Positions 1-64,000 of a stretch of DNA of 64,000 nt are shown here, in pieces. The translations under genes were made by a program, and so were the position numbers. The notes under the pieces were generated by a model. The model searched no databases and was not told where the DNA came from. It saw nothing but the letters and a program-made list of their open reading frames with translations. Position 1 is the first letter of the stretch. Every line of letters starts with the position of its first letter. The DNA is taken from sequence record SRR2962707_4378; one strand, given 5' to 3'.

Positions 1-38
1 CCCCCCCCTCCCCCCCCCCCCCCCCTCCTCTCTCCCAC
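1..38. repeat. Poly-C low-complexity run, probably a contig-end sequencing artefact
   Basis: Almost pure C/CT run at the first base of the window. Confidence 0.7.
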
Positions 39-195
39 GCCGGGTGACGTGAACCCTGTTATGACAATGGTGACACTCTCGTGATCATTCCGTGATGATC
101 TGGTCGGCCCATGCAGCGCACTATTTGTTCAGGCGGGAAACACATGCTGAATGGTTACCTGCCGCTCCGAACTCATAGATGAAAAGGAAACAGAT

Positions 196-480
196 ATGAA
201 CACGATGCTAAACGGTGCCCGCATTGCAGCTCTCGCCGCCGCCTTCGCGACTTCAGGATTGGCCTATGCCGCTGAACCACCTGCCGGCTCCAGCGGTGCG
301 GCGGTCTCCGGCAGCGATAAAGTGCATTGCTACGGGGTGAACTCCTGTAAGGGAACGGCCGACTGCAAAACCACCGAAAATGCCTGTAAAGGACAGAACG
401 CGTGCAAGGCCCAAGGCTTCAAGGGGATGTCAGCAAGCGACTGCCTGTCGGAAGGTGGTGTGATTGGCGATCTGGGCTGA
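196..480 (+). CDS. BufA2-type (six-Cys) bufferin-like RiPP precursor, secreted
   Basis: AAGGA SD before ATG 196; Ala-rich signal peptide; core CYGVNSCKGTADCKTTENACKGQNACKAQG...C with 6 Cys; directly upstream of DUF692. Confidence 0.85.
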   Translation: MNTMLNGARIAALAAAFATSGLAYAAEPPAGSSGAAVSGSDKVHCYGVNSCKGTADCKTTENACKGQNACKAQGFKGMSASDCLSEGGVIGDLG

Positions 481-504
481 GTAGGCCAGATCAAATGTGT
501 TTGT

Positions 505-536
505 CCGGAGGCGCGTTCCGGCGCGCCCCGGGTTTT
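505..536 (+). terminator. GC-rich hairpin after the precursor gene (partial terminator or mRNA stabiliser)
   Basis: CCGG-A-GGCGCG / CGCGCC-CCGG followed by GTTTT. Confidence 0.5.
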
Positions 537-554
537 CAACGGGAGATTTAACGG

Positions 555-1451
555 ATGATGAATCACTCTGCCAAAGCCAAACCGAATGGGCTGAAGAACA
601 GTCTTCGTGAGCCGTTCCAGGGTTTTGGGCTGGGTTTGCGCCCGCGTCATTACAACAGCTTTCTTGCCCAGCCGCAGGCGGTGGATTGGCTCGAGGTCAT
701 CTCCGAAAATTACATGGTCCAGGGCGGAAAACCGCTTGCGATGCTCGACAGGATTCGCGCCGACTACCCAATCGCGATGCATGGTGTGTCGATGTCGATT
801 GGTTCTGTATCTCCCTTAGATCATGGCTATCTGCAGCGCCTGAAAGCGCTTGCGGACCGTATCCAACCGATGTGGGTTTCTGATCACTTATGTTGGACCG
901 GTGTGCATGGCACGAACCTGCACGATCTTTTTCCCTTACCTTATACCGAAGAAGCCTTGCGACACGTTGCCGCGCGCGTTCGCGAGGTGCAGGAAACGCT
1001 TGGGCGCCGTCTGGTGCTGGAAAACGTTTCAAGCTATATCGATTACGCCAGTTCAGAGATGAGCGAATGGGCGTTTCTGACCGCCCTTGCGGAGGAAGCC
1101 GACTGCTTGCTGCTACTTGATGTAAACAACATCTACGTAAGCGGTATGAACCACGGCTTCGACCCGCGTGACTTCATCGACGGCGTGCCAGCGCACCGCA
1201 TCCAGCAGATTCATGTGGCCGGGCACTCAAACCTGGGCGACGTCATCATCGATACCCACGATGCGCCGGTACCCGACGAAGTGTTTGATCTCTACGCCTA
1301 TGCATGCCGTCGCTTCGGGCCGGTCAGCACGATGATCGAGCGTGACGATTCAATTCCGCCGCTGGAGGACCTGATCGTGGAACTCGACCGGGTGAGGGCC
1401 GTGGCGGCTCGTCACACCCCTGTATGGGATCGCGAGGAGGCATTCGCATGA
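555..1451 (+). CDS. DUF692 / MNIO (multinuclear non-heme iron oxidase), BufB-like
   Basis: [54 protein letters not shown] motifs. Confidence 0.95.
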
Positions 1452-2251
1452 CTGATTACGCCCCTCGTTCGTTAGCCGATCTGCAAGCGGGACTGCAAAA
1501 CTATGTTTTGGGCGATGGTGTTTCGGACGACATTCTTTCCGAGCTGACGGGCGGTGCTTCTGACCAGAGTAAGCGGCGCCTGCATATCTACCATTCTGGC
1601 TATCGCTCGCGGATGAACGAGGCGCTCCAGTCTGCTTTTGAGCAGACCTGGGCCTATCTCGGTGACGACGCATTCGACGCAATTTGCACTCGCTACACCG
1701 AGACGAATCCATCGCATTCGCCGAATCTGGGCGACCATGGCCGCAACTTCCCACGCTTTTTGCAGCAAGCTTTGTCTTCCGATCCGGAGATCGCCGAGCT
1801 GGCAACCATGGACTGGAGGCTCCACAGCGCATTCGATGCACCGAATGCCGCCATTCTCACCGGTGAGCAATTGGCAAATGTCGGCGAGGCGCAGTGGGCG
1901 TCGCTGGGATTCGTCTTCCACCCGTCCGTTTCGATCGCTCAGTTCGAGTGGAACGCACTGGAAATCTGGCATGCGCTGGATCAGAAACAAACACCGCCCG
2001 TCGCCGAAAAGCTGAACGAGCCAGTAGGGCACCTGTTCTGGCGTAGCGACCAGCGAAGCTACTTTCGCACACTTGAGTCGGATGAGTATGCCGCACTCAA
2101 GGGCCTGCTTGAGGGGCTTGGTTTTGCTCAAGTGTGTGAGCAACTCGCAGAAGGCTATCCGAATACCAGTATTGACGCGTCGATTGGCACCTGGCTGGCG
2201 CGTTGGCTGGCGGATGGGCTGTTGTCGGAGGTCAAGCCGGGGCCTGTTTGA
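1448..2251 (+). CDS. DUF2063 / BufC-like MNIO partner protein
   Basis: ATGA overlap with DUF692 stop; RLHIYH..Y, AL...F, PS.SPNL..HG..FP.FL, ELA.MDW motifs. Confidence 0.9.
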
Positions 2252-2309
2252 GTGACACCGTAACCCTTATCGGCGTGCTTTGGCCGACCGTAAAATTCAG
2301 GAGTCTGAC

Positions 2310-2645
2310 ATGTCCAAATCCAAAATCTCACAGTCCGAGATCACCGAAACCAACACCACCCGCACCATGACCGCTGCTGCCATGGCACTCGCCCTGGGTT
2401 CTGCGATCTCCATCGCTGCCGTTCCGGACGTTGCCCACGCGGAGGGCATGGAAAAGTGCTATGGAGTTTCGCTCGCCGGTAAGAACGACTGCGCCGCCGG
2501 GCCGGGCACTACCTGTGCGGGCACGTCCACTATCGATTATCAAGGGAATGCCTGGACGCTGGTTCCGAAAGGCACTTGCGAGGAGACCGCATCCCCGACT
2601 TCACCCACAGGCTTCGGACAACTCGAAGCCTTCGAGGAGAAGTAG
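2310..2645 (+). CDS. BufA1-type (DUF2282, four-Cys) bufferin precursor, secreted
   Basis: AGGAG SD; signal peptide ending [46 protein letters not shown] is the DUF2282 signature. Confidence 0.92.
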
Positions 2646-2647
2646 CA

Positions 2648-3487
2648 ATGCTGCCCTCACGGGCAGGCCTGGGCCTGAAACCAGAGCACTTTCGGAACAT
2701 TCTGGAATCGGGCCCAGACATTGGTTTCTTTGAGGTTCATGCCGAGAACTACATGGTTCCGGGTGGCCCTATGCACCATTATCTGGGGAAAATTCGTGAG
2801 CACTACCCGTTGTCATTGCATGGGGTAGGGCTCTCGATCGGAGCCGACGCTCCCCTGGACAAAACACATCTTGATGCGCTGGCGGTGCTGATTGACCGTT
2901 ATGCGCCGCAGGTTTTTTCTGAGCACCTGGCCTGGTCGAGTCATGGTGACTTCTTTCTCAATGATCTGTTGCCGCTGCCATACACGGCCACCACCCTGAA
3001 CCGTGTGTGTGACCACATCGATCAGGTGCAGACGCATCTGGGTTGCCGCATGTTGCTGGAGAACCCGGCGACCTATCTGGAGTTCTCGACCTCGACCCTG
3101 TCGGAGACCGACTTCATCAGCGAAGTAATACGCCGCACGGGCTGTGGCCTGCTGCTCGACGTCAACAACGCCTATGTTTCGTGCATCAACCATCACCGCG
3201 AGCCCGGGGCTTATATCCGTGCATTACCGCTTGACCGGGCGGAGCAGATTCACCTTGGTGGTTTTGCCTCCCAGGCCGATGCCAACGGCGCCCCGCTGCT
3301 TATAGACAGCCATAGCACACCCGTTGCGCAAGACGTGTGGGCACTCTATACCGAAGTACTTGAGCAAATGGGGCCGACTGCCACGCTGATCGAACGCGAT
3401 AACGACATTCCGCCATTTGACGTTTTGCTGGCCGAGGTCAATCTCGCCGACTCGTACCTTGTTGAAGCAGGAGGCCAACGTGAGTGA
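2648..3487 (+). CDS. DUF692 / MNIO, second BufB-like copy
   Basis: [55 protein letters not shown]. Confidence 0.95.
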
Positions 3488-4265
3488 GCAGACAGTATTC
3501 GCCAGCGCATTGCTTGATCCGGCGCAACCCTGCCCGGACGGGTTACTGGCGTGGAACGGTTCCGATCCGAACCAGCGCTTTGCGGTGTATCGCAACAACA
3601 TCGTGGTATCACTGATTGATGCACTCGCTGCCACGTTTCCTGTGTGCCAACAACTGGTTGGCGAAGCCTTCTTCCGCGCCATGGCCAGGGTGTTTGTGGT
3701 GGCGCAACCACCGCGTTCGCAAATCCTGACCTTCTACGGGCGCGAATTTCCGGCCTTTATCGACACCTTTAGCCCGGCATCATCAGTACCCTATCTGGCC
3801 GACGTGGCCCGGCTCGAAAGACTACGACTCGACGCATTCCATTCTGCCGATGTTGAGCCGCTTGGCACGGAGGACATAACCGGAGTGCTGTCTGCTCCCC
3901 ATCGGCTACCCGGGCTTCGCATGGATATCCACTCCTCGGTGGCGGTGCTGCAATCACGGTTCGCCGTGTTTTCGCTATGGGCCGCGCACCAGCAGGCAGA
4001 CCCTGGACTGGCCCGTGTTGACCCTCTGCAACCAGAAACCGTATTGGTGCTGCGTTCCGGGCTGGAAGTCCAGTGCATTGGTATCGCAGAGGCCACCGGC
4101 GTTTTCATAGATCGACTGATACAGAAGGAAACGTTGTCGCAGGCTGAACAGGACGCCAAGGCATGCGAGCCCGGTTTTGATCTTGTTGCAGCGCTGACCC
4201 TTTTGCTGCGCTGGCAGATCATTACCTCTCTTTACCCCGGAGATGAACATGGACAACTCGACTGA
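3480..4265 (+). CDS. DUF2063 / BufC-like MNIO partner, second copy
   Basis: GTG overlapping the previous stop; [33 protein letters not shown]. Confidence 0.92.
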
Positions 4266-4776
4266 AACCGATGCTCATACCTCAACCGCTACGGGTGTCC
4301 TGCCAGGTCTGATCAAGCAGGCAAACACTCTTTTCGGACGCATTCCGGACACCCTGATCGCTATGATCGCCCGCTTTTCGATTGCCGGCGTGTTCTGGAA
4401 GTCAGGCCAGACCAAAATTGAAGGGCTGGCCATCGACATTGTCTCCGGTGAGTTCAGCCTGGGGGTACCACGGTTGTCGGACAGCGCGCTCTTTCTGTTC
4501 AAAGAGGAGTACAGTCTGCCGTTGATCGCCCCCGAGCTGGCGGCCTTGATGGCGGCGTTCGCCGAGCATCTGTTTCCGATTCTGCTCTTGTTGGGACTGG
4601 CTACGCGTTTCTCGGCGCTGGCCCTGTTGGTGATGACACTGACCATCCAGATATTCGTCTATCCCGGTGCCTGGCCAACGCACGGGGTATGGGCGGCGGT
4701 GCTGCTTTATCTGATGGCTTACGGGCCGGGTTGGTGTTCAATGGACCACTTCATCGCGGCACGTTACCGGCGCTGA
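4243..4776 (+). CDS. DoxX family membrane protein (BufD-like)
   Basis: [45 protein letters not shown]; start may be ATG 4249. Confidence 0.92.
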
Positions 4777-4860
4777 AGTGCATCCAAACACTTTTTTCCT
4801 ATTTCATATATCATGGGTGTTTAGTTGTTGGATAAGCCAACAGTTAACGTGGAGAACACC

Positions 4861-5016
4861 ATGAGCAAGAAGCCCGAGAAAGTGACATTAACCTCTGCCA
4901 CCATTGAAGAGCAGACGGCAGCTTTTTTAAAGGCTGGTGGGGCCGTTGAGTACGTAGGTAAGGGTAAGAGTGGCCAAGAAACCTCAGCGGGCCCGAAGCA
5001 GATTAGCGTGAAATAG
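4861..5016 (+). CDS. Small protein, possibly with a SutA-like RNA-polymerase-binding motif
   Basis: GGAGA SD; IEEQTAAFLKAGGAVEYVGKGKSG resembles the 'FL..GG.V' SutA core. Confidence 0.6.
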   Translation: MSKKPEKVTLTSATIEEQTAAFLKAGGAVEYVGKGKSGQETSAGPKQISVK

Positions 5017-5061
5017 TCACCGGGGCAGATCTGGTTCTGAAGCGCAGGGATTAAAGCGTTA

Positions 5062-5994
5062 ATGAAAGTCGTAAACCCAGTCCTTGTATTTCTACTCTCT
5101 ATGATCTTTGCAGTCTCTGGTCATGCAAAGATTTATAAATGGGTGGATGAAGACGGGAAGATTCATTTCAGCGATCGGGAAGACCATCGCGTTGAGCAGG
5201 AAGTTGTCAACGTGAAGCCTGGCGCGTCGAAATGGTCGCGTTTTGATATCAAGATTAAAGCCGTCGATGTGGAGCTGAGTGAAGAGGAAAATCAGCAGAT
5301 TGTTGATGGTGTGAACAACGTCTACGAGTTCTTTGACCGTGTGATGTCCTTTGATATGTACAGGACGGTTCCGGTCAATATATTGATGTTCAAGGATAAG
5401 GCTGAATACCGGAATTACCTTGTTCGCAGGGACAAAGGTCTGGCGGTTGCTTCATACGGCCTGTATATACCTTCTGAACACCAGATAGTCGTCTATGTGC
5501 AGGAAAACAGAAGCCGCACCTTTGAAACGATCAAGCATGAGGTGAGCCACGCGGTTGTCGATACCATCGTTCCTTATGCGCCGCTCTGGTTGAATGAGGG
5601 GCTTGCCGAGCAGATGGAAATGCTGGAACGTGATGAATCGGGCCTGTACTTTGAACGTCATCAGGAAAACAGTTGGGTGGTTGCTCAGGCCCGTGAACAG
5701 GGCCGTTTAACGGGCATTTCACAGTTTCTGAAATTATCCAGTTATAAGTGGCGCCATTCAGAGCTGTCGGGGCATGGGAGTTTGAGGGCTCAGTCCGGTC
5801 AATTCCTGAGTTTCCTGCTCTCCAAACCGACCCGCCGCAACTTCGTGGTGCGGCTGATGCACAACTTCAACCGGGGTGACCGCACTCTCGCATACTACCT
5901 GGTGGATGATAATTACATCGGCGGAGTCAGTATGTTGGATTTGGACTGGCGGCGTTGGCTGCACGAACAGGGTAACGACATCATCCGGTTTTAA
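5062..5994 (+). CDS. Secreted DUF4124 + zinc metallopeptidase (DUF1570/MA-like) protein
   Basis: Signal peptide; IYKWVDEDGKIHFSD (DUF4124); HEVSH and WLNEGLAE gluzincin motifs. Confidence 0.82.
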   Translation: MKVVNPVLVFLLSMIFAVSGHAKIYKWVDEDGKIHFSDREDHRVEQEVVNVKPGASKWSRFDIKIKAVDVELSEEENQQIVDGVNNVYEFFDRVMSFDMYRTVPVNILMFKDKAEYRNYLVRRDKGLAVASYGLYIPSEHQIVVYVQENRSRTFETIKHEVSHAVVDTIVPYAPLWLNEGLAEQMEMLERDESGLYFERHQENSWVVAQAREQGRLTGISQFLKLSSYKWRHSELSGHGSLRAQSGQFLSFLLSKPTRRNFVVRLMHNFNRGDRTLAYYLVDDNYIGGVSMLDLDWRRWLHEQGNDIIRF

Positions 5995-6045
5995 CCGTCG
6001 GTCGTTGCTCTTCATCTTTGAAAACCCGCAATGAGAGGACTCACT

Positions 6046-6426
6046 ATGCCTCACGTTCGTTTTACCCACCTGCTCGGTTTTGCGTTTCTTGTTGCAGTTC
6101 TCGCTGCCTCTGCCGCTCATGCTCATCACGGTTGGGCCTGGGCCACGGACGAGGAATTTGAAATCACCGGTACCATTCAGTCGATGCGCCTTGGTAATCC
6201 CCATGGCGAGGTCACGATAGACGTTGATGGCGAGGCATGGGTTGTGGAAGTCGGCCAACCCTGGCGTAACGACCGTGTCGGGCTCAGTAAAGAGATTTTG
6301 AGCGTCGGCCGGGAAATGACCGTGCACGGTCACCGTTCCGCCAAAGAGGGCGAACGGTTGGTCAAGGCCGAGCGGATTGTCATCGATGGGACGAACTACG
6401 ACTTGTATCCTGGCCGTGATTCCTGA
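6046..6426 (+). CDS. DUF6152-like periplasmic protein
   Basis: Signal peptide ending AHA-HHGW; NPH motif; GAGGA SD. Confidence 0.75.
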   Translation: MPHVRFTHLLGFAFLVAVLAASAAHAHHGWAWATDEEFEITGTIQSMRLGNPHGEVTIDVDGEAWVVEVGQPWRNDRVGLSKEILSVGREMTVHGHRSAKEGERLVKAERIVIDGTNYDLYPGRDS

Positions 6427-6434
6427 GCCTGGAA

Positions 6435-6920
6435 ATGATTGAGCCGGCGCTGGTCTTTGTTGAAAACCTGGCCTTTGTATCGGCGCTGCGCAATTCCACC
6501 CTCGCATACCCGCTGATCAACGCCGGGCATATTCTTGGTGTTGCCCTGCTGATTGGTGGAATTGTGCCGCTGGATCTGCGTTTGCTGGGGCTCTGGCGCC
6601 GCTACCCTGTGATGGTGTTTGTCGATGTGCTTCGAGTCACCTCCGCGTTTGGTTTGGGGTTAGCGGTGGTCTGTGGCTCGCTTCTATTTGCCACAGCGGC
6701 GGTGGACTACGCCGGGTCGATGTTGTTCCGGGTCAAGATGGTGGTTGTCCTGTTGGGATTGTCGAACGCGTTGCTACTTGCTCGGGTGTTAAAGCGCCGG
6801 GATATACGGAGCCTCCCAATGAGTGCTTCCATGCCTTTGCCCTTGAGGGCAGGTGCCTTGATGTCTCTGGTGTTCTGGATGAGTGCGCTGACTCTTGGCA
6901 GGCTATTGGGCTACTTCTGA
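6435..6920 (+). CDS. Four-helix membrane protein (DUF6644/DUF2214-like), partner of DUF6152
   Basis: YP.I...HILG, DLRLLG, F..KM, GRLLGY. Confidence 0.75.
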   Translation: MIEPALVFVENLAFVSALRNSTLAYPLINAGHILGVALLIGGIVPLDLRLLGLWRRYPVMVFVDVLRVTSAFGLGLAVVCGSLLFATAAVDYAGSMLFRVKMVVVLLGLSNALLLARVLKRRDIRSLPMSASMPLPLRAGALMSLVFWMSALTLGRLLGYF

Positions 6921-6925
6921 GCAGG

Positions 6926-6954
6926 CGGGTAGCGACAGGAGTTGCCGCTACCCG
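6926..6954. terminator. Hairpin between convergent genes
   Basis: CGGGTAGCG / CGCTACCCG 9-bp stem. Confidence 0.6.
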
Positions 6955-6966
6955 GTGTTTCGAAGG

Positions 6967-7374
6967 CTAGCTGAATGCAGGTTCAAGAGGTTTACTGCCA
7001 GCAACCCGTTTCATCCACGCCATGTCCAGTGGAACAAGAATGTTCACTGCGAACAGCACCCAGCCCAACGCCTGCAGGCTCTCCGCAAACCACAGCATCA
7101 GGGCGAAAGACAGCAGGGCCCAGCTGACATCCACAACCATCATCAGGTTGAAGTATTTCTCCAGCCACCGTGCGTTCATGGCCATAGCAGCCATATCCAC
7201 GCACCAGAGCAACATCACTATGCCCACCACCAGATAGAAGGTTGCGCCGGGCCCTCCCGCTAACTGGGCGATCGGCTCTGCGGCCAGGATCAGTGCCAAT
7301 GCCAGTGGCGTGGAGAGGAAAACATCGCTCAGGACGATCTGTTTTACGCTGAATTGACGGACGAAGTTTTTCAT
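6967..7374 (-). CDS. Hypothetical four-TM membrane protein
   Basis: GAGG SD; hydrophobic helices; divergent from the XRE regulator. Confidence 0.7.
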   Translation of the reverse strand: MKNFVRQFSVKQIVLSDVFLSTPLALALILAAEPIAQLAGGPGATFYLVVGIVMLLWCVDMAAMAMNARWLEKYFNLMMVVDVSWALLSFALMLWFAESLQALGWVLFAVNILVPLDMAWMKRVAGSKPLEPAFS

Positions 7375-7425
7375 AGGATCACCTCAATCGGGTTTCACAA
7401 TGTGTTGGACTACGCTACAAAGCAT

Positions 7426-7464
7426 CTACCTGGGCGGTGATGGGCACAATTACCTGTGAGGTAA
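7426..7464. promoter_or_regulatory. Pair of palindromic operators for the XRE regulator
   Basis: TTACCT-GTG-AGGTAA (7450-7464) and degenerate CTACCT-GGG-CGGTGA (7426-7440). Confidence 0.6.
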
Positions 7465-7525
7465 TGGTGCAGCACACCCTTGAGGAAGATAATCGCTGAA
7501 CACTCGAATATTCACAGGAACTACC

Positions 7526-8308
7526 ATGAGCGCCTTCGGTACGCTTTTTAGAGAAATGCGGCAGGGTAAACGGTTGAGCCAGATGGATTTCGCCCTGGAA
7601 TGCGAAGTATCGGCGAAGCACATCAGCTTTCTGGAAACGGGCCGAAGCCAGCCCAGTAAGGGCATGGTTCTGCATTTGGCGCAGATGCTTCAGACGGATC
7701 TGGCGGCGACCAACCGCCTGCTGTCTGCGGCGGGTTACAGCCAGGTTTACAGCGATCAGGATTTGAACGCGCCAGGCATGGCAATGATCAAAGAAGCGCT
7801 TGATCACCTCTTGCAGGCGCACCTGCCGTACCCGGCGGTTGTCTTTGATCACGAGTACTATCTGGTGATGGCTAACACGGCCATGCAGGCGATGATGGTA
7901 AGAATGGTGGAACTGGGTGCTCACTTTCCCGCAAGGCCGAACTTTCTGCTATCGCTGTTGGACAACGAGGGCATGAAACCCTTTGTGGGAGATTGGGGAA
8001 ACATCGCATGCCACATGCTGCAGCGGGTCTACCATGAGCATCTAGCCGGCCCCTTCCGGGACCAGCCCAACCGATTGCTGGAGCATGCCTTGACTCTGCC
8101 CGGTGTTCCACAGAACTGGAAAAGCCACGTGGTGGAACATCTCGACTACCCGGCGATTCCTTTTACCCTGAACCTGGGAGATCAGCAGCTTAGAATCTTT
8201 TCGACCATTGCAACGATAGGCACGCCTTTGGATGTCACCGCACAGAACTTGCGGATCGAGCATTTTTTCCCAATGGATGAGCGTAGCAAGGCTTTCTGGC
8301 AAAGCTGA
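7526..8308 (+). CDS. XRE-family HTH regulator with MmyB-like ligand-binding domain
   Basis: LSQMDFA...VSAKHISFLETGRSQPS HTH; PYPAVVFD; FSTIATIGTPLDVTAQNLRIE.FFP.D. Confidence 0.9.
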   Translation: MSAFGTLFREMRQGKRLSQMDFALECEVSAKHISFLETGRSQPSKGMVLHLAQMLQTDLAATNRLLSAAGYSQVYSDQDLNAPGMAMIKEALDHLLQAHLPYPAVVFDHEYYLVMANTAMQAMMVRMVELGAHFPARPNFLLSLLDNEGMKPFVGDWGNIACHMLQRVYHEHLAGPFRDQPNRLLEHALTLPGVPQNWKSHVVEHLDYPAIPFTLNLGDQQLRIFSTIATIGTPLDVTAQNLRIEHFFPMDERSKAFWQS

Positions 8309-8486
8309 AGCGGGCTGCTGCCGGGGAAAAGACTTCCGGGCCGGCGAGGTAGATGCGTTTGGGTCGTGTCATGGGGAATCAACTGGTCATCAAAGGCCGA
8401 AAGATACGTGTTTCCTGTTTTATCCTACTGCACCGTCTTTCCAGTGGCATAATTCAGCCTGTTAATAATAACCACGGAGCGACGGC

Positions 8487-8936
8487 ATGTCTCTGGCTGA
8501 AAAAATCTGCCTTTCAGCGGCTTTCCTGTTTTTTATGACAGGCCTGCTTACCGGCATTTGGAAATACCGGCATATGGCGCGGAGTGAGGACGCTACCTCG
8601 CCGGTATATGTGGATATCGCTCACCGCAGTTCGCTGCTCTACAGCTTTGCGGCGCTGCTGCTGGCGGTGTTCAGCGCTCATAGTGTGCTGGCTGATTGGG
8701 TTAACACGACTGCCGCCGTGGCTGCACTGATGTTCTTCGCTTTTGCAATTGGTACCTATGTGATTCACGGCCTGCTTCAGGATACAGACAACCAATTGCG
8801 CCGGCCCCACCGCCTGGGTAAGCGGCAGTTGCCGTCCTGGGTGACCGGGTTCTTCATGCTGTTGCTGATCGTCGGGGAAGTCGGCGGGGCGCTCGTTCTG
8901 GGTGCAGGCGCAATGCTGGGAATCTGGCAGGGTTAA
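8487..8936 (+). CDS. Conserved hypothetical membrane protein
   Basis: GGAG SD; TGIWKY, YVDIAHR.SLLYSFA, HG...DTDNQ; four TM segments. Confidence 0.75.
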   Translation: MSLAEKICLSAAFLFFMTGLLTGIWKYRHMARSEDATSPVYVDIAHRSSLLYSFAALLLAVFSAHSVLADWVNTTAAVAALMFFAFAIGTYVIHGLLQDTDNQLRRPHRLGKRQLPSWVTGFFMLLLIVGEVGGALVLGAGAMLGIWQG

Positions 8937-8979
8937 GTAGGAGATATTCACTGCACCGCCTTGCGAACGTTCGGACTCG

Positions 8980-9762
8980 TTAAGCTCCAACGCACTCGAT
9001 GATTTCAAGCGACGCAGGCAGGCCTATCTGTTTTCCGGCACTAATGAAGTCGGTGTAGAAGCGATCCACATACTTGAATGAGGCGACTTTACAATGAGAG
9101 CTTTGGGTCCATTTGCTATGGTTGGCCACCAGCAAGCGTGAGCGGGTGTTGGAAATGATGGCCCGGCTGACTTCGGCCTCGCGGATATCAAAATCCATCA
9201 GGCCATGCTGTGGGTCCATGCTACCGGTGCTGATGATGCCAAAGTCGGTGATGAAGGAGCTGAAAAATCCGGTCACTTCCGGCCCGACCACATCATGGTG
9301 GTTGTGCCGGTATTGCCCACCGGAAACGATGACTTCGATGCCGGAATTGCCGGAAAGCGCAGAGGCCACACTGAGATTGTTGGTCAGGATGCGCAGTGAC
9401 TGATGATGAATCAGCGCTTTCGCCACCAGTTCGATGGTGCTGCCGACTCCCAGGCTGACGGTGGCGCCTTCAGGAATATCCATTGCAACCCGCTGAGCCA
9501 TCTGCTGCTTGGTGGCATGATGATGGATCCGCGCGTTTTCAACGGGAGAAACCGTGGCACTGGCCGGTAGGCTGACGCCGCCATAACGGCGACGTAGCAC
9601 ACCCTGTTCGCACAGTTTGTTGATGTCTCGGCGAACGGTTTGGGTGGTGACTCCAAAGCGTTGGGCAATGTCTTCAACCTCGACATGCTTCTGCTCGTTC
9701 ACCCAATCCAGAATGCTTTTTTGCCGATCTTTGGCGCCCATCAGATTAGATACTCGGTCCAT
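8980..9762 (-). CDS. DeoR/GlpR family transcriptional repressor
   Basis: RQ..IL, FGVTTQTVRRD, RRYGG HTH; DeoR C-terminal sensor; alternative GTG start at 9780 overlapping the HAD stop. Confidence 0.92.
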   Translation of the reverse strand: MDRVSNLMGAKDRQKSILDWVNEQKHVEVEDIAQRFGVTTQTVRRDINKLCEQGVLRRRYGGVSLPASATVSPVENARIHHHATKQQMAQRVAMDIPEGATVSLGVGSTIELVAKALIHHQSLRILTNNLSVASALSGNSGIEVIVSGGQYRHNHHDVVGPEVTGFFSSFITDFGIISTGSMDPQHGLMDFDIREAEVSRAIISNTRSRLLVANHSKWTQSSHCKVASFKYVDRFYTDFISAGKQIGLPASLEIIECVGA

Positions 9763-9776
9763 TACCCCTGGCTTGA

Positions 9777-10586
9777 TCACACAGGATGTGTTTCGGCCTG
9801 CGGCAGGTCGGATTCGGTCCGTTGCCTCAGCCAGTTTTCGGCCATTTCCGCGAAGCCCAGCCCGGAACGCTGGCTGACAACGGCGGCCGGCCGATGGGTC
9901 ATCCCGGGCAGATGCTTGCGAATGTTTGCCACGCCAACACTTAATGGAAAACATCGAAACATGCTTTCATCATTGGGTGCATCGCCGATGAAAACCGCGC
10001 GCTGCTGCAACGCCTGACGATCCAGTCCCAACACTTCCTGCCCTACACGCACGGCCATCGTGGACTTGTCAAAATCGCCGAGCCAGACGTTGAGGTGGAT
10101 CGAGCTTTGCCGAACGTTGAAGCCCCGGCCAACCAGAGCATTATGAAGAACCGCTACTTGCTCTGAGCTTAAAGACTGCTGCTGGTTGTAGTCGACCGCT
10201 ACATCGACATAGCGGAAGGCCTGGTCGCTGGCGAGTTGTGGCTCGAAGTCCAGATCCAGTGCGGCGACTGCAGTCAGTATGGCCTCTTGGTCGCGCTTAT
10301 GGCCGGCTGCGTCGTTCCAGTAGTGCCAGCGGACCGTCTGGGGGGCGGTCCGCTCGGCGTAGAAGGCGCCGCCTTCACCAATTACGGCAGTGACCGGCCA
10401 CGTTCTGATGATCTGGTCGCACCAGCCGGCGCAACCCCCGGTCACCGGAATCACGCGAATACCAGCCGCTGCCAGCCGACAAAGGGCCAGATAGGTTTCT
10501 GGCAGCAATTGACCATCGGTGGTCAGGGTATCGTCCACGTCGGTGAACAATACGTCCGCTTGGCCAAAGTTAAAGCTGTTTGTCAT
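9777..10586 (-). CDS. HAD-superfamily subfamily IIB hydrolase/phosphatase
   Basis: DVDDTLT, PVTG, K, IGDAPNDE motifs. Confidence 0.9.
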   Translation of the reverse strand: MTNSFNFGQADVLFTDVDDTLTTDGQLLPETYLALCRLAAAGIRVIPVTGGCAGWCDQIIRTWPVTAVIGEGGAFYAERTAPQTVRWHYWNDAAGHKRDQEAILTAVAALDLDFEPQLASDQAFRYVDVAVDYNQQQSLSSEQVAVLHNALVGRGFNVRQSSIHLNVWLGDFDKSTMAVRVGQEVLGLDRQALQQRAVFIGDAPNDESMFRCFPLSVGVANIRKHLPGMTHRPAAVVSQRSGLGFAEMAENWLRQRTESDLPQAETHPV

Positions 10587-10603
10587 GGACTGGGTTTTCC
10601 GCG

Positions 10604-11413
10604 TCAGATAACTTTCTTGCGCAAGGCGCTGGTTAGTGCTTCGCCCAGAATTACCAACACCACAATAGCGAGCAGAATCGTGGCCACCGTCTGCCAGGCA
10701 AACAGGTCGATAGACCCTTGCAGCAGCACTCCGATGCCACCGGCGCCCACCAAACCAAGCACGGTGGATTCACGGATGTTGATATCCCAGCGCAGGATGA
10801 TGATGGCAAAAAAGGCTGGCATTACCTGCGGCACGATCGCGTACAGCACTACTTTCATTTTGCTGGCGCCGGTTGCCTGCATAGCTTCGACGGGGCGGCG
10901 ATCGATCTCCTCGATAGCCTCGCCCATCAGTTTACCAATGAAACCGATTGACCGGAACATAACCGCCAGAATGCCCGCAAGTACCCCGGGGCCGAAAATG
11001 GCGACGAACAGCAGGGCCCAGATGATGGTGTTTACTGAGCGGCTGGACACAAGAATAAACCGACCGAGCCACAGGGTGGCCTTGTTCGGCGTGGTGTTCT
11101 GCGCCGCGATATAGGACACCGGCAGGGCAATGAATATCGTGAGCATGGTAGACAGGGTGGCAATGTGTACGGTTTCCAGCATGGCCGCGAAGATGGCATT
11201 CCAGGTGCTGAACTCCGGTGGCCACATGCGTGCGCCCAGGTTTTGGATCTGGTTGGGGGCGTCCCACACCCAGGGCCAGAAAATGTCGATGTCACGCACC
11301 GCCCAGACAATCGCAATCAGGGTTACCAGGTAGATCCCATAGCGGGTCCACTGTTCTTTCCGGTCGTAGCGGGACCAAACACGGTCAGTCAGTTTCGCAG
11401 CGTGATCTACCAT
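10604..11413 (-). CDS. phnE: Phosphonate/organophosphate ABC permease PhnE
   Basis: KLMGEAIEEID..PVEAM.ATGA, YAIVPQV, RWDINIRESTVLGLVGAGGIG. Confidence 0.9.
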   Translation of the reverse strand: MVDHAAKLTDRVWSRYDRKEQWTRYGIYLVTLIAIVWAVRDIDIFWPWVWDAPNQIQNLGARMWPPEFSTWNAIFAAMLETVHIATLSTMLTIFIALPVSYIAAQNTTPNKATLWLGRFILVSSRSVNTIIWALLFVAIFGPGVLAGILAVMFRSIGFIGKLMGEAIEEIDRRPVEAMQATGASKMKVVLYAIVPQVMPAFFAIIILRWDINIRESTVLGLVGAGGIGVLLQGSIDLFAWQTVATILLAIVVLVILGEALTSALRKKVI

Positions 11414-12225
11414 ACTTTTTTCCTTACCCATCCGCTTATGCCTTCGCTGACCAGAATGATGCCAATAATCATCAGCAGAATGGCAAAGGCGAAGTCGTAA
11501 TCGTAACGTCCGAACGCATTCATCAGTGTGCCGCCAATACCGCCTGCTCCGACAATGCCAACCACCGCGGAAGCGCGCAGGTTGCTGTCGAGCTGGTACA
11601 TGGATAGCCCAATCTGGCGTGGCATGATCTGCGGAAACACGCCGTAGATCAGCATCTTCAGATATCCTGCGCCGACGGAGCGCATGGCTTCCACCTGGCC
11701 CCAGTCGATTTCTTCGATTTCTTCGGCCAACAGTTTGGCCACGAACCCGATGGAATAGAGTGTCAGGGTCAGAATGCCTGCCATGGGGCCAAACCCGACG
11801 GCCGCCACAAACAGGATGGCCACGATGACCGGGTGGAAGCTGCGGGAGATAATGATGATAGCGCGCCCTACCAGATAGACTGGCTTCGGAGCCACGTTTT
11901 TGGCAGCCATCACCGCAATAGGTATCGACAGAAACACCCCAAGCAGGGTTGCCAGGAATGCAATCTGGAAGCTTTCCTTGAAGCCGGTCCACAAGAGTCC
12001 AGCACGCTCAAAGCTGGGAGGAAAGGCTCCACCGAATATTTTGGCGGCTCGGGGCAGGCCCTCGGAAATTCGCGCCCAATCAAAGGGTAGCGTGGAGAAA
12101 GCCCAGTAGAGATAAGTCAGGGTAACGGCGATCAAGCCATAGCGGAGCCAGGGGTTGGCTATGAACGGGGGCTTCTTCCAGACCCTGCCCGACGTCATGT
12201 CGGTTGCAGTTCTGCTGGTGGTCAT
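11407..12225 (-). CDS. phnE: Phosphonate/organophosphate ABC permease PhnE
   Basis: KLLAEEIEEID.GQVEAM, NLRASAVVGIVGAGGIG. Confidence 0.9.
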   Translation of the reverse strand: MTTSRTATDMTSGRVWKKPPFIANPWLRYGLIAVTLTYLYWAFSTLPFDWARISEGLPRAAKIFGGAFPPSFERAGLLWTGFKESFQIAFLATLLGVFLSIPIAVMAAKNVAPKPVYLVGRAIIIISRSFHPVIVAILFVAAVGFGPMAGILTLTLYSIGFVAKLLAEEIEEIDWGQVEAMRSVGAGYLKMLIYGVFPQIMPRQIGLSMYQLDSNLRASAVVGIVGAGGIGGTLMNAFGRYDYDFAFAILLMIIGIILVSEGISGWVRKKVW

Positions 12226-13016
12226 ACGGTCGCCTCCTGGGTTTGGGCGCCGGCCTCAGCCGCATCCTCGTCCGGGGACTCAATGCCGCCGTAAATGGCA
12301 TCCAGCGCATCCTGGTTGAAGTCCTTGGGAGAGCCGTCAAAAATCATCTGACCGTGTCGCATACCCACAATGCGATCCGTGTACATCCGCGCCTGAGTGA
12401 CGTTGTGGATGTTGATCAGCACCGGCAGCGACATTTCGCTGGCCAGGGTTTGGAGCAGGCTCATGATCTGCTGAGAGGTTTTGGGGTCCAGCGACGCGGT
12501 TGGCTCATCCGCCAGCAGAATCTCTGGCTCCTGCATCAGTGCCCGCACTACGGCTACCCGTTGCCGTTCACCCCCGGACAACTGGTCGGCTCGATTATTG
12601 GCGTAGTGGGCGATACCCACGCGCTCCATCAGGTGGAAGGCGCGATCGATATCCGATTGAGGGAAGCGGCGGGTCAGGGCCTGGAACAGTGACACATAGC
12701 CCAAGCGTCCGGACAGCACGTTTTCCATGACCGTCAAGCGATCAATCAGGTTAAACCCCTGAAAAACCATGCCGATACGCCGGCGGGAATGTCGCAATTC
12801 GCTGCCGCGAAGATTGACCAGTTGGTGGCCATTCAACTTGATCGAACCCGATGTGGGCTCAACCAGTCGGTTGATGCAGCGCAGAAGTGTGCTTTTTCCC
12901 GCTCCCGAAGCGCCGACGATGGAAACGACGCTGCTGCCGTCAACCTCAAGATCCAGGCCTTTTAGCACCGGCTCATTGTGCCCGTATCGCTTTACCAGGT
13001 TGGTAATTTCTAACAT
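12222..13016 (-). CDS. phnC: Phosphonate ABC ATP-binding protein PhnC
   Basis: GASGAGKS, ENVLSGRLG, LSGGERQRV, LADEPTASLDP. Confidence 0.92.
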   Translation of the reverse strand: MLEITNLVKRYGHNEPVLKGLDLEVDGSSVVSIVGASGAGKSTLLRCINRLVEPTSGSIKLNGHQLVNLRGSELRHSRRRIGMVFQGFNLIDRLTVMENVLSGRLGYVSLFQALTRRFPQSDIDRAFHLMERVGIAHYANNRADQLSGGERQRVAVVRALMQEPEILLADEPTASLDPKTSQQIMSLLQTLASEMSLPVLINIHNVTQARMYTDRIVGMRHGQMIFDGSPKDFNQDALDAIYGGIESPDEDAAEAGAQTQEATV

Positions 13017-13034
13017 GAATTCACTCCGGCCAGA

Positions 13035-13057
13035 GCTTCCGGCCATTGGCCGGAAGC
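13035..13057 (-). other. Intercistronic hairpin after the binding-protein gene (mRNA stabiliser)
   Basis: GCTTCCGGCCA-T-TGGCCGGAAGC inverted repeat. Confidence 0.55.
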
Positions 13058-13068
13058 GCCTGTTGCTC

Positions 13069-14061
13069 TTATTTCAGATTGTCGGGCGTGTACTGAACGC
13101 CGTTGGACGCCTGGATGGTGCGAATTACGCGCCAGTTGTCCTTGTAGTTGATGGGGATGAAGGTCTCGACGCCCTCAAACTCTTCGCCCAGCTCGGTGCC
13201 GGAAAACTTGAAGCTGTAAAAGGCTTCACGAATTTTCTCGACCAGCTCGGGATGCAGGTTGTGGGCGTGGTTATAGGAGGTTGTCGGGAACCGGTCGGAC
13301 TCCCACACCAGACGCACATCTTCCTCGTCGTAAAGCCCACGCGCGGCCATACGCTCAACCACTTCCGAGGCCACAGGGGCCGCGTCGTAATCCTTGGCCA
13401 CTACGCCGAGCATGGACTGGTCATGGCTGCCGGAGAAGGTGATTTCATAGTCGTCACCTGGTACCACGCCCATTTCCGGGAACAGGGCACGGGGGGCCTG
13501 GTTACCGGAGTTCGAGGTAGGGGAGGTGTGTGCGACGCGCTTACCTTTCAGGTCGGTTATTTCATGGATGTCGGAATCGACGTGGGTGTAGACCTGAAGC
13601 GAGTAGCCGAACTGCCCGGAGTCTGAGCCCATCAAGGCGAAGGGCACCGCACCGGCGAGATTAACCGCGAAAGGCGTTGGGCCGGTAGAAAAGCCCGCCA
13701 CATGCAAACGGCCGCTGCGCATGGCTTCCACTTGCGCGGCGTTGGATTGCACGGCGAAGAAGCGAACATCCTTGCCTGTCACTTCAGACAGATGATCGAT
13801 GAAGGGCTGCCAGATGTCGGAATAGATGGCGGGGTCTTCAACCGGCGTGTAGGCAAAGATCAGAGTGTCGGGATTCACCCACTCTGATTTGTCCGCTGGC
13901 AGGTCAGCAACCATATCGCCGTTTTCGTCGCAGTACTTGGCGTCTAGCGAGCCTCGTTCGCAATCCGCAAATGCCTGACCGCTGAAGCCGACCAGCAAGG
14001 CGGATGCCGCCAGAGTCACCGACGGGAGAATACCGGGAAACACTTTCTTAGACAGGTTCAT
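13069..14061 (-). CDS. phnD: Phosphate/phosphite/phosphonate ABC substrate-binding protein (PhnD family)
   Basis: Signal peptide; YCD..GD.VAD.P; TSPTSNSG; SGSHD. Confidence 0.88.
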   Translation of the reverse strand: MNLSKKVFPGILPSVTLAASALLVGFSGQAFADCERGSLDAKYCDENGDMVADLPADKSEWVNPDTLIFAYTPVEDPAIYSDIWQPFIDHLSEVTGKDVRFFAVQSNAAQVEAMRSGRLHVAGFSTGPTPFAVNLAGAVPFALMGSDSGQFGYSLQVYTHVDSDIHEITDLKGKRVAHTSPTSNSGNQAPRALFPEMGVVPGDDYEITFSGSHDQSMLGVVAKDYDAAPVASEVVERMAARGLYDEEDVRLVWESDRFPTTSYNHAHNLHPELVEKIREAFYSFKFSGTELGEEFEGVETFIPINYKDNWRVIRTIQASNGVQYTPDNLK

Positions 14062-14110
14062 TCTTTTTCTCCATGTGGAGCGGTCCATGCCTGAGGTTTC
14101 TCTGCCTCGC

Positions 14111-14258
14111 ATTGAACATCCGGGAAGGACCAGCTCACTCAGCTTGTTATTATCAGATGTTCAATTGAACATTCAGCATAACAGTAAATGAGCATTAGAC
14201 AAGGTGAGAGGCATCGGAACACTTGGATCGACACCGTAATTAGTGTTCAATTGAACAT
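14111..14258. promoter_or_regulatory. DeoR/GlpR-like palindromic operators
   Basis: Perfect ATGTTCAATTGAACAT (14157-14172), GTGTTCAATTGAACAT (14243-14258), half-site ATTGAACAT (14111-14119). Confidence 0.75.
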
Positions 14259-14284
14259 CATCCATATCGAGGACGATCTTCTCT

Positions 14285-15427
14285 ATGCCCGACACTTTTA
14301 GCCTGGTAACTCCGACCGACATTGTCTTCGGGAGAGGACAGATAGCCCAGCTGAGCGACCGGGTGACAAGGCTGGGTAAGCGAGTACTGATCGTTCATGG
14401 TCGCCATCCTGATCGACTTGCCAGGGTATTCGAGTCACTGAATGCCGTTGATATTGTCCAAACGATGTCTGTGCATAAGGAACCAGATTTACAGACATTG
14501 AATGCTGCCATTCGGCAAGGCAAAGCATTGGGTGTCGATCTGGTCATCGGCATTGGTGGTGGTTCTGTCATGGATTCAGCGAAGGTACTGGCTGCGATGC
14601 TGTCCAGCCAGACTGAGTTGATGAGCCACCTGGAGGTGGTCGGAGAGGGGCTGCCGTTATCCACCCAGCGCCTGCCCTTGATCCTGATTCCAACCACCTC
14701 GGGAACGGGGGCAGAGGCGACCCGAAACGCGGTTATTGATATTCCGGAAGCTCAGCGCAAGGTGAGTCTGCGGGATAACCAGTTGCTCCCTGACCTTGCC
14801 CTGATAGATCCTGCGCTGACCGACCATTGTCCCCGGGGTGTTACCTTGCACTCAGGGCTGGATGCCATTACCCAGGTCATCGAGCCGTATCTCTCATCAC
14901 GTTCCAATCTGTTCACCGACATGTTGTGCAAAGAGGCAATCCCCAAAGGCCTGGCCGCGTTAAAACAACTGATGGATGGTGAGTCTGAAGAGGCGCGTGA
15001 CGCCATGGCTCAAGTGAGTCTGTTTGGTGGGCTTGCACTTGCAAACTCGGGACTGGGTGTCGTTCATGGCATTGCCGGTCCGTTGGGAGGATTATCTGGT
15101 GCGCCCCATGGTGCCCTCTGTGGTGCCTTGTTGCCGGCAGGTATAGCCGCCAACCGCGATAGCGTGGTTGAGGCGGAGCATAAGGCTCGTATTGATCGGG
15201 TAGTTGGCTGGATTGCAGACATATTTGAGGCGTCCGCGGATCAGGCGCTACCACGTTTTCGTGAATGGATCTGTCAAAGTGGCTTGCCCGGGCTGGCATC
15301 CATTGGAGTGACGGAAGAGCACATTATTGCCGCCTCACAGTCGGCTGCAAGCTCTTCTTCCATGAAGGCCAACCCCGTTGTGTTGCCAAGGCCAACCATT
15401 GAAAACATCATGCGCGAGTCGTTTTGA
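14285..15427 (+). CDS. Iron-containing alcohol dehydrogenase
   Basis: GIGGGSVMDSAK, IPTTSGTGAE, DP.LT, GLG.VHG, HG. Confidence 0.93.
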   Translation: MPDTFSLVTPTDIVFGRGQIAQLSDRVTRLGKRVLIVHGRHPDRLARVFESLNAVDIVQTMSVHKEPDLQTLNAAIRQGKALGVDLVIGIGGGSVMDSAKVLAAMLSSQTELMSHLEVVGEGLPLSTQRLPLILIPTTSGTGAEATRNAVIDIPEAQRKVSLRDNQLLPDLALIDPALTDHCPRGVTLHSGLDAITQVIEPYLSSRSNLFTDMLCKEAIPKGLAALKQLMDGESEEARDAMAQVSLFGGLALANSGLGVVHGIAGPLGGLSGAPHGALCGALLPAGIAANRDSVVEAEHKARIDRVVGWIADIFEASADQALPRFREWICQSGLPGLASIGVTEEHIIAASQSAASSSSMKANPVVLPRPTIENIMRESF

Positions 15428-15510
15428 AAAGTGAGTTGCTATCAAAACGTTCAACACTTCGGCTAACATCCGTTATCAAGCGTTAAGATAACAACAAGAA
15501 GGTAAAAACA

Positions 15511-16566
15511 GTGATGTTGCTAACCGGCTTCGGGCTTGGCTGCCTGTTGCCCCTGTTTGTGATTACGTTGCGAGACTTCCGGCATTTGCTGGTTGGCCAG
15601 TTGTTCCTGCTGGTGATTGTTGGGTCTGTGGCGTTCCTGGTCGATCCTTTGATTCCAGCCGAATGGCGCTGGATCACTTCCGACCTGCAAACCGCGTTGC
15701 CCGCCTTGTTCTGGCTACTGTGTCAGCTGATTTTTGCGCCGCGACCGCGTTTGAAGTCAGTGTGGGGCGCGATGGCGCTATACAGCTTTCTGGCGCCAGC
15801 GTTGGCGCGGCCCTTCGTAGAGCCCGGTGACGCGTGGACTCCGGCGGTGTTCTTCGGATGGCGGCTGGGCCAGTTCTTCGAGTACGTGGTGCTGCTGCAT
15901 GGCCTCAGTTTTGTGATTCGGTACTGGCGAAACGATCTGGTGGAAGCCCGCAGGAAGGCCCGTCTGGTCTTTTTGTTGATTGTCGGCAGCGCCGTAGGCG
16001 TGGCGACGGTCAGCCTGAACTTCGGGCTTTACCATGAGTACATCCGCGGGATCATCACGGGGCTGGCGGCTTTCGCAACCCTGATCTGCCTGGTTACGGC
16101 GCGGGAGGGAATCATGGATCTGGTGGGCAGCGATCGGCCTGCCGGCTCGCCACAGCCACAGCCCAGACCAACTCCAGAGACAGAGCCCCAGGAAACCCAC
16201 GAGGCACACTTTGCACAACAGGAGCAGGACGCCGCAGTGCTTTGCCGAACCATGGACGCCGGCTTTTATCGAACGGAGAAGCTGACTCTCAAAAAGCTGT
16301 CGGAAGCCACTGAGATTCCTGAATACCGTTTGCGCAAGGTGATTAACCAGGCTTTGGGTTATCGAAACTTCAATGACTACATCAACCAGCTCCGGGTAGC
16401 CGACGCCGCTGAACGTTTGCGGAACGAACCGGGCACACCCGTGCTGAACATCTCTCTGGACGTTGGCTACCGTACCCTGAGCTCGTTCAACCGGGCGTTT
16501 CGGGATATCCAGAACGCCACCCCAACAGAGTACCGTCAGCAGTGCCTCGAGGCTGACATCAGCTGA
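15511..16566 (+). CDS. AraC-family regulator with N-terminal multi-TM sensor
   Basis: About 6 hydrophobic segments, then EYRLRKVIN..LGYRNFNDYIN..R and VGYRTLSSFNRAF..TPTEYR. Confidence 0.9.
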   Translation: MMLLTGFGLGCLLPLFVITLRDFRHLLVGQLFLLVIVGSVAFLVDPLIPAEWRWITSDLQTALPALFWLLCQLIFAPRPRLKSVWGAMALYSFLAPALARPFVEPGDAWTPAVFFGWRLGQFFEYVVLLHGLSFVIRYWRNDLVEARRKARLVFLLIVGSAVGVATVSLNFGLYHEYIRGIITGLAAFATLICLVTAREGIMDLVGSDRPAGSPQPQPRPTPETEPQETHEAHFAQQEQDAAVLCRTMDAGFYRTEKLTLKKLSEATEIPEYRLRKVINQALGYRNFNDYINQLRVADAAERLRNEPGTPVLNISLDVGYRTLSSFNRAFRDIQNATPTEYRQQCLEADIS

Positions 16567-16789
16567 TCAAAACTTGCAATTTCCGGAATTGCAGGTTTTG
16601 CACAGTGCCCTTCTTTTCTCCTCTCAAACCCCTGGTGCACGGGCCGTTGCAGAATTTGCACAGGGCGTGAGGCTTTCTGCACATCGGTTGTTCTCGCCAA
16701 CGTGTCGCATCCTGCTTAGTGTCGTTCGGGACACCGCGTTCTTTTTGGGAACGCCTGAATAACAACAACACGATCAAGCAGAGGTTACG

Positions 16790-18376
16790 ATGCGCCAGGC
16801 CAGAACGTTCAAGAAACTATTGTTGGTGACTGCCATTTCAAGTGGGTTCCTACTCGCCGGTTGTGATGGGGACGATGGAGAAGACGGCAAGGCCGGAGCC
16901 GATGGACAGTCCGCCGATGTCGTTGCCCAACTTGCAATGACCACGTCTGGTTTTTCCATTCCTGAAGACGCCATCCTTGTAGCGCCGGATGCTGCAGACG
17001 GTGACGACATTACCGAGGCACTGTCCGTGGCGTTGTTCGATTTGCCGGAGGATGCCCTGGTGGTTCTGCCAAAAGGGCGGTTTGTGGTGACCGAGAGCAT
17101 TGTCATCAACAGTGCCAGTGGGCTGACCCTCACCGGCTACGGCATCAACGAAACTGCGCTGGATTTCAGCACGTCCAATGGCGACGACGCGTTCCGCTTC
17201 CAGGGCGGGAACGGTATTACGGTGCGGGACTTCGGTGTGTACGAGGCGCCGAAGAACGGCATCAAGGCCACCAACGTCAACGGCATCCATATGACTTATA
17301 CCGCCACGGTCTGGGAAGGCGAGTTGGAGTCGGCCAACGGCGCCTACGGGCTGTACCCGCTGAAAAGCCAGAACGTGCTGCTGGAGAACAACTACGCCTT
17401 CGGGTCGGCGGATGCGGGCATCTACGTGGGGCAGTCCGAAAACATTGTGGTTCGGAACAATACCGCCAAACAGAACGTGGCCGGCATTGAGATTGAAAAC
17501 TCCACCATGGCGGATGTGTACAACAACATCGCGCTCGCAAACTCTGGCGGCATCCTGGTGTTCGACTTGCCAGGGCTGGATAAGGCCTACGGCGGCAATG
17601 TTCGTGTTTTTAACAACCAGGCCTACAACAACAACGCCGATAACGTAGGCGCTGGCGTGGTTGGCACGGTGCCACCGGGAACCGGCGTCCTGGTGCTGGC
17701 CACCAGTGACGTGGAAATGTACAACAACCAGATAACGGACAATGACACCACGGCGGTCGCGATCACCAGCTATCTGCTGGTTGATGATGACCTTGCCAGT
17801 TACCCGGCCAACTACGGCGCCACCATGGGCAATGGTTGGAGCCCGACACTGAAGAACGTCTACCTGCATAACAACACCATTGCCCGGAACGGCGATAACC
17901 CGCGAGGTGCGCTACTTCAGCCGGTTATTGATGGTTACTCCTCGAACATGAACAGCAAAGGGGCGCCGCAAACCTTTCCTGCGATTCTGTATGACGGAAT
18001 CGGTGAACTGCTGTCGAATGCCGGAGAGTTGGCTGGCTTCAATGCCCTGGTCGGCGCCGAGGCGCAGGCCGATGGGGTGAACTACGACCCTTACGGCGCA
18101 GGCGACCAGATTTGTGCCAACAGCAACATCAATGGCAACCCGGCGCCAGACTATGACGAAGTGAATACCGGACTGGTCTATCCGGATGATCCTGCCGACG
18201 TAACCATGGTTGATGGCGATGGCAATCCTCTGCCCCACCTGTTAATCGATCAAATGGTCAACAACACCTACTTGAACTGCGTCCAGCCGCGACTGGCGCC
18301 GGCGGTGGTGAACTTCCGCAACAACATCTACGGCTGCACCGGGGATGATCTGGCCGAAGCGGCCTGCGCGCTGTAA
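16790..18376 (+). CDS. Parallel beta-helix lipoprotein (TIGR03805-like)
   Basis: Lipobox LAGC; NGAYGLYP, GSADAGIYVGQS, NVAGIEIENS, GGILVFDLP, VPPGTG. Confidence 0.88.
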   Translation: MRQARTFKKLLLVTAISSGFLLAGCDGDDGEDGKAGADGQSADVVAQLAMTTSGFSIPEDAILVAPDAADGDDITEALSVALFDLPEDALVVLPKGRFVVTESIVINSASGLTLTGYGINETALDFSTSNGDDAFRFQGGNGITVRDFGVYEAPKNGIKATNVNGIHMTYTATVWEGELESANGAYGLYPLKSQNVLLENNYAFGSADAGIYVGQSENIVVRNNTAKQNVAGIEIENSTMADVYNNIALANSGGILVFDLPGLDKAYGGNVRVFNNQAYNNNADNVGAGVVGTVPPGTGVLVLATSDVEMYNNQITDNDTTAVAITSYLLVDDDLASYPANYGATMGNGWSPTLKNVYLHNNTIARNGDNPRGALLQPVIDGYSSNMNSKGAPQTFPAILYDGIGELLSNAGELAGFNALVGAEAQADGVNYDPYGAGDQICANSNINGNPAPDYDEVNTGLVYPDDPADVTMVDGDGNPLPHLLIDQMVNNTYLNCVQPRLAPAVVNFRNNIYGCTGDDLAEAACAL

Positions 18377-18389
18377 GGGAGAGTCTCCA

Positions 18390-19673
18390 ATGAAACACAG
18401 TAATAAAACGATTGCGGCGGGTGTGGTGACGTCTTTTCTTCTGGCTGCGTGTGGCGGCGGAGGAGGTGGTGATTCGTCGGACGATAGTGGCTCCAACCCG
18501 ACCGGCAGCGCACTGAATGCCGGTGCTGGTGCGCCGACAGGAGCAGAGGGCAGCTGCAGTGCAACCACGAATGGGGTGAACTGGGACGCCTTGATGACGG
18601 AGGTGTGCCCGAAGCTCTCCGACTACAATCTGTTTACCGATGCCAGTGATCCAACGGCCGGGCCGACCCGGGGCGGGGTGCCTTATGATCTCTCCACGGC
18701 GTTGTTCTCCGATTACACCAGTAAGTACCGTTTTGTGTTTGTGCCGGAAGGCAAGACCGTGGGTTACAACCCATCAGAGGCGCTGGATTTTCCGGTTGGG
18801 ACGGTCATTACCAAGACTTTCGCCCTACCGGAAAATACCGCCATGCCTGACGGTGCGGAGCTGGTGATCGAAACCCGCCTGTTGATCCACCGGGTCGATG
18901 GCTGGATGGCATTGCCGTATTACTGGTCGTCAGAGTCCGAGGCGACACTCGCCATTGCGGGCAAACGCCTGACCGACCTGACCACCATCAACAACCAGGG
19001 ACAGACGCTCACCTTTGATTATGCGGTGCCCAAAGCTGCGGACTGCAACTCCTGCCACTCCATTGTGCCGGACCTGGCGGGGCCGGATGACCAGCGTGAG
19101 CAGATTTTTCTGCCCATTGGCCCCAAGGCCCGTTATCTGAACAAGGATTTCAGCTACCCGGACGGCACGGTCTACAACCAGCTTCAATACTGGTCGGAAG
19201 GCGAACTGCTCACTGGGTTACCGGCGGATTTCAACAGTGTGGAACAGGCACCGGTGTTCAATGACGAAACCCACATCCCGTCACTGAGCGACGCAGAACT
19301 GAACGACAAGGCCAGGGCCTACCTGGACATCAACTGCGCCCATTGCCACCGGGCAGACCTCACCCTGCCGGCCGACTATGCCGGCCCCGCAGGCAGTAGC
19401 GGCGTGCAGTTGGAGTACAACCGCGTCTACGCTGACTCGCCGGGCAAATTCGGAGTCTGCAAGGACCCGGTGGCCGGCGGCAAAGAGGGTTATCCGTACG
19501 ACGTGATTCCAGGCAACGCGGATGAGTCCTACTTGTTGTTCCGTATCGAGACGACAGACAGCCGGCACAAGATGCCCGAGCTGGGCCGTAGCACAACGCA
19601 TCAGGAAGGTGCTCAACTGATTCGCAGTTGGATTGACCAGTTGCCCAGTGCCAGTTGCTCGCCGATGCCGTAA
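18390..19673 (+). CDS. SO2930-like diheme c-type cytochrome lipoprotein (TIGR03806-like)
   Basis: Lipobox LAAC; LFSDY..KYRF, FPVGTV..KTF, IETRLL, CNSCH, CAHCH, MPELGR. Confidence 0.88.
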   Translation: MKHSNKTIAAGVVTSFLLAACGGGGGGDSSDDSGSNPTGSALNAGAGAPTGAEGSCSATTNGVNWDALMTEVCPKLSDYNLFTDASDPTAGPTRGGVPYDLSTALFSDYTSKYRFVFVPEGKTVGYNPSEALDFPVGTVITKTFALPENTAMPDGAELVIETRLLIHRVDGWMALPYYWSSESEATLAIAGKRLTDLTTINNQGQTLTFDYAVPKAADCNSCHSIVPDLAGPDDQREQIFLPIGPKARYLNKDFSYPDGTVYNQLQYWSEGELLTGLPADFNSVEQAPVFNDETHIPSLSDAELNDKARAYLDINCAHCHRADLTLPADYAGPAGSSGVQLEYNRVYADSPGKFGVCKDPVAGGKEGYPYDVIPGNADESYLLFRIETTDSRHKMPELGRSTTHQEGAQLIRSWIDQLPSASCSPMP

Positions 19674-19779
19674 TAGCGTCCCACCCTGGCGGGTTTAGCC
19701 GGGAATCCGGTCAAGAGAGTTGGTTTTGTGGCGGGTGAGGCTTATGCTCGTCACACATTTCTTATCCGGGAGTCGCTTT

Positions 19780-20235
19780 ATGGGTCTGGCTATCGCATTA
19801 CATGTTCTCTCTGCCGTGATTTGGGTTGGCGGTATGTTTTTCGCCTATATGGCCATGCGGCCAGCAGTGGTGGAGGTCATTGATGCATCGCAGCGCGGTG
19901 CTCTTTGGTGTCATACGCTGTCCCGGTTTTTCCGCTGGGTATGGGTGGCGATCATACTGTTGCTGGTGACCGGTTACTGGATGGTCTTCAGTGTGTTCGG
20001 CGGCATGGCGGGTGCCGGCTGGCATGTCCATGTGATGCAGGGGCTGGGGATTGTGATGATGCTGCTCTATTGTCACGTCTATTTTGCACCTTTCCGGCGG
20101 TTGAAGCAGGCCGTTGCCAATCAGGATCCACAGGAAGGCGGGCGCCAGGTGAGACAGATCCGCAAGCTGGTGGGCACCAACCTGATTCTTGGGCTGATTG
20201 TCGTGGTGATTGGTGCTGGCGGGCGGTATCTGTAG
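19780..20235 (+). CDS. CopD-like/DUF4149 membrane protein
   Basis: HVLSAVIWVGGMFF, RFF.WV, HVYFAPF, IRKLV..NL. Confidence 0.8.
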   Translation: MGLAIALHVLSAVIWVGGMFFAYMAMRPAVVEVIDASQRGALWCHTLSRFFRWVWVAIILLLVTGYWMVFSVFGGMAGAGWHVHVMQGLGIVMMLLYCHVYFAPFRRLKQAVANQDPQEGGRQVRQIRKLVGTNLILGLIVVVIGAGGRYL

Positions 20236-20354
20236 GCCTATCTGGTAGCTGATAACGCCTCATGCTGACGTCCTGTCGTCTTATTTCTTTGCGAATCGCA
20301 CGGGGATTTGCAAGAACTCATGGCTTTCCGGGATGATTTGTTGATGCACGATAA

Positions 20355-21326
<972 letters not shown>

Positions 21327-21418
21327 AGGTAGCTTGCACAAGGCAGTATCGATATTCGGCAAGATGCGAAAATCTGTCCTACCATTGAACAGTCAATCCC
21401 GCGTTCAAGGAATGAGTC

Positions 21419-21853
21419 ATGAGCATGATCAGCAGCACACAACGTTTATTGCTTGGTTCGGTTCTTGCCGCCTCAATGGTCGCCGGGGTCCATGGAGCGA
21501 CACCCGCCCCTGAAGGCGCGTCGGTGTATTTTATTACGCCAACTGATGGGCAGACCGTGAGTTCGCCAGTCACAGTGAGATTCGGTCTGGATGGGCTGGG
21601 TGTGGCGCCAGCGGGCGTGGAACGTAAGGGCACTGGCCACCATCACCTGCTTGTGGACGTAGACGATATGCCGGCGATGGACCAACCGGTTCCGTCCGAT
21701 GATCGTCATATTCATTTTGGTGGCGGACAAACCCAGACGGCCCTGGAGCTGTCACCGGGCGAACACACCTTGCAGTTACTGGTGGGGGATCACCTGCACG
21801 TACCTCATCAGCCGCCTGTGATGTCCGAGAAGATCACCATCACGGTGGAGTAG
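21419..21853 (+). CDS. DUF4399 domain secreted protein
   Basis: Signal peptide; TGHHHLLVD, HFGGGQT, PGEHTLQL..GD..H.PH. Confidence 0.88.
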   Translation: MSMISSTQRLLLGSVLAASMVAGVHGATPAPEGASVYFITPTDGQTVSSPVTVRFGLDGLGVAPAGVERKGTGHHHLLVDVDDMPAMDQPVPSDDRHIHFGGGQTQTALELSPGEHTLQLLVGDHLHVPHQPPVMSEKITITVE

Positions 21854-21867
21854 TAGCCATAAATTGC

Positions 21868-22359
21868 TCAGAGGCAGGCCAGAACGCTGTCGCCAAGTGC
21901 CACCTCGCCCCCTTCAATCACTCGCGTCGTTATACCGCCATGCCCACGCATGGCGTTATAACCGCCCGGCCCAAGGGCGGTCTCCATCTTGCTGCAGGGG
22001 TGACACAGGCCGGTGTATTCCAGCACCACACCCCCGATTCGGAACGCTTTGCCTTTCAGGGCCAGGAGGTTCAGGCCAGAGACCACAATGTTGCGCCGGA
22101 AAATGTCTGGGTCAAGAGCATCCCGCCCGAGGCAGGAGGCAATGGCATGCAGGTGCTCTTTCTGGATCAGGGTGACCTGCCGTTTGCTGGTCTCGCGGCC
22201 CTCGAATCGATCGCCTTCCAGGCCTTTGCCCGGCGTGATCATCACGTTGTCGAGTATTGTCATGGGCTCACCACGGGCAGGGCGGATGCCAATCCATTCA
22301 ACCCGGCCGCTCTGAGGAAGGGTGTCGAATAAGGTTTGAAGCGGGGTTGGTTGCGCCAT
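21868..22359 (-). CDS. MOSC domain protein
   Basis: GLEGDR, RQVTLI, RRNIVVSG, C.PC..M, RGHGG. Confidence 0.9.
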   Translation of the reverse strand: MAQPTPLQTLFDTLPQSGRVEWIGIRPARGEPMTILDNVMITPGKGLEGDRFEGRETSKRQVTLIQKEHLHAIASCLGRDALDPDIFRRNIVVSGLNLLALKGKAFRIGGVVLEYTGLCHPCSKMETALGPGGYNAMRGHGGITTRVIEGGEVALGDSVLACL

Positions 22360-22451
22360 GGGTGCCTCATGTGAGTTCTGGTCAGTTTGGCCCTGCAGGT
22401 ACTGATTGTAGTTCAGGAACAGTCAGTCCTCCCTGCCTGGGAGGCTCTTGC

Positions 22452-23417
22452 CTAAATTAACCCGGCTCGGATCATGTCGAACGTGTCCAGAATGCGGGCC
22501 ACATACTGGTCTTTTGGCCGAAAGCTGCTTTGGGTGCTGAGCGATACGTCCCGCTCCAGGTGATCCAGCAGCTTGTGCAGGCGACGACGATGAAGGCCGA
22601 GTGCCGCCTGCACGGGGTCGGAAATAACGCCAGACAGCGCTGCGAACGCTGCCAGGGCGGCCATGACCGCGAGCATGACGCCGGCGGTCGTTGCCAGCGA
22701 CGGCTCCGGTGGAAAGACGCTGTAATACCACGTGCCAATGGTTTCGCCGAGGATAAAGTCCCGTGCGGCCAGGGTCTTTGCAAGCATGGACGCCAGCACC
22801 ACTCCGAGCCCTATGCCCCCAGGTGTAAACTTCTGGAATGCAAACGCGCCCAGCACGGTGCATGAAATGCTGTTGGTGATATCGGCAGAGGCCGTCCGCG
22901 TTACGCGGTACTGACGAAGAGCGTCGGCAATCACGGGCTCTATCAGTTTGATAAAGTGCTGGTGGTCGACTGGCTCAGAGCTGTGGCGCTCGTAAACCTC
23001 CTCCAGCGCTTCCACCAGATAGTCTTCCAGCAGGTGGCCCGTTGGTTGGCCATTGTTCAGCAGGTTGGCCTGAATAAGGCTCGAGATGTGCTGTTGTACG
23101 CGAGTGGTAAAACCAGCAGGCACACGATCAGCCATTCCGTGCAGCCATCTCAGACCGGCTCGTTTGCGCGTTGGAATTTTTACCAGGCAGGCAAGGGCGT
23201 AAACCGGCGCCCAAAGCAGATTGATCGGCGCCCGCAACATGTCCCAGCCCAGTGCCATCCGGTTGGTTGCCACAGCGCCGGGATAGTGGAAATGTCGGTC
23301 GATAAACGCCGGCACCCGCGCCCGGCAGTCGGCGAAATACCGTTCAATGCCCGAGCCTATGGCCAGCTCTATCTCTGCTTCGGAGATGGTCTGCTCGGGT
23401 GGTATGGCAATGGGCAT
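22452..23417 (-). CDS. Conserved hypothetical protein (DUF6635-like)
   Basis: Long ORF; GWD.LRAP.N, DPVQ..LGLHRRRL. Confidence 0.7.
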   Translation of the reverse strand: MPIAIPPEQTISEAEIELAIGSGIERYFADCRARVPAFIDRHFHYPGAVATNRMALGWDMLRAPINLLWAPVYALACLVKIPTRKRAGLRWLHGMADRVPAGFTTRVQQHISSLIQANLLNNGQPTGHLLEDYLVEALEEVYERHSSEPVDHQHFIKLIEPVIADALRQYRVTRTASADITNSISCTVLGAFAFQKFTPGGIGLGVVLASMLAKTLAARDFILGETIGTWYYSVFPPEPSLATTAGVMLAVMAALAAFAALSGVISDPVQAALGLHRRRLHKLLDHLERDVSLSTQSSFRPKDQYVARILDTFDMIRAGLI

Positions 23418-23603
23418 AAGTGACAGGTGCAGTTACCGGTAAGTGGGACGGAGTCGTTTACAGGCGCTCACTTTATCAGGAATCTTAACGGTTTCCTGTT
23501 AACGCCCTGATCATCCGGTAGAGAAACCCCAGAACTTCCCTAAATCAGAGAAACTTAGTACCTTGCGGACATTCCGAACAAAAACACCAACAGGATCATC
23601 GTT

Positions 23604-24740
23604 ATGAAAATCCGTGCCGCTGTATTGGAAACGATAGGTGCGCCACAGCCTTTCGACGAAAACCGACCGCTGACGATTGAAGAGCTGGAACTGGATCCAC
23701 CGGGCGATCATGAGGTGTTGGTTCAGATCCGGGCAGCGGGTTTGTGCCATTCAGACCTGTCCGTGATTGACGGCAACCGGCCAAGGCCCGTGCCTATGGC
23801 CCTGGGCCATGAGGCGGCAGGCGTGGTCAAAGCCGTCGGGGCAGGGGTGACAGATCTCAGCCCGGGTGATCACGTGGTCACTGTCTTTGTTCCCAGCTGC
23901 GGGCACTGCAGCCCCTGTGCCGAAGGTCGCCCGGCCCTGTGCGAACCGGCAGCCGTTGCGAACAATGCCGGTACGCTTGTTGGTGGCGAACACCGGCTGC
24001 ATCGGGCGGATGGTACGCCGGTGAATCACCACCTGGGCGTCTCTGCGTTCGCCGATCACGCAGTGGTGTCCCGACATTCACTGGTACGGATTGATCCAGA
24101 CCTGCCGTTTCATCATGCCGCCCTCTTTGGCTGTGCCGTGCTGACGGGCGTGGGCGCCGCCATCAACTCGGCCGATATCAAAGCCGGCCAGACGGTCGCC
24201 GTTATCGGGCTTGGCGGCGTGGGCCTGAACAGTGTGTTGGGTGCGCTGGTGGCCGGGGCAGGACAGGTCATTGCCATTGATCTGGATGAAGACAAGCTTG
24301 CGATGGCCAAGAGCTTGGGCGCCAGCGCTGGCATCAACGCGGCGGACGAAGATTGCGTGAGCCAGGTGAAAGCCTTGACCAACGGAGGCGTTGATTGTGC
24401 GATCGAAATGGCGGGTTCTGAAAAGGCGCTGGAGTTGGCTTATCAACTGACTCGTCGTGGCGGTACAACCGTAACAGGTGGGTTGGCACATCCTGACAGG
24501 AAGGTGTCGATTCAACAGGTGAGCCTGGTGGCAGAGGAACGAACCCTCAAGGGTAGCTATGTGGGAAGCTGTGTGCCGGTGCGAGATGTAGCCCGCTACG
24601 TCAGCCTGTTTCGCCAGGGACGGTTGCCGGTCGACAAGCTACTGAGCGACACCCTGACCCTTGATGAGATCAACGAAGGCTTTGAGCGATTGGCAAACGG
24701 CAAGGCCATTCGCCAGGTCATTCTTTTTGACGACCACTGA
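23604..24740 (+). CDS. Zinc-dependent alcohol dehydrogenase (class III-like MDR)
   Basis: GLCHSD, GHE, CGHC..C......C, GLGGVG. Confidence 0.93.
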   Translation: MKIRAAVLETIGAPQPFDENRPLTIEELELDPPGDHEVLVQIRAAGLCHSDLSVIDGNRPRPVPMALGHEAAGVVKAVGAGVTDLSPGDHVVTVFVPSCGHCSPCAEGRPALCEPAAVANNAGTLVGGEHRLHRADGTPVNHHLGVSAFADHAVVSRHSLVRIDPDLPFHHAALFGCAVLTGVGAAINSADIKAGQTVAVIGLGGVGLNSVLGALVAGAGQVIAIDLDEDKLAMAKSLGASAGINAADEDCVSQVKALTNGGVDCAIEMAGSEKALELAYQLTRRGGTTVTGGLAHPDRKVSIQQVSLVAEERTLKGSYVGSCVPVRDVARYVSLFRQGRLPVDKLLSDTLTLDEINEGFERLANGKAIRQVILFDDH

Positions 24741-24755
24741 CGCCAGGCTGCCTCC

Positions 24756-25172
24756 ATGGAACGATCTGACTTTCCCGTGTTTTACCCCATCATCACCCGA
24801 TGGATGGATAACGACATCTACGGTCACGTCAACAACGTGACCTACTATTCTTACTTCGATTCGGTCATCAACCGCTATCTCATTGAAGAAGGCGGTCTTG
24901 ATATACACAACGCACCGGTAGTGGGTTTCATGGTGAGTTCCAGCTGCCAGTTCAAGAAGCCGGTTGCCTACCCTGATGCCCTTGAAGCCGGCGTTCGGGT
25001 TGCCAGAATTGGCACCCGTTCTGTGACCTACGAGGTGGGGATTTTCATGGAGAACGACACCCAGGCAGCCGCACATGGCGAGCTTGTCCATGTGTTCGTG
25101 GATCGTGCCACCCAGTCCTCGACACCGATTCCCCCAGGGATTCGGGAGGCCCTGGAGCGAATTACGGTGTAA
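24756..25172 (+). CDS. 4HBT-type acyl-CoA thioesterase
   Basis: RWMDNDIYGHVNNVTYY; HVFVD. Confidence 0.92.
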   Translation: MERSDFPVFYPIITRWMDNDIYGHVNNVTYYSYFDSVINRYLIEEGGLDIHNAPVVGFMVSSSCQFKKPVAYPDALEAGVRVARIGTRSVTYEVGIFMENDTQAAAHGELVHVFVDRATQSSTPIPPGIREALERITV

Positions 25173-25199
25173 ACGTCGCTCTCGGGAAGGGCGACCGCT

Positions 25200-25697
25200 T
25201 CAGGCGTCCGGTGTCCAGAGGCCCTGCAGTTGGCCCAGCAACGAAGAGCCAATCCCCTGGTTCCCCAGGAAGCTCATGATAACCGGGACAAACTGCTGGA
25301 TCATGCCGCTGTCCATACCCAGAGCTGTAAAGGCCGACCGCACGCCGTCCATCGACGATATATTGGAGAGCAGGCTTTCGCTCAGGCTGCTACCACCGCC
25401 CAACAGGCTGGACAGGCCCGAGGCTTTGCTGGTGAGGGTGCTCATGGAGTCGTTGGCCAGCTGGTTTTTTGCGAGCTGTAACAGGGCGCCAGTACCACCT
25501 GTTGCCTGGGCCTGCGTGACGCCGAGCTGGCTTTGGAGTTGGCCGACCAGTTGCTGGGCTTCACCGCTGACCTCTGATGCCGAGGTCATTGCTTCGGTGC
25601 TGCTGGAAAGCGCGTCGTTAAGGTCGAAGGCGTTAACGGTTGGGGCGAGTAGGTAGATGCTTGAAACCAGGAGGAATTGCTTGATGGTCGCGTTCAT
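25200..25697 (-). CDS. DUF2780 domain secreted protein
   Basis: LGVTQAQA.GG.GALL, AF..LGMD..M..QF.P. Confidence 0.82.
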   Translation of the reverse strand: MNATIKQFLLVSSIYLLAPTVNAFDLNDALSSSTEAMTSASEVSGEAQQLVGQLQSQLGVTQAQATGGTGALLQLAKNQLANDSMSTLTSKASGLSSLLGGGSSLSESLLSNISSMDGVRSAFTALGMDSGMIQQFVPVIMSFLGNQGIGSSLLGQLQGLWTPDA

Positions 25698-25822
25698 GGA
25701 GTGATCCTGAGGGATGTGTGGTCGAAGTCTGTCTCCTTTAGATGGTGGCGAACGGTGTTTAATAAAAGTGTGGGAAACCGAGACATATCTGCATGTCGGT
25801 TTGGTGTTGCCTTCTCGCTTCT

Positions 25823-25848
25823 AAAAAAGGAGGGCAGTGAGCCCTCCT
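25823..25848 (-). terminator. Rho-independent terminator of the GST gene
   Basis: AGGAGGGC / GCCCTCCT stem with A6 on + strand (U-tract on -). Confidence 0.75.
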
Positions 25849-25856
25849 CCGTGCGT

Positions 25857-26525
25857 TCAGGCAAAGTCGTATTCACCGCCCTTCTCGAGCGCCTTTTGGT
25901 AAGCCGGCCTGGCGTGAGCTCTCTCAACCCACGCATTGATATGGGGCCGGTCTTTGCCAACGATACCCCGTGCTACTGAGGCTTCCAGTGGAAAGCTCAT
26001 CTGAATGTCCGCCGCGCTGAGGTTATCCCCCAGAAACCAGGTGTTTTTTGCCAGGTGAGCTTCGACGAAATCCAGGTGTGTTTTGATCATCGGGCCGATG
26101 AAGGTAGCAGTGGTTTTATCGGCAATGCCTTTGGCCACCGGCTTGATAAAAAACGGCATCGGGCTGTTTTTTACCTTCTGGAACACCAGGCGCATTACCA
26201 ACGGTGGCATCAGGGAGCCTTCGGCGTAATGCAGCCAGTAGGTATAATCCAGCCACGCCTGGCCGCCGGTTTCCGGCAACATGGTGTCTTTGCCGTAGGT
26301 GTGGGCCAGATACTCGATAATAGCGCCTGACTCCGCTACCACCAGATCGCCATCGGTAATCACCGGTGATTTACCCAGCGGGTGCACTTTTTTTAGGCTG
26401 GCCGGTGCCAGCATGGTTTTAGGGTCACGCTCGTAACGCTGGATTTCGTAGGGCACTCCCAATTCTTCCAGCATCCAGAGAACGCGTTGTGAACGGGAAT
26501 TGTTGAGGTGGTGAACGGTAATCAT
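25857..26525 (-). CDS. Glutathione S-transferase (GTT1-like)
   Basis: HHLNNSRSQR, HPLGKSP, ESGAI, SAADIQMSF. Confidence 0.93.
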   Translation of the reverse strand: MITVHHLNNSRSQRVLWMLEELGVPYEIQRYERDPKTMLAPASLKKVHPLGKSPVITDGDLVVAESGAIIEYLAHTYGKDTMLPETGGQAWLDYTYWLHYAEGSLMPPLVMRLVFQKVKNSPMPFFIKPVAKGIADKTTATFIGPMIKTHLDFVEAHLAKNTWFLGDNLSAADIQMSFPLEASVARGIVGKDRPHINAWVERAHARPAYQKALEKGGEYDFA

Positions 26526-26659
26526 GCAGTGACTCCACTGGTGTCAAAAGAATGAGCAGGTTAGCAGTGTAGTCTGCAAATAGCTTTTTGGTTCACTCCC
26601 ATCGTGCTATGAATCACTATTTGGGAAAGTTGATTTAACTCATCTGAAGGAGGCCGGCA

Positions 26660-27115
26660 ATGGCAGAAGCAACACTGAAGGAACAACTCAACACCGCGGT
26701 GAAAGACGCGATGCGGAACAAGGATAAGACCCGGCTTGTCACCCTGCGTATGGCGCAGGCGGCAGTCAAACAGATTGAGATTGATGAGCGCCGTGATTTG
26801 AGCGACGAGGATGTCCTCAAGGTGTTGGACAAGATGCTCAAACAGCGCCGTGACGCCGCCAGTCAGTACGATGAGGCGGGGCGCGAGGAGTTGGGTGACA
26901 AGGAAAGAGCGGAAATGGTAATCATCGAGGAATTCATGCCTGCGGCTCTGAGTGAGGATGATCTGGACGGCCTGATTCGAATGACCATCAGCGCTGCCGA
27001 TGCACAGGGAATGCAGGATATGGGCAAAGTGATGAACGAGCTAAAGCCCCAGGTGCTTGGCCGGGTTGATATGGGCCACCTGAGCAAGAAGGTGCGGGCA
27101 GCACTGGCGGGCTGA
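26660..27115 (+). CDS. GatB/YqeY domain protein
   Basis: AAVKQIEID, KQRRDA..QY, MQDMGKVM, GRVDM. Confidence 0.92.
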   Translation: MAEATLKEQLNTAVKDAMRNKDKTRLVTLRMAQAAVKQIEIDERRDLSDEDVLKVLDKMLKQRRDAASQYDEAGREELGDKERAEMVIIEEFMPAALSEDDLDGLIRMTISAADAQGMQDMGKVMNELKPQVLGRVDMGHLSKKVRAALAG

Positions 27116-27161
27116 TGGTAACCCAGGTGCGTGACGCACTGGTAAACGAGAAAGGACCACT

Positions 27162-27857
27162 ATGGCCGACAAAGAACTGCGCCCCAAATCCGATAGACAG
27201 GCCATCGACCAGTTTATCAACGAGGTTCGCACACTGCCTAAACAGGGTGGCGGGCAGGGCAGGCTGATATTCGCGCTGGATGCCACCGCCAGCCGGGAGG
27301 CAACCTGGGATGAGGCCTGCCACTTGCAGAGTGAACTGTTCATGGCGACCCGGGATTTGGGTGGTTTGGCTATCCAACTTTGTTACTACCGCGGCTTTGG
27401 CGAGTTCAAGGCCACAGGGTTTGTGACGGAGACCGGTCAGTTGTTGAACCTGATGAACGGCGTTTCCTGCCTGGGTGGGCGCACCCAGATCAGCCGGGTG
27501 TTGGCTCATGCCGTGAAAGAAACCCGGGAAAAGGCCGTAAGGGCGGTGGTGTTTATTGGCGACTGTTGCGAGGAACCGGTGGACGAACTGTGCCATACCG
27601 CGGGGGAGCTGGGGATGCTGCGAACGCCGGTGTTCATGTTCCACGAGGGCGCCGACGCTCATGCCAGAGCAGTGTTCCAGCAGGTGAGCAAGTTGTCTGG
27701 TGGCGCCTATGCCCCCTTCGATCGCAACAGTCCGCAGGTTCTCAAGGATCTTATGGCTGCGGTGGCGGTCTATGCTTCCGGGGGAGCCAAGGCCCTGCAG
27801 GATTTTTCCAGCCGCAGCTCTCCAGAGGTCAAGCGCTTGACCCAGCAGATCAAGTAG
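27162..27857 (+). CDS. VWA domain protein
   Basis: MIDAS-like IFALDATASR; VFIGD..EE; GGAY. Confidence 0.82.
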   Translation: MADKELRPKSDRQAIDQFINEVRTLPKQGGGQGRLIFALDATASREATWDEACHLQSELFMATRDLGGLAIQLCYYRGFGEFKATGFVTETGQLLNLMNGVSCLGGRTQISRVLAHAVKETREKAVRAVVFIGDCCEEPVDELCHTAGELGMLRTPVFMFHEGADAHARAVFQQVSKLSGGAYAPFDRNSPQVLKDLMAAVAVYASGGAKALQDFSSRSSPEVKRLTQQIK

Positions 27858-27915
27858 CGCTTGTTTCAATCCACGTTCAAGCCATCGATGGACCGATGAG
27901 TTCCGGGGTATCTGA

Positions 27916-28638
27916 GTGCCACTAACGCTTCTGGTCATAGCACTGTCGGTTGTTGCGTGGGTCTGGCTGCGCAACCAGCCGGCCAGCCAACGTAAGCCGG
28001 CGATGATAAAGCTGGCCTTGATGGCTGCTATCGGGATAGTGGTTCTGATGGCCGTTACCGGCCGCTTGCACGCCTTATTCGCGTTGTTGGCGTTTCTCTA
28101 TCCACTGCTACGCCGGGTGCTGCCATCATTGTTGACGGGGCGCATGGCGGGGGCCGGAACGGGAGATGCAAACGCAAGTTCGGGCAACCAATCCCATGTC
28201 TCCGGCGACATTCTGGAAATGAGCCTGGATCATGACTCCGGCACCATGAGTGGCAAGGTCCTGAAAGGCCCCATGGCCGGGCGAGAGCTGGCGGACCTGG
28301 GCGAAAGTGAATTTCTTGAGCTGTTGCGATACTGCCGGGCGCACGACGAGGACTCCGCCCGGCTGCTGGAAAGTTATCTTGACCGCCGGTTTGGTGACTC
28401 ATGGCGTGCTGACGATGAGGCCAGCGCTGGAGGCGAAGAATCCGAAGAACAAGCCAATGCTGGCGGTCCACTTACCGAGAGCGAAGCACTGGACATCTTG
28501 GGGCTGAAGCCCGGTGCAACACAGGACGAGATCATTCAGGCCCACCGCAGGATGATGCAGAAAGTACACCCGGACCGCGGTGGGAGTAACTATTTGGCCG
28601 CCCGCATCAACGAGGCCAAGGCGTGTTTGTTGGGCTGA
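27916..28638 (+). CDS. Membrane-anchored DnaJ-domain protein
   Basis: N-terminal TM helices; C-terminal EAL.ILGL...HPDRGGS.YLAARINEAK. Confidence 0.88.
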   Translation: MPLTLLVIALSVVAWVWLRNQPASQRKPAMIKLALMAAIGIVVLMAVTGRLHALFALLAFLYPLLRRVLPSLLTGRMAGAGTGDANASSGNQSHVSGDILEMSLDHDSGTMSGKVLKGPMAGRELADLGESEFLELLRYCRAHDEDSARLLESYLDRRFGDSWRADDEASAGGEESEEQANAGGPLTESEALDILGLKPGATQDEIIQAHRRMMQKVHPDRGGSNYLAARINEAKACLLG

Positions 28639-28661
28639 CGGCTTCTGTCGGATCTAGGCGA

Positions 28662-28985
28662 TCATTGTGCCAGGGGAACGTTACCCGATGTGTTAAGTGC
28701 AAAGCTGAGCAACCAACGATTCCCACGTTCAATCTTCGAAACCCGGTGTTGGTAGAGATCTGGTCGAAACAGGTATACCCGGCCAAACAAGTTGAAAATG
28801 TTCTTTTCGCAGATGAACTCACCGCCTGCTTTGGGCTTTACCAGAACACAATTGAGTTTGTACAGCCGGCCTTCGGAAGTCATGTCCAGGTGCGGTCCCA
28901 CCTTGTGACCTTCCGGGTAGCGGACGAGGTACAGGTTCAGGCGTTTGGAGCGGAACAAAATCCGGGTTTTGACGTTTGCGGGCAT
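28662..28985 (-). CDS. Small 2OG-Fe(II) oxygenase-like protein
   Basis: HLD, GGEF, distal H and R (YQHRV...RW). Confidence 0.72.
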   Translation of the reverse strand: MPANVKTRILFRSKRLNLYLVRYPEGHKVGPHLDMTSEGRLYKLNCVLVKPKAGGEFICEKNIFNLFGRVYLFRPDLYQHRVSKIERGNRWLLSFALNTSGNVPLAQ

Positions 28986-29175
28986 TGAATGTGCGTTCTA
29001 TCTTGGGAGGGTTGAGCTGTTAGTTTGTGCGGTTTGTCGGGTAGCCGTCAACCGTCGCTCCGAATCGTAACTTTCCTGCTACCAAAGTCCTGGCAGTTTC
29101 GTGATTTCGTATCATGTACAGCAAACGGGTGGCTCTGGGAAGGTGGTGTTTAACCAACGAACGGGGGAGATCGTT

Positions 29176-29601
29176 ATGACTCAGTACCAGGGCAGTTGTT
29201 TTTGTGGCGCTGTTAAGTTTCAGGTATCTGGCGCACCCGAAGCGATGGGATATTGTCACTGTGATTCCTGTCGTCGCTGGTCGGCCGGGCCGGTGAATGC
29301 GTTTTCTCTGTGGCCATACGACAGCTTCGAGGTGTTAGCGGGTGCCGATCACATTGGCGAATTCCATCTCACGGAACAAAGCTATCGCAAGTGGTGTAAA
29401 AAGTGCGGTGGTCATGTGTTTACCGATCATCCGGCGTTAAGTCTTATGGACGTCTATGTTGCCAACCTTCCGGACCTGGCGTTTGAGCCCGCGGTCCATG
29501 TGCATTACCAGGAATCGGTACTGCCGATTCGCGACGGGCTACCAAAGATGAAGGATGTTCCGGCCGAGATGGGCGGGTCAGGCGACACTTTGCCAGAGTG
29601 A
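29176..29601 (+). CDS. GFA (CENP-V) family protein
   Basis: GSCFCG, CHCDSCR, CKKCG. Confidence 0.9.
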   Translation: MTQYQGSCFCGAVKFQVSGAPEAMGYCHCDSCRRWSAGPVNAFSLWPYDSFEVLAGADHIGEFHLTEQSYRKWCKKCGGHVFTDHPALSLMDVYVANLPDLAFEPAVHVHYQESVLPIRDGLPKMKDVPAEMGGSGDTLPE

Positions 29602-29744
29602 TTTGATGAGAGCGGGGCGGGTGGCGCATCGAATTTCCACTTATGCCTATATATCCAATTCAATAAGCATGCTAAAACGTCTCGCCCGGTGCTCGCTCGC
29701 TTTTTTCGGGCGCCGGGTACTCTTCCATTCATCGAGATTTCAGC

Positions 29745-30089
29745 ATGTCAGACAAGTTCTTCTACAAAGGCCGGCAGGACGCGCGCCAGCACCACACCGC
29801 CCATGGTGGCTTCCAGACCAAGGCCAGTCAGAAGAGTGGCAGCAAGAAGTTTCCGCTAACACTGGTGGTTACCAGTGAGGCGCGCAGGCAGGAGGTCGAA
29901 GCTCAGGTGGCGGAAGCCAATCTGCATGCCAACATTACAGTGGATGCCCGCGAGGGTGCGGTTGAATCCATCACCGAACTGACGGCACTCCTGAACAAAG
30001 GGGCGACGGTGACCACGGCGAAACTGCCTTCCCGCAATGATCCTTGCCATTGCGGGAGTGGTGCCAAGTTCAAGAAGTGCTGTGGTTGA
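29745..30089 (+). CDS. SEC-C metal-binding motif protein (PBPRA1643-like)
   Basis: C-terminal RNDPCHCGSGAKFKKCCG. Confidence 0.85.
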   Translation: MSDKFFYKGRQDARQHHTAHGGFQTKASQKSGSKKFPLTLVVTSEARRQEVEAQVAEANLHANITVDAREGAVESITELTALLNKGATVTTAKLPSRNDPCHCGSGAKFKKCCG

Positions 30090-30100
30090 CCACGCGTTTC

Positions 30101-30769
30101 TCAATCGCTCTGTTTCAGACCCATTTCCCAGAAATCGATTTCCAGCCGGGTGGCGTCGCTGAATATCCGGGTAAGCTGCGCGAACCTGTCGGGGGATACA
30201 TCCGCCAGTCGTTCATCCAGCCACTGGATTTCCGCGTGCATGGCCTGCTGGAACTCGTCGCTTTCGTACATGGCGATCCAGGCATCATACGGGTTTTTGT
30301 CTCCCCGAATGGTTTCTGCCCGGTTGTTCAGCCAATTGGCGATTTCCCCGTAGCCCACCATGCAGGGTGAGAGCGCAACATGCAGGTCGAGCAAATCGCC
30401 GCGGTTGCCCGTGTCGAGCACATAGCGTGTGTAGGCAAGGGTGGCGCGCGCTTCCGGCAGGTTGGCAAGTTCTGCTTCTGAAATGCCCCATTCCTTGCAG
30501 TAGCTGATGTGTAGGTCCAGTTCTACATCCACGATGGCCTGCAAGCCTTCCTTTGCCTGGCGGAGATCCAGCAAGGTTGGGCTTTTGTAGGCCGCCAGGG
30601 CGAAGGCGCGGGCAAACTGGATCAGGAACAGGTAATCCTGCTTGAGGTAGTGCTGAAACGCTTCGGGAGCGAGCGACGCATCGCCTAACTGCTTTACGAA
30701 ACTGTGTTCAATGTAGTCGCGCCATTCTGTCCGGCAAGCCTTCCTTAGGTCTTCGAACTGATACGTCAT
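30101..30769 (-). CDS. tenA: Thiaminase II / TenA
   Basis: F..YL.QDY.FL, PC..GY.EI, Y..WI..Y, E.DFW. Confidence 0.9.
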   Translation of the reverse strand: MTYQFEDLRKACRTEWRDYIEHSFVKQLGDASLAPEAFQHYLKQDYLFLIQFARAFALAAYKSPTLLDLRQAKEGLQAIVDVELDLHISYCKEWGISEAELANLPEARATLAYTRYVLDTGNRGDLLDLHVALSPCMVGYGEIANWLNNRAETIRGDKNPYDAWIAMYESDEFQQAMHAEIQWLDERLADVSPDRFAQLTRIFSDATRLEIDFWEMGLKQSD

Positions 30770-30784
30770 TGTGAATATCCTTCG

Positions 30785-31765
30785 TCAGATTGAATGTGTT
30801 TGGGTCAGGCAACTCAGCGACAAATCCTTTTCCAGCCGATAGGTTTCAAAATCCTGCGCCAGAAACAGTTGGCCCTTGTAGTGCTGCATGGCTTCGGTCG
30901 CCAGTTGGTTGATGTGGGGCGCACCTCCCGGCCCGGACTGGTAACGTGAGCTGAAATGGGTCAGCACCAGGTTGGGCAAGTGAGCTTGTTGGGCGAATCG
31001 GGCGACCTGTTCAGCGGAGCTGTGTTGTGGCCAGGGGCCGACCCGGTCGGCCACGTCCTGGGTATAGGTGGCTTCGTGGATCAGCACGTGGGTGCCGTTG
31101 CAGGCATCGGCCAGCAGGTCTGGGGTGTCGTTGTCGCCGGCGACGATCAGGCGGCGGGCCGTGCGGGGAATGTGTGTGTAATCGTCACTTCTGAGCAGGC
31201 GGCCATCCTCCAGCGTTATATCGTTGCCTTTCTGCAATTCGCCCCAGCCGGGTCCGGGCTCGATGCCTTCCGCGCTTAATTTGTCCCGCAGTAGTTGTCG
31301 CTCCAGGCTTTGCTCGGTGAACACATAGGCGCGGCAGTCGACACGATGGGACAGTGCCACATTGGTAACCCTGACGTGCTCATCCTGCCACTGGAAATCC
31401 GATGCTTCGGAATCGATAAAGTTTAGCGAGTAGCTGAGGCTGGAGTCGCTGTTTGCGAGCACTGCGCTGATGAAGCGTTGTACCTGGATGGGGGCAATGA
31501 CGTCCAGCGGTTCCGTGCGGCCAAGCATGGAGGCGCTGGTGAGCAGCCCTGGAAGGCCGAACGTGTGATCGCCGTGGATATGGGTGATGAAGATGGCGCG
31601 CAATTGCACAACCGAGTAGCGGGTGCGAAGCAACTGGTGTTGTGTGCCTTCACCGCAGTCGATCAAATACCAGGGTTTGGGGCCGGCGTGGCATAGGGCC
31701 AGCCCGCTCACATTTCGTGACCGTGTCGGGGTGCCGGCGGATGTGCCCAGGAAGGTGAACTCCAT
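30785..31765 (-). CDS. rnz: Ribonuclease Z
   Basis: FLGTSAG.P, DCGEGTQ, THIHGDH, GD, HEAT, HSS, THFSSRY. Confidence 0.9.
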   Translation of the reverse strand: MEFTFLGTSAGTPTRSRNVSGLALCHAGPKPWYLIDCGEGTQHQLLRTRYSVVQLRAIFITHIHGDHTFGLPGLLTSASMLGRTEPLDVIAPIQVQRFISAVLANSDSSLSYSLNFIDSEASDFQWQDEHVRVTNVALSHRVDCRAYVFTEQSLERQLLRDKLSAEGIEPGPGWGELQKGNDITLEDGRLLRSDDYTHIPRTARRLIVAGDNDTPDLLADACNGTHVLIHEATYTQDVADRVGPWPQHSSAEQVARFAQQAHLPNLVLTHFSSRYQSGPGGAPHINQLATEAMQHYKGQLFLAQDFETYRLEKDLSLSCLTQTHSI

Positions 31766-31767
31766 TG

Positions 31768-32949
31768 TTAATCCGCCCATTGCCAGGGTGGCGCATCCAA
31801 CAAACCCTGCCCCAGGACGATGGTTTCGCCAAGGTCCTTGTTCAGGGCGATGGAGTTACAGTCGCCATCCTGTTCCAGAGTTGCCACCAAACGTGGTGCG
31901 TGGGAAACGACCCACACCTGGGTTTCACGTGATGCTCGATTGATCAGGCGCCCCAAGGCAGGCAGCAAATCCGGGTGCAGGCTGGTTTCCGGTTCATTAA
32001 GCACCAATAGTGACGGTGGTCTTGGCGTGAGTAGTGCGGCTACCAGCAACAGGTAGCGAAGCGTGCCGTCCGACAACTCCGCCTGGTTTAAGGGGCGCAG
32101 CAACCCCTCCTGCAAAAACTGCAGTATGAAACGGTTGCCGGAGTCTGCCTCAAAGTTGATGGTTGCCCCGGGAAAGGCATCCTCAATGGCATCGTACAAC
32201 GCCGCCCGGTCGCCAATCTCGTGGATGGTCCGCAGAGCCGCGACCAGGCTATGGCCGTCGTGATCAAGCACCGGCGTTCGCGTACCGATTTGGGGCGTGC
32301 GGATGATGGACTGGGGATCGGTTCGGAACTGGTCGTAGAAGCGCCAGTTGCGGATGGTTTGCCGGACAGCATGAACCTCGGGCACAGCCACCGGATCGCT
32401 GATTTCGTTGAGGATGCTTTCGTAGGTGTTGAGGTGGGCGTTGTAGACTTCCCATTTACGACCGTTGCGCACTTTCACCACAGGCCCGACCCGGTCAATC
32501 AGGCAACTGCTGGGACGGCAGACGTCTCCCGCCCAAATGCACTCGCGCTTGATTTCCGGGTCAAACTGAAACATGGACGGGTCCTGGTAGCCCGCAAACC
32601 CCTGAGGGGCGGGCATACCCAGTGAGATGGCGTAGCCGAAGTCTTCACCCACGAAGCCGAGTCTGAGCCGGCTGTTCTGTTTTTTGGCAGAGCCTTGTAC
32701 GGGATCGACACCGTCTTTCATGCCTTTGGTAAAGGTCTCCGGCCCTGCCCAGAACGTGTAATCCAGCCCGCCTTCCTGCGCGATCGACGAGATTAAGTTG
32801 CCCTTTGCGGTTTCAGCCAGTAACCGCAGAGACTTGTAAAGGTTGGATTTGCCGCAGCCGTTGGGCCCGGTTACCACATTGAGGCCGGTCAGGGGCGCGA
32901 CGATACTCTTGAGGCTGCGGTAGTTGGATACGGCAAATGCGTTGATCAT
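31768..32949 (-). CDS. AAA_21/SMC-like ABC ATPase
   Basis: NYRS, GPNGCGKS, LSDGTLR, LNEPE.SLHP, SH. Confidence 0.88.
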   Translation of the reverse strand: MINAFAVSNYRSLKSIVAPLTGLNVVTGPNGCGKSNLYKSLRLLAETAKGNLISSIAQEGGLDYTFWAGPETFTKGMKDGVDPVQGSAKKQNSRLRLGFVGEDFGYAISLGMPAPQGFAGYQDPSMFQFDPEIKRECIWAGDVCRPSSCLIDRVGPVVKVRNGRKWEVYNAHLNTYESILNEISDPVAVPEVHAVRQTIRNWRFYDQFRTDPQSIIRTPQIGTRTPVLDHDGHSLVAALRTIHEIGDRAALYDAIEDAFPGATINFEADSGNRFILQFLQEGLLRPLNQAELSDGTLRYLLLVAALLTPRPPSLLVLNEPETSLHPDLLPALGRLINRASRETQVWVVSHAPRLVATLEQDGDCNSIALNKDLGETIVLGQGLLDAPPWQWAD

Positions 32950-32990
32950 AATCTCAAGATCACTGAGTTTGGTAAAAAGGTCTCGTTATC

Positions 32991-35900
32991 TCAAGCGCTC
33001 TCAGCCGCTTGAATTCGGTTTCGGCCGCTCTCTTTGGCTTTGTAGAGTGCGGCATCGGCGGCAAAGACCAATTCTTCGAGACTGCTCTTGTCATCGGGAA
33101 CGATGGTGGCGCAGCCCACGCTGACGGTGATGCAATCTCGCGCCGTTGAATGGTCGTGCCTGATGTCCAATGCTTCGATGGCAACGCGGGCATTTTCAGC
33201 GACCTGTATCGCACCATTTTCGTCAGTATTGGGGAGTATCAGAATGAACTCTTCTCCCCCGTAGCGCGCCACCATGTCGGTTGAGCGCTGCAGTTGCGCC
33301 TGCAGTGTTTCGGCAACCCGGATCAGGCATTCGTCACCCATCTGGTGGCCGTAATTGTCGTTGAAGTGCTTGAAGTGATCCACATCGAGCATAACCACAG
33401 ATAGGGGTTGGGGCTGCCTTCGCAGGCGCAGCCAGGTGTCTTTGAGGTAGACGTCACCGGAACGCCTGTTAGCGACGCCGGTCAGGCCATCGCGGTCGGC
33501 CAGGCGTTGCAGTTCTTCATTGAGTTCTTCCAGCTCTGCCGTGCGTTCAACCACTTTCTCTTCCAGGAGCCGGGAATGGTCCTGTACCTGGGTGTAGAGC
33601 CGGGCGTTTTCGATGGCGACAGCCGCCTGGGCGGAGAGCAGTTGAATCAATTCCACCCGGTCGTCGGTGAAGACGGCGTCGGTCAGGTTGTTCTCCATGT
33701 AGACCGCCGCCTCAAAACGTTCCCGCACGATGATAGGGACACACAGTACTGATCGTGGATGCAGGTGAATAGTGTAGGGGTCGTTCACAAACGGGCCGTC
33801 CGCCATGGCATCGTGCAGGACCACGGCTTCGCCCCTTTGAAACACCTGGCTGATCACGCTCATTGGCAGGGCGAGGGCCTTGCCCTGACGATCACTGAGT
33901 GTTGAGTGGGTGGGGATTTCAACCTGTGGTGACGGCTGCTCTGGCCGGATTATGGCCTCGACACTGAACGCACCACCGGCCCGGACAATCAGGCAGCCCC
34001 ATTGCCCACCGGCATTTTCCAGCAGAATCGCCAGGGTTTTCTGCAACAGCTGGTCCAGCACCATCTCGCCGGAGATCTCACGGGAGGCTTTCATAACCGA
34101 TGCCAGGTCGAGACTGGCCAAATGGCTTCCTGGTGGGCTGAGGTGGGCCTGAACCCACTGACGAAGCACCGGGAACTCGTCCTCCAGCTGTTCTACCTTG
34201 CGTTGTGCGCCCCAGCGGTTGTATACCCCGTGGGCACCACGGAGATAACCCTCGGCTGAGCGCCCTTTACCCAGTGCCAGCAGGTGCCGTGCGGCGCGCT
34301 CAAAGGCAGTGGCCTCATCGCGCAGGAAGCCGTTTGCCCGTGCCGTGTCGATGGCCGTGTCATAGAGCTCCAGTGCGGCGTCGTGCCTGCCATCCAGGCG
34401 GGCGAGTTCTGCGGTCATCAGAAATTGAAGGTGGCGGAAATTCGCTTCGCAATTGTCCGCCCAACGGGTCATGCGCGCCAGGTCCCGTTCAAGGCGTTCT
34501 CGTGTGGCCTGTTGGTCAGCCCTGTTCATGGTGGGGAATAGAGTCGTGAGGGTGAGGTTGGCAACAATGTAGAAACGCACGAGCTGGGGCAGGGACATCG
34601 CGGACTTGATTAGCTTGTCCTGCTTTCTGACAAAGTGCAGTGCCTGTTCGTAGTTCCCGTAGAGCAGGTTGATCTCGGCACTGTAGATCTGATGATTGGC
34701 AATGCCGGTCATGAACCGGCGCGTACTCATTGCCTCGAGACACGCCTGGTCATCAAAATCATCGGTGCTCAGACTGGCCGGTGAGTGGGTGGTGCCAAGA
34801 AAATTGCGCTGCATCTGCAGGAAGAGGGAACCGGAGTCCAGCGAATCCTGGTAGGCGCACTCGCGAACGATGTCGAGGTTTTCCTGATGCAACTGGCTAG
34901 CGGTTTCCAGATCCATGCCCGGGTCCCAGATCACGCAGTCCTGGGCACTGTAGGCCAGATAGAGCAGGTCGCCGGATTGATAGCCGGCTTCGATGCCCTT
35001 GCGGAACCAGGGCGTGAGCGTTGCCCAGTGGTTGCTCCAGTGATGAACGAACATGGCGTATACATAGATAACGCGCGCCCTCAGGCTGAGGTCATCAAGC
35101 CGTTCATTGATGGCCAGGCCAACCTTGGCGTACTGATAGCCCAGGGCGGGCTCGTCCAGCTCACCACACAAAAGCATGCCGTAGGCGGCATAGGCAAACG
35201 CCGATTCCGGGCAGTTGCCCCGATTCAAAGCCAGGTTAACCGCTTTTAGCACCAGGTAGCTGAACAGCTTGCTGCCGGAGAGAAACGCGGCAGCAAAGAT
35301 TTCCATCAGCAGACGCATGGCGGTCAATGTGGCTGGGTCTTCGATGACAGGAGCATCAACCAGGTCGGTGATTTCGCGGCCAGCCAGGTTCGTCAGTACC
35401 CGTTGGCGTTCGACATCGATATCGTGCTGGCTGGGGTGTTCGGTGAAATTGACACCCAATAGTGCCAGCCCCTCAATGGCAGCGTGAATAGACGCCTCCA
35501 TTCTACCCAGCGTGGCATTCTGCCGGGTACGTATGGCGAGAATGTCGGCGCGATGCAGCTGGGAGTCCGCATGGTCCAGCATCTGCTCCAACCAATGGTC
35601 GGCCTCTTCGGTACGTCCGGTGAGGTAGAGGCAAAGCTGTATCTCTGACGCCAATGTGGCCATCAGTGAGGGCATCTGTGACCAGGCGTCGTCTGGCAGC
35701 AATTCCTCGGCGACCTGCAAGTAGTCGAGTGCCTGTTGATAGGCCGAGGTTTGTCGGGCGCGACTGCCGGCACGAAGGTTGAACTCGGCCAGTTGAAGGC
35801 GTTCTGACCCGGACTGGATCAGCGCGCGCCCCTGATTGAGATGATTAACGATATCAATCAATTGGTCATCGGCGACCTGCCCGCCGCCGTGTTGTAGCAT

Positions 35901-38045
35901 CAGGCGCCCGACCGTTAGGTGTACCCGGGGGAGCTCGTCAGTTGCGATGAGGTTGTAGGCAGCCTGCTGCACCCGGTCGTGCTGAAAACGATAGCTGGGG
36001 TTGAGCACCCGCTCTTCGTCCTGGTGTCTCGCCAGGCGATAATCACTGTGTAGCGGCAGCACGGTGTACTGTTTCAACGCCGGCAGAAGGGCCCGGGCGG
36101 TTTCAGCAACGGTATGCTCGTAGATGGTGGCGAGCGTTTGCAGGGTAAAGGTATTCCCGATGCTGGCGGCCAGTTGAAGTACGTTCTGCGTTTCGTCCGG
36201 GAGCTGTCGCAGGTTATCCAGCATGAACTCAACCACGTCATGGCTGGTTTCATCCCAACTGGCCCTGTCGAGCTGCCAGTGCCATTGGCCACTGCCCGAA
36301 TCTGACCAGATTGCCCCCTGGGCATGGAACTGTCGCAGCAACTCGTTGGTAAAGAAGGGGTTGCCCTGGGCGCGGTGAAACAGCATCTCGTTCAGTGTGC
36401 GGCTCGTTTCCGGCTCGCAACGCAGGGCGTCGGCCACCATTTGGTCCACCGACGATTCATCAAGCGGCCCCACAGGGATCTGATGAATTCGCCGATGGTT
36501 GTTGAGGTCATCCAGGAGCAATCTGAGCGGGTGCCCAGGGCCGACTTCATTGCTGCGATAGGCACCAATCAACAACAGGTGGCTCTGGTCCCTGGAGGTG
36601 ACTATACGGCGTATCAGGTCGAGGGTTGGGGTGTCGCTCCACTGCAGATCGTCCAGGAACAGCACGACCGGATGGCCTTCGCCGGCAAACACTCGCAGGA
36701 ATGCGGTCAGTACCAGCTGCAACCGGTTACGGCTCTCTGAGGGTGGCAGCTCGGTCACAGGGGGTTGTTCGCCGATAATCAGCGCCAGCTCCGGTACCAG
36801 GTCGATCACCAGGGCGCCGTTGGGCCCCAGCGCACCAAGTAGTTCGGTGCGCCAGCAGTCAAGCTGGTTGTCGGGCTCTAGTATGATTTGCTGCACGAGG
36901 GCACGAAAGGTGGCTGCCAGTGCTGAGTAGGCTTCGCTTTGCTGGAACTGGTCGAACTTGCTCTGGACCAGGAAGCCGCGTTCGCGGATCTGGTAGCGAT
37001 CAATTTCGTTGACCAGTGCCGACTTGCCAACGCCGGAGTAGCCGTGAACCAGGCAGAAGCGGGATCGTCCCTCCACCGCCTGCTCGAACAGGCCCAGCAG
37101 CTCCTGCAGCTCGCGCTCGCGGCCGTAAAGTGCCTGGGGAATCAGAAACTTCTGCAGATGATCCTTTTCACCCAGTGTGAAGGGCAGCAGTGGCAGATCC
37201 TGTTCTATCGACGTGGCGCAACGGGATAGGTCGTGCAGCAGGCCCAGGCTGCTTTGATAACGTTCTTCCGGGGATTTGGCCAGAAGCTTCAGCACAATGT
37301 CTGAAAGGGCCTCGGGTATGTCCTCAAACACGGTGTGAGGCGCCGGAGGCAGACGACTTATGTGGCTGTGTACCCACTCCAGGGTATTGTTGGCTGTAAA
37401 CGGAGGTTGGCCGGTCAGAAGTTCAAACAGCAGCAAGCCGAGGGAATAGTAGTCCGAGCGGTAGTCGAGGCTCCGATTCATGCGCCCGGTCTGTTCCGGC
37501 GACATGTAGGCCAACGCCGCCTCGGGCTGATTGGGCAGCTGTTTGGCCTGCCGCTCCTGCCCCAGCTCCGATGCTATATTGAACCCCGACAGCACCAGTG
37601 CGCCACTTCTTGAGTCAAACAGGACGTTATGGGGTGTCAGCGACTTGTGCACGATGTCCTGTGCGTGGATGTCGCTCAGAATCTGTACCAGGGCCTGGGC
37701 TATTTTCAGCGCCTGGGGCAGGGGCAAGCGTCTGTTACGGCTCTCGGCCATTACCGAGGCAAGCGAACGCTCACAGGGATCGGTGATGAGCGCCAGGTTC
37801 CCACTACCGTGTGGCAATATGTCATGAACCCTGCGTACGCCTTTCACGCCGTCGAGCCGTGAAGTAATGCTGGCTTCGTGATTGAGCGTGGCCACCTGCC
37901 TGCGGTCGGGATATTCGGTATCAAGGGTTTCAATGCAGACGTCTGCACCGTCCGAGAGTCGCCGTGCGCGATAGGCCGCCCGGCCTGCTTTTCTCCAGAG
38001 GCAGAAGGAGATTGTGTATCCGGGCAGCTGTAATTCGCTCTGCAT
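32991..38045 (-). CDS. Ser/Thr kinase-like + STAND AAA ATPase + GAF + GGDEF (diguanylate cyclase) multidomain protein
   Basis: YMSPEQTGR, DYYSLG; GYSGVGKS, LFLDDLQW; FQHDRVQQAAY; GAF (YMEN, AIENARL); DGLTG..NRR, DVDHFK..ND.YGH, RYGGEEF. Confidence 0.92.
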   Translation of the reverse strand: MQSELQLPGYTISFCLWRKAGRAAYRARRLSDGADVCIETLDTEYPDRRQVATLNHEASITSRLDGVKGVRRVHDILPHGSGNLALITDPCERSLASVMAESRNRRLPLPQALKIAQALVQILSDIHAQDIVHKSLTPHNVLFDSRSGALVLSGFNIASELGQERQAKQLPNQPEAALAYMSPEQTGRMNRSLDYRSDYYSLGLLLFELLTGQPPFTANNTLEWVHSHISRLPPAPHTVFEDIPEALSDIVLKLLAKSPEERYQSSLGLLHDLSRCATSIEQDLPLLPFTLGEKDHLQKFLIPQALYGRERELQELLGLFEQAVEGRSRFCLVHGYSGVGKSALVNEIDRYQIRERGFLVQSKFDQFQQSEAYSALAATFRALVQQIILEPDNQLDCWRTELLGALGPNGALVIDLVPELALIIGEQPPVTELPPSESRNRLQLVLTAFLRVFAGEGHPVVLFLDDLQWSDTPTLDLIRRIVTSRDQSHLLLIGAYRSNEVGPGHPLRLLLDDLNNHRRIHQIPVGPLDESSVDQMVADALRCEPETSRTLNEMLFHRAQGNPFFTNELLRQFHAQGAIWSDSGSGQWHWQLDRASWDETSHDVVEFMLDNLRQLPDETQNVLQLAASIGNTFTLQTLATIYEHTVAETARALLPALKQYTVLPLHSDYRLARHQDEERVLNPSYRFQHDRVQQAAYNLIATDELPRVHLTVGRLMLQHGGGQVADDQLIDIVNHLNQGRALIQSGSERLQLAEFNLRAGSRARQTSAYQQALDYLQVAEELLPDDAWSQMPSLMATLASEIQLCLYLTGRTEEADHWLEQMLDHADSQLHRADILAIRTRQNATLGRMEASIHAAIEGLALLGVNFTEHPSQHDIDVERQRVLTNLAGREITDLVDAPVIEDPATLTAMRLLMEIFAAAFLSGSKLFSYLVLKAVNLALNRGNCPESAFAYAAYGMLLCGELDEPALGYQYAKVGLAINERLDDLSLRARVIYVYAMFVHHWSNHWATLTPWFRKGIEAGYQSGDLLYLAYSAQDCVIWDPGMDLETASQLHQENLDIVRECAYQDSLDSGSLFLQMQRNFLGTTHSPASLSTDDFDDQACLEAMSTRRFMTGIANHQIYSAEINLLYGNYEQALHFVRKQDKLIKSAMSLPQLVRFYIVANLTLTTLFPTMNRADQQATRERLERDLARMTRWADNCEANFRHLQFLMTAELARLDGRHDAALELYDTAIDTARANGFLRDEATAFERAARHLLALGKGRSAEGYLRGAHGVYNRWGAQRKVEQLEDEFPVLRQWVQAHLSPPGSHLASLDLASVMKASREISGEMVLDQLLQKTLAILLENAGGQWGCLIVRAGGAFSVEAIIRPEQPSPQVEIPTHSTLSDRQGKALALPMSVISQVFQRGEAVVLHDAMADGPFVNDPYTIHLHPRSVLCVPIIVRERFEAAVYMENNLTDAVFTDDRVELIQLLSAQAAVAIENARLYTQVQDHSRLLEEKVVERTAELEELNEELQRLADRDGLTGVANRRSGDVYLKDTWLRLRRQPQPLSVVMLDVDHFKHFNDNYGHQMGDECLIRVAETLQAQLQRSTDMVARYGGEEFILILPNTDENGAIQVAENARVAIEALDIRHDHSTARDCITVSVGCATIVPDDKSSLEELVFAADAALYKAKESGRNRIQAAESA

Positions 38046-38064
38046 CAGGTGCCGCTCCTGGGGA

Positions 38065-38790
38065 TCACGCCTGGCAATGGAACACTCGATCGAAGGTGGC
38101 GCTGAAGTCCTCTTTGGCGTTGTCCAGTAGGGGTTGGCCATGGCCACAGAGAACGTGTTTGAAGTTCAGTGTTTTGAGGCGGTTAAAATCCTCGGCAGCA
38201 GGTTCCGCCGCCTGCAGCCAGACTGGGCCAATGTTGGCGGGTGTGAAGAAGCCCATCTGCTCCATTCGCTGTCGCGAGGCGTCGCAGAAGTGCTCGTCGG
38301 GTTTCAGCCAGTTCTGCAGGGCGTCACAGGCTATCAGGATGCCGCCATCCCGCTGGAGGTGGAGTACGCCTTCAGGAAGTTTGGTAGTTTGGAACTGAAA
38401 TAGCGATGCGTCACTCAGGGGCAGCGTCTGGCCGAGGACGTTTGCCTCTCTTTCAGACCCGCTTTGGTCCTCCGGTTCCAGACCTGGCATCACCCAGTAC
38501 TGCGCCTGGTAACGGTCAACATAGAACGCATCGTCACGCCCATGCAGAGCGCCAAGCCGAATCACGTCGGTTACTTTTCCCAGTCGGTCCAGTTCCGCCA
38601 GGCCGTCATCATCAAGGCGGACCGTATTGATGAGGATCAGCCGTTCACCGTCACGGACGATGGTCATGTTGCGGCTGAATTGCCAATCCAGGTCCATAAG
38701 GACGGTTTCCATGGCACCACTGACAAAAAACAGATCCGGCAGGATCTCTTCGATGGCATTGTGTGCCAGGGCTGGCGGGAAAGACGGCAT
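38065..38790 (-). CDS. Hypothetical protein with degenerate metallo-beta-lactamase fold (DUF4336-like)
   Basis: RNM.IVR, LHGRDD, ACDALQN, LCGHG. Confidence 0.65.
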   Translation of the reverse strand: MPSFPPALAHNAIEEILPDLFFVSGAMETVLMDLDWQFSRNMTIVRDGERLILINTVRLDDDGLAELDRLGKVTDVIRLGALHGRDDAFYVDRYQAQYWVMPGLEPEDQSGSEREANVLGQTLPLSDASLFQFQTTKLPEGVLHLQRDGGILIACDALQNWLKPDEHFCDASRQRMEQMGFFTPANIGPVWLQAAEPAAEDFNRLKTLNFKHVLCGHGQPLLDNAKEDFSATFDRVFHCQA

Positions 38791-38799
38791 GAGAACTCC

Positions 38800-39612
38800 T
38801 CAGTCTTTATCATAGTTATAGCGGCCGACGTAGCGATACTCTCTGGCGTATTCGTTCAGATAGGCGTTGAGGTATCGCTTCTGGGCCTTGTTGAGGCGTC
38901 CGTTCCGGATATCGTCCATGGTTTCATCAACGTTGCTGCTGTCCAGCCGTCTGAGGTGAAAAAGCGTCATGTCCCTGCCTCCAAAAAAGCCTTTGAGGAA
39001 GTGGTGCAGAGGCCTCGCCTCGGACATATCAAACACGGCCCCGTAGAGGGCCGTGTACAGCGGCTGTTTTGCCAGCAACGCCCGGTCAAATGTTGGGTAG
39101 TCTCCGGGTGGTGCCGCGAACGTTGGGTACTCATCAAGTTGATGAATGGGCTGATTGGCCAGTGACTCCAGGTATTTGCCATCCAGTCCGGCCTGGCGGC
39201 CTCCCTCCAGAACGATGTTCAGGTAACGACGGCTTGGTCGGCAGTCGTTGTCGATAAACTGGGGCATGCCCACATAGGTGAGAGCAGAGACTTTCGGGGC
39301 CATTGCCGCGCTAGGGTTATCCGGCTCTACCTCGATCTCTATGCGGTTATAGCCATGCCCGTAAGCTTCGGCCTGATCCAACAGAGAAAGCGCCTCGTCC
39401 GGGCATTCATGGAGCACGCCGAGAACCCGGTCGTCCGGGTGGCCGGTGTTTTCGATGTTGCCAACACCACCCTCATGGCGGAAGAAGTGCTGCACGTTGA
39501 AGCGTAACCGCCATCCGCGCAGCACCGCTTTCGTAGATGCCCGAGGCTCGACACCCTTCGCTCTCAGCGAGAGCATGCTCATGTTGGAGCCAAAGCCAAA
39601 GTAGTAAAACAT
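38800..39612 (-). CDS. Gamma-glutamylcyclotransferase fused to a C-terminal cytochrome b5/MAPR-like domain
   Basis: YYFGFGSNM, GVLH, LDQAE, PSRRYL; C-terminal LYTALYGAVFDMS..FFGGRDMT..Q..YL..Y..EYRYVG. Confidence 0.8.
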   Translation of the reverse strand: MFYYFGFGSNMSMLSLRAKGVEPRASTKAVLRGWRLRFNVQHFFRHEGGVGNIENTGHPDDRVLGVLHECPDEALSLLDQAEAYGHGYNRIEIEVEPDNPSAAMAPKVSALTYVGMPQFIDNDCRPSRRYLNIVLEGGRQAGLDGKYLESLANQPIHQLDEYPTFAAPPGDYPTFDRALLAKQPLYTALYGAVFDMSEARPLHHFLKGFFGGRDMTLFHLRRLDSSNVDETMDDIRNGRLNKAQKRYLNAYLNEYAREYRYVGRYNYDKD

Positions 39613-39872
39613 AGATTCAATAGATTACAGGTTAACCTGCCCTCAGGTACTTTTCTATAACCTGCCACGGCAAAGGCGGTGGCAGATTGGCTTATCAGCA
39701 ATACGGCCAGGTATCGGTTTTCGCGGAGCTACCTTTACCCCGGGATATTGGGGCTTAATGGTAGTCTATATGGCATCATTATTTATGATCTCGCGTTGAA
39801 GTTATACCCGAGTATTGAAAGTGCCAAACCCCGTTCCCTTTAGCCTGAAACCATGACCTCTCTTTATTCACT

Positions 39873-40754
39873 ATGATTCAGCATCTCACAGAAGCCCTTG
39901 TCCCTCTGCTGTCTTTGATACTCCTCGGGGCCATTCTTGGCCGAAAAACCGATTTTTTTGACGGCAAGGCATTGGCTGGTCTGGTTACCACCGTTGGAAT
40001 CCCCGCGTTGCTGCTCCACTCCGTATTGAGCATGGATATGGACATTTTAGGAATGGGTGCCCTTGTAGGCATTACCGTGGCCTGGCTGTTCGTCATGGCG
40101 ATGGTCACTGCACTGTTGCTTACGCTAGCTGGCCTGCCGGTGAGGTCCTATCTTCCGGCGTTGGTGCACCCGAATACGGGCAATATGGGGATTCCGGTGT
40201 GCTTTGCGCTGTTTGGTCCGCAGTCGCTTGGGCTGGCGGTGGTGATTTCCTCGGTGATTCAGGTCAGTCATTTTACGTTGGGAATCGGCTGCCTGTCCGG
40301 GCGGTTTTCCATCAGGGCAATGCTGAAGAACGGGCCCGTCTTGGCATTGATCGCAGGTGCTTTTCTGTTGGCGACAAACATTCGCCCGCCTGGACCGGTG
40401 ATGATAACGCTGGATATGCTGGGCTCGATTACCGTACCGATAATGCTAATGCAATTGGGCAGCTCTATTGCCAACCTGCGGCTGTCAGGCGCGCGGGATA
40501 TGCTAAGGCCTCTCGTGTTCAGTCTGTATCGGCCATTGGGTGGTCTAGCCCTTGCGTGGGTGCTGTTGCTGATTTGGCCGTTGAGCGCCATGGAAGCGCA
40601 GGTTTTCCTGATTCAGTGTGCGATGCCGGTGGCGGTAATGAGCTACGTACTGTCGGTGCGCTATCAAGGGCCGTCGCAGGAGATCGCTTTGACTATTCCA
40701 ATGTCGTTGCTGGTTTCTTTGGGGATTGCCGTAATTTTTGCCCTGTTTGCGTAG
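39873..40754 (+). CDS. AEC (auxin efflux carrier) family transporter
   Basis: PNTGNMGIP...FG, P.ML..LG, MPVAV.SY. Confidence 0.88.
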   Translation: MIQHLTEALVPLLSLILLGAILGRKTDFFDGKALAGLVTTVGIPALLLHSVLSMDMDILGMGALVGITVAWLFVMAMVTALLLTLAGLPVRSYLPALVHPNTGNMGIPVCFALFGPQSLGLAVVISSVIQVSHFTLGIGCLSGRFSIRAMLKNGPVLALIAGAFLLATNIRPPGPVMITLDMLGSITVPIMLMQLGSSIANLRLSGARDMLRPLVFSLYRPLGGLALAWVLLLIWPLSAMEAQVFLIQCAMPVAVMSYVLSVRYQGPSQEIALTIPMSLLVSLGIAVIFALFA

Positions 40755-40850
40755 TGGGCAGCGCCCGGGATTGCTGCGGCGAACATCAGGTCGGCTTGCG
40801 GCTCCAACGTATTGACGGTGCCCAGTTTCCGCAGTCACCCTGAATGAACC

Positions 40851-41798
40851 GTGTCTACCAGCAATCGTTTGGCCGGGCGGGAGAGTATTCTGACTGATCA
40901 CACGCCAGAACAATCCGGTGACCGCGCGCTAAGAAGTGCAATGCTTGTAGCGCTTGCAGCCCTTTTCTGGGGGCTTTCGGGTGGTATCGGCGCCATCCTG
41001 CTCGCAGAAGGGTGGGGCTCGTTCGTAGTCTCGTTCTACCGGGGGATTGTCGGCCTGCTGTTTGTACTTGTCTGGCTGATTCTATGTCCTGGGAACAGCG
41101 GATTGGCCAAGCCGCGGCTCTGGTTCTGGGCGGCGGTGGCCGGCCTTGGCGTGGCGGGCAACTTCTCCTTCTATTTCCTCAGTATCTCCGAGGGCAGCGT
41201 TGCCGTCGCGGCGACCCTCATGTATTGCGCCCCGGTGTTCGTGTTTCTGGTTTCCTTTGCCATCGGGCTGGAGCAGCCGACGCCGTTCAAATGCGTGGCC
41301 ATTGTCATCGTTATTGTCGGCATCGCTCTACTCACGGGTATCTATGACGTTGGCGGTAGCAGTATTACGTGGGTTGGCGTGGTTGCCGGCCTGCTTTCGG
41401 GGTTGTCCTATGCATTGTTTATTTTCGGCTTCAAGTTTGCTGCCAGGAACGGCAGCCCTCAGGCTGCTCTGGTGATCGCGTTTGCCGTGCTCGGTATTGT
41501 TCTGATCTGGCCAGCCAGCCTTGTGCAGGTCATTGCTGTGCTGGGTGCACCGGAATGGCCGATGTTCATTGCGCTGGGGGTGCTCGGTGGTGGCGTGTCT
41601 TTTATAAGCTATATCGTGGGTCTCAAGCACACCGTACCAACCGTCGCTGCCGTTGTAGCGATGGTCGAACCTGTTACCGCTACGCTCTTCGGCATTTTAT
41701 TGCTCAATGAGAGCTTGGGCGGCGTCCAGTTCCTCGGCATGGGGCTCATCCTGGTCACAGTGACGGCCTTGAGCGTCTATTCGAGCAAGTCCCAGTAG
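40851..41798 (+). CDS. EamA/DMT family transporter
   Basis: 10 TM; LFWG, Y.APVFV, EPV.ATL; start may be ATG 40941. Confidence 0.88.
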   Translation: MSTSNRLAGRESILTDHTPEQSGDRALRSAMLVALAALFWGLSGGIGAILLAEGWGSFVVSFYRGIVGLLFVLVWLILCPGNSGLAKPRLWFWAAVAGLGVAGNFSFYFLSISEGSVAVAATLMYCAPVFVFLVSFAIGLEQPTPFKCVAIVIVIVGIALLTGIYDVGGSSITWVGVVAGLLSGLSYALFIFGFKFAARNGSPQAALVIAFAVLGIVLIWPASLVQVIAVLGAPEWPMFIALGVLGGGVSFISYIVGLKHTVPTVAAVVAMVEPVTATLFGILLLNESLGGVQFLGMGLILVTVTALSVYSSKSQ

Positions 41799-41927
41799 TA
41801 ATCAACCGGGATTTCAGCGTTCTCTGGCGATAGCCATTTGCCTTCAGAAGCATGAAATCTCGCCCACAATTTGGCGTGCCGTTCGATTAGCTCCTATGTT
41901 GTCGGAAAGACTCGGGGAGGAATCGTC

Positions 41928-43538
41928 ATGGAAGCTCTCGCAAAAAAGTTGGGTCTCAGGACCAACCCGACCATCTTTTTCACGTCCGCTGGGATCATGA
42001 TCCTGTTTCTGGTCGTGCTCCTGATTGCGCCCGGCCCAATCGGAGAGGCCTTCGGAGCGGGGCGTGAATGGATTGTTACCAACCTGGGTTGGTTTTTCAT
42101 TTTCGGGGTGACGAGTTGGGTAGCGTTCCTCTTGTGGGTTGCGCTCAGCCGATTCGGCGCCATCCGGCTGGGCGGCAACGACGCGAAACCGGCCTACAGT
42201 AATATTTCCTGGTTCACCATGCTGTTTGCCGGCGGCATCGGTACCGTGCTGATGTTCTGGGGCGTGGCCGAGCCCATCTCGCACTTTTCTTCCCCGCCGA
42301 GGCCGAATGTCGAGCCCTATTCGGTCGAAGCCGCCGACGATGCCATGAGCTTCGCTATCTACCACCTGGGGCTGCACACCTGGGCGATCTTCACCATGCC
42401 GGGGCTTGCCTTTGCGTATTTTATCTATCGTTACGACCTGCCGATGCGCTTCAGTTCGGTGTTCTATCCGTTGATCGGCGACCGCATATACGGGCCTCTC
42501 GGCAAGACTCTAGATGTGTTTGCGATCCTCGGCACGCTGTTCGGTGTGGCGGTGTCAATCGGGCTGGGCACGCAGCAGATCAACGCCGGGCTGACTGAGT
42601 TGTTTGGCATTCCGGATGCGGTAATCACCAAGGTGCTGATCATTGCCATCCTGACGGCCGTCGCTGTGGGGTCGATCGTCGCCGGGCTGGACTCGGGTGT
42701 GAAGCGGTTGTCCAACATCAATATCGGTATGGCCGTTGGCCTGATGGTATTCGTGCTCTTCACCGGTTCGACGGTTTTCCTTCTGCGAGCCGTGGTTGAG
42801 ACGTTTGGCCTCTACATATCGAACCTGCTGCCCATGGCCTTCTGGAACGACACACTTGCAAGCTATACCGGCGACGATGGCGGCTGGGGATGGCAGGGCA
42901 GCTGGACGGTATTCTACTGGGCCTGGACGGTGACCTGGTCGCCCTTTATCGGCATCTTCGTGGCGCGGATTTCACGGGGGCGGACCATCCGTGAATTCGT
43001 GCTCGGGGTCCTGTTCGCGCCATCAATCTTCACCCTGATCTGGTTCGCCATTTTCGGCTGGTCAGCAATGCAGATCGATGGCATTGGGCCGGAGGCCAGG
43101 GAGGCGCTGGGCGAACAGGCGGGGGTGTTGTCACAAGCCGTAGGGGAGAGTGTTCCCCTGGCCATGTTCGCGTTCTTCGAAAACTTTCCGGGGGCTACGT
43201 TGATCCAGGGCCTGGCGGTTGTGATTGTCGCCATCTTCTTCGCGACCTCATCGGACTCCGCTTCCCTGGTGGTCGATATGTTATGCACGGGCTCGCCGGA
43301 CCCGGGCCCCTGGCATCAACGCGTTTTCTGGGGTGTGTCTGAAGGCATGCTGGCAGCGATGCTGATCGTACTTGCCGGTGACGCCGGGCTGACCGCGTTG
43401 CAGGAAGTGATCACCGTGGTTGGCCTGCCGATGTTCATCCTCGTATTCGCCATGATGTTTGCCCTGTTCCGCGGCCTGGCCCAGGAGAAACTCAGCGAAG
43501 TGAGGGTGGGCAGTCCACCGCGGCCAGAGCAGTTGTGA
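41928..43538 (+). CDS. BCCT family (betaine/carnitine/choline) transporter
   Basis: WFTMLFAGGIG, FWGVAEP, WTVFYWAW...WSPF.G.F.ARISRGRTIREF, TSSDS. Confidence 0.94.
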   Translation: MEALAKKLGLRTNPTIFFTSAGIMILFLVVLLIAPGPIGEAFGAGREWIVTNLGWFFIFGVTSWVAFLLWVALSRFGAIRLGGNDAKPAYSNISWFTMLFAGGIGTVLMFWGVAEPISHFSSPPRPNVEPYSVEAADDAMSFAIYHLGLHTWAIFTMPGLAFAYFIYRYDLPMRFSSVFYPLIGDRIYGPLGKTLDVFAILGTLFGVAVSIGLGTQQINAGLTELFGIPDAVITKVLIIAILTAVAVGSIVAGLDSGVKRLSNINIGMAVGLMVFVLFTGSTVFLLRAVVETFGLYISNLLPMAFWNDTLASYTGDDGGWGWQGSWTVFYWAWTVTWSPFIGIFVARISRGRTIREFVLGVLFAPSIFTLIWFAIFGWSAMQIDGIGPEAREALGEQAGVLSQAVGESVPLAMFAFFENFPGATLIQGLAVVIVAIFFATSSDSASLVVDMLCTGSPDPGPWHQRVFWGVSEGMLAAMLIVLAGDAGLTALQEVITVVGLPMFILVFAMMFALFRGLAQEKLSEVRVGSPPRPEQL

Positions 43539-43598
43539 ACTGACCTGAATTGGTTGCTGATCACTGTTGATGGCTGGCCGAGGCCAGCCATCCTGGAG

Positions 43599-45401
43599 TC
43601 AGGAAAGGTGATGAACGTTTTCCATACCGTACACTGGCGTGTCGATGCTCTCTTTTCGGGCTTTCAGTTGAAGTGCGAGATACAGCGAGTAGTGGCGTGA
43701 CTGGTGCAGGTTGCCCCCGTGGAACCAGAGGGCTTCCTGTTGCGTTGGCTTCCACATATTGCGCAGCTCACCTTCCCAGGGGCCAGGGTCTTTGGTGGTA
43801 TCTGATCCCATACCCCAGCACTTTCCAACTTTATCGGCGACCTCCTGGGATATTATTCGTGCCGCCCAGCCATTCATGGAGCCGAAGCCGGTGGCGTAAA
43901 CAATCAGATCGGCCGGCAGTTCGGTGCCATCCGTCAGGGTGACAGATCGGGGGTTGATGCGTTCAATACCGACCCCGCTTTTAAGCTTGATTTCGCCCTG
44001 GGCGACAAGTTCGGATGCACCGACATCGATGTAATAGCCTGAGCCACGGCGCAGGTATTTCATGAACAGCCCTGAGCCATCATCGCCAAAGTCCAGCAGG
44101 AACCCTGCTCGCTTCAGCCGACTGTAGAAGTCCGCATCCTGTTCGGCGACCTGCTCGTAAACCGGGATGTGCATATCGGGCATGATTTTGAAGGGCACCG
44201 ACGCAAATGTGAGATCGGCCTTTTCTGTGGTCATGCCGTTCTGTACCGCCTCTTCGGAGTAGAGTGGGCCTAGCACCAGCTCCATCAGAGTGTCGGACTT
44301 GATGATGTGGGTTGATGAACGCTGAACCATGGTGACGTCGGCGTCGTTCTCCCATAACGCAGCGCAGATATCGTGTGCGGAGTTATTTCCGCCCAGGACT
44401 ACGCACTTCTTGCCTTTATAGGCAGCGCCACCGGGGTGTTTGCTGGAGTGGTGTTGCTCGCCTTCAAAACTGTCCATTCCGGGAATATCGGGTATGTTGG
44501 GGATGCCCGACATGCCGGTAGCCAGCACGAGCTGCTTGGGGCGAAGGGTGACTTTCTCGCCGTCCCGAACCACCTCCACGACCCATTCCTGACCGGCCTC
44601 ATCGTAGCGCGCCCCCGTGCACTCTGTTGAGCTCCAGTAGTTGAGCTCCATGATCTTGGTGTACATTTCGAGCCAGTCGCCGATTTTGTCTTTCGGCGCG
44701 AAAACGGGCCAGTGGTCCGGGAACGGCAGGTAAGGCATGTGGTCGTACCAGACCGGGTCATGCAGGCAAAGAGACTTGTAGCGGTTGCGCCAGGAATCGC
44801 CTGGATTCGGGTTTCGCTCGATCACAATCGTTGGCACGTCCAGTTGCCGCAGACGGGCGGCCAGGCCAATGCCCCCTTGTCCACCGCCGATGATCACGCA
44901 GTAGGGCTGGCGGCTGTATCCCAGTTCCTGTTCTTCGTCCTGCTTTGCCTCAAGCCAGGTTTTCCGTGACTTGGTCGCTCCATGCTGAGCGCCTTTGGGT
45001 CGAAGAAAGTTTTTCTTCTCGGGAAACTCCTTTAATTCCTGCATGGTGGTCAGCAGGGTCCAGGCACCGCCATCGCGAAGCCGGATGTGCCCTTTACCCA
45101 GAGCATCCCTGGTTTCGAAGGTAATCCAGGCTTCGGTCACGCCGTCCTGTTCTGTCGCGTCTTCGGCAACCTTCCAATTGCTGGGGAGGACATGTTTCGA
45201 GGTCTGTTCCAGCATGTCGCGGATATGGTCCCGGCCCTCCAGGGTTTTTATGTTCCAGGTTATTGCAACAAGATCTCTCCAGAAGCCGTTTGCTTCAAAC
45301 AGTTCCGCCGCCCTTCCAGGATCGCTCGACTGCAGTATCTCGCTGAACCCGTCAAGCCACTGCTGAACTCGTTGGGTGGGGGTGATTTGGGTTTCGGTCA
45401 T
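43599..45401 (-). CDS. Flavin-containing monooxygenase, type II FMO-like with N-terminal SnoaL-like extension
   Basis: GGGQGG, WRNRY.SL.LH, FEGEQHHSSKH, GGNNSAHD, YATG. Confidence 0.88.
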   Translation of the reverse strand: MTETQITPTQRVQQWLDGFSEILQSSDPGRAAELFEANGFWRDLVAITWNIKTLEGRDHIRDMLEQTSKHVLPSNWKVAEDATEQDGVTEAWITFETRDALGKGHIRLRDGGAWTLLTTMQELKEFPEKKNFLRPKGAQHGATKSRKTWLEAKQDEEQELGYSRQPYCVIIGGGQGGIGLAARLRQLDVPTIVIERNPNPGDSWRNRYKSLCLHDPVWYDHMPYLPFPDHWPVFAPKDKIGDWLEMYTKIMELNYWSSTECTGARYDEAGQEWVVEVVRDGEKVTLRPKQLVLATGMSGIPNIPDIPGMDSFEGEQHHSSKHPGGAAYKGKKCVVLGGNNSAHDICAALWENDADVTMVQRSSTHIIKSDTLMELVLGPLYSEEAVQNGMTTEKADLTFASVPFKIMPDMHIPVYEQVAEQDADFYSRLKRAGFLLDFGDDGSGLFMKYLRRGSGYYIDVGASELVAQGEIKLKSGVGIERINPRSVTLTDGTELPADLIVYATGFGSMNGWAARIISQEVADKVGKCWGMGSDTTKDPGPWEGELRNMWKPTQQEALWFHGGNLHQSRHYSLYLALQLKARKESIDTPVYGMENVHHLS

Positions 45402-45484
45402 CACGGTTCTCCAGATTTCCATTGTTTTTGTTGGCGGGGAGTCTTTGATCCCCGGTGCGTTGTTGAACACGCTAATAGGAACGG

Positions 45485-45500
45485 AGCAGATGACGTGCCA
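45485..45500 (-). promoter_or_regulatory. Sigma54 -24/-12 promoter of the FMO gene
   Basis: Minus strand TGGCAC-GTCAT-CTGCT. Confidence 0.8.
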
Positions 45501-45631
45501 CATCGGTCTCCAAGGGCTTTTTATTTTCCAGGTATCTGAAATAAAGGGGTTTCAGGGATTTTTGTGAAAGGAGGAGGGGGTGGCGGAGCCATGTGGCAGA
45601 AGGCCCTGGCATTACGGCTGTAATGCGATTG

Positions 45632-45650
45632 CCTGTAAATGCGTTACAGG
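45632..45650. promoter_or_regulatory. Candidate enhancer (UAS) for the sigma54 activator
   Basis: CCTGTAA-N5-TTACAGG palindrome about 130-150 bp upstream of the sigma54 promoter. Confidence 0.6.
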
Positions 45651-45763
45651 TGTAACGATCACTCAGGCACTAAAGGAGGATGTTGATGCCGGGTAATCCG
45701 GTATAGGCTGTCAGAACGACGAAGCAGTATCTCATCGTAAATGACAACAACAATATCAGAGCA

Positions 45764-47722
45764 ATGCAGGAGCTTGGCATGACGATGCAACAGGCACAGC
45801 GGCGCCACATAGATACGATTCTAAGTTATACGGATGAAGGCGTGTGTGCGGCTTTATCTCCGGAGTCCGAACTGATTGGTCGCTCATGGAAGCGATGTAT
45901 TGACGAGTACGGACTGGACCCGAGCCAGCCGCGTCGTGCCCGGATCGTGACTCATCAAACCCTGAGGGAGCATCAGGACTCGGTCGATGAATTTCTCAAC
46001 GTGGCTCGGGCCGGCGTTGAGCAACTGTATATGAATATCGCAAAGCTGGGTTATGTGCTGTTGTTGACGGATCACCGGGGCATTACCGTGCAGTTTCTGG
46101 GGGATCGGCGTTCTGACCAACGTTTGCGTAAAGCCGGTTTGTACCTGGGGGCCGATTGGAGTGAGAAGTACGCGGGCACCTGTGCTGTGGGTACGTGTAT
46201 TGAAGAGGGGCAGGCCCTGACATGTCACCGGGTCGACCATTTCGATGCAACCCATATAAGCTTGACCTGCACCTCGGCGCCCATTCTTGATCCGCTGGGC
46301 AACCTGCTTGCGGTACTCGATATTTCGGCTCTGGATTCGCCTGATCCACACAGCAGCCAGACGTTTGCACTGCACCTTACCCAGCTCTACGCCCGCATGA
46401 TTGAGGACGCCTATTTCCTCCGCCGTTATCGCAATCAGACGGTCTTCCGGTGTGATGCCTCGCGGGAGTTTGTGCAGGTAAATGGCCAGTACCTGTTCGC
46501 CATTGACGAGGATGGGTGCGTGGAGGCCGCCAATACAGCCGGTCGTTCACTCATGTGGAGCCATGGAAACGGCAGCGATACCAAGCTGACCAGCCTGTTT
46601 GAATGCGAGTTAAGGGACATCTGGAGCATCCCTTACGATCAGGATGATCAGGTCAGGGCGTTCAGGCACTGCATCAGTGGCAATACCTTTTTTGCAGCGT
46701 TGATCCAGCCTAGGATCAAGTCGACGGCTTCCGCATCTTCTGACGCCCTGCCCACTGATGAATCTGTGCCTGAGCTAGATGCGCTGGCAGCGGATGACCC
46801 CGTCATGAGGCGAACTCTTGGTCTTGCCAAACGACTGAGGAACAGAGATGTCGGGCTGCTGGTGCTGGGTGAGACCGGCACGGGCAAGGAAGTGCTTGCC
46901 CGGGCAATACACCAGTCCAGCCACCGCTCCCGACGGGCGTTTGTTGCCGTAAACTGCGCAGCCATTCCCGAGTCACTGATCGAGAGCGAGCTTTTCGGGT
47001 ACGTGGCGGGCGCGTTTACCGGTGCGCGGGCCAGAGGAATGCGGGGAATGATCCAGCAGGCGGATGGTGGGACATTATTCCTGGACGAAATCGGGGATAT
47101 GCCCCTGCAGCTCCAGACCCGGCTGCTGCGGGTGCTGGCGGAAGGCGAAATTCTGCCAGTGGGCGCCGACAGTCCCGTGAAAGTGAACTGTCGCGTGATA
47201 GCCGCCACGCACCAGGACCTGGGCCAACTGATTGAACATGGTGCGTTCCGCGCTGACCTCTATTACCGGCTGAATGGGGCCACGCTGCGCTTGCCCTCTC
47301 TGGGAGAAAGGGCTGACCGACAGCATGTCATTAACCGGGTACTCACACACCTGATCGACCAGGGACAGCTGCCCGATGTTCGAATCCGGGCAGATGCGAT
47401 GAGTGCGCTGCTTGCCTACGACTGGCCGGGTAACATTCGTCAGCTTGTTAATGCACTGGCGTTTGCAGAAGCTACCTGCGACGATGGACAGATCACGGCC
47501 AATGACCTACCAGACGAGTGCTTGAGAGATCCTGCGATCGCGGCAACGAGCGTTGAGCGGGATGTCGACCCCGACGAGAGCGATCCGTTATTGGCGGCAC
47601 TAAAGAAATACCGCTGGAACGTCTCTGAGGTCGCACGTCGTTATGGAGTGTCACGCCCGACTATCTATCGCTGGATGCAGCAGCAGGCGATTGAGGCGCC
47701 GAGGTTCCAAAGCAAAATATAA
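45764..47722 (+). CDS. GAF-containing sigma54-dependent Fis-family activator (AcoR-like)
   Basis: SW.RC, GETGTGKE, ESELFG, GAFTGA, FLDEIG, WPGNIRQL, C-terminal HTH. Confidence 0.93.
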   Translation: MQELGMTMQQAQRRHIDTILSYTDEGVCAALSPESELIGRSWKRCIDEYGLDPSQPRRARIVTHQTLREHQDSVDEFLNVARAGVEQLYMNIAKLGYVLLLTDHRGITVQFLGDRRSDQRLRKAGLYLGADWSEKYAGTCAVGTCIEEGQALTCHRVDHFDATHISLTCTSAPILDPLGNLLAVLDISALDSPDPHSSQTFALHLTQLYARMIEDAYFLRRYRNQTVFRCDASREFVQVNGQYLFAIDEDGCVEAANTAGRSLMWSHGNGSDTKLTSLFECELRDIWSIPYDQDDQVRAFRHCISGNTFFAALIQPRIKSTASASSDALPTDESVPELDALAADDPVMRRTLGLAKRLRNRDVGLLVLGETGTGKEVLARAIHQSSHRSRRAFVAVNCAAIPESLIESELFGYVAGAFTGARARGMRGMIQQADGGTLFLDEIGDMPLQLQTRLLRVLAEGEILPVGADSPVKVNCRVIAATHQDLGQLIEHGAFRADLYYRLNGATLRLPSLGERADRQHVINRVLTHLIDQGQLPDVRIRADAMSALLAYDWPGNIRQLVNALAFAEATCDDGQITANDLPDECLRDPAIAATSVERDVDPDESDPLLAALKKYRWNVSEVARRYGVSRPTIYRWMQQQAIEAPRFQSKI

Positions 47723-47734
47723 GTCTACGCTGCA

Positions 47735-49111
47735 TTATATCTGCTTGTAGACCACCTCTGACAACCGGCTGCGGTTGCCATCCGTATCCAGGGTGCGGAT
47801 AGCGAAGTACCAGGCGCCTTCGGTGAGCTCGTCCACCAGCAACTCGTCGATAGAGGCGTCGCCAACGGCCAGGCTTTGGTCCAGGCTGTCCTCGCTGTTG
47901 CCGTAAACCACCTCAAAGCCGGCAATTTCGCCCATCGCGAGACTGTCACCATTTTCTCTGGTGAGCGGCGCGGTCCAGCTTAGCAGGGCTGCGTTGGTCG
48001 GAACGGTGTCCTCGGGGCTTGGCTCGGGGGCCGACGGTTCGCTGGTGTCGTTGTCCGTTCCGTTGTCGGCGACAGTATCTCCAGTGCTGTTGTCGTCACT
48101 GGTATCGGGCTCTGGTGTGTCGACAACGCTGGTGTCGTCTTCGCCGTATACCTCTGCAATGGTCTTTAAGCGTTGTACGTAGCGGTATTCGGCCACCACG
48201 AGTCTCTGGCTGATGACGCTCGAGTCCACCTCGGCCTGCAGCTCAGAGGCCTGCACTGCCGCGGCAGACACGAGATCGGCCAGAGCGATGTTTTCGCCGT
48301 CGCCCATCAGGCTGATCTGGCCGGTTTCGAGAATCTGGGTTGCCACGTTGTTCAGGACATCGGAAATGTTGTTCCATTGGGCGTTGTTGTTGACCAGGGC
48401 AAGGAAAGCCGCATTGGCAACGGCGACCTGCAGGGCATCGGCAGACACGCCGTTAAACTCGTCCAGGCGAGTCAGGTCTGGCGGGTCGAGGCGCAAGGAG
48501 CCTGCTGCCAGGCCAAACCAGCTTTCAACCCTTTCATAGGCCCCAGAGAGTGCATCGGGGGAGAGCCCATTCTCGTTACGCTCAGCCAGCGCCACGGCCA
48601 AATGGGTCAGCGGCGTGAGGTTGACGGTCTCCATGCGAAGATCACCGGCTCCGCGCAGACTGAAACTATCGTCCAGCATCATGGTGTCGCCAAAGGCAAC
48701 CGGCTCGGCGCCGCTGCGTTCGCATTGGGGAACGACGTCGCAAGTCATGCGGGTATTACTGTCAGCGGTAAGTTCTACCAACGCCCAGCTGTCCGCCTTT
48801 CCTCGCAATTGCCACACATAACTACCGTCGTTTGCTGTCAAAACCGGTTTTGCGGCCTGTCGCTGTGGAGCATAGTAGCCGTCTTTGTCGGATATCAGGC
48901 GAGTGGCGGTCACCAGGCCTTGTTGAATAACGCCTTTCATGGCGGCGCCGGCAAGCTCAACCGTTTCAGCCGCCGGAGTGGTTGACGCTTCTGACTGTGG
49001 TGTCGTGGCGTTGTCTGAGGACGTCATGTCGAGACCGCAGCCCGAAAGCAGAACCGCTAAAGATAGAGTCAGCAGTCCATGCTTCGTTAAATTATTGCCG
49101 CAAGTTGACAT
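47735..49111 (-). CDS. Lipoprotein with acidic linker and C-terminal fibronectin type III domain
   Basis: Lipobox LSGC; LSWTAP.TRENG..L...EIAGF.V.YG; WYFAI...DTDG..S. Confidence 0.8.
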   Translation of the reverse strand: MSTCGNNLTKHGLLTLSLAVLLSGCGLDMTSSDNATTPQSEASTTPAAETVELAGAAMKGVIQQGLVTATRLISDKDGYYAPQRQAAKPVLTANDGSYVWQLRGKADSWALVELTADSNTRMTCDVVPQCERSGAEPVAFGDTMMLDDSFSLRGAGDLRMETVNLTPLTHLAVALAERNENGLSPDALSGAYERVESWFGLAAGSLRLDPPDLTRLDEFNGVSADALQVAVANAAFLALVNNNAQWNNISDVLNNVATQILETGQISLMGDGENIALADLVSAAAVQASELQAEVDSSVISQRLVVAEYRYVQRLKTIAEVYGEDDTSVVDTPEPDTSDDNSTGDTVADNGTDNDTSEPSAPEPSPEDTVPTNAALLSWTAPLTRENGDSLAMGEIAGFEVVYGNSEDSLDQSLAVGDASIDELLVDELTEGAWYFAIRTLDTDGNRSRLSEVVYKQI

Positions 49112-49397
49112 TGTTTCGCACCAATTTATTGACGAGTTCGGACGAATCTTACAGCGGCATTTTTCGGTTATATGCGGTCTGGTTCAGGGTTTTTCGGGTG
49201 AGAATCGTCAGGAAGTTGGCGCTTACAGAGCGATACACGGTGAGACTGAGCGTTACATGCTCTCGGGGCGATTTTGGTTTCTTAAATTTCTGTTATTTAT
49301 AACGTTTATACTAACGCCTGTATGGTCAGACCTGTTGATTGGGCGCGGCGCCGTTATCGGCAATTACAAATTTAAACAGCAAATGGCGCAGTGTCTT

Positions 49398-50243
49398 TCA
49401 GAACAGCCCCATCTGTGGCCGGGTGGCGTCAAGGCACAACGTGTCCACTGTAGGCGCACGTTTTTTCAGCAACTCATTCCACAGCGCGGCCAGGGAAAGG
49501 GCATCGCCCTTGTTCGGCATGTGCATGAAAATATAGGGACGTTTCCCTTCCTCGATCCACGCAGCTGCGCGCTCAACCCAGGGTGCGAGAAACGGACGGT
49601 TGGCCTCCAGGTCGGGATGGCCGACAAAGCGGATCACCGGCGCTGCATCCACAGGGAGCAGATGCACTGGTACTCGCGGTTTTTTGCGCTGTGCATCGCG
49701 TGTTTCCTCGTTATCCGGGGTCGCGGCAAAGAGTGCCCGGCTGTCCATGCACACCCGTGCAATGCGGCGTTCTCTCAAGCCACGATTCAGGGCTTTCTCG
49801 GCCTCCCCCTTGTCAAAGAACGCACTGTGGCGAACCTCAACGGTGCGGGTCAGGGTCGGGGGCAGGGCATCCATAAATCGCCAGAGGTTTTCCAGACGCT
49901 CTGGCCCGAAACTGGCGGGAAGTTGCAGAAGAATGGGGCCAAGCACATCGTTGAGTGGCGCAATTATCTCAAGAAAGTCCGATACTTCGCGGCCAGCGCC
50001 ACTCAGTAGACGGTCATGAGTGATCAGGCGTGGAAACTTCAACAGAAAACGAAAGTCATCGGGCACCTGTGACCGCCACTGTCGGCACTGTTCCTGGCTG
50101 GGCGTGGCGTAAAAAGTGGTGTTGCCCTCCACGCAATTGAGGGCACTGCTGTAACGCGCCAGTGGGCTCTGACCGGGAGGGAGTCGGCTGGTCCAGTCGG
50201 GATGTTGCCACTGGGGGCAGCCGAGAAAGTAGGGTTGTGCCAT
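49398..50243 (-). CDS. DUF72 (YecE-like) protein
   Basis: VEGNTTFYA.P, FRF..KFP..ITH, LQLP..F, EVRH, FMH.P. Confidence 0.92.
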   Translation of the reverse strand: MAQPYFLGCPQWQHPDWTSRLPPGQSPLARYSSALNCVEGNTTFYATPSQEQCRQWRSQVPDDFRFLLKFPRLITHDRLLSGAGREVSDFLEIIAPLNDVLGPILLQLPASFGPERLENLWRFMDALPPTLTRTVEVRHSAFFDKGEAEKALNRGLRERRIARVCMDSRALFAATPDNEETRDAQRKKPRVPVHLLPVDAAPVIRFVGHPDLEANRPFLAPWVERAAAWIEEGKRPYIFMHMPNKGDALSLAALWNELLKKRAPTVDTLCLDATRPQMGLF

Positions 50244-50295
50244 GGTCCCGTTTTACCACCGTTTATCAAGGGTCTGCTAAAAATTAGTCTCTGTA

Positions 50296-50322
50296 TGTCA
50301 CAAACATCAGGGCTGCCCCGTC
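50296..50322 (+). promoter_or_regulatory. ECF41-type promoter
   Basis: TGTCACA-N16-CGTC, the known ECF41 consensus, upstream of the CMD/ECF41 pair. Confidence 0.85.
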
Positions 50323-50387
50323 TACCTCTGTAGAACCTACGTGGACATGATGCCACCTCGTGTCCCCCCATGCAGAGGAGTAAGATA

Positions 50388-50840
50388 ATGGAAACGCGAT
50401 TGAATGCCTACAAGGCTTCCCCGGATGCCATCGCCGCAATGACCCGGCTGGAGGAGTACGTTGGCAGTTGTGGGCTGGAACACAGCCTCATCCACTTGGT
50501 GAAAACCCGGGCATCCCAGATTAACGGTTGCGCCTATTGCCTGCACATGCACACCAGCGATGCCCGCAAAGCCGGTGAAAGTGAAGCACGGCTCTACCTG
50601 CTGTCCGCTTGGCGTGAGTCCGGGCTCTACACACCTCGTGAGCGGGCTGCCCTGGCCTGGACCGAAGCACTGACGAACGTGGCTGACACCGGTGCCCCCA
50701 GTCAGGATTACGAGCAGGGGCGAGCGCGTTTCACCGAGAAGGAGTTCGTCGACCTGACGTTGCTGATCGGTGCGATCAACGTCTGGAACCGGATCAGCGT
50801 GGGCTTTCGGGCGGTTCACCCGAATGACCGTAAACTGTAA
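50388..50840 (+). CDS. Carboxymuconolactone decarboxylase/AhpD-like protein
   Basis: RASQINGCAYCLHMH, ERAALAW.EALT, IN.WNR. Confidence 0.92.
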   Translation: METRLNAYKASPDAIAAMTRLEEYVGSCGLEHSLIHLVKTRASQINGCAYCLHMHTSDARKAGESEARLYLLSAWRESGLYTPRERAALAWTEALTNVADTGAPSQDYEQGRARFTEKEFVDLTLLIGAINVWNRISVGFRAVHPNDRKL

Positions 50841-50865
50841 CCAAGTACGCCGGGAACCAATTGCC

Positions 50866-51759
50866 ATGAATGAACAGCCCGCGCATCAGTTTGATCACTG
50901 GCGCCGATACCTGACAGGCGTCGCGTACCGCATGCTGGGTTCGGTGACGGAGGCAGAGGATGTGGTGCAGGATGCATACCTGCGTTGGCACCATGCCGAT
51001 CACCTGTCAGTCGATGATGTGCGGGCCTACCTGACCATGGTCACCAGCCGGCTTTGTCTTGATCGCCTTCGCGCCGCTCATCGGCAGCGGGAGGTCTATG
51101 ATGGTCCCTGGCTGCCGGAACCTATAGTCGAAAGTCAGGACACTCCGGCGGGCGCCGAGGCGCTTGCCAGTGATGTGTCCTTTGCCCTGATGCTGGCGCT
51201 GGAGCGGTTGTCTCCCCTGGAACGTGCTGCATTCCTGTTGCACGATGTATTTGGGCTGGATTTCAGCCAGGTCGCTGTGAGCCTGGAACGCAGTGAAGCC
51301 AGTTGCCGCCAACTCGCAAGCCGCGCCCGGAAACGTGTGCAGGCTGAGCGCCCGCGCTATAAGGTGAGTTCAAGCGAGCATAATCAGTTGACCGATCGAT
51401 TCTTCGACGCCGCCCGCAGTGGCGATGTGGCAACGTTGAAGGCGCTGCTGAGTGAGAACGCCATACTGCATACCGATGGTGGGGGAAAGAGGATTGCAGC
51501 GCGGCGCCTGATTCTTGGTGCCGACAGGATCAGCCGGTTCTTTGAAGGCGTGGCGCGCAAGTCTGCATCGCCCAGCCCTCGGTGGGTTAAAGCCGTTTTC
51601 GTGAATGGGCTACCGGGATGGTTGACCATCGAACAGGATGGGCTGCCACAGATCACGACACTGGATGTGGTGGATGGCCGTATCCAGTCGGTCTATGTCG
51701 TGCGCAACCCGGACAAACTAGGGCATTTGGCCAGCCACCTGCCAGAGTTGCGTGTTTAG
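50866..51759 (+). CDS. ECF41 (SigJ-like) sigma factor with SnoaL-like C-terminus
   Basis: AYRMLGS..EAEDVVQD, GPWLPEP, DGGG, RNPDKL. Confidence 0.93.
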   Translation: MNEQPAHQFDHWRRYLTGVAYRMLGSVTEAEDVVQDAYLRWHHADHLSVDDVRAYLTMVTSRLCLDRLRAAHRQREVYDGPWLPEPIVESQDTPAGAEALASDVSFALMLALERLSPLERAAFLLHDVFGLDFSQVAVSLERSEASCRQLASRARKRVQAERPRYKVSSSEHNQLTDRFFDAARSGDVATLKALLSENAILHTDGGGKRIAARRLILGADRISRFFEGVARKSASPSPRWVKAVFVNGLPGWLTIEQDGLPQITTLDVVDGRIQSVYVVRNPDKLGHLASHLPELRV

Positions 51760-51763
51760 GGTG

Positions 51764-52333
51764 TCACACTGGCGCCACCCCGAAGAGCCATTGGTGAGCC
51801 CACATTACCAGCACCGCATAAACCGCGAGGCCACCAACAACCGCTATGGCATCGTTCGCTTTGCTGGCCGGCAGGGTCGCAATCGGCCGCTGGGTTCTGC
51901 GTTTCAAGGAGATCCGATCCACCACGGCCCAGGCCAGGAAAGAGCCGAACAGCAACAGGTCGTGCAGCATCCCGTTCGCGAGTAAGTGAGCCAAAGCCCA
52001 GAGCTTGACCGCGACGAGCATGGGGTGCCCAAGTTTTGCCTTGATCTTGCCCGGAAAATAGGTGGCCAGCAGTAGGGGAAAGACCGGAATCAGAAGGAGC
52101 ATGGCCAGGTGCCGGAGCCAGCCTGGAGATGTGTAAATGACGGTCGGGTCGAGGCGGGCGTTGCCATACCCCCAAACGATCAGAACCAGACCGACCAATG
52201 CGGCCAGCGAGTAAAGCCCCTTGAACGCCCCTTCGCCAAGGGAGTTGTGCAGGCGATTGCGCAGCGGTTCGTTGACGATGGACAGAGAGTGCACGCCAAG
52301 AAATAAAACCAGACCAACGATCAGTGTTGCCAT
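51764..52333 (-). CDS. nnrU: NnrU family membrane protein
   Basis: LFLGVHS, HPML.AVK.WA.AHLL.NG, H.WLFGV.P. Confidence 0.88.
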   Translation of the reverse strand: MATLIVGLVLFLGVHSLSIVNEPLRNRLHNSLGEGAFKGLYSLAALVGLVLIVWGYGNARLDPTVIYTSPGWLRHLAMLLLIPVFPLLLATYFPGKIKAKLGHPMLVAVKLWALAHLLANGMLHDLLLFGSFLAWAVVDRISLKRRTQRPIATLPASKANDAIAVVGGLAVYAVLVMWAHQWLFGVAPV

Positions 52334-52443
52334 TTACCCATGCTCCGTTGAGAAATTCCAGACAGTATAGTTGCGCAAACCGGGACAGGGCAGCCTCAAG
52401 CGTTTATCATCCGGAGCCTGTTTTACCGGATTGAGAAGGCCCC

Positions 52444-52818
52444 ATGAAGTTTCCAAAAGTCACGGTCGTATTGGTTTCCGCAGCCCTGTTGTTCGTACTT
52501 TGGGAGCAGACCCGGGAGCGCCCGCAACCCGTGGATGCCCGCCGTTTTGCCAACCTTGCGGATAATCCAGTCGAACTTAGCGTAGCCATGGACTGGGTCG
52601 TTCGCCAACTCCCCGTGTTGTGTGAGGACGCGACTGGACAGGATTCGGACTCCGGGGCTCATTCGACGTGCGTCAGTGAAGGGGAGGCCCGTACATCGGC
52701 CTGCCGACGTGCGGTTTATGATCGTTTTCCGAGTGTGATCGCCTCGGAACAGGTGTTCCGAGATGTCGCCCTCAGCGCGATGAACTGCCTTGTCCCGCAG
52801 TCCGGATTGGTTGAATAA
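52444..52818 (+). CDS. Hypothetical exported protein with 4 Cys
   Basis: N-terminal hydrophobic anchor; fills the intergenic space; AAGG SD. Confidence 0.6.
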   Translation: MKFPKVTVVLVSAALLFVLWEQTRERPQPVDARRFANLADNPVELSVAMDWVVRQLPVLCEDATGQDSDSGAHSTCVSEGEARTSACRRAVYDRFPSVIASEQVFRDVALSAMNCLVPQSGLVE

Positions 52819-52930
52819 GCTTTTAACCAATGACGTACAGGACGTATGGACGGTGTTTTATGCGAGTATCCCGGACGAACACCTGAATCGGCACTATAGT
52901 GGGGTAACATCAACACCATAGTGAGTTTCC

Positions 52931-54682
52931 GTGTTCTGTGGCCAGACGATGACCCGTACTCAATGCCTCGATAGTGTCCTCCGGCTCCAAAGCCGAGCCC
53001 TCTTTATTGCTGGGACTCTCTCTTTCAGTCAGATCGCTTGGGCGCAAATTGACACCGACAATTGTATTGTCAGCGAAATCCAGCCGGACGCCATTGATCT
53101 TGACCAGCCCCGGGATCAACTGGCTCGCCAGAGTGATCTGGACATTCCAGAGGGTGCCCGCATCGGCCGGGTAAACATTATTCGGCGCCCGATCTTCGAT
53201 ACCAGCGATCCTGAACAGGACAACTTTCTTTATCGCACGCTGAACGCTCTAAATACCCCGACCTGGAAATCGGCCCTGCGTGCCCAGTTGGTGTTCGACG
53301 AAGGTGACGTTTACCAACCGGGTACGCTGGACGAATCCGAACGAATACTGCGGCAGAGTGAGTACCTGACGGCCGCGTGGATCGGTGTTACCCGCGTTTG
53401 CGGGAATGAGCTGGAAGTCACTGTCCTTGCACGTGACACCTGGACGTTACTGCCGAGCGTTGGTGCTTCCAGGACGGGAGGCGAGAATAAAACCAACACC
53501 GGCCTTTCTGATCCGAATTTCCTGGGTTCCGGCAAGAGCGTGGGGATTTCCCACAAAAAAGATGCCGACCGCAGCGAGACCAGTGTCGATTTCGACGATC
53601 CGAACGTGCTTGGCTCCCATTGGCAGGCAGGCCTTTCCTACGATAAGCGCAGTGATGGGCGCGGTCGCAGTGCCTACCTTGAGCGTCCATTCTACAGTGA
53701 GCTGGCGGAGTGGCGATTTGGCCTGAGTGGTGAGGATGACATTCGCGAACAATCCCGCTATGTGGGGGCGGAGGCAATTGCGGACTATCGGCAGGACCGC
53801 GATTTTGCCAGTGTTGATGTCGGCTGGCGACTGGCAGAACGCAATGGCAGCCAGTTAAGACTGCTTGCCGGTTTTCGCTACGATGCCCGGGCGTTTGAGC
53901 GCTTACCGGATGAAACCAATCTGGACCTTCTGCCCGATGATCGGACACTGAGCTACCCATGGGTCGGGTTTGACTACCGTGAGAACCGCTTCCGGGAAAT
54001 GACAAACCTGACTCGTCTGCAACGGGTCGAGGACGTGCGGGACGGCTTTGTGTGGCGTACCGAGCTGGGGTACTCCTCGCCGGGACTTGGAGCGACGGAA
54101 GACCGCGCCGTACTGAATATGGACTTCCGGGATGCTTTGCTGGCCACTGACACCAACTACGCCAGCTACGGGTTCAGTCAGAGCGGCACCTGGCGATTTG
54201 ACCAGCACCGTTTCGAGAACCTTATCGGAACCCTGAGCCTGGAGTACTTTCATGGCGGGGCAGTGGACTGGAACAGTTGGTACACCAACCTGTCGTTCAC
54301 GGCAGCGCACAATTTGACCGTGGATCAACAGCTTCTTATTGGCGGTGACAACGGCCTTCGTGGTTATCCGAGCAACTACCAGCAGGGCAACAGAAGAGCG
54401 CTGTGGACACTGGAGCGCCGTTACTTCCCGGACTGGCACCCTTTCGAGCTGTTTCGCATGGGGGGTGTGATTTTCACCGATGTAGGCAGAGCCTGGTTTG
54501 ATGATGGTCGCAATAACGGACCCGATGACGGCGTACTGACAGATGTGGGTTTTGGCCTCAGGTTGGCTTCAAGCCGGATAGAAGTACAGCGAATGCTGCA
54601 CCTGGACTTTGCCTTCCCGCTGGCGGGAGGCGACAGCGTTGACCAGGTGCAGGTGCTATTGCGGGGGCGGTCGCGGTTCTAG
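52931..54682 (+). CDS. Omp85/BamA-TamA-like outer membrane protein
   Basis: Signal peptide; POTRA-like ESERILR; GGDNGLRGY; C-terminal Phe. Confidence 0.8.
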   Translation: MFCGQTMTRTQCLDSVLRLQSRALFIAGTLSFSQIAWAQIDTDNCIVSEIQPDAIDLDQPRDQLARQSDLDIPEGARIGRVNIIRRPIFDTSDPEQDNFLYRTLNALNTPTWKSALRAQLVFDEGDVYQPGTLDESERILRQSEYLTAAWIGVTRVCGNELEVTVLARDTWTLLPSVGASRTGGENKTNTGLSDPNFLGSGKSVGISHKKDADRSETSVDFDDPNVLGSHWQAGLSYDKRSDGRGRSAYLERPFYSELAEWRFGLSGEDDIREQSRYVGAEAIADYRQDRDFASVDVGWRLAERNGSQLRLLAGFRYDARAFERLPDETNLDLLPDDRTLSYPWVGFDYRENRFREMTNLTRLQRVEDVRDGFVWRTELGYSSPGLGATEDRAVLNMDFRDALLATDTNYASYGFSQSGTWRFDQHRFENLIGTLSLEYFHGGAVDWNSWYTNLSFTAAHNLTVDQQLLIGGDNGLRGYPSNYQQGNRRALWTLERRYFPDWHPFELFRMGGVIFTDVGRAWFDDGRNNGPDDGVLTDVGFGLRLASSRIEVQRMLHLDFAFPLAGGDSVDQVQVLLRGRSRF

Positions 54683-54849
54683 ACCGATAGTCATGTTGCC
54701 TGTGAGCAGCGATTGGTGAAAACGATCTGATTCTAAAGCGAGGTAGTGCTAAAGACTCATAGAAACGGCTTCTTCGTCTCATAGACTGCACGAGCCATAT
54801 CGAATACGCTCGTGCTTTAGAACCAAACGCCGGACGCTGGAGAACACCA

Positions 54850-55452
54850 ATGACCTCAGCATCAACAACGCTCAGAGAGCTGAACGGCCTTAGCCTGGCC
54901 CCATCAAGTCTTTCCGAATCTGCTCTGATCATGATCGACTACCAGAATACCTACCTTGAAGGCGTCATGAAGCTTGAGGGGGCTGACAAAGCCATGGAAG
55001 AGGGCCGGAAACTTCTGGAACTGGCCCGCGGCGAAGGTATCCCGGTGTTTCATATTCGCCACGATGCTGGCCCAGGCTCACCCTATGACGTTAGTGCTCG
55101 CATTGGCGCCATTGCTGACGCGGTTGCGCCGAAAGACGGCGAGCCGGTTATTACCAAAAACTTTCCAAATTCGTTTGTGCAAACCGATCTGGATGAACAG
55201 CTCAAAGCTAAGGGTATTAAAAACCTCATCCTTGCAGGGTTTATGACGCACATGTGCATCAACTCAACCGCCCATGGTGGGTTCAACCTGGGGTATGCAC
55301 CTACCGTGGTCGCCAGTGCAACGGCCACCCGCTCCCTGAAGGCGGCAAATGGCAAGGTACTGTCCGCGCAGGAAGTGCATGACGGCGCATTGGCTTCAAC
55401 GAGGGATCTTTACGCCGCAGTTGTGGACAAGATAACGGATTTACCTGCTTGA
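54850..55452 (+). CDS. Cysteine hydrolase / isochorismatase family
   Basis: ALIMIDYQN, K.FPNSF, GFMTHMCI.ST. Confidence 0.92.
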   Translation: MTSASTTLRELNGLSLAPSSLSESALIMIDYQNTYLEGVMKLEGADKAMEEGRKLLELARGEGIPVFHIRHDAGPGSPYDVSARIGAIADAVAPKDGEPVITKNFPNSFVQTDLDEQLKAKGIKNLILAGFMTHMCINSTAHGGFNLGYAPTVVASATATRSLKAANGKVLSAQEVHDGALASTRDLYAAVVDKITDLPA

Positions 55453-55462
55453 TTGATCAATG

Positions 55463-55522
55463 GCTGGGCGCTTGGTGAGTTAGCGAAACACTTGAACGCC
55501 CAGCTCATACTAAGAGCTGGGC
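55463..55522. terminator. Overlapping inverted repeats between convergent genes
   Basis: GCCCAGCTC-N7-GAGCTGGGC (55498-55522) and GCTGGGCG...CGCCCAGC (55463-55504). Confidence 0.5.
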
Positions 55523-55544
55523 CAGCCACCCAGGAACAATAAGC

Positions 55545-57362
55545 CTATGGCTGCAGCAGGTTGCAGAGCTCATCGAGCGCCTTGGGAATTGATTCGGCAA
55601 AAGCGTCCATTTCGCTGGCAACCGTATTCGCTGTGCTTAAGTAGATTCTGAGACTGCCTGGCAGTAATACATATCCCACCCCAATGCAGGTTTCACTGGT
55701 TGAACCAAACCCAAAATGTTGAATGTGTTCTGAAGGTGCCGAGCTGGTACTCAGGGCGTCTGTTCTCATTGTGAGCCAGCCCGGAGAGTCATAAAGTGCC
55801 AGTGGTCGGTGCGCGCCGAGACGCTTGCCATCGCGCTGTTGTATGAGCTGTAGTTCCCATAAAAGCTGTTCCGGTGCGTCACCCATCTGGCAGGATTTTG
55901 CTCTTGCGACATGCGCTTTTGCTGCTGCCACTAGTGCGCTGCGACATTCTTCGTCGCTGGTGTCGCAGCTTTCCATAGCCATGACAAGCTGAAGTATTTC
56001 AGGAGTGACGACGCGCATGGCCTCGGTCCGCCCATGACGGTACTGACGGGTGGCGATTGACTCGTAAGTGGGCCCGATAAAACCTTTCGCACGGTAATGG
56101 GCGAGTTGGAAAGCCAATTGCACCAAAGCATCCGGAGAGACGTGAAGCTGTTTTGCTCGATTGGCTCCAAAAGTGTCCAGTGAAACCGTGGTAGATGTCA
56201 TGCTAGCTGCGTAATGTGAGAATTCTGTAGCGGCTTCCCGAATGTCTTTTCTCAATGCGTCATTCAGGACGAATTCAACGGGTGATATCAGCGTAGGGGA
56301 GCTGTCGTTGTCCTGCCCCAATGAGTTCGATGGGTTTGTAGGAGTCTCCATTAGACTGTCTACCAAGCTTAGTGCGGTCGTGCCATCCAGTTCACAGTGT
56401 TCGATGTTGATGCCGGCGTTACCGTCCTCCATGACTACCAGGGATAGAGATTTGTCGAACCAGCGATTACCGCCATTACCTCTGAGCAACTGGTTGCACG
56501 CTTCAAGGGTGGTTTGGGGCTGAATGTCGTCCAGGCACAGACAGAACAAGGCACGTTCAATACTGTCCAGAGACTCGCCGTTGATCGGGGAAATGCTCAG
56601 CAGCTGTTGCCGACTTTCTGCCCATTCGGCACGGGCTTTGGTCGTCAGATGACCAACCGACATGTCCACAGCTGCATGTGTCTCTGAAGCCGCCAGAATA
56701 ATCTCGATTGCGGACTGAATCTTACGCTGTGGTATTTGTTGACCGTCGACGTCCAGCACGTCCATTCGAAACATTCGCCCGTAACGGAACACCAGAATAT
56801 GCCGCGCACTGGACGGCCCCGGCCACTCTGGTGTGTATGGCGCGCGTACGGTATCAAGCGGGTCCCCGGGGATACGTGTGGTTGAAAACAGAAACTGGTG
56901 CTGGCGCATGGATAGGGGAGCTCCCCGCTGCATGTGCACCGGAACCTGACCTGAATCAAGCGCTTGTTTATAGGCTACCGCACGATCAACCAGCGTTGCC
57001 GCCCGATGAACAGAAGGTTCTCCGGTTTCCTTGAAAAGAAAGAAGAAATTGGCGTTGAGGGCGATTCGGTCACGCCGTCCCAGATATCGGTATTGCCAGA
57101 ACTTGTCGAGCCAACTGTATACGTCGCTGCGCTGATCGAACGCCTCAAGTGCTGAGTACAGTGTGTGTGAGGGACTATCAGACTTCAGGAATTCTGCCAC
57201 GGATGTAACGGTTTCCTGATACTCTGCGCTGGTGAGCAAGGGGCGACACCAGTCGAGAAAGTGCTCCGCACTCTGGTGCAATCCAGGAAGTTTAACTCGG
57301 GGCAGGTCTGCCTCTTTGGAAAAAGTCCCTGGCATGTTGGCTGTTTTGTCAGGCTTTTGCAT
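55545..57362 (-). CDS. Choline/carnitine O-acyltransferase family protein
   Basis: LP.V.LP.L, W...W...YL..R, TTRIPG, NRWFDK, catalytic EHCELDG, SPD...QLA.QLA, TYES..TR.Y.HGRTE, LSTS, GFG. Confidence 0.92.
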   Translation of the reverse strand: MQKPDKTANMPGTFSKEADLPRVKLPGLHQSAEHFLDWCRPLLTSAEYQETVTSVAEFLKSDSPSHTLYSALEAFDQRSDVYSWLDKFWQYRYLGRRDRIALNANFFFLFKETGEPSVHRAATLVDRAVAYKQALDSGQVPVHMQRGAPLSMRQHQFLFSTTRIPGDPLDTVRAPYTPEWPGPSSARHILVFRYGRMFRMDVLDVDGQQIPQRKIQSAIEIILAASETHAAVDMSVGHLTTKARAEWAESRQQLLSISPINGESLDSIERALFCLCLDDIQPQTTLEACNQLLRGNGGNRWFDKSLSLVVMEDGNAGINIEHCELDGTTALSLVDSLMETPTNPSNSLGQDNDSSPTLISPVEFVLNDALRKDIREAATEFSHYAASMTSTTVSLDTFGANRAKQLHVSPDALVQLAFQLAHYRAKGFIGPTYESIATRQYRHGRTEAMRVVTPEILQLVMAMESCDTSDEECRSALVAAAKAHVARAKSCQMGDAPEQLLWELQLIQQRDGKRLGAHRPLALYDSPGWLTMRTDALSTSSAPSEHIQHFGFGSTSETCIGVGYVLLPGSLRIYLSTANTVASEMDAFAESIPKALDELCNLLQP

Positions 57363-57364
57363 TG

Positions 57365-58216
57365 CTATTCTCTTGTGTCGGCATGGATCGGTTTTTCGTT
57401 GGCTGGCATTGAGATATACAGTTCTGCATAGAGCCAACCATCATCCTCAACGCCCCGGTAATCAACGCCTGCCTCCGCCAGCGCGGCAAGCACCCGCGCC
57501 TGTTCCTGTGGGACAGCGAATCGACGTTGCCTGAAAACGCCGGCCACTTTTCTGGTTTCGTAGCCCCGTACAGTCAACGCGTCAGCAACCGCTTTGAAAG
57601 AGAACATTCTCAGAACAAAGTGCGCCATCCAGGGGCGTTTTTCTCCGGAGGCATCGATAATTCGCGTGATGGTTTTTTCCGTCACATACCCCACACAACC
57701 GGTCGATAGAACGATGTCCGTGTTCTCAAGTTGCGCAAGCTGCTCTGCCGTGGGCTGGTCATGCTCAAAGTCCGCGTTTATCACATCGTCTAACAGCCCT
57801 GCGTCGATCGCGTACGTTAGTGCCGGGGCTGAGCAGTCGAGACCAATCCATCGGCTGTGATCTTTTGACGATTGCGCCGTCAGGCACATTCGGTCGCGTT
57901 TGATCAATGCGTCCCTGCACAGAGCCCCAGCGCTCTGGCAGCCGTAGTGTTTGTAAAGCCTGTTCATGTTGGTGCCGTAGCGAATCAGCGCGGCATTGAT
58001 GCCATAGGAGCTGCCAATGTCGACAATGGTTGGCGTCGACACTCGCCTAGTCCGGCGATAAGCGTCAATCAGGTTGGTAAAGTGGGGCAGCGCCAGTTGA
58101 GGGATGCAATAACCAAGCCGCTGGAGCGTTATGAAATAGTCACGGGGGTCCGGTGCGGTATAGATGTGATCCAGTGAGACTTTGCCGGTGTTGTCCAGTT
58201 GCGATGTATCGTTCAT
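57365..58216 (-). CDS. Class I SAM-dependent methyltransferase-like protein
   Basis: IVDIGSSYGINA, IGLDCS, ADFE, STGCVGYV. Confidence 0.8.
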   Translation of the reverse strand: MNDTSQLDNTGKVSLDHIYTAPDPRDYFITLQRLGYCIPQLALPHFTNLIDAYRRTRRVSTPTIVDIGSSYGINAALIRYGTNMNRLYKHYGCQSAGALCRDALIKRDRMCLTAQSSKDHSRWIGLDCSAPALTYAIDAGLLDDVINADFEHDQPTAEQLAQLENTDIVLSTGCVGYVTEKTITRIIDASGEKRPWMAHFVLRMFSFKAVADALTVRGYETRKVAGVFRQRRFAVPQEQARVLAALAEAGVDYRGVEDDGWLYAELYISMPANEKPIHADTRE

Positions 58217-58247
58217 TGCGCCTCCGTTAGCAAAAGCCTGTTGATAG

Positions 58248-59117
58248 CTAATCCAGCAAGTGATCGTTTCTTACCACAGCTCTTGCCGTATGGACTGGCG
58301 CCAGTCGTCCGAATAGCTGAAGGGTTCGTGTAGGGCTTCCAATAACACCCCTGCGTTCGCTGTACGCAAAGATCGCGGAGTGTCGAGTGGTCGCGCCTTC
58401 GACTCTGCTTACACGGTGCAGGGAGTAACGCCCCATGAAGAGCTGTAGGTCGCCGGGACACAGGTTGATCTTACGAATACGGCCGCTACGTGAGCCCCTG
58501 AGAACAGCGTTGACGTCTCTGAAGTGCTCTTCCTGAGCTGTGCGGATGTGCGGGCAATATTCAAATAGGCCACCCGCCTCTGGCGACTGGGTAAGCAGGC
58601 TGACAGTAAATTCATTCGTATCGAAGTGCCACGGATGCTCTTTGCCGGGAGCGATGACATTGAGTACGAGCCCGGAAAACGGGTCAGCCAGCTCGTGGAC
58701 GCGTTTAAGCTGGAAGCAATCTGCGATGAAACTCTGGAACAGTGGGTTGGTGTAGAGTTGCTGGATTATAGCCGTTGAGGGAATCTGGTCTCGTGCAACA
58801 AATGCGTTGCCACGTTCCATGGTCAGGTTGCCAGGGTGCCAACGGGGGAGCACCGTATTGATATCGATGTTGTAGGCGTTAACCATCTCCGTCCTGTAGT
58901 ACGCGTTGATCGCCATTGCTGAACTTTCAGCCTCAAGACGTACCAGAGCTTCCGGCAAAATAAAGGATGAAAGAATGGCGCAACCTTCCCTCGCCAAATC
59001 CTGACGTATACCGTCGATGGTGTCGTTCCAGGCACTGTCACCTGGCAGGGTCAGCGGGTACTTGGCGAGGTTTACACAGTTCTTGATGATGCTGTGCTGG
59101 AAACCGAAGAGGTTCAC
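58248..59117 (-). CDS. 2OG-Fe(II) dioxygenase of the BesD/HalD (ArpA-like) family, HxD hydroxylase type
   Basis: HPWHFDTNEF, GG.FEY.P.IR, PGDLQLF.GRYSLHRV, R...IFAY; GAGGAG SD favours GTG 59117 over ATG 59132. Confidence 0.82.
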   Translation of the reverse strand: MNLFGFQHSIIKNCVNLAKYPLTLPGDSAWNDTIDGIRQDLAREGCAILSSFILPEALVRLEAESSAMAINAYYRTEMVNAYNIDINTVLPRWHPGNLTMERGNAFVARDQIPSTAIIQQLYTNPLFQSFIADCFQLKRVHELADPFSGLVLNVIAPGKEHPWHFDTNEFTVSLLTQSPEAGGLFEYCPHIRTAQEEHFRDVNAVLRGSRSGRIRKINLCPGDLQLFMGRYSLHRVSRVEGATTRHSAIFAYSERRGVIGSPTRTLQLFGRLAPVHTARAVVRNDHLLD

Positions 59118-59273
59118 GGTGGCGCTCCTCATACGAAAATACTCAGCGGCATCGAAATGCCATATACGATGCGTTGAGTCTGGTTATCGCTGAGCCTAAA
59201 CCACGCTTCAGTTACGAATAACTGACATTTCGTCGGAACGCGCTGAGTATTTGGTCTTACTCAGTAGGAGGGG

Positions 59274-59303
59274 GCCACAGGCACAATGGGTTGTGCCTGT
59301 GGC
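59274..59303 (-). terminator. Perfect 13-bp hairpin just after the spondin ORF stop
   Basis: GCCACAGGCACAA-TGGG-TTGTGCCTGTGGC. Confidence 0.65.
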
Positions 59304-59309
59304 TATCGT

Positions 59310-59813
59310 CTACTGCACTCGCTCAATTTGTACTCGCGCAATAGGGTTATCCCAGCGCTGATTGCCTCCCAGTGTGGAGGTATTCAGTCCATCGTCTTGG
59401 GTAACGACTCCGGGGTGAACGTAAACGGCATTTCTAACATCGTCCCTATCGGCGTTGAAACCCTCGGCCAGTCCACTGGCAGCAGGACCGGGCACGGTGT
59501 CAGCGGATTCGGTATTGGCTTCGGTGCCGGCGTCGTAGGCGTTCAGGTTGTAGGTGTAAGTGCCAGGTAGGGTGGGCACTGTCAGGCTGTTGAGAGCCAG
59601 AAAGCCATCGTTGGTGGGCAGCAGCATGGCCACGACGGAAAGCTGTGTGTTGGCTGTGGCGTTGTTGGTATTGACGATTGCCGTCGTGGTCTCTCCTGGC
59701 GCTAACAGTCCCGCAGCGGGATTGGCAACCGTGGTGGCGCCCGCTGAGTCCGAGGCGGTAACCAACGGCATAATGTCACCATTTTTGGCGGCGCGCGCTA
59801 CTTGGCCGGTCAC
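59310..59813 (-). pseudogene. 5'-truncated spondin-domain gene remnant
   Basis: SVVAMLLPTNDGF, YDAGTEAN, HPGVV, WDNPIARV; no signal peptide or N-terminal half. Confidence 0.7.
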
Positions 59814-59891
59814 TATTAGGAGCGGAAGGGTTCTCTACGGCACAATACCTTTGGAACGCTTCTCTGAACCTGCCATGGGCCCCGAAAACAC

Positions 59892-60980
59892 GTGCTGACT
59901 CTGGACGAACAAACTGCGCAACGAATTGTCGACCGCACAATGCAAGCGATTGGTTGGTCCGTCAACGTGATGACGCCGGACGGTATTATTATCGCGTCCG
60001 GCGAGCCTCGCCGGGTCGGTGATCACCATGAAGCTGCGAAGCTTGTCGCCAGCAGTGGGCATCCACTGATCATTGATGACTCTCGCTCCGGCGCGTACTC
60101 GGGAACCCGTCCGGGTGTAAATCTGCCCGTCACCGTTGGCGGGGAGATGGCGGCTGTTGTTGGTATATCCGGTGCGCCTGAAGAGGTCTCCCAGTACGCG
60201 GATCTGGTTCGTATTACCGCTGAGCTAATGCTCGAGCAGGCGGCATTGCTGGAAGCAGGGCAGCATCGACGCCGACAGATTGAAGACGTGCTGCTGGCGG
60301 CGTGTGAAGGCAAAACCGTGCCGGAAATCTGGTTCGAGCAGTTGGGTATTGAAGCTGATTGTCCGAGGATAGGGCTGATACTCGAAGCAACAACCCAGGT
60401 TGCGGTGGAGCAGGTGCTTGTGCCGTTGGCACCCTATCTCGAGCAGCATCATCGAGCAGCGCTTACCGTTCGCCTGTCGCCAAGGCAGCTCCTGATTTTC
60501 GCGGAAACCGGGCCAGGCCAGTCTGAGTTCAAAAACCTGCTGGCAACCTTGGCTGCCCGTGGCAAAGACGACGTCATTCTTGCGACAGGAAAATCATTCA
60601 CCAGGAACTTCGTAGCCGGTTATCAGTCCGCTACCGCGACGCTGGAAGTGGGGCGCAGGAGAAAACCGGGAGCGAGCATTCTCCGCTATGAAGAGCTTCG
60701 AATCCCGGCGCTCTGGCAGAGTCTTGCGCCACACTGGCAGCAAGCTGAACTGCAGGCGCTGATTGAACCCCTTGTTGAGCATCGGCAGGGAGAACTCTAT
60801 CTCAAGACGCTGTCACGCTACATTGACTGTGACGGCGAAATAAAGCGGTGTGCTGATCAGCTAAACATCCACCCCAATACGGTGCGTTATCGACTGCAGA
60901 AAATCGAAGCGCTCACCAGGCTGTCTCCGTTTGTGCTCCGGGATTTGCTGGTGCTCCAGTTCGCCCTGGAAACACGTTAG
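59892..60980 (+). CDS. cdaR: CdaR sugar-diacid utilisation regulator
   Basis: AQ.IV.RTM, NVM...G.IIASG...R.G..H.AA, GVNLP, IHPNT.RYRL. Confidence 0.9.
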   Translation: MLTLDEQTAQRIVDRTMQAIGWSVNVMTPDGIIIASGEPRRVGDHHEAAKLVASSGHPLIIDDSRSGAYSGTRPGVNLPVTVGGEMAAVVGISGAPEEVSQYADLVRITAELMLEQAALLEAGQHRRRQIEDVLLAACEGKTVPEIWFEQLGIEADCPRIGLILEATTQVAVEQVLVPLAPYLEQHHRAALTVRLSPRQLLIFAETGPGQSEFKNLLATLAARGKDDVILATGKSFTRNFVAGYQSATATLEVGRRRKPGASILRYEELRIPALWQSLAPHWQQAELQALIEPLVEHRQGELYLKTLSRYIDCDGEIKRCADQLNIHPNTVRYRLQKIEALTRLSPFVLRDLLVLQFALETR

Positions 60981-60982
60981 AA

Positions 60983-61004
60983 AAATTGTTCAAGTCCACA
61001 ATTT
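60983..61004. promoter_or_regulatory. Candidate CdaR binding palindrome
   Basis: AAATTGT-N8-ACAATTT upstream of the permease. Confidence 0.55.
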
Positions 61005-61129
61005 AATGTACTAAATTAGCAAAAAAATTGTTCTCTTCGCTAACGACCAGGGTGCTGTCAACTTTTAAACTAGCTGCCGAGGAATGCCGTCCCCTACGCA
61101 TAGAAAACAATACTGAACGGAGAGTATGA

Positions 61130-62473
61130 ATGCATCTGGTCCTGATTCTGCTGGTATTGATCGTTTTTATCGTATTTGCCACCAGCAAGCTCAAGCTGAA
61201 CCCCTTCATTACCCTGTTACTGGCCTCTTTCCTGGCCGCATTTGCTTTTGGCCTGCCAATCGACACCATCGAGAGTACCATCAGGTCGGGTTTCGGCGGC
61301 ATTCTGGGATACATCGGTTTGGTGATCGTTTTAGGCACCATCATCGGTGTCATACTTGAGCGCACCGGTGCAGCCATTGTCATGGCGGAGAGTATCGTCA
61401 AACTGCTGGGCCAGCGTTTCCCGACGCTGACGATGTCGCTGGTTGGCTTTATCGTGTCCATCCCGGTGTTTTGCGACTCGGGTTTCGTGATCCTGAACAG
61501 CCTTAAACGATCCATGGCGAGGAAGCTCAGTGTGTCACCGGTAGCCATGACGGTGGCCCTTTCCACAGGGCTGTTTGCAACCCACACTCTGGTTCCACCC
61601 ACGCCAGGCCCCATCGCGGCAGCCGGCAATCTGGGGCTGGAAGACAACCTGGGGCTGGTTATTGCCGTTGGCTTTGTGTTTGCTTTGATTGCCGCGCTGG
61701 CAGGCCTGTTCTGGGCGAGCAGGAGCCGGAATCTGGGCAGCACAGAGCTTGAGCTGGCAGAAGAGGCGTTTGAGGAGGCCAGAGAGCACTATGGTGAGCT
61801 GCCGACTCCCTGGGCTGCATTTGCACCGATCTTTGTCCCGATACTATTGATTTGTATGGGGTCGGTTGCGAGCTATCCGACGGCTCCGCTCGGAGAGGGA
61901 GCTCTGTACGAGACGCTGAATTTCCTTGGTAAGCCTCTGAACGCATTGATGATTGGCCTTGGCTTCGCTTTGATGCTTATTCAGGGCAAGCAAAAGCTGG
62001 ATGAATTCGCCCGTCATACGCAAAAGGGCCTGGAGGTATCTGCACCCATTATCCTGATCACCGGTGCGGGCGGGGCCTTTGGCAGTGTGTTGGCTGAAAC
62101 GGCATTGGGGGATTATCTTGGAGATACGCTCTCGACACTTGGGTTGGGTGTCATCATGCCGTTCCTCGTTGCCGCCGCGCTGAAATCCGCGCAGGGCTCT
62201 TCAACCGTTGCGCTGGTCACTACGTCGGCGCTTGTGGCGCCCCTGATGACGCAACTGGGGCTGGACTCGGAATTCGGTCGCGTGTTGACGGTGATGGCCA
62301 TCGGTGCTGGCGCCATGACGGTTTCCCACGCCAACGACAGTTATTTCTGGGTGGTTTCCCAGTTCAGCAAGATGGATGTGGCTACGGCCTATAAGTCCCA
62401 TACCACGGCAACACTGATTATGGGGCTGGTCACGATTTCAATGGTTTGGCTGACCTCACTGGTAGCACTGTAA
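61130..62473 (+). CDS. GntP family permease (probable glycerate transporter)
   Basis: IPVFCDSGF, PPTPGP, AQGSSTVA, SHANDSYFWVV. Confidence 0.92.
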   Translation: MHLVLILLVLIVFIVFATSKLKLNPFITLLLASFLAAFAFGLPIDTIESTIRSGFGGILGYIGLVIVLGTIIGVILERTGAAIVMAESIVKLLGQRFPTLTMSLVGFIVSIPVFCDSGFVILNSLKRSMARKLSVSPVAMTVALSTGLFATHTLVPPTPGPIAAAGNLGLEDNLGLVIAVGFVFALIAALAGLFWASRSRNLGSTELELAEEAFEEAREHYGELPTPWAAFAPIFVPILLICMGSVASYPTAPLGEGALYETLNFLGKPLNALMIGLGFALMLIQGKQKLDEFARHTQKGLEVSAPIILITGAGGAFGSVLAETALGDYLGDTLSTLGLGVIMPFLVAAALKSAQGSSTVALVTTSALVAPLMTQLGLDSEFGRVLTVMAIGAGAMTVSHANDSYFWVVSQFSKMDVATAYKSHTTATLIMGLVTISMVWLTSLVAL

Positions 62474-62474
62474 T

Positions 62475-63611
62475 ATGCGGATCCTCATCGCGCCCGACTC
62501 ATTCAAGGAGTGTCTGCCTGCCAAGGAGGTGGCGGCTGCGATTGCGCGCGGTTGGAGTCGGGGGGCGCCGACGGATGAGGTGGTGCAGGTTCCGCTCGCC
62601 GATGGCGGCGAGGGAACCACGGTGGCCCTGGTAGAGTCGCAAAACGGGACGCTGCATTGTGCTGACGTAACGGGGCCGCTGGGTGATCCAGTAACGGCGC
62701 AATATGGTCTGGTCGCCGACGGCCGCACTGCTATTGTTGAAGTGGCTGAGGGCAGTGGGTTGCACCATGTGCCTGCCGGCCGAAGGGATGCCATGAAGGC
62801 AACCAGCCGGGGGACGGGAGAGCTCATCAAGGCCGCCATGAAGCATAGACCGGATACCCTGGTGATGTGTCTGGGCGGCAGCGCAACAACCGATGGTGGT
62901 GCTGGTATTCTTCAGGCCCTTGGCGCCCGGTTGTTGGACTCCGGCGGTCAGGAAATTCCGGCAGGTGGCGCCGGCCTGGCTTTGTTGTCGAGTCTCGACG
63001 TGTCCCCCGCCGTTAAAGCACTGGAGAACACTCGCCTGGTTGTCGCCTGTGATGTCAGCAACCCGCTGAACGGCGCCGATGGCGCCGCAGCCGTGTTTGG
63101 CCCCCAGAAAGGGGCCACTCCTGCACAGGTGGCCGAACTGGACCGTAACCTGAGCCGGTTTGCGGACATTGCGGACAAATCCGGGTACGACATACGTTCG
63201 TTTCCGGGCAGCGGTGCCGCAGGCGGAATTGGAGGAATGGTTGCGGGTATTCTGGGGGCCAGCCTGAAGTCTGGAATCGAGCTGGTGATGGAGACCATGG
63301 GGCTTGAGACACAGATGCGTTCGGCGGATCTTGTAATCACGGCGGAAGGGGCGATTGATGGCCAGAGTGCGGCAGGGAAGACACCAGCAGGTGTATCAGC
63401 TTTGGCCCGAAAGCACGGCGTGCCGGTTCTTGGCCTGGGTGGAAAAGTGGGCAGTGACTTGACGGCCCTTCATGACCTGGGATTGGCGGCAGCGTTCTCT
63501 ATTGTGCCAGAACCGATGACGCTTGATGAGGCTATGCGGGATGGACAGAAAAACCTGGAACAATGTGCAGAACAGCTAGCCCGGCTGATTCATGCCATTC
63601 GTGGGCAATGA
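62475..63611 (+). CDS. glxK: Glycerate kinase (GlxK/GarK family)
   Basis: APDSFKE, PLADGGEGT, GGSATTDGG, FGPQKGA, GAAGG, GKTP. Confidence 0.93.
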   Translation: MRILIAPDSFKECLPAKEVAAAIARGWSRGAPTDEVVQVPLADGGEGTTVALVESQNGTLHCADVTGPLGDPVTAQYGLVADGRTAIVEVAEGSGLHHVPAGRRDAMKATSRGTGELIKAAMKHRPDTLVMCLGGSATTDGGAGILQALGARLLDSGGQEIPAGGAGLALLSSLDVSPAVKALENTRLVVACDVSNPLNGADGAAAVFGPQKGATPAQVAELDRNLSRFADIADKSGYDIRSFPGSGAAGGIGGMVAGILGASLKSGIELVMETMGLETQMRSADLVITAEGAIDGQSAAGKTPAGVSALARKHGVPVLGLGGKVGSDLTALHDLGLAAAFSIVPEPMTLDEAMRDGQKNLEQCAEQLARLIHAIRGQ

Positions 63612-63625
63612 CGCCCGGGCCACAG

Positions 63626-63652
63626 AAAAGGGCCACTCCTGAAAGTGGCCCT
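63626..63652 (-). terminator. Rho-independent terminator between convergent genes
   Basis: AGGGCCACT-N6-AGTGGCCCT with an A-run on the + side. Confidence 0.7.
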
Positions 63653-63683
63653 CATCGTTAAGTGGATAATGTAACGAGAAGCG

Positions 63684-64000
63684 TTACTTGATCCACTTGT
63701 CACCCCAATGGGTAATGTCGCGTTGCGGCTCTGCCTGCAGTGCGCGAGCACCGGCCGCAGGTTCCGCTTCTTCCGCTGCGGCGATTTCCTCGTCAATCAC
63801 TCGCGTTGAGAGTGACAGCCAACTGGTCACGAAGGCGGCAGCATCGCCGTTGATCTCAAGAGCGAGCTCGTCGACGTTGGTGATGTCGTCACAGGCTGAG
63901 TGATAACAGGGGTCGAAAGCAACGCCAGCCTCGCCACCGAACTTGGCCGCCTGCTCTTCGGTTTTCAGCACTTCCGCACCGGTAAACAGCCCGCCAAACG
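63684..64000 (-). CDS. C-terminus of an M28 family aminopeptidase (runs off the window)
   Basis: GGLFTGAE..KT.EQA..FGG.AG.AFDPCYH..CD. Confidence 0.82.
   Translation of the reverse strand, partial: FGGLFTGAEVLKTEEQAAKFGGEAGVAFDPCYHSACDDITNVDELALEINGDAAAFVTSWLSLSTRVIDEEIAAAEEAEPAAGARALQAEPQRDITHWGDKWIK

Follow-up and report, generated by a model that had tools for sequence, protein, structure and literature searches.

A conserved oxygenase, methyltransferase-fold and acyltransferase gene trio, candidate pathway for an acetylated, methylated amino-acid derivative

Introduction

Textbooks treat choline/carnitine acyltransferases as eukaryotic enzymes, and eukaryotic carnitine biosynthesis combines N-methylation with 2-oxoglutarate (2OG)-dependent hydroxylation by trimethyllysine and gamma-butyrobetaine hydroxylases. 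No pathway for bacterial choline/carnitine acyltransferases was found in the searched literature. Here, we analyzed three enzyme genes on the minus strand of a 64,000-nt stretch of DNA (record SRR2962707_4378, hereafter the window), encoding an oxygenase (gene 1), a SAM-methyltransferase-fold protein (gene 2), and an acyltransferase (gene 3). A first-pass annotation had proposed an undescribed pathway, in agreement with the searched literature (main texts, few subscription papers), which yielded no description of the trio. The trio would resemble eukaryotic carnitine biosynthesis in its logic of N-methylation, 2OG hydroxylation, and O-acylation, but the oxygenase belongs to another family, an aldolase/dehydrogenase gene is absent, and the acyltransferase pocket is altered.

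The best fold match of gene 1 was the group of the halogenases BesD, HalA, HalB, and HalD and the lysine hydroxylase Hydrox/LDO (PDB 6NIE, 7U6I, 7U6H, and 7JSD). Its model (pLDDT 90) matched HalB best (7u6i; Z 21.4, TM ~0.65, rmsd 3.4, 231 residues aligned, 20% identity) and shares with the group HxxWH, a probable carboxylate Arg, and a C-terminal lid region, as well as HxD with Hydrox. However, identity to the group is 15-20%, Thr rather than Asp follows the triad, the substrate hairpin carries an insertion, the lid is different, and the partner genes encode a methyltransferase and an acyltransferase.

The top fold matches of gene 2 (model pLDDT 88) were SAM methyltransferases at Z ~12 with none standing out, NovO, MmtN, and the sarcosine/dimethylglycine and phosphoethanolamine N-methyltransferases being tied. 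Gene 2 has the Rossmann fold and the acidic motif I and end-of-beta-2 residues of class I enzymes, but is 8-18% identical to these matches and differs in having a long helical insertion after motif I and a DxG(C/S)SYG motif; no characterized close relative was found among the fold and profile matches. Gene 3 resembles the eukaryotic enzymes CrAT, CrOT, CPT2, and ChAT in its full two-domain length, the HxxxDG His, TYES, GRTE, and STS motifs, one CoA Lys, and an Asp/Glu pair, but has EQH/EQL in place of DRH, followed one turn later by a conserved WE, has lost the first CoA Lys, and is encoded alongside a methyltransferase to which it is often fused. In addition, the methylguanidine demethylation system MgdH/MgdL pairs a 2OG oxygenase with an unannotated partner and acts on a small methylated nitrogen compound, MgdH being a 41-kDa protein and MgdL a modeled beta-barrel lyase (PMC12508155). 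That system has no acyltransferase, and we rejected it as a relative of the trio by its described size and fold.

Genomic context and transcription

Coordinates of the open reading frames (Table 1) confirmed three co-oriented genes separated by 31 and then 2 bp, as first annotated. The likelier start of gene 1 is a GTG at 59117 preceded by AGGAG, which gives 289 aa, as in P0299; residue numbers below follow the 294-aa version. An upstream TTG taken by the ORF finder would extend gene 3 to 630 aa.

Table 1. Positions of the trio and of surrounding features in the window
Feature	Position	Strand	Remarks
Gene 1, oxygenase	58248..59132	-	294 aa from ATG
Gene 2, SAM-methyltransferase-fold protein	57365..58216	-	283 aa
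Gene 3, choline/carnitine O-acyltransferase (PF00755), trio-specific subfamily	55545..57362	-	605 aa from ATG
Isochorismatase-family hydrolase, convergent neighbor	54850..55452	+	Pfam PF00857
Chimeric remnant of two tandem spondin-domain genes, outside the module	59310..59813	-	NF038123, E 3e-36
9-kb variable segment containing the trio	54697..63683		Genome comparison
Candidate transcription unit, RNA-seq contig of run X16	55145..59176		4032 nt, depth 42

The variable segment is missing from the nearest genome (G001), and two genomes of the same genus have it in the same context. The X16 contig covers almost exactly the trio, against a depth of 0-5 on the flanks; it begins ~45-60 nt before gene 1 and stops within the convergent isochorismatase-family gene. 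Run X18 covered parts only, and run X14, which may be DNA, gave flat coverage everywhere. Contigs carry no strand, start, or level information, and the X16 contig is only suggestive of a single transcription unit. No riboswitch or known RNA was found in 10 loci at Rfam gathering thresholds, and a sigma-70 promoter scan found 0 promoters versus 2.6 expected.

The broken spondin gene beside the operon had been taken as a sign of cassette acquisition, which the genome comparison refuted. In L106, a genome of the same genus, the trio adjoins two intact spondin genes, and the copy in the window results from a pair of internal deletions of ~285 and ~740 bp, whose junctions show overlaps of 6 and 25 bp, so that the breakage is not an insertion scar. 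The GC content of the trio (54-55%; GC3 0.56-0.62) compared with that of 16 other genes (56-62%; GC3 0.57-0.72) is a weak signal; the isochorismatase gene has a GC content of 54%.

Conservation and distribution of the trio

A co-occurrence search found the oxygenase, methyltransferase, and acyltransferase genes in one order in 79/80 closest GTDB loci, far above chance; all 80 loci were from Actinomycetota, many of them from soil actinomycetes. In the reverse direction, the full trio was present at 9 of the 12 PF00755 hits from 251 Actinomycetes genomes and two further hits keep one partner intact, so that 11/12 PF00755 copies in the sampled Actinomycetes are the module or its remnants. Among 29 long hits, 27 were methyltransferase-acyltransferase fusions and two were oxygenase-methyltransferase fusions. 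The proposal of a joint pathway is supported by this synteny together with both pairwise fusions. The trio oxygenases and the trio methyltransferases are each monophyletic (100/99), and the genes are under purifying selection (dN/dS 0.13-0.21, reference L106). The trio is a real, conserved module.

No fourth conserved gene was identified among ORFs of at least 90 aa, the commonest flanking family occurring in only 17/80 loci, and the substrates are therefore probably housekeeping metabolites. The isochorismatase gene was rejected as a fourth member, with tblastn matches in 0/80 actinomycete loci. Additionally, the trio has neither a transporter nor a regulator gene as a conserved companion, which would be unexpected if the product were a signal or an osmolyte.

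Within the genus of the nearest genome, a marine bacterium, the trio occurs in only 2/191 genomes. A metagenome scan returned three identical copies only, and the acyltransferase had no match in plasmid records. Horizontal acquisition is likely because the distribution is patchy; neither tree gives more than weak support to nesting of the window lineage inside actinomycetes, whose monophyly was not rejected (p-AU 0.39).

Active sites of the three enzymes

The three enzyme assignments made at first pass were upheld by the HalD and PF00755 profiles and, for gene 2, by its fold and by Methyltransf_12 matches in 20/76 homologues. Gene 1 matched Pfam HalD (PF23169; E 2e-13, 50.6 bits, cut-off 26), and the triad H169-F-D171 and H239, together with the 2OG Arg R250, was present in 90/90 trio sequences. 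The hydroxylase-type HxD reading was therefore retained over HxG/A, and a halogenase identity was rejected, HalB having HWG. Profile, motifs, and model identify gene 1 as a predicted BesD/HalB-fold Fe(II)/2OG oxygenase of the hydroxylase type. R107, H166, H169, D171, T172, H239, and R250 are kept in 88-90 of 90 sequences; H166 corresponds in the alignment to the leading His of HGWH in HalB/Hydrox, the invariant Arg107 falls within one residue of the carboxylate-binding Arg83 of HalB (ungapped extrapolation), and a carboxylate is apparently bound through R107 and H166. The residue after HxD is Thr in 88/90 trio oxygenases and Asp in BesD, where it presumably binds the substrate amine. The lack of this Asp would argue against free lysine as a substrate, pocket comparisons being weak at 15-20% identity, and BesD-type binding of Lys is not supported.

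The closest non-trio relatives of the oxygenase (35-46% identity) lie upstream of DddP-like M24 genes in seven loci, two of which also have betaine-type binding proteins. This sister clade looks catabolic by its gene neighborhood (LysR, DddP-like, and uptake genes). The neighboring proteins are DddP-like only; a DMSP lyase identity was rejected, as 7/7 scored 286-347 bits versus the NF043017 cut-off of 600.

Gene 2 itself had no match in Pfam or NCBIfam. Motif I D66-x-G-x-S-Y-G, D127, E151, STGCxGY, LRM, and QR are kept in 91/91 sequences or nearly so (D66, G68, and D127 in 91/91). The model indicates a class I SAM-methyltransferase fold of an uncharacterized family, for which methyl transfer is predicted. 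The fold match is generic, the same fold occurring in O-, C-, and S-methylases and in non-methylating SAM enzymes. Distant homologues are mostly solitary, with a HalD-like or PF00755 gene adjacent in 0/21 full-length cases, and one sits among purU and sarcosine-oxidase genes. Rhizobial 255-aa WHAD..HRV proteins, oxygenase-like by motif only (best PDB E 0.05-0.9), were rejected as oxygenase relatives (hhalign probability 0.7%, no Pfam hit).

Gene 3 matched PF00755 with an E value of 3e-155 (518 bits), and its best PDB sequence matches were CPT2, CrAT, ChAT, and CrOT (E 1e-61 to 1e-50). The catalytic motifs noted at first pass are kept as EHCELDG, TYES..GRTE, and STS: H322, D411, and E434 occur in 91/91 sequences, K404 in 90/91, and STS in 89-90/90, and Y433 and T446 (91/91) are also retained. 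Roles of the catalytic His, CoA Lys, and Asp/Glu pair were taken from PMC11852590. The Arg of the DRH motif of CrAT, CPT2, and CrOT is replaced by Q499 (Gln in 89/90), whereas an actinomycete PF00755 gene unlinked to the trio (L153) retains it. This Arg presumably binds the carnitine carboxylate; L-carnitine is argued against because Gln stands in its place, and we rejected a carnitine acyltransferase proper. The aromatic residues W89, Y93, and F552, of the kind that lines the trimethylammonium pocket of carnitine enzymes, are kept, and F550 stands at the CrAT Met position, which suggests a short acyl pocket. For CrAT Arg518, Thr465, Met564, and Phe566 we assumed the roles assigned in the pocket comparison with gene 3. 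The trio acyltransferases have GRTE and EQH, and the choline acetyltransferase signature is GRVDN and DNH.

Proposed pathway and alternatives

The trio most likely makes a small acetylated, methylated amino-acid derivative that is acetylcarnitine-like but probably not acetylcarnitine. Our main reading, with a probability of about 0.45, is a self-contained module in which an amino-acid-type amine is methylated, hydroxylated, and O-acetylated, yielding a betaine- or choline-like ester. It builds on observations of linked and fused genes, of the folds, of intact catalytic motifs, and of purifying selection. Starting from ordinary cytoplasmic metabolites, the SAM enzyme would N-methylate the amine of a free amino acid or omega-amino acid. 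The product, which bears a carboxylate, would be hydroxylated at an unactivated carbon by the Fe/2OG enzyme, and the PF00755 enzyme would then use acyl-CoA to acylate the new hydroxyl with a short chain, probably acetyl; we infer every substrate, the N-methylation, the step order, the acetyl donor, and the product role. The product would have a methylated-N-CH2-CH(OAc)-R core, derived for example from lysine, ornithine, or 5-aminovalerate betaine, and may be secreted as a signal, accumulate as a compatible solute, or buffer acetyl groups. Thus, the carnitine- or acetylcholine-like ester first proposed stands in part: a methylated amine or betaine is plausible, given the DddP-like and betaine-binding genes near the sister clade, and acyl-L-carnitine is disfavored by the Gln.

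It is unlikely that gene order mirrors reaction order, with hydroxylation of an amino acid, masking or removal of its carboxylate by the SAM enzyme (as a methyl ester, or by aminocarboxypropyl transfer or cyclization), and then O-acylation. An oxygenase that seems to bind a carboxylate beside an acyltransferase with Q499 for the carboxylate Arg would fit this order, as would the invariant Arg203 and Arg231 of gene 2, which could hold an anion, and the fusions of oxygenase to methyltransferase and of methyltransferase to acyltransferase; distant methyltransferases also adjoin other 2OG oxygenases (2/21 loci by Pfam, two more by motif only). However, gene order is weak evidence for reaction order, the acyltransferase keeps the aromatic residues of the presumed trimethylammonium site, and loss of the amine Asp from the oxygenase is easier to explain with the nitrogen already methylated. 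We consider it decidedly unlikely that the module makes no product of its own and detoxifies or salvages an external amine, betaine, or alkaloid by N-methyl hydroxylation, methylation, and acetylation, as the transporter-linked LysR and DddP-like loci of the sister clade and the plasmid-borne methyltransferase homologues of rhizobia, with purU, sarcosine-oxidase, DoeA-like, and EutA-like genes nearby, could suggest. Although 2OG enzymes can demethylate through N-methyl hydroxylation (PMC12508155), MgdH and MgdL differ from the trio proteins in size and fold, genes for import, regulation, or downstream catabolism are not conserved beside the trio, and a scheme that consumes SAM and acetyl-CoA is more in keeping with making or inactivating a compound than with feeding on it.

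De novo synthesis of acetylcarnitine, from GABA through gamma-butyrobetaine (methyltransferase) and carnitine (oxygenase), would match three steps to three enzymes from common metabolites, and the retained TYES, GRTE, and STS motifs and an oxygenase with its carboxylate site kept and its alpha-amine site lost would suit an omega-amino-acid betaine. It is nevertheless highly improbable, given the Gln for the DRH Arg and the absence of gamma-butyrobetaine hydroxylase among the oxygenase fold matches listed. We give very little credence to modification of a macromolecule or lipid, such as a lysine residue of a protein or a long-chain ester resembling betaine lipids. Methylation, hydroxylation, and acylation all occur as protein modifications, and long-chain CPT2, the top sequence match of gene 3, has G-F at 551-552 in common with it, but F550 presumably shortens the acyl pocket and no target gene is conserved nearby (ORFs of at least 90 aa). 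Also, the C-terminal lid of BesD-fold enzymes encloses small substrates (PMC10041140), and the trio oxygenases have an invariant C-terminal R.D.LLD tail.

Implications

The 3.6-kb module, probably soluble and using common cofactors only, makes the betaine- or choline-like ester reading directly testable. As the cluster lacks an NRPS, PKS, or terpene core, core-based genome mining probably misses it. Solving the trio would explain most of the PF00755 family in Actinomycetes, where nearly all sampled copies belong to the module or its remnants, and would assign a first substrate both to a large methyltransferase family that is so far uncharacterized and to a new branch within the BesD family of C-H functionalization enzymes. 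It is possible, though doubtful, that actinomycetes (hundreds of species) and a few marine bacteria make an acetylcholine- or acetylcarnitine-like quaternary-ammonium ester of their own with three genes, including a new small-molecule N-methyltransferase family and a BesD-fold betaine hydroxylase. If so, a bacterial choline/carnitine acyltransferase would have a pathway assigned to it, and a cholinergic-type signal might exist in bacteria.

Conservation and linkage of the gene trio

The window appears to come from a marine gammaproteobacterium, based on its presence in marine metagenome runs. The trio, comprising an oxygenase (gene 1), a methyltransferase-fold protein (gene 2), and an acyltransferase (gene 3), lies at the positions assigned in the first-pass annotation, the genes being separated by 31 and 2 bp. 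The trio genes carry automatic database names only ("arpA protein" or "HalD/BesD family halogenase", and "class I SAM-dependent methyltransferase"). No description of the trio was found in the searched literature, although supplementary gene tables or subscription papers could mention the cluster.

Coordinates of the trio and associated features (residue numbering follows the translations)
Feature	Position	Strand	Translation
Gene 1, BesD/HalB-fold Fe/2OG oxygenase	58248..59132	minus	294 aa
Gene 2, SAM-methyltransferase-fold protein	57365..58216	minus	283 aa
Gene 3, PF00755 acyltransferase	55545..57362	minus	605 aa
Acyltransferase residue 500	~55865
Spondin remnant	59310-59813
Intact tandem spondin-domain pair	L106:5661-7144
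Omp85-domain outer-membrane protein gene	52931-54682
Segment absent from nearest genome	54697-63683
RNA contig, run X16	55145-59176
LysR/oxygenase/M24 unit	L126:5902-8103
Distant methyltransferase units	L120:4965-7412; L123:5992-8441

Alignment of gene 2 against GTDB gave at least 599 confirmed matches, of which the best 80 were kept, all from Actinomycetota. In 79 of these best 80, at 50-61% identity, gene 2 is preceded by an oxygenase gene and followed by an acyltransferase gene, all in one orientation (a stricter automatic recount gave 78), which bears out the proposed co-occurrence. No family of flanking ORFs (≥90 aa, passing a codon filter) occurred in more than 17 of the 80 loci. In the reverse search, PF00755 was found in 11 of 251 Actinomycetes genomes as 12 copies: nine in a full trio (L005 among them), one with an oxygenase and a methyltransferase fragment, one with a methyltransferase only, and one divergent copy (27%) alone. 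A phylum-wide sample was positive in 3 of 351. The genome G1367 carried two complementary partial copies (L144 and L145), one with an oxygenase, a methyltransferase fragment, and an acyltransferase, the other with a methyltransferase and an acyltransferase, which could be a binning artefact. Long gene 2 homologues (n = 29) included PF00755 in 26 cases and HalD in two, with no listed domain in P0148; P0141 is a clean oxygenase-methyltransferase fusion, and P0149 looks frameshifted.

Distribution and expression in the host lineage

The trio was present in 2 of 191 same-genus genomes, in the same context. Gene 2 homologues were detected in 9/401 genomes of the class sample and 5/401 of the phylum sample, and none of those fetched had either trio partner. 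This distribution makes transfer from actinomycetes likely; the direction was not established from trees (p-AU 0.39), and the comparison of GC and codon usage gave a weak signal, the trio composition being only slightly low. The broken spondin gene, previously read as consistent with cassette acquisition, is not an insertion scar, because two intact bacterial spondin-domain genes adjoin the trio in tandem at the same-genus locus L106 and two internal deletions explain the collapsed copy in the window. Another locus, L107, aligned to the window without a break at the spondin region.

Relative to L106, dN/dS was 0.20, 0.13, and 0.21 for the trio genes and 0.03-0.14 for five neighbours. In one RNA run, a single contig covered the trio at a depth of 42 (flanks, 0-5), which fits a putative single transcript; coverage in the other three runs was uninformative. 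The Omp85-domain gene had a dS of 0.41 from L106 versus 0.06-0.21 for its neighbours, which suggests a recombination boundary.

Oxygenase

Gene 1 exceeds the Pfam HalD cut-off. The best match of its model (pLDDT 90) was HalB, with Z 21.4 and an rmsd of 3.4 over 231 residues, ahead of the next family at Z 16.2; HalB, HalD, Hydrox, BesD, and HalA led the Foldseek ranking at 15-18% identity. H169, D171, H239, and R250 were invariant in the trio oxygenases, indicating hydroxylase-type enzymes rather than halogenases, in line with the first-pass annotation. The residue after the triad was Thr in 88 of 90 sequences, in contrast to BesD, whose Asp at this place presumably binds the alpha-amine. In HalB and Hydrox, the residue aligned with H166 is the initial His of HGWH. 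Ungapped extrapolation alone places R107 (89/90) no more than one residue from HalB Arg83, a carboxylate ligand according to PMC10041140.

The trio oxygenases and the trio methyltransferases each formed a single clade (support 100/99; subsampled trees of 54 and 38 rows). The nearest non-trio oxygenases (L126 and L129-L133, 42-46% identity), together with L128 (35%), are each encoded immediately before a DddP-like M24 gene, in most cases alongside a divergent LysR gene, and the M24 products score 286-347 bits, under the 600 cut-off; this pairing was absent from the remaining 9 of 16 non-trio loci. The recurring unit of LysR, HalD-like HxD oxygenase, and DddP-like M24 protein, sometimes with ABC binding proteins of the betaine type (L126 and L130) or for peptides, has the look of a catabolic pathway that is so far undescribed, and its oxygenase branches as sister to that of the trio. 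Elsewhere, Pantoea plasmids commonly carried a 33%-identical HalD-family oxygenase (70 of 92 records with a match); in L127 it has a LysR gene on one side and a DUF2817 peptidase on the other, adjoining urea carboxylase genes.

Methyltransferase-fold protein

Gene 2 itself had no family match in profile searches. Its model (pLDDT 88) gave about 50 near-tied class I SAM methyltransferase matches (Z 11-12), and 20 of 76 homologues matched Methyltransf_12; these results agree with the earlier assignment and point to a predicted methyltransferase-fold protein without a close characterised relative. R203, Q230, and R231 were invariant, which may suggest an anionic substrate. Residue 69, usually Cys, is Ser in the window lineage.

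None of 21 full-length distant loci (14 of 28 plasmid matches plus 7 genome matches) had a HalD-like or PF00755 neighbour. A DIOX_N oxygenase adjoined the homologue at two. At another two (L120 and L123; Rhizobium and Roseibium plasmids), the methyltransferase was followed by a 255-aa unannotated protein with a 2OG-oxygenase-like motif (WHAD..GG.L..HRV..R; no Pfam match) and an EutA/arylmalonate-decarboxylase-like gene; an EamA transporter is encoded close by. On rhizobial plasmids (L158, L159, L124, and L157), homologues lay by DIOX_N oxygenases, purU, sarcosine oxidase, an ATP-grasp enzyme, or a DoeA-like peptidase.

Acyltransferase

Gene 3 scores above the PF00755 cut-off, aligns along its length with CPT2, CrAT, ChAT, and CrOT, and retains the catalytic His, K404, D411, and E434 (roles from PMC11852590). 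The first CoA Lys is missing. Q499, with conserved W502/E503, was Gln in 89 of 90 sequences, whereas CrAT, CPT2, and CrOT have the Arg of the DRH motif; the sole Arg belonged to the stand-alone copy. We take this Arg to bind the carnitine carboxylate and the position to be Asn in ChAT; bulk at the Met position, occupied here by F550, presumably favours short acyl chains. Residue 500 is Leu in the window lineage versus the His of EQH/DRH in 88 of 90 homologues. This stand-alone actinomycete PF00755 gene (L153, G1203:C4; 27% identical) retained the DR motif and is the stronger candidate for a genuine carnitine acyltransferase.

Proposed pathway

From the observed linkage, folds, and motifs, we infer a chemistry in which an amino-acid-type amine would undergo SAM-dependent N-methylation, the methylated compound would be C-hydroxylated, and O-acetylation would yield an ester that resembles a betaine or choline ester but differs from acetyl-L-carnitine. 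This simplest fit has a probability of roughly 0.45. It is unlikely that the trio instead performs carboxyl methylation or other SAM chemistry, and somewhat less likely that it detoxifies an outside compound. The folds and motifs uphold the original three-enzyme assignment, but the Gln in place of the carnitine-enzyme Arg speaks against the acyl-carnitine product proposed with it, so that true acetylcarnitine is improbable; a macromolecule or lipid target is marginally more so.

Taken together, the trio draws on three established superfamilies, the pocket of each enzyme being either altered or uncharacterised, and represents a real, conserved, and apparently undescribed small-molecule pathway.
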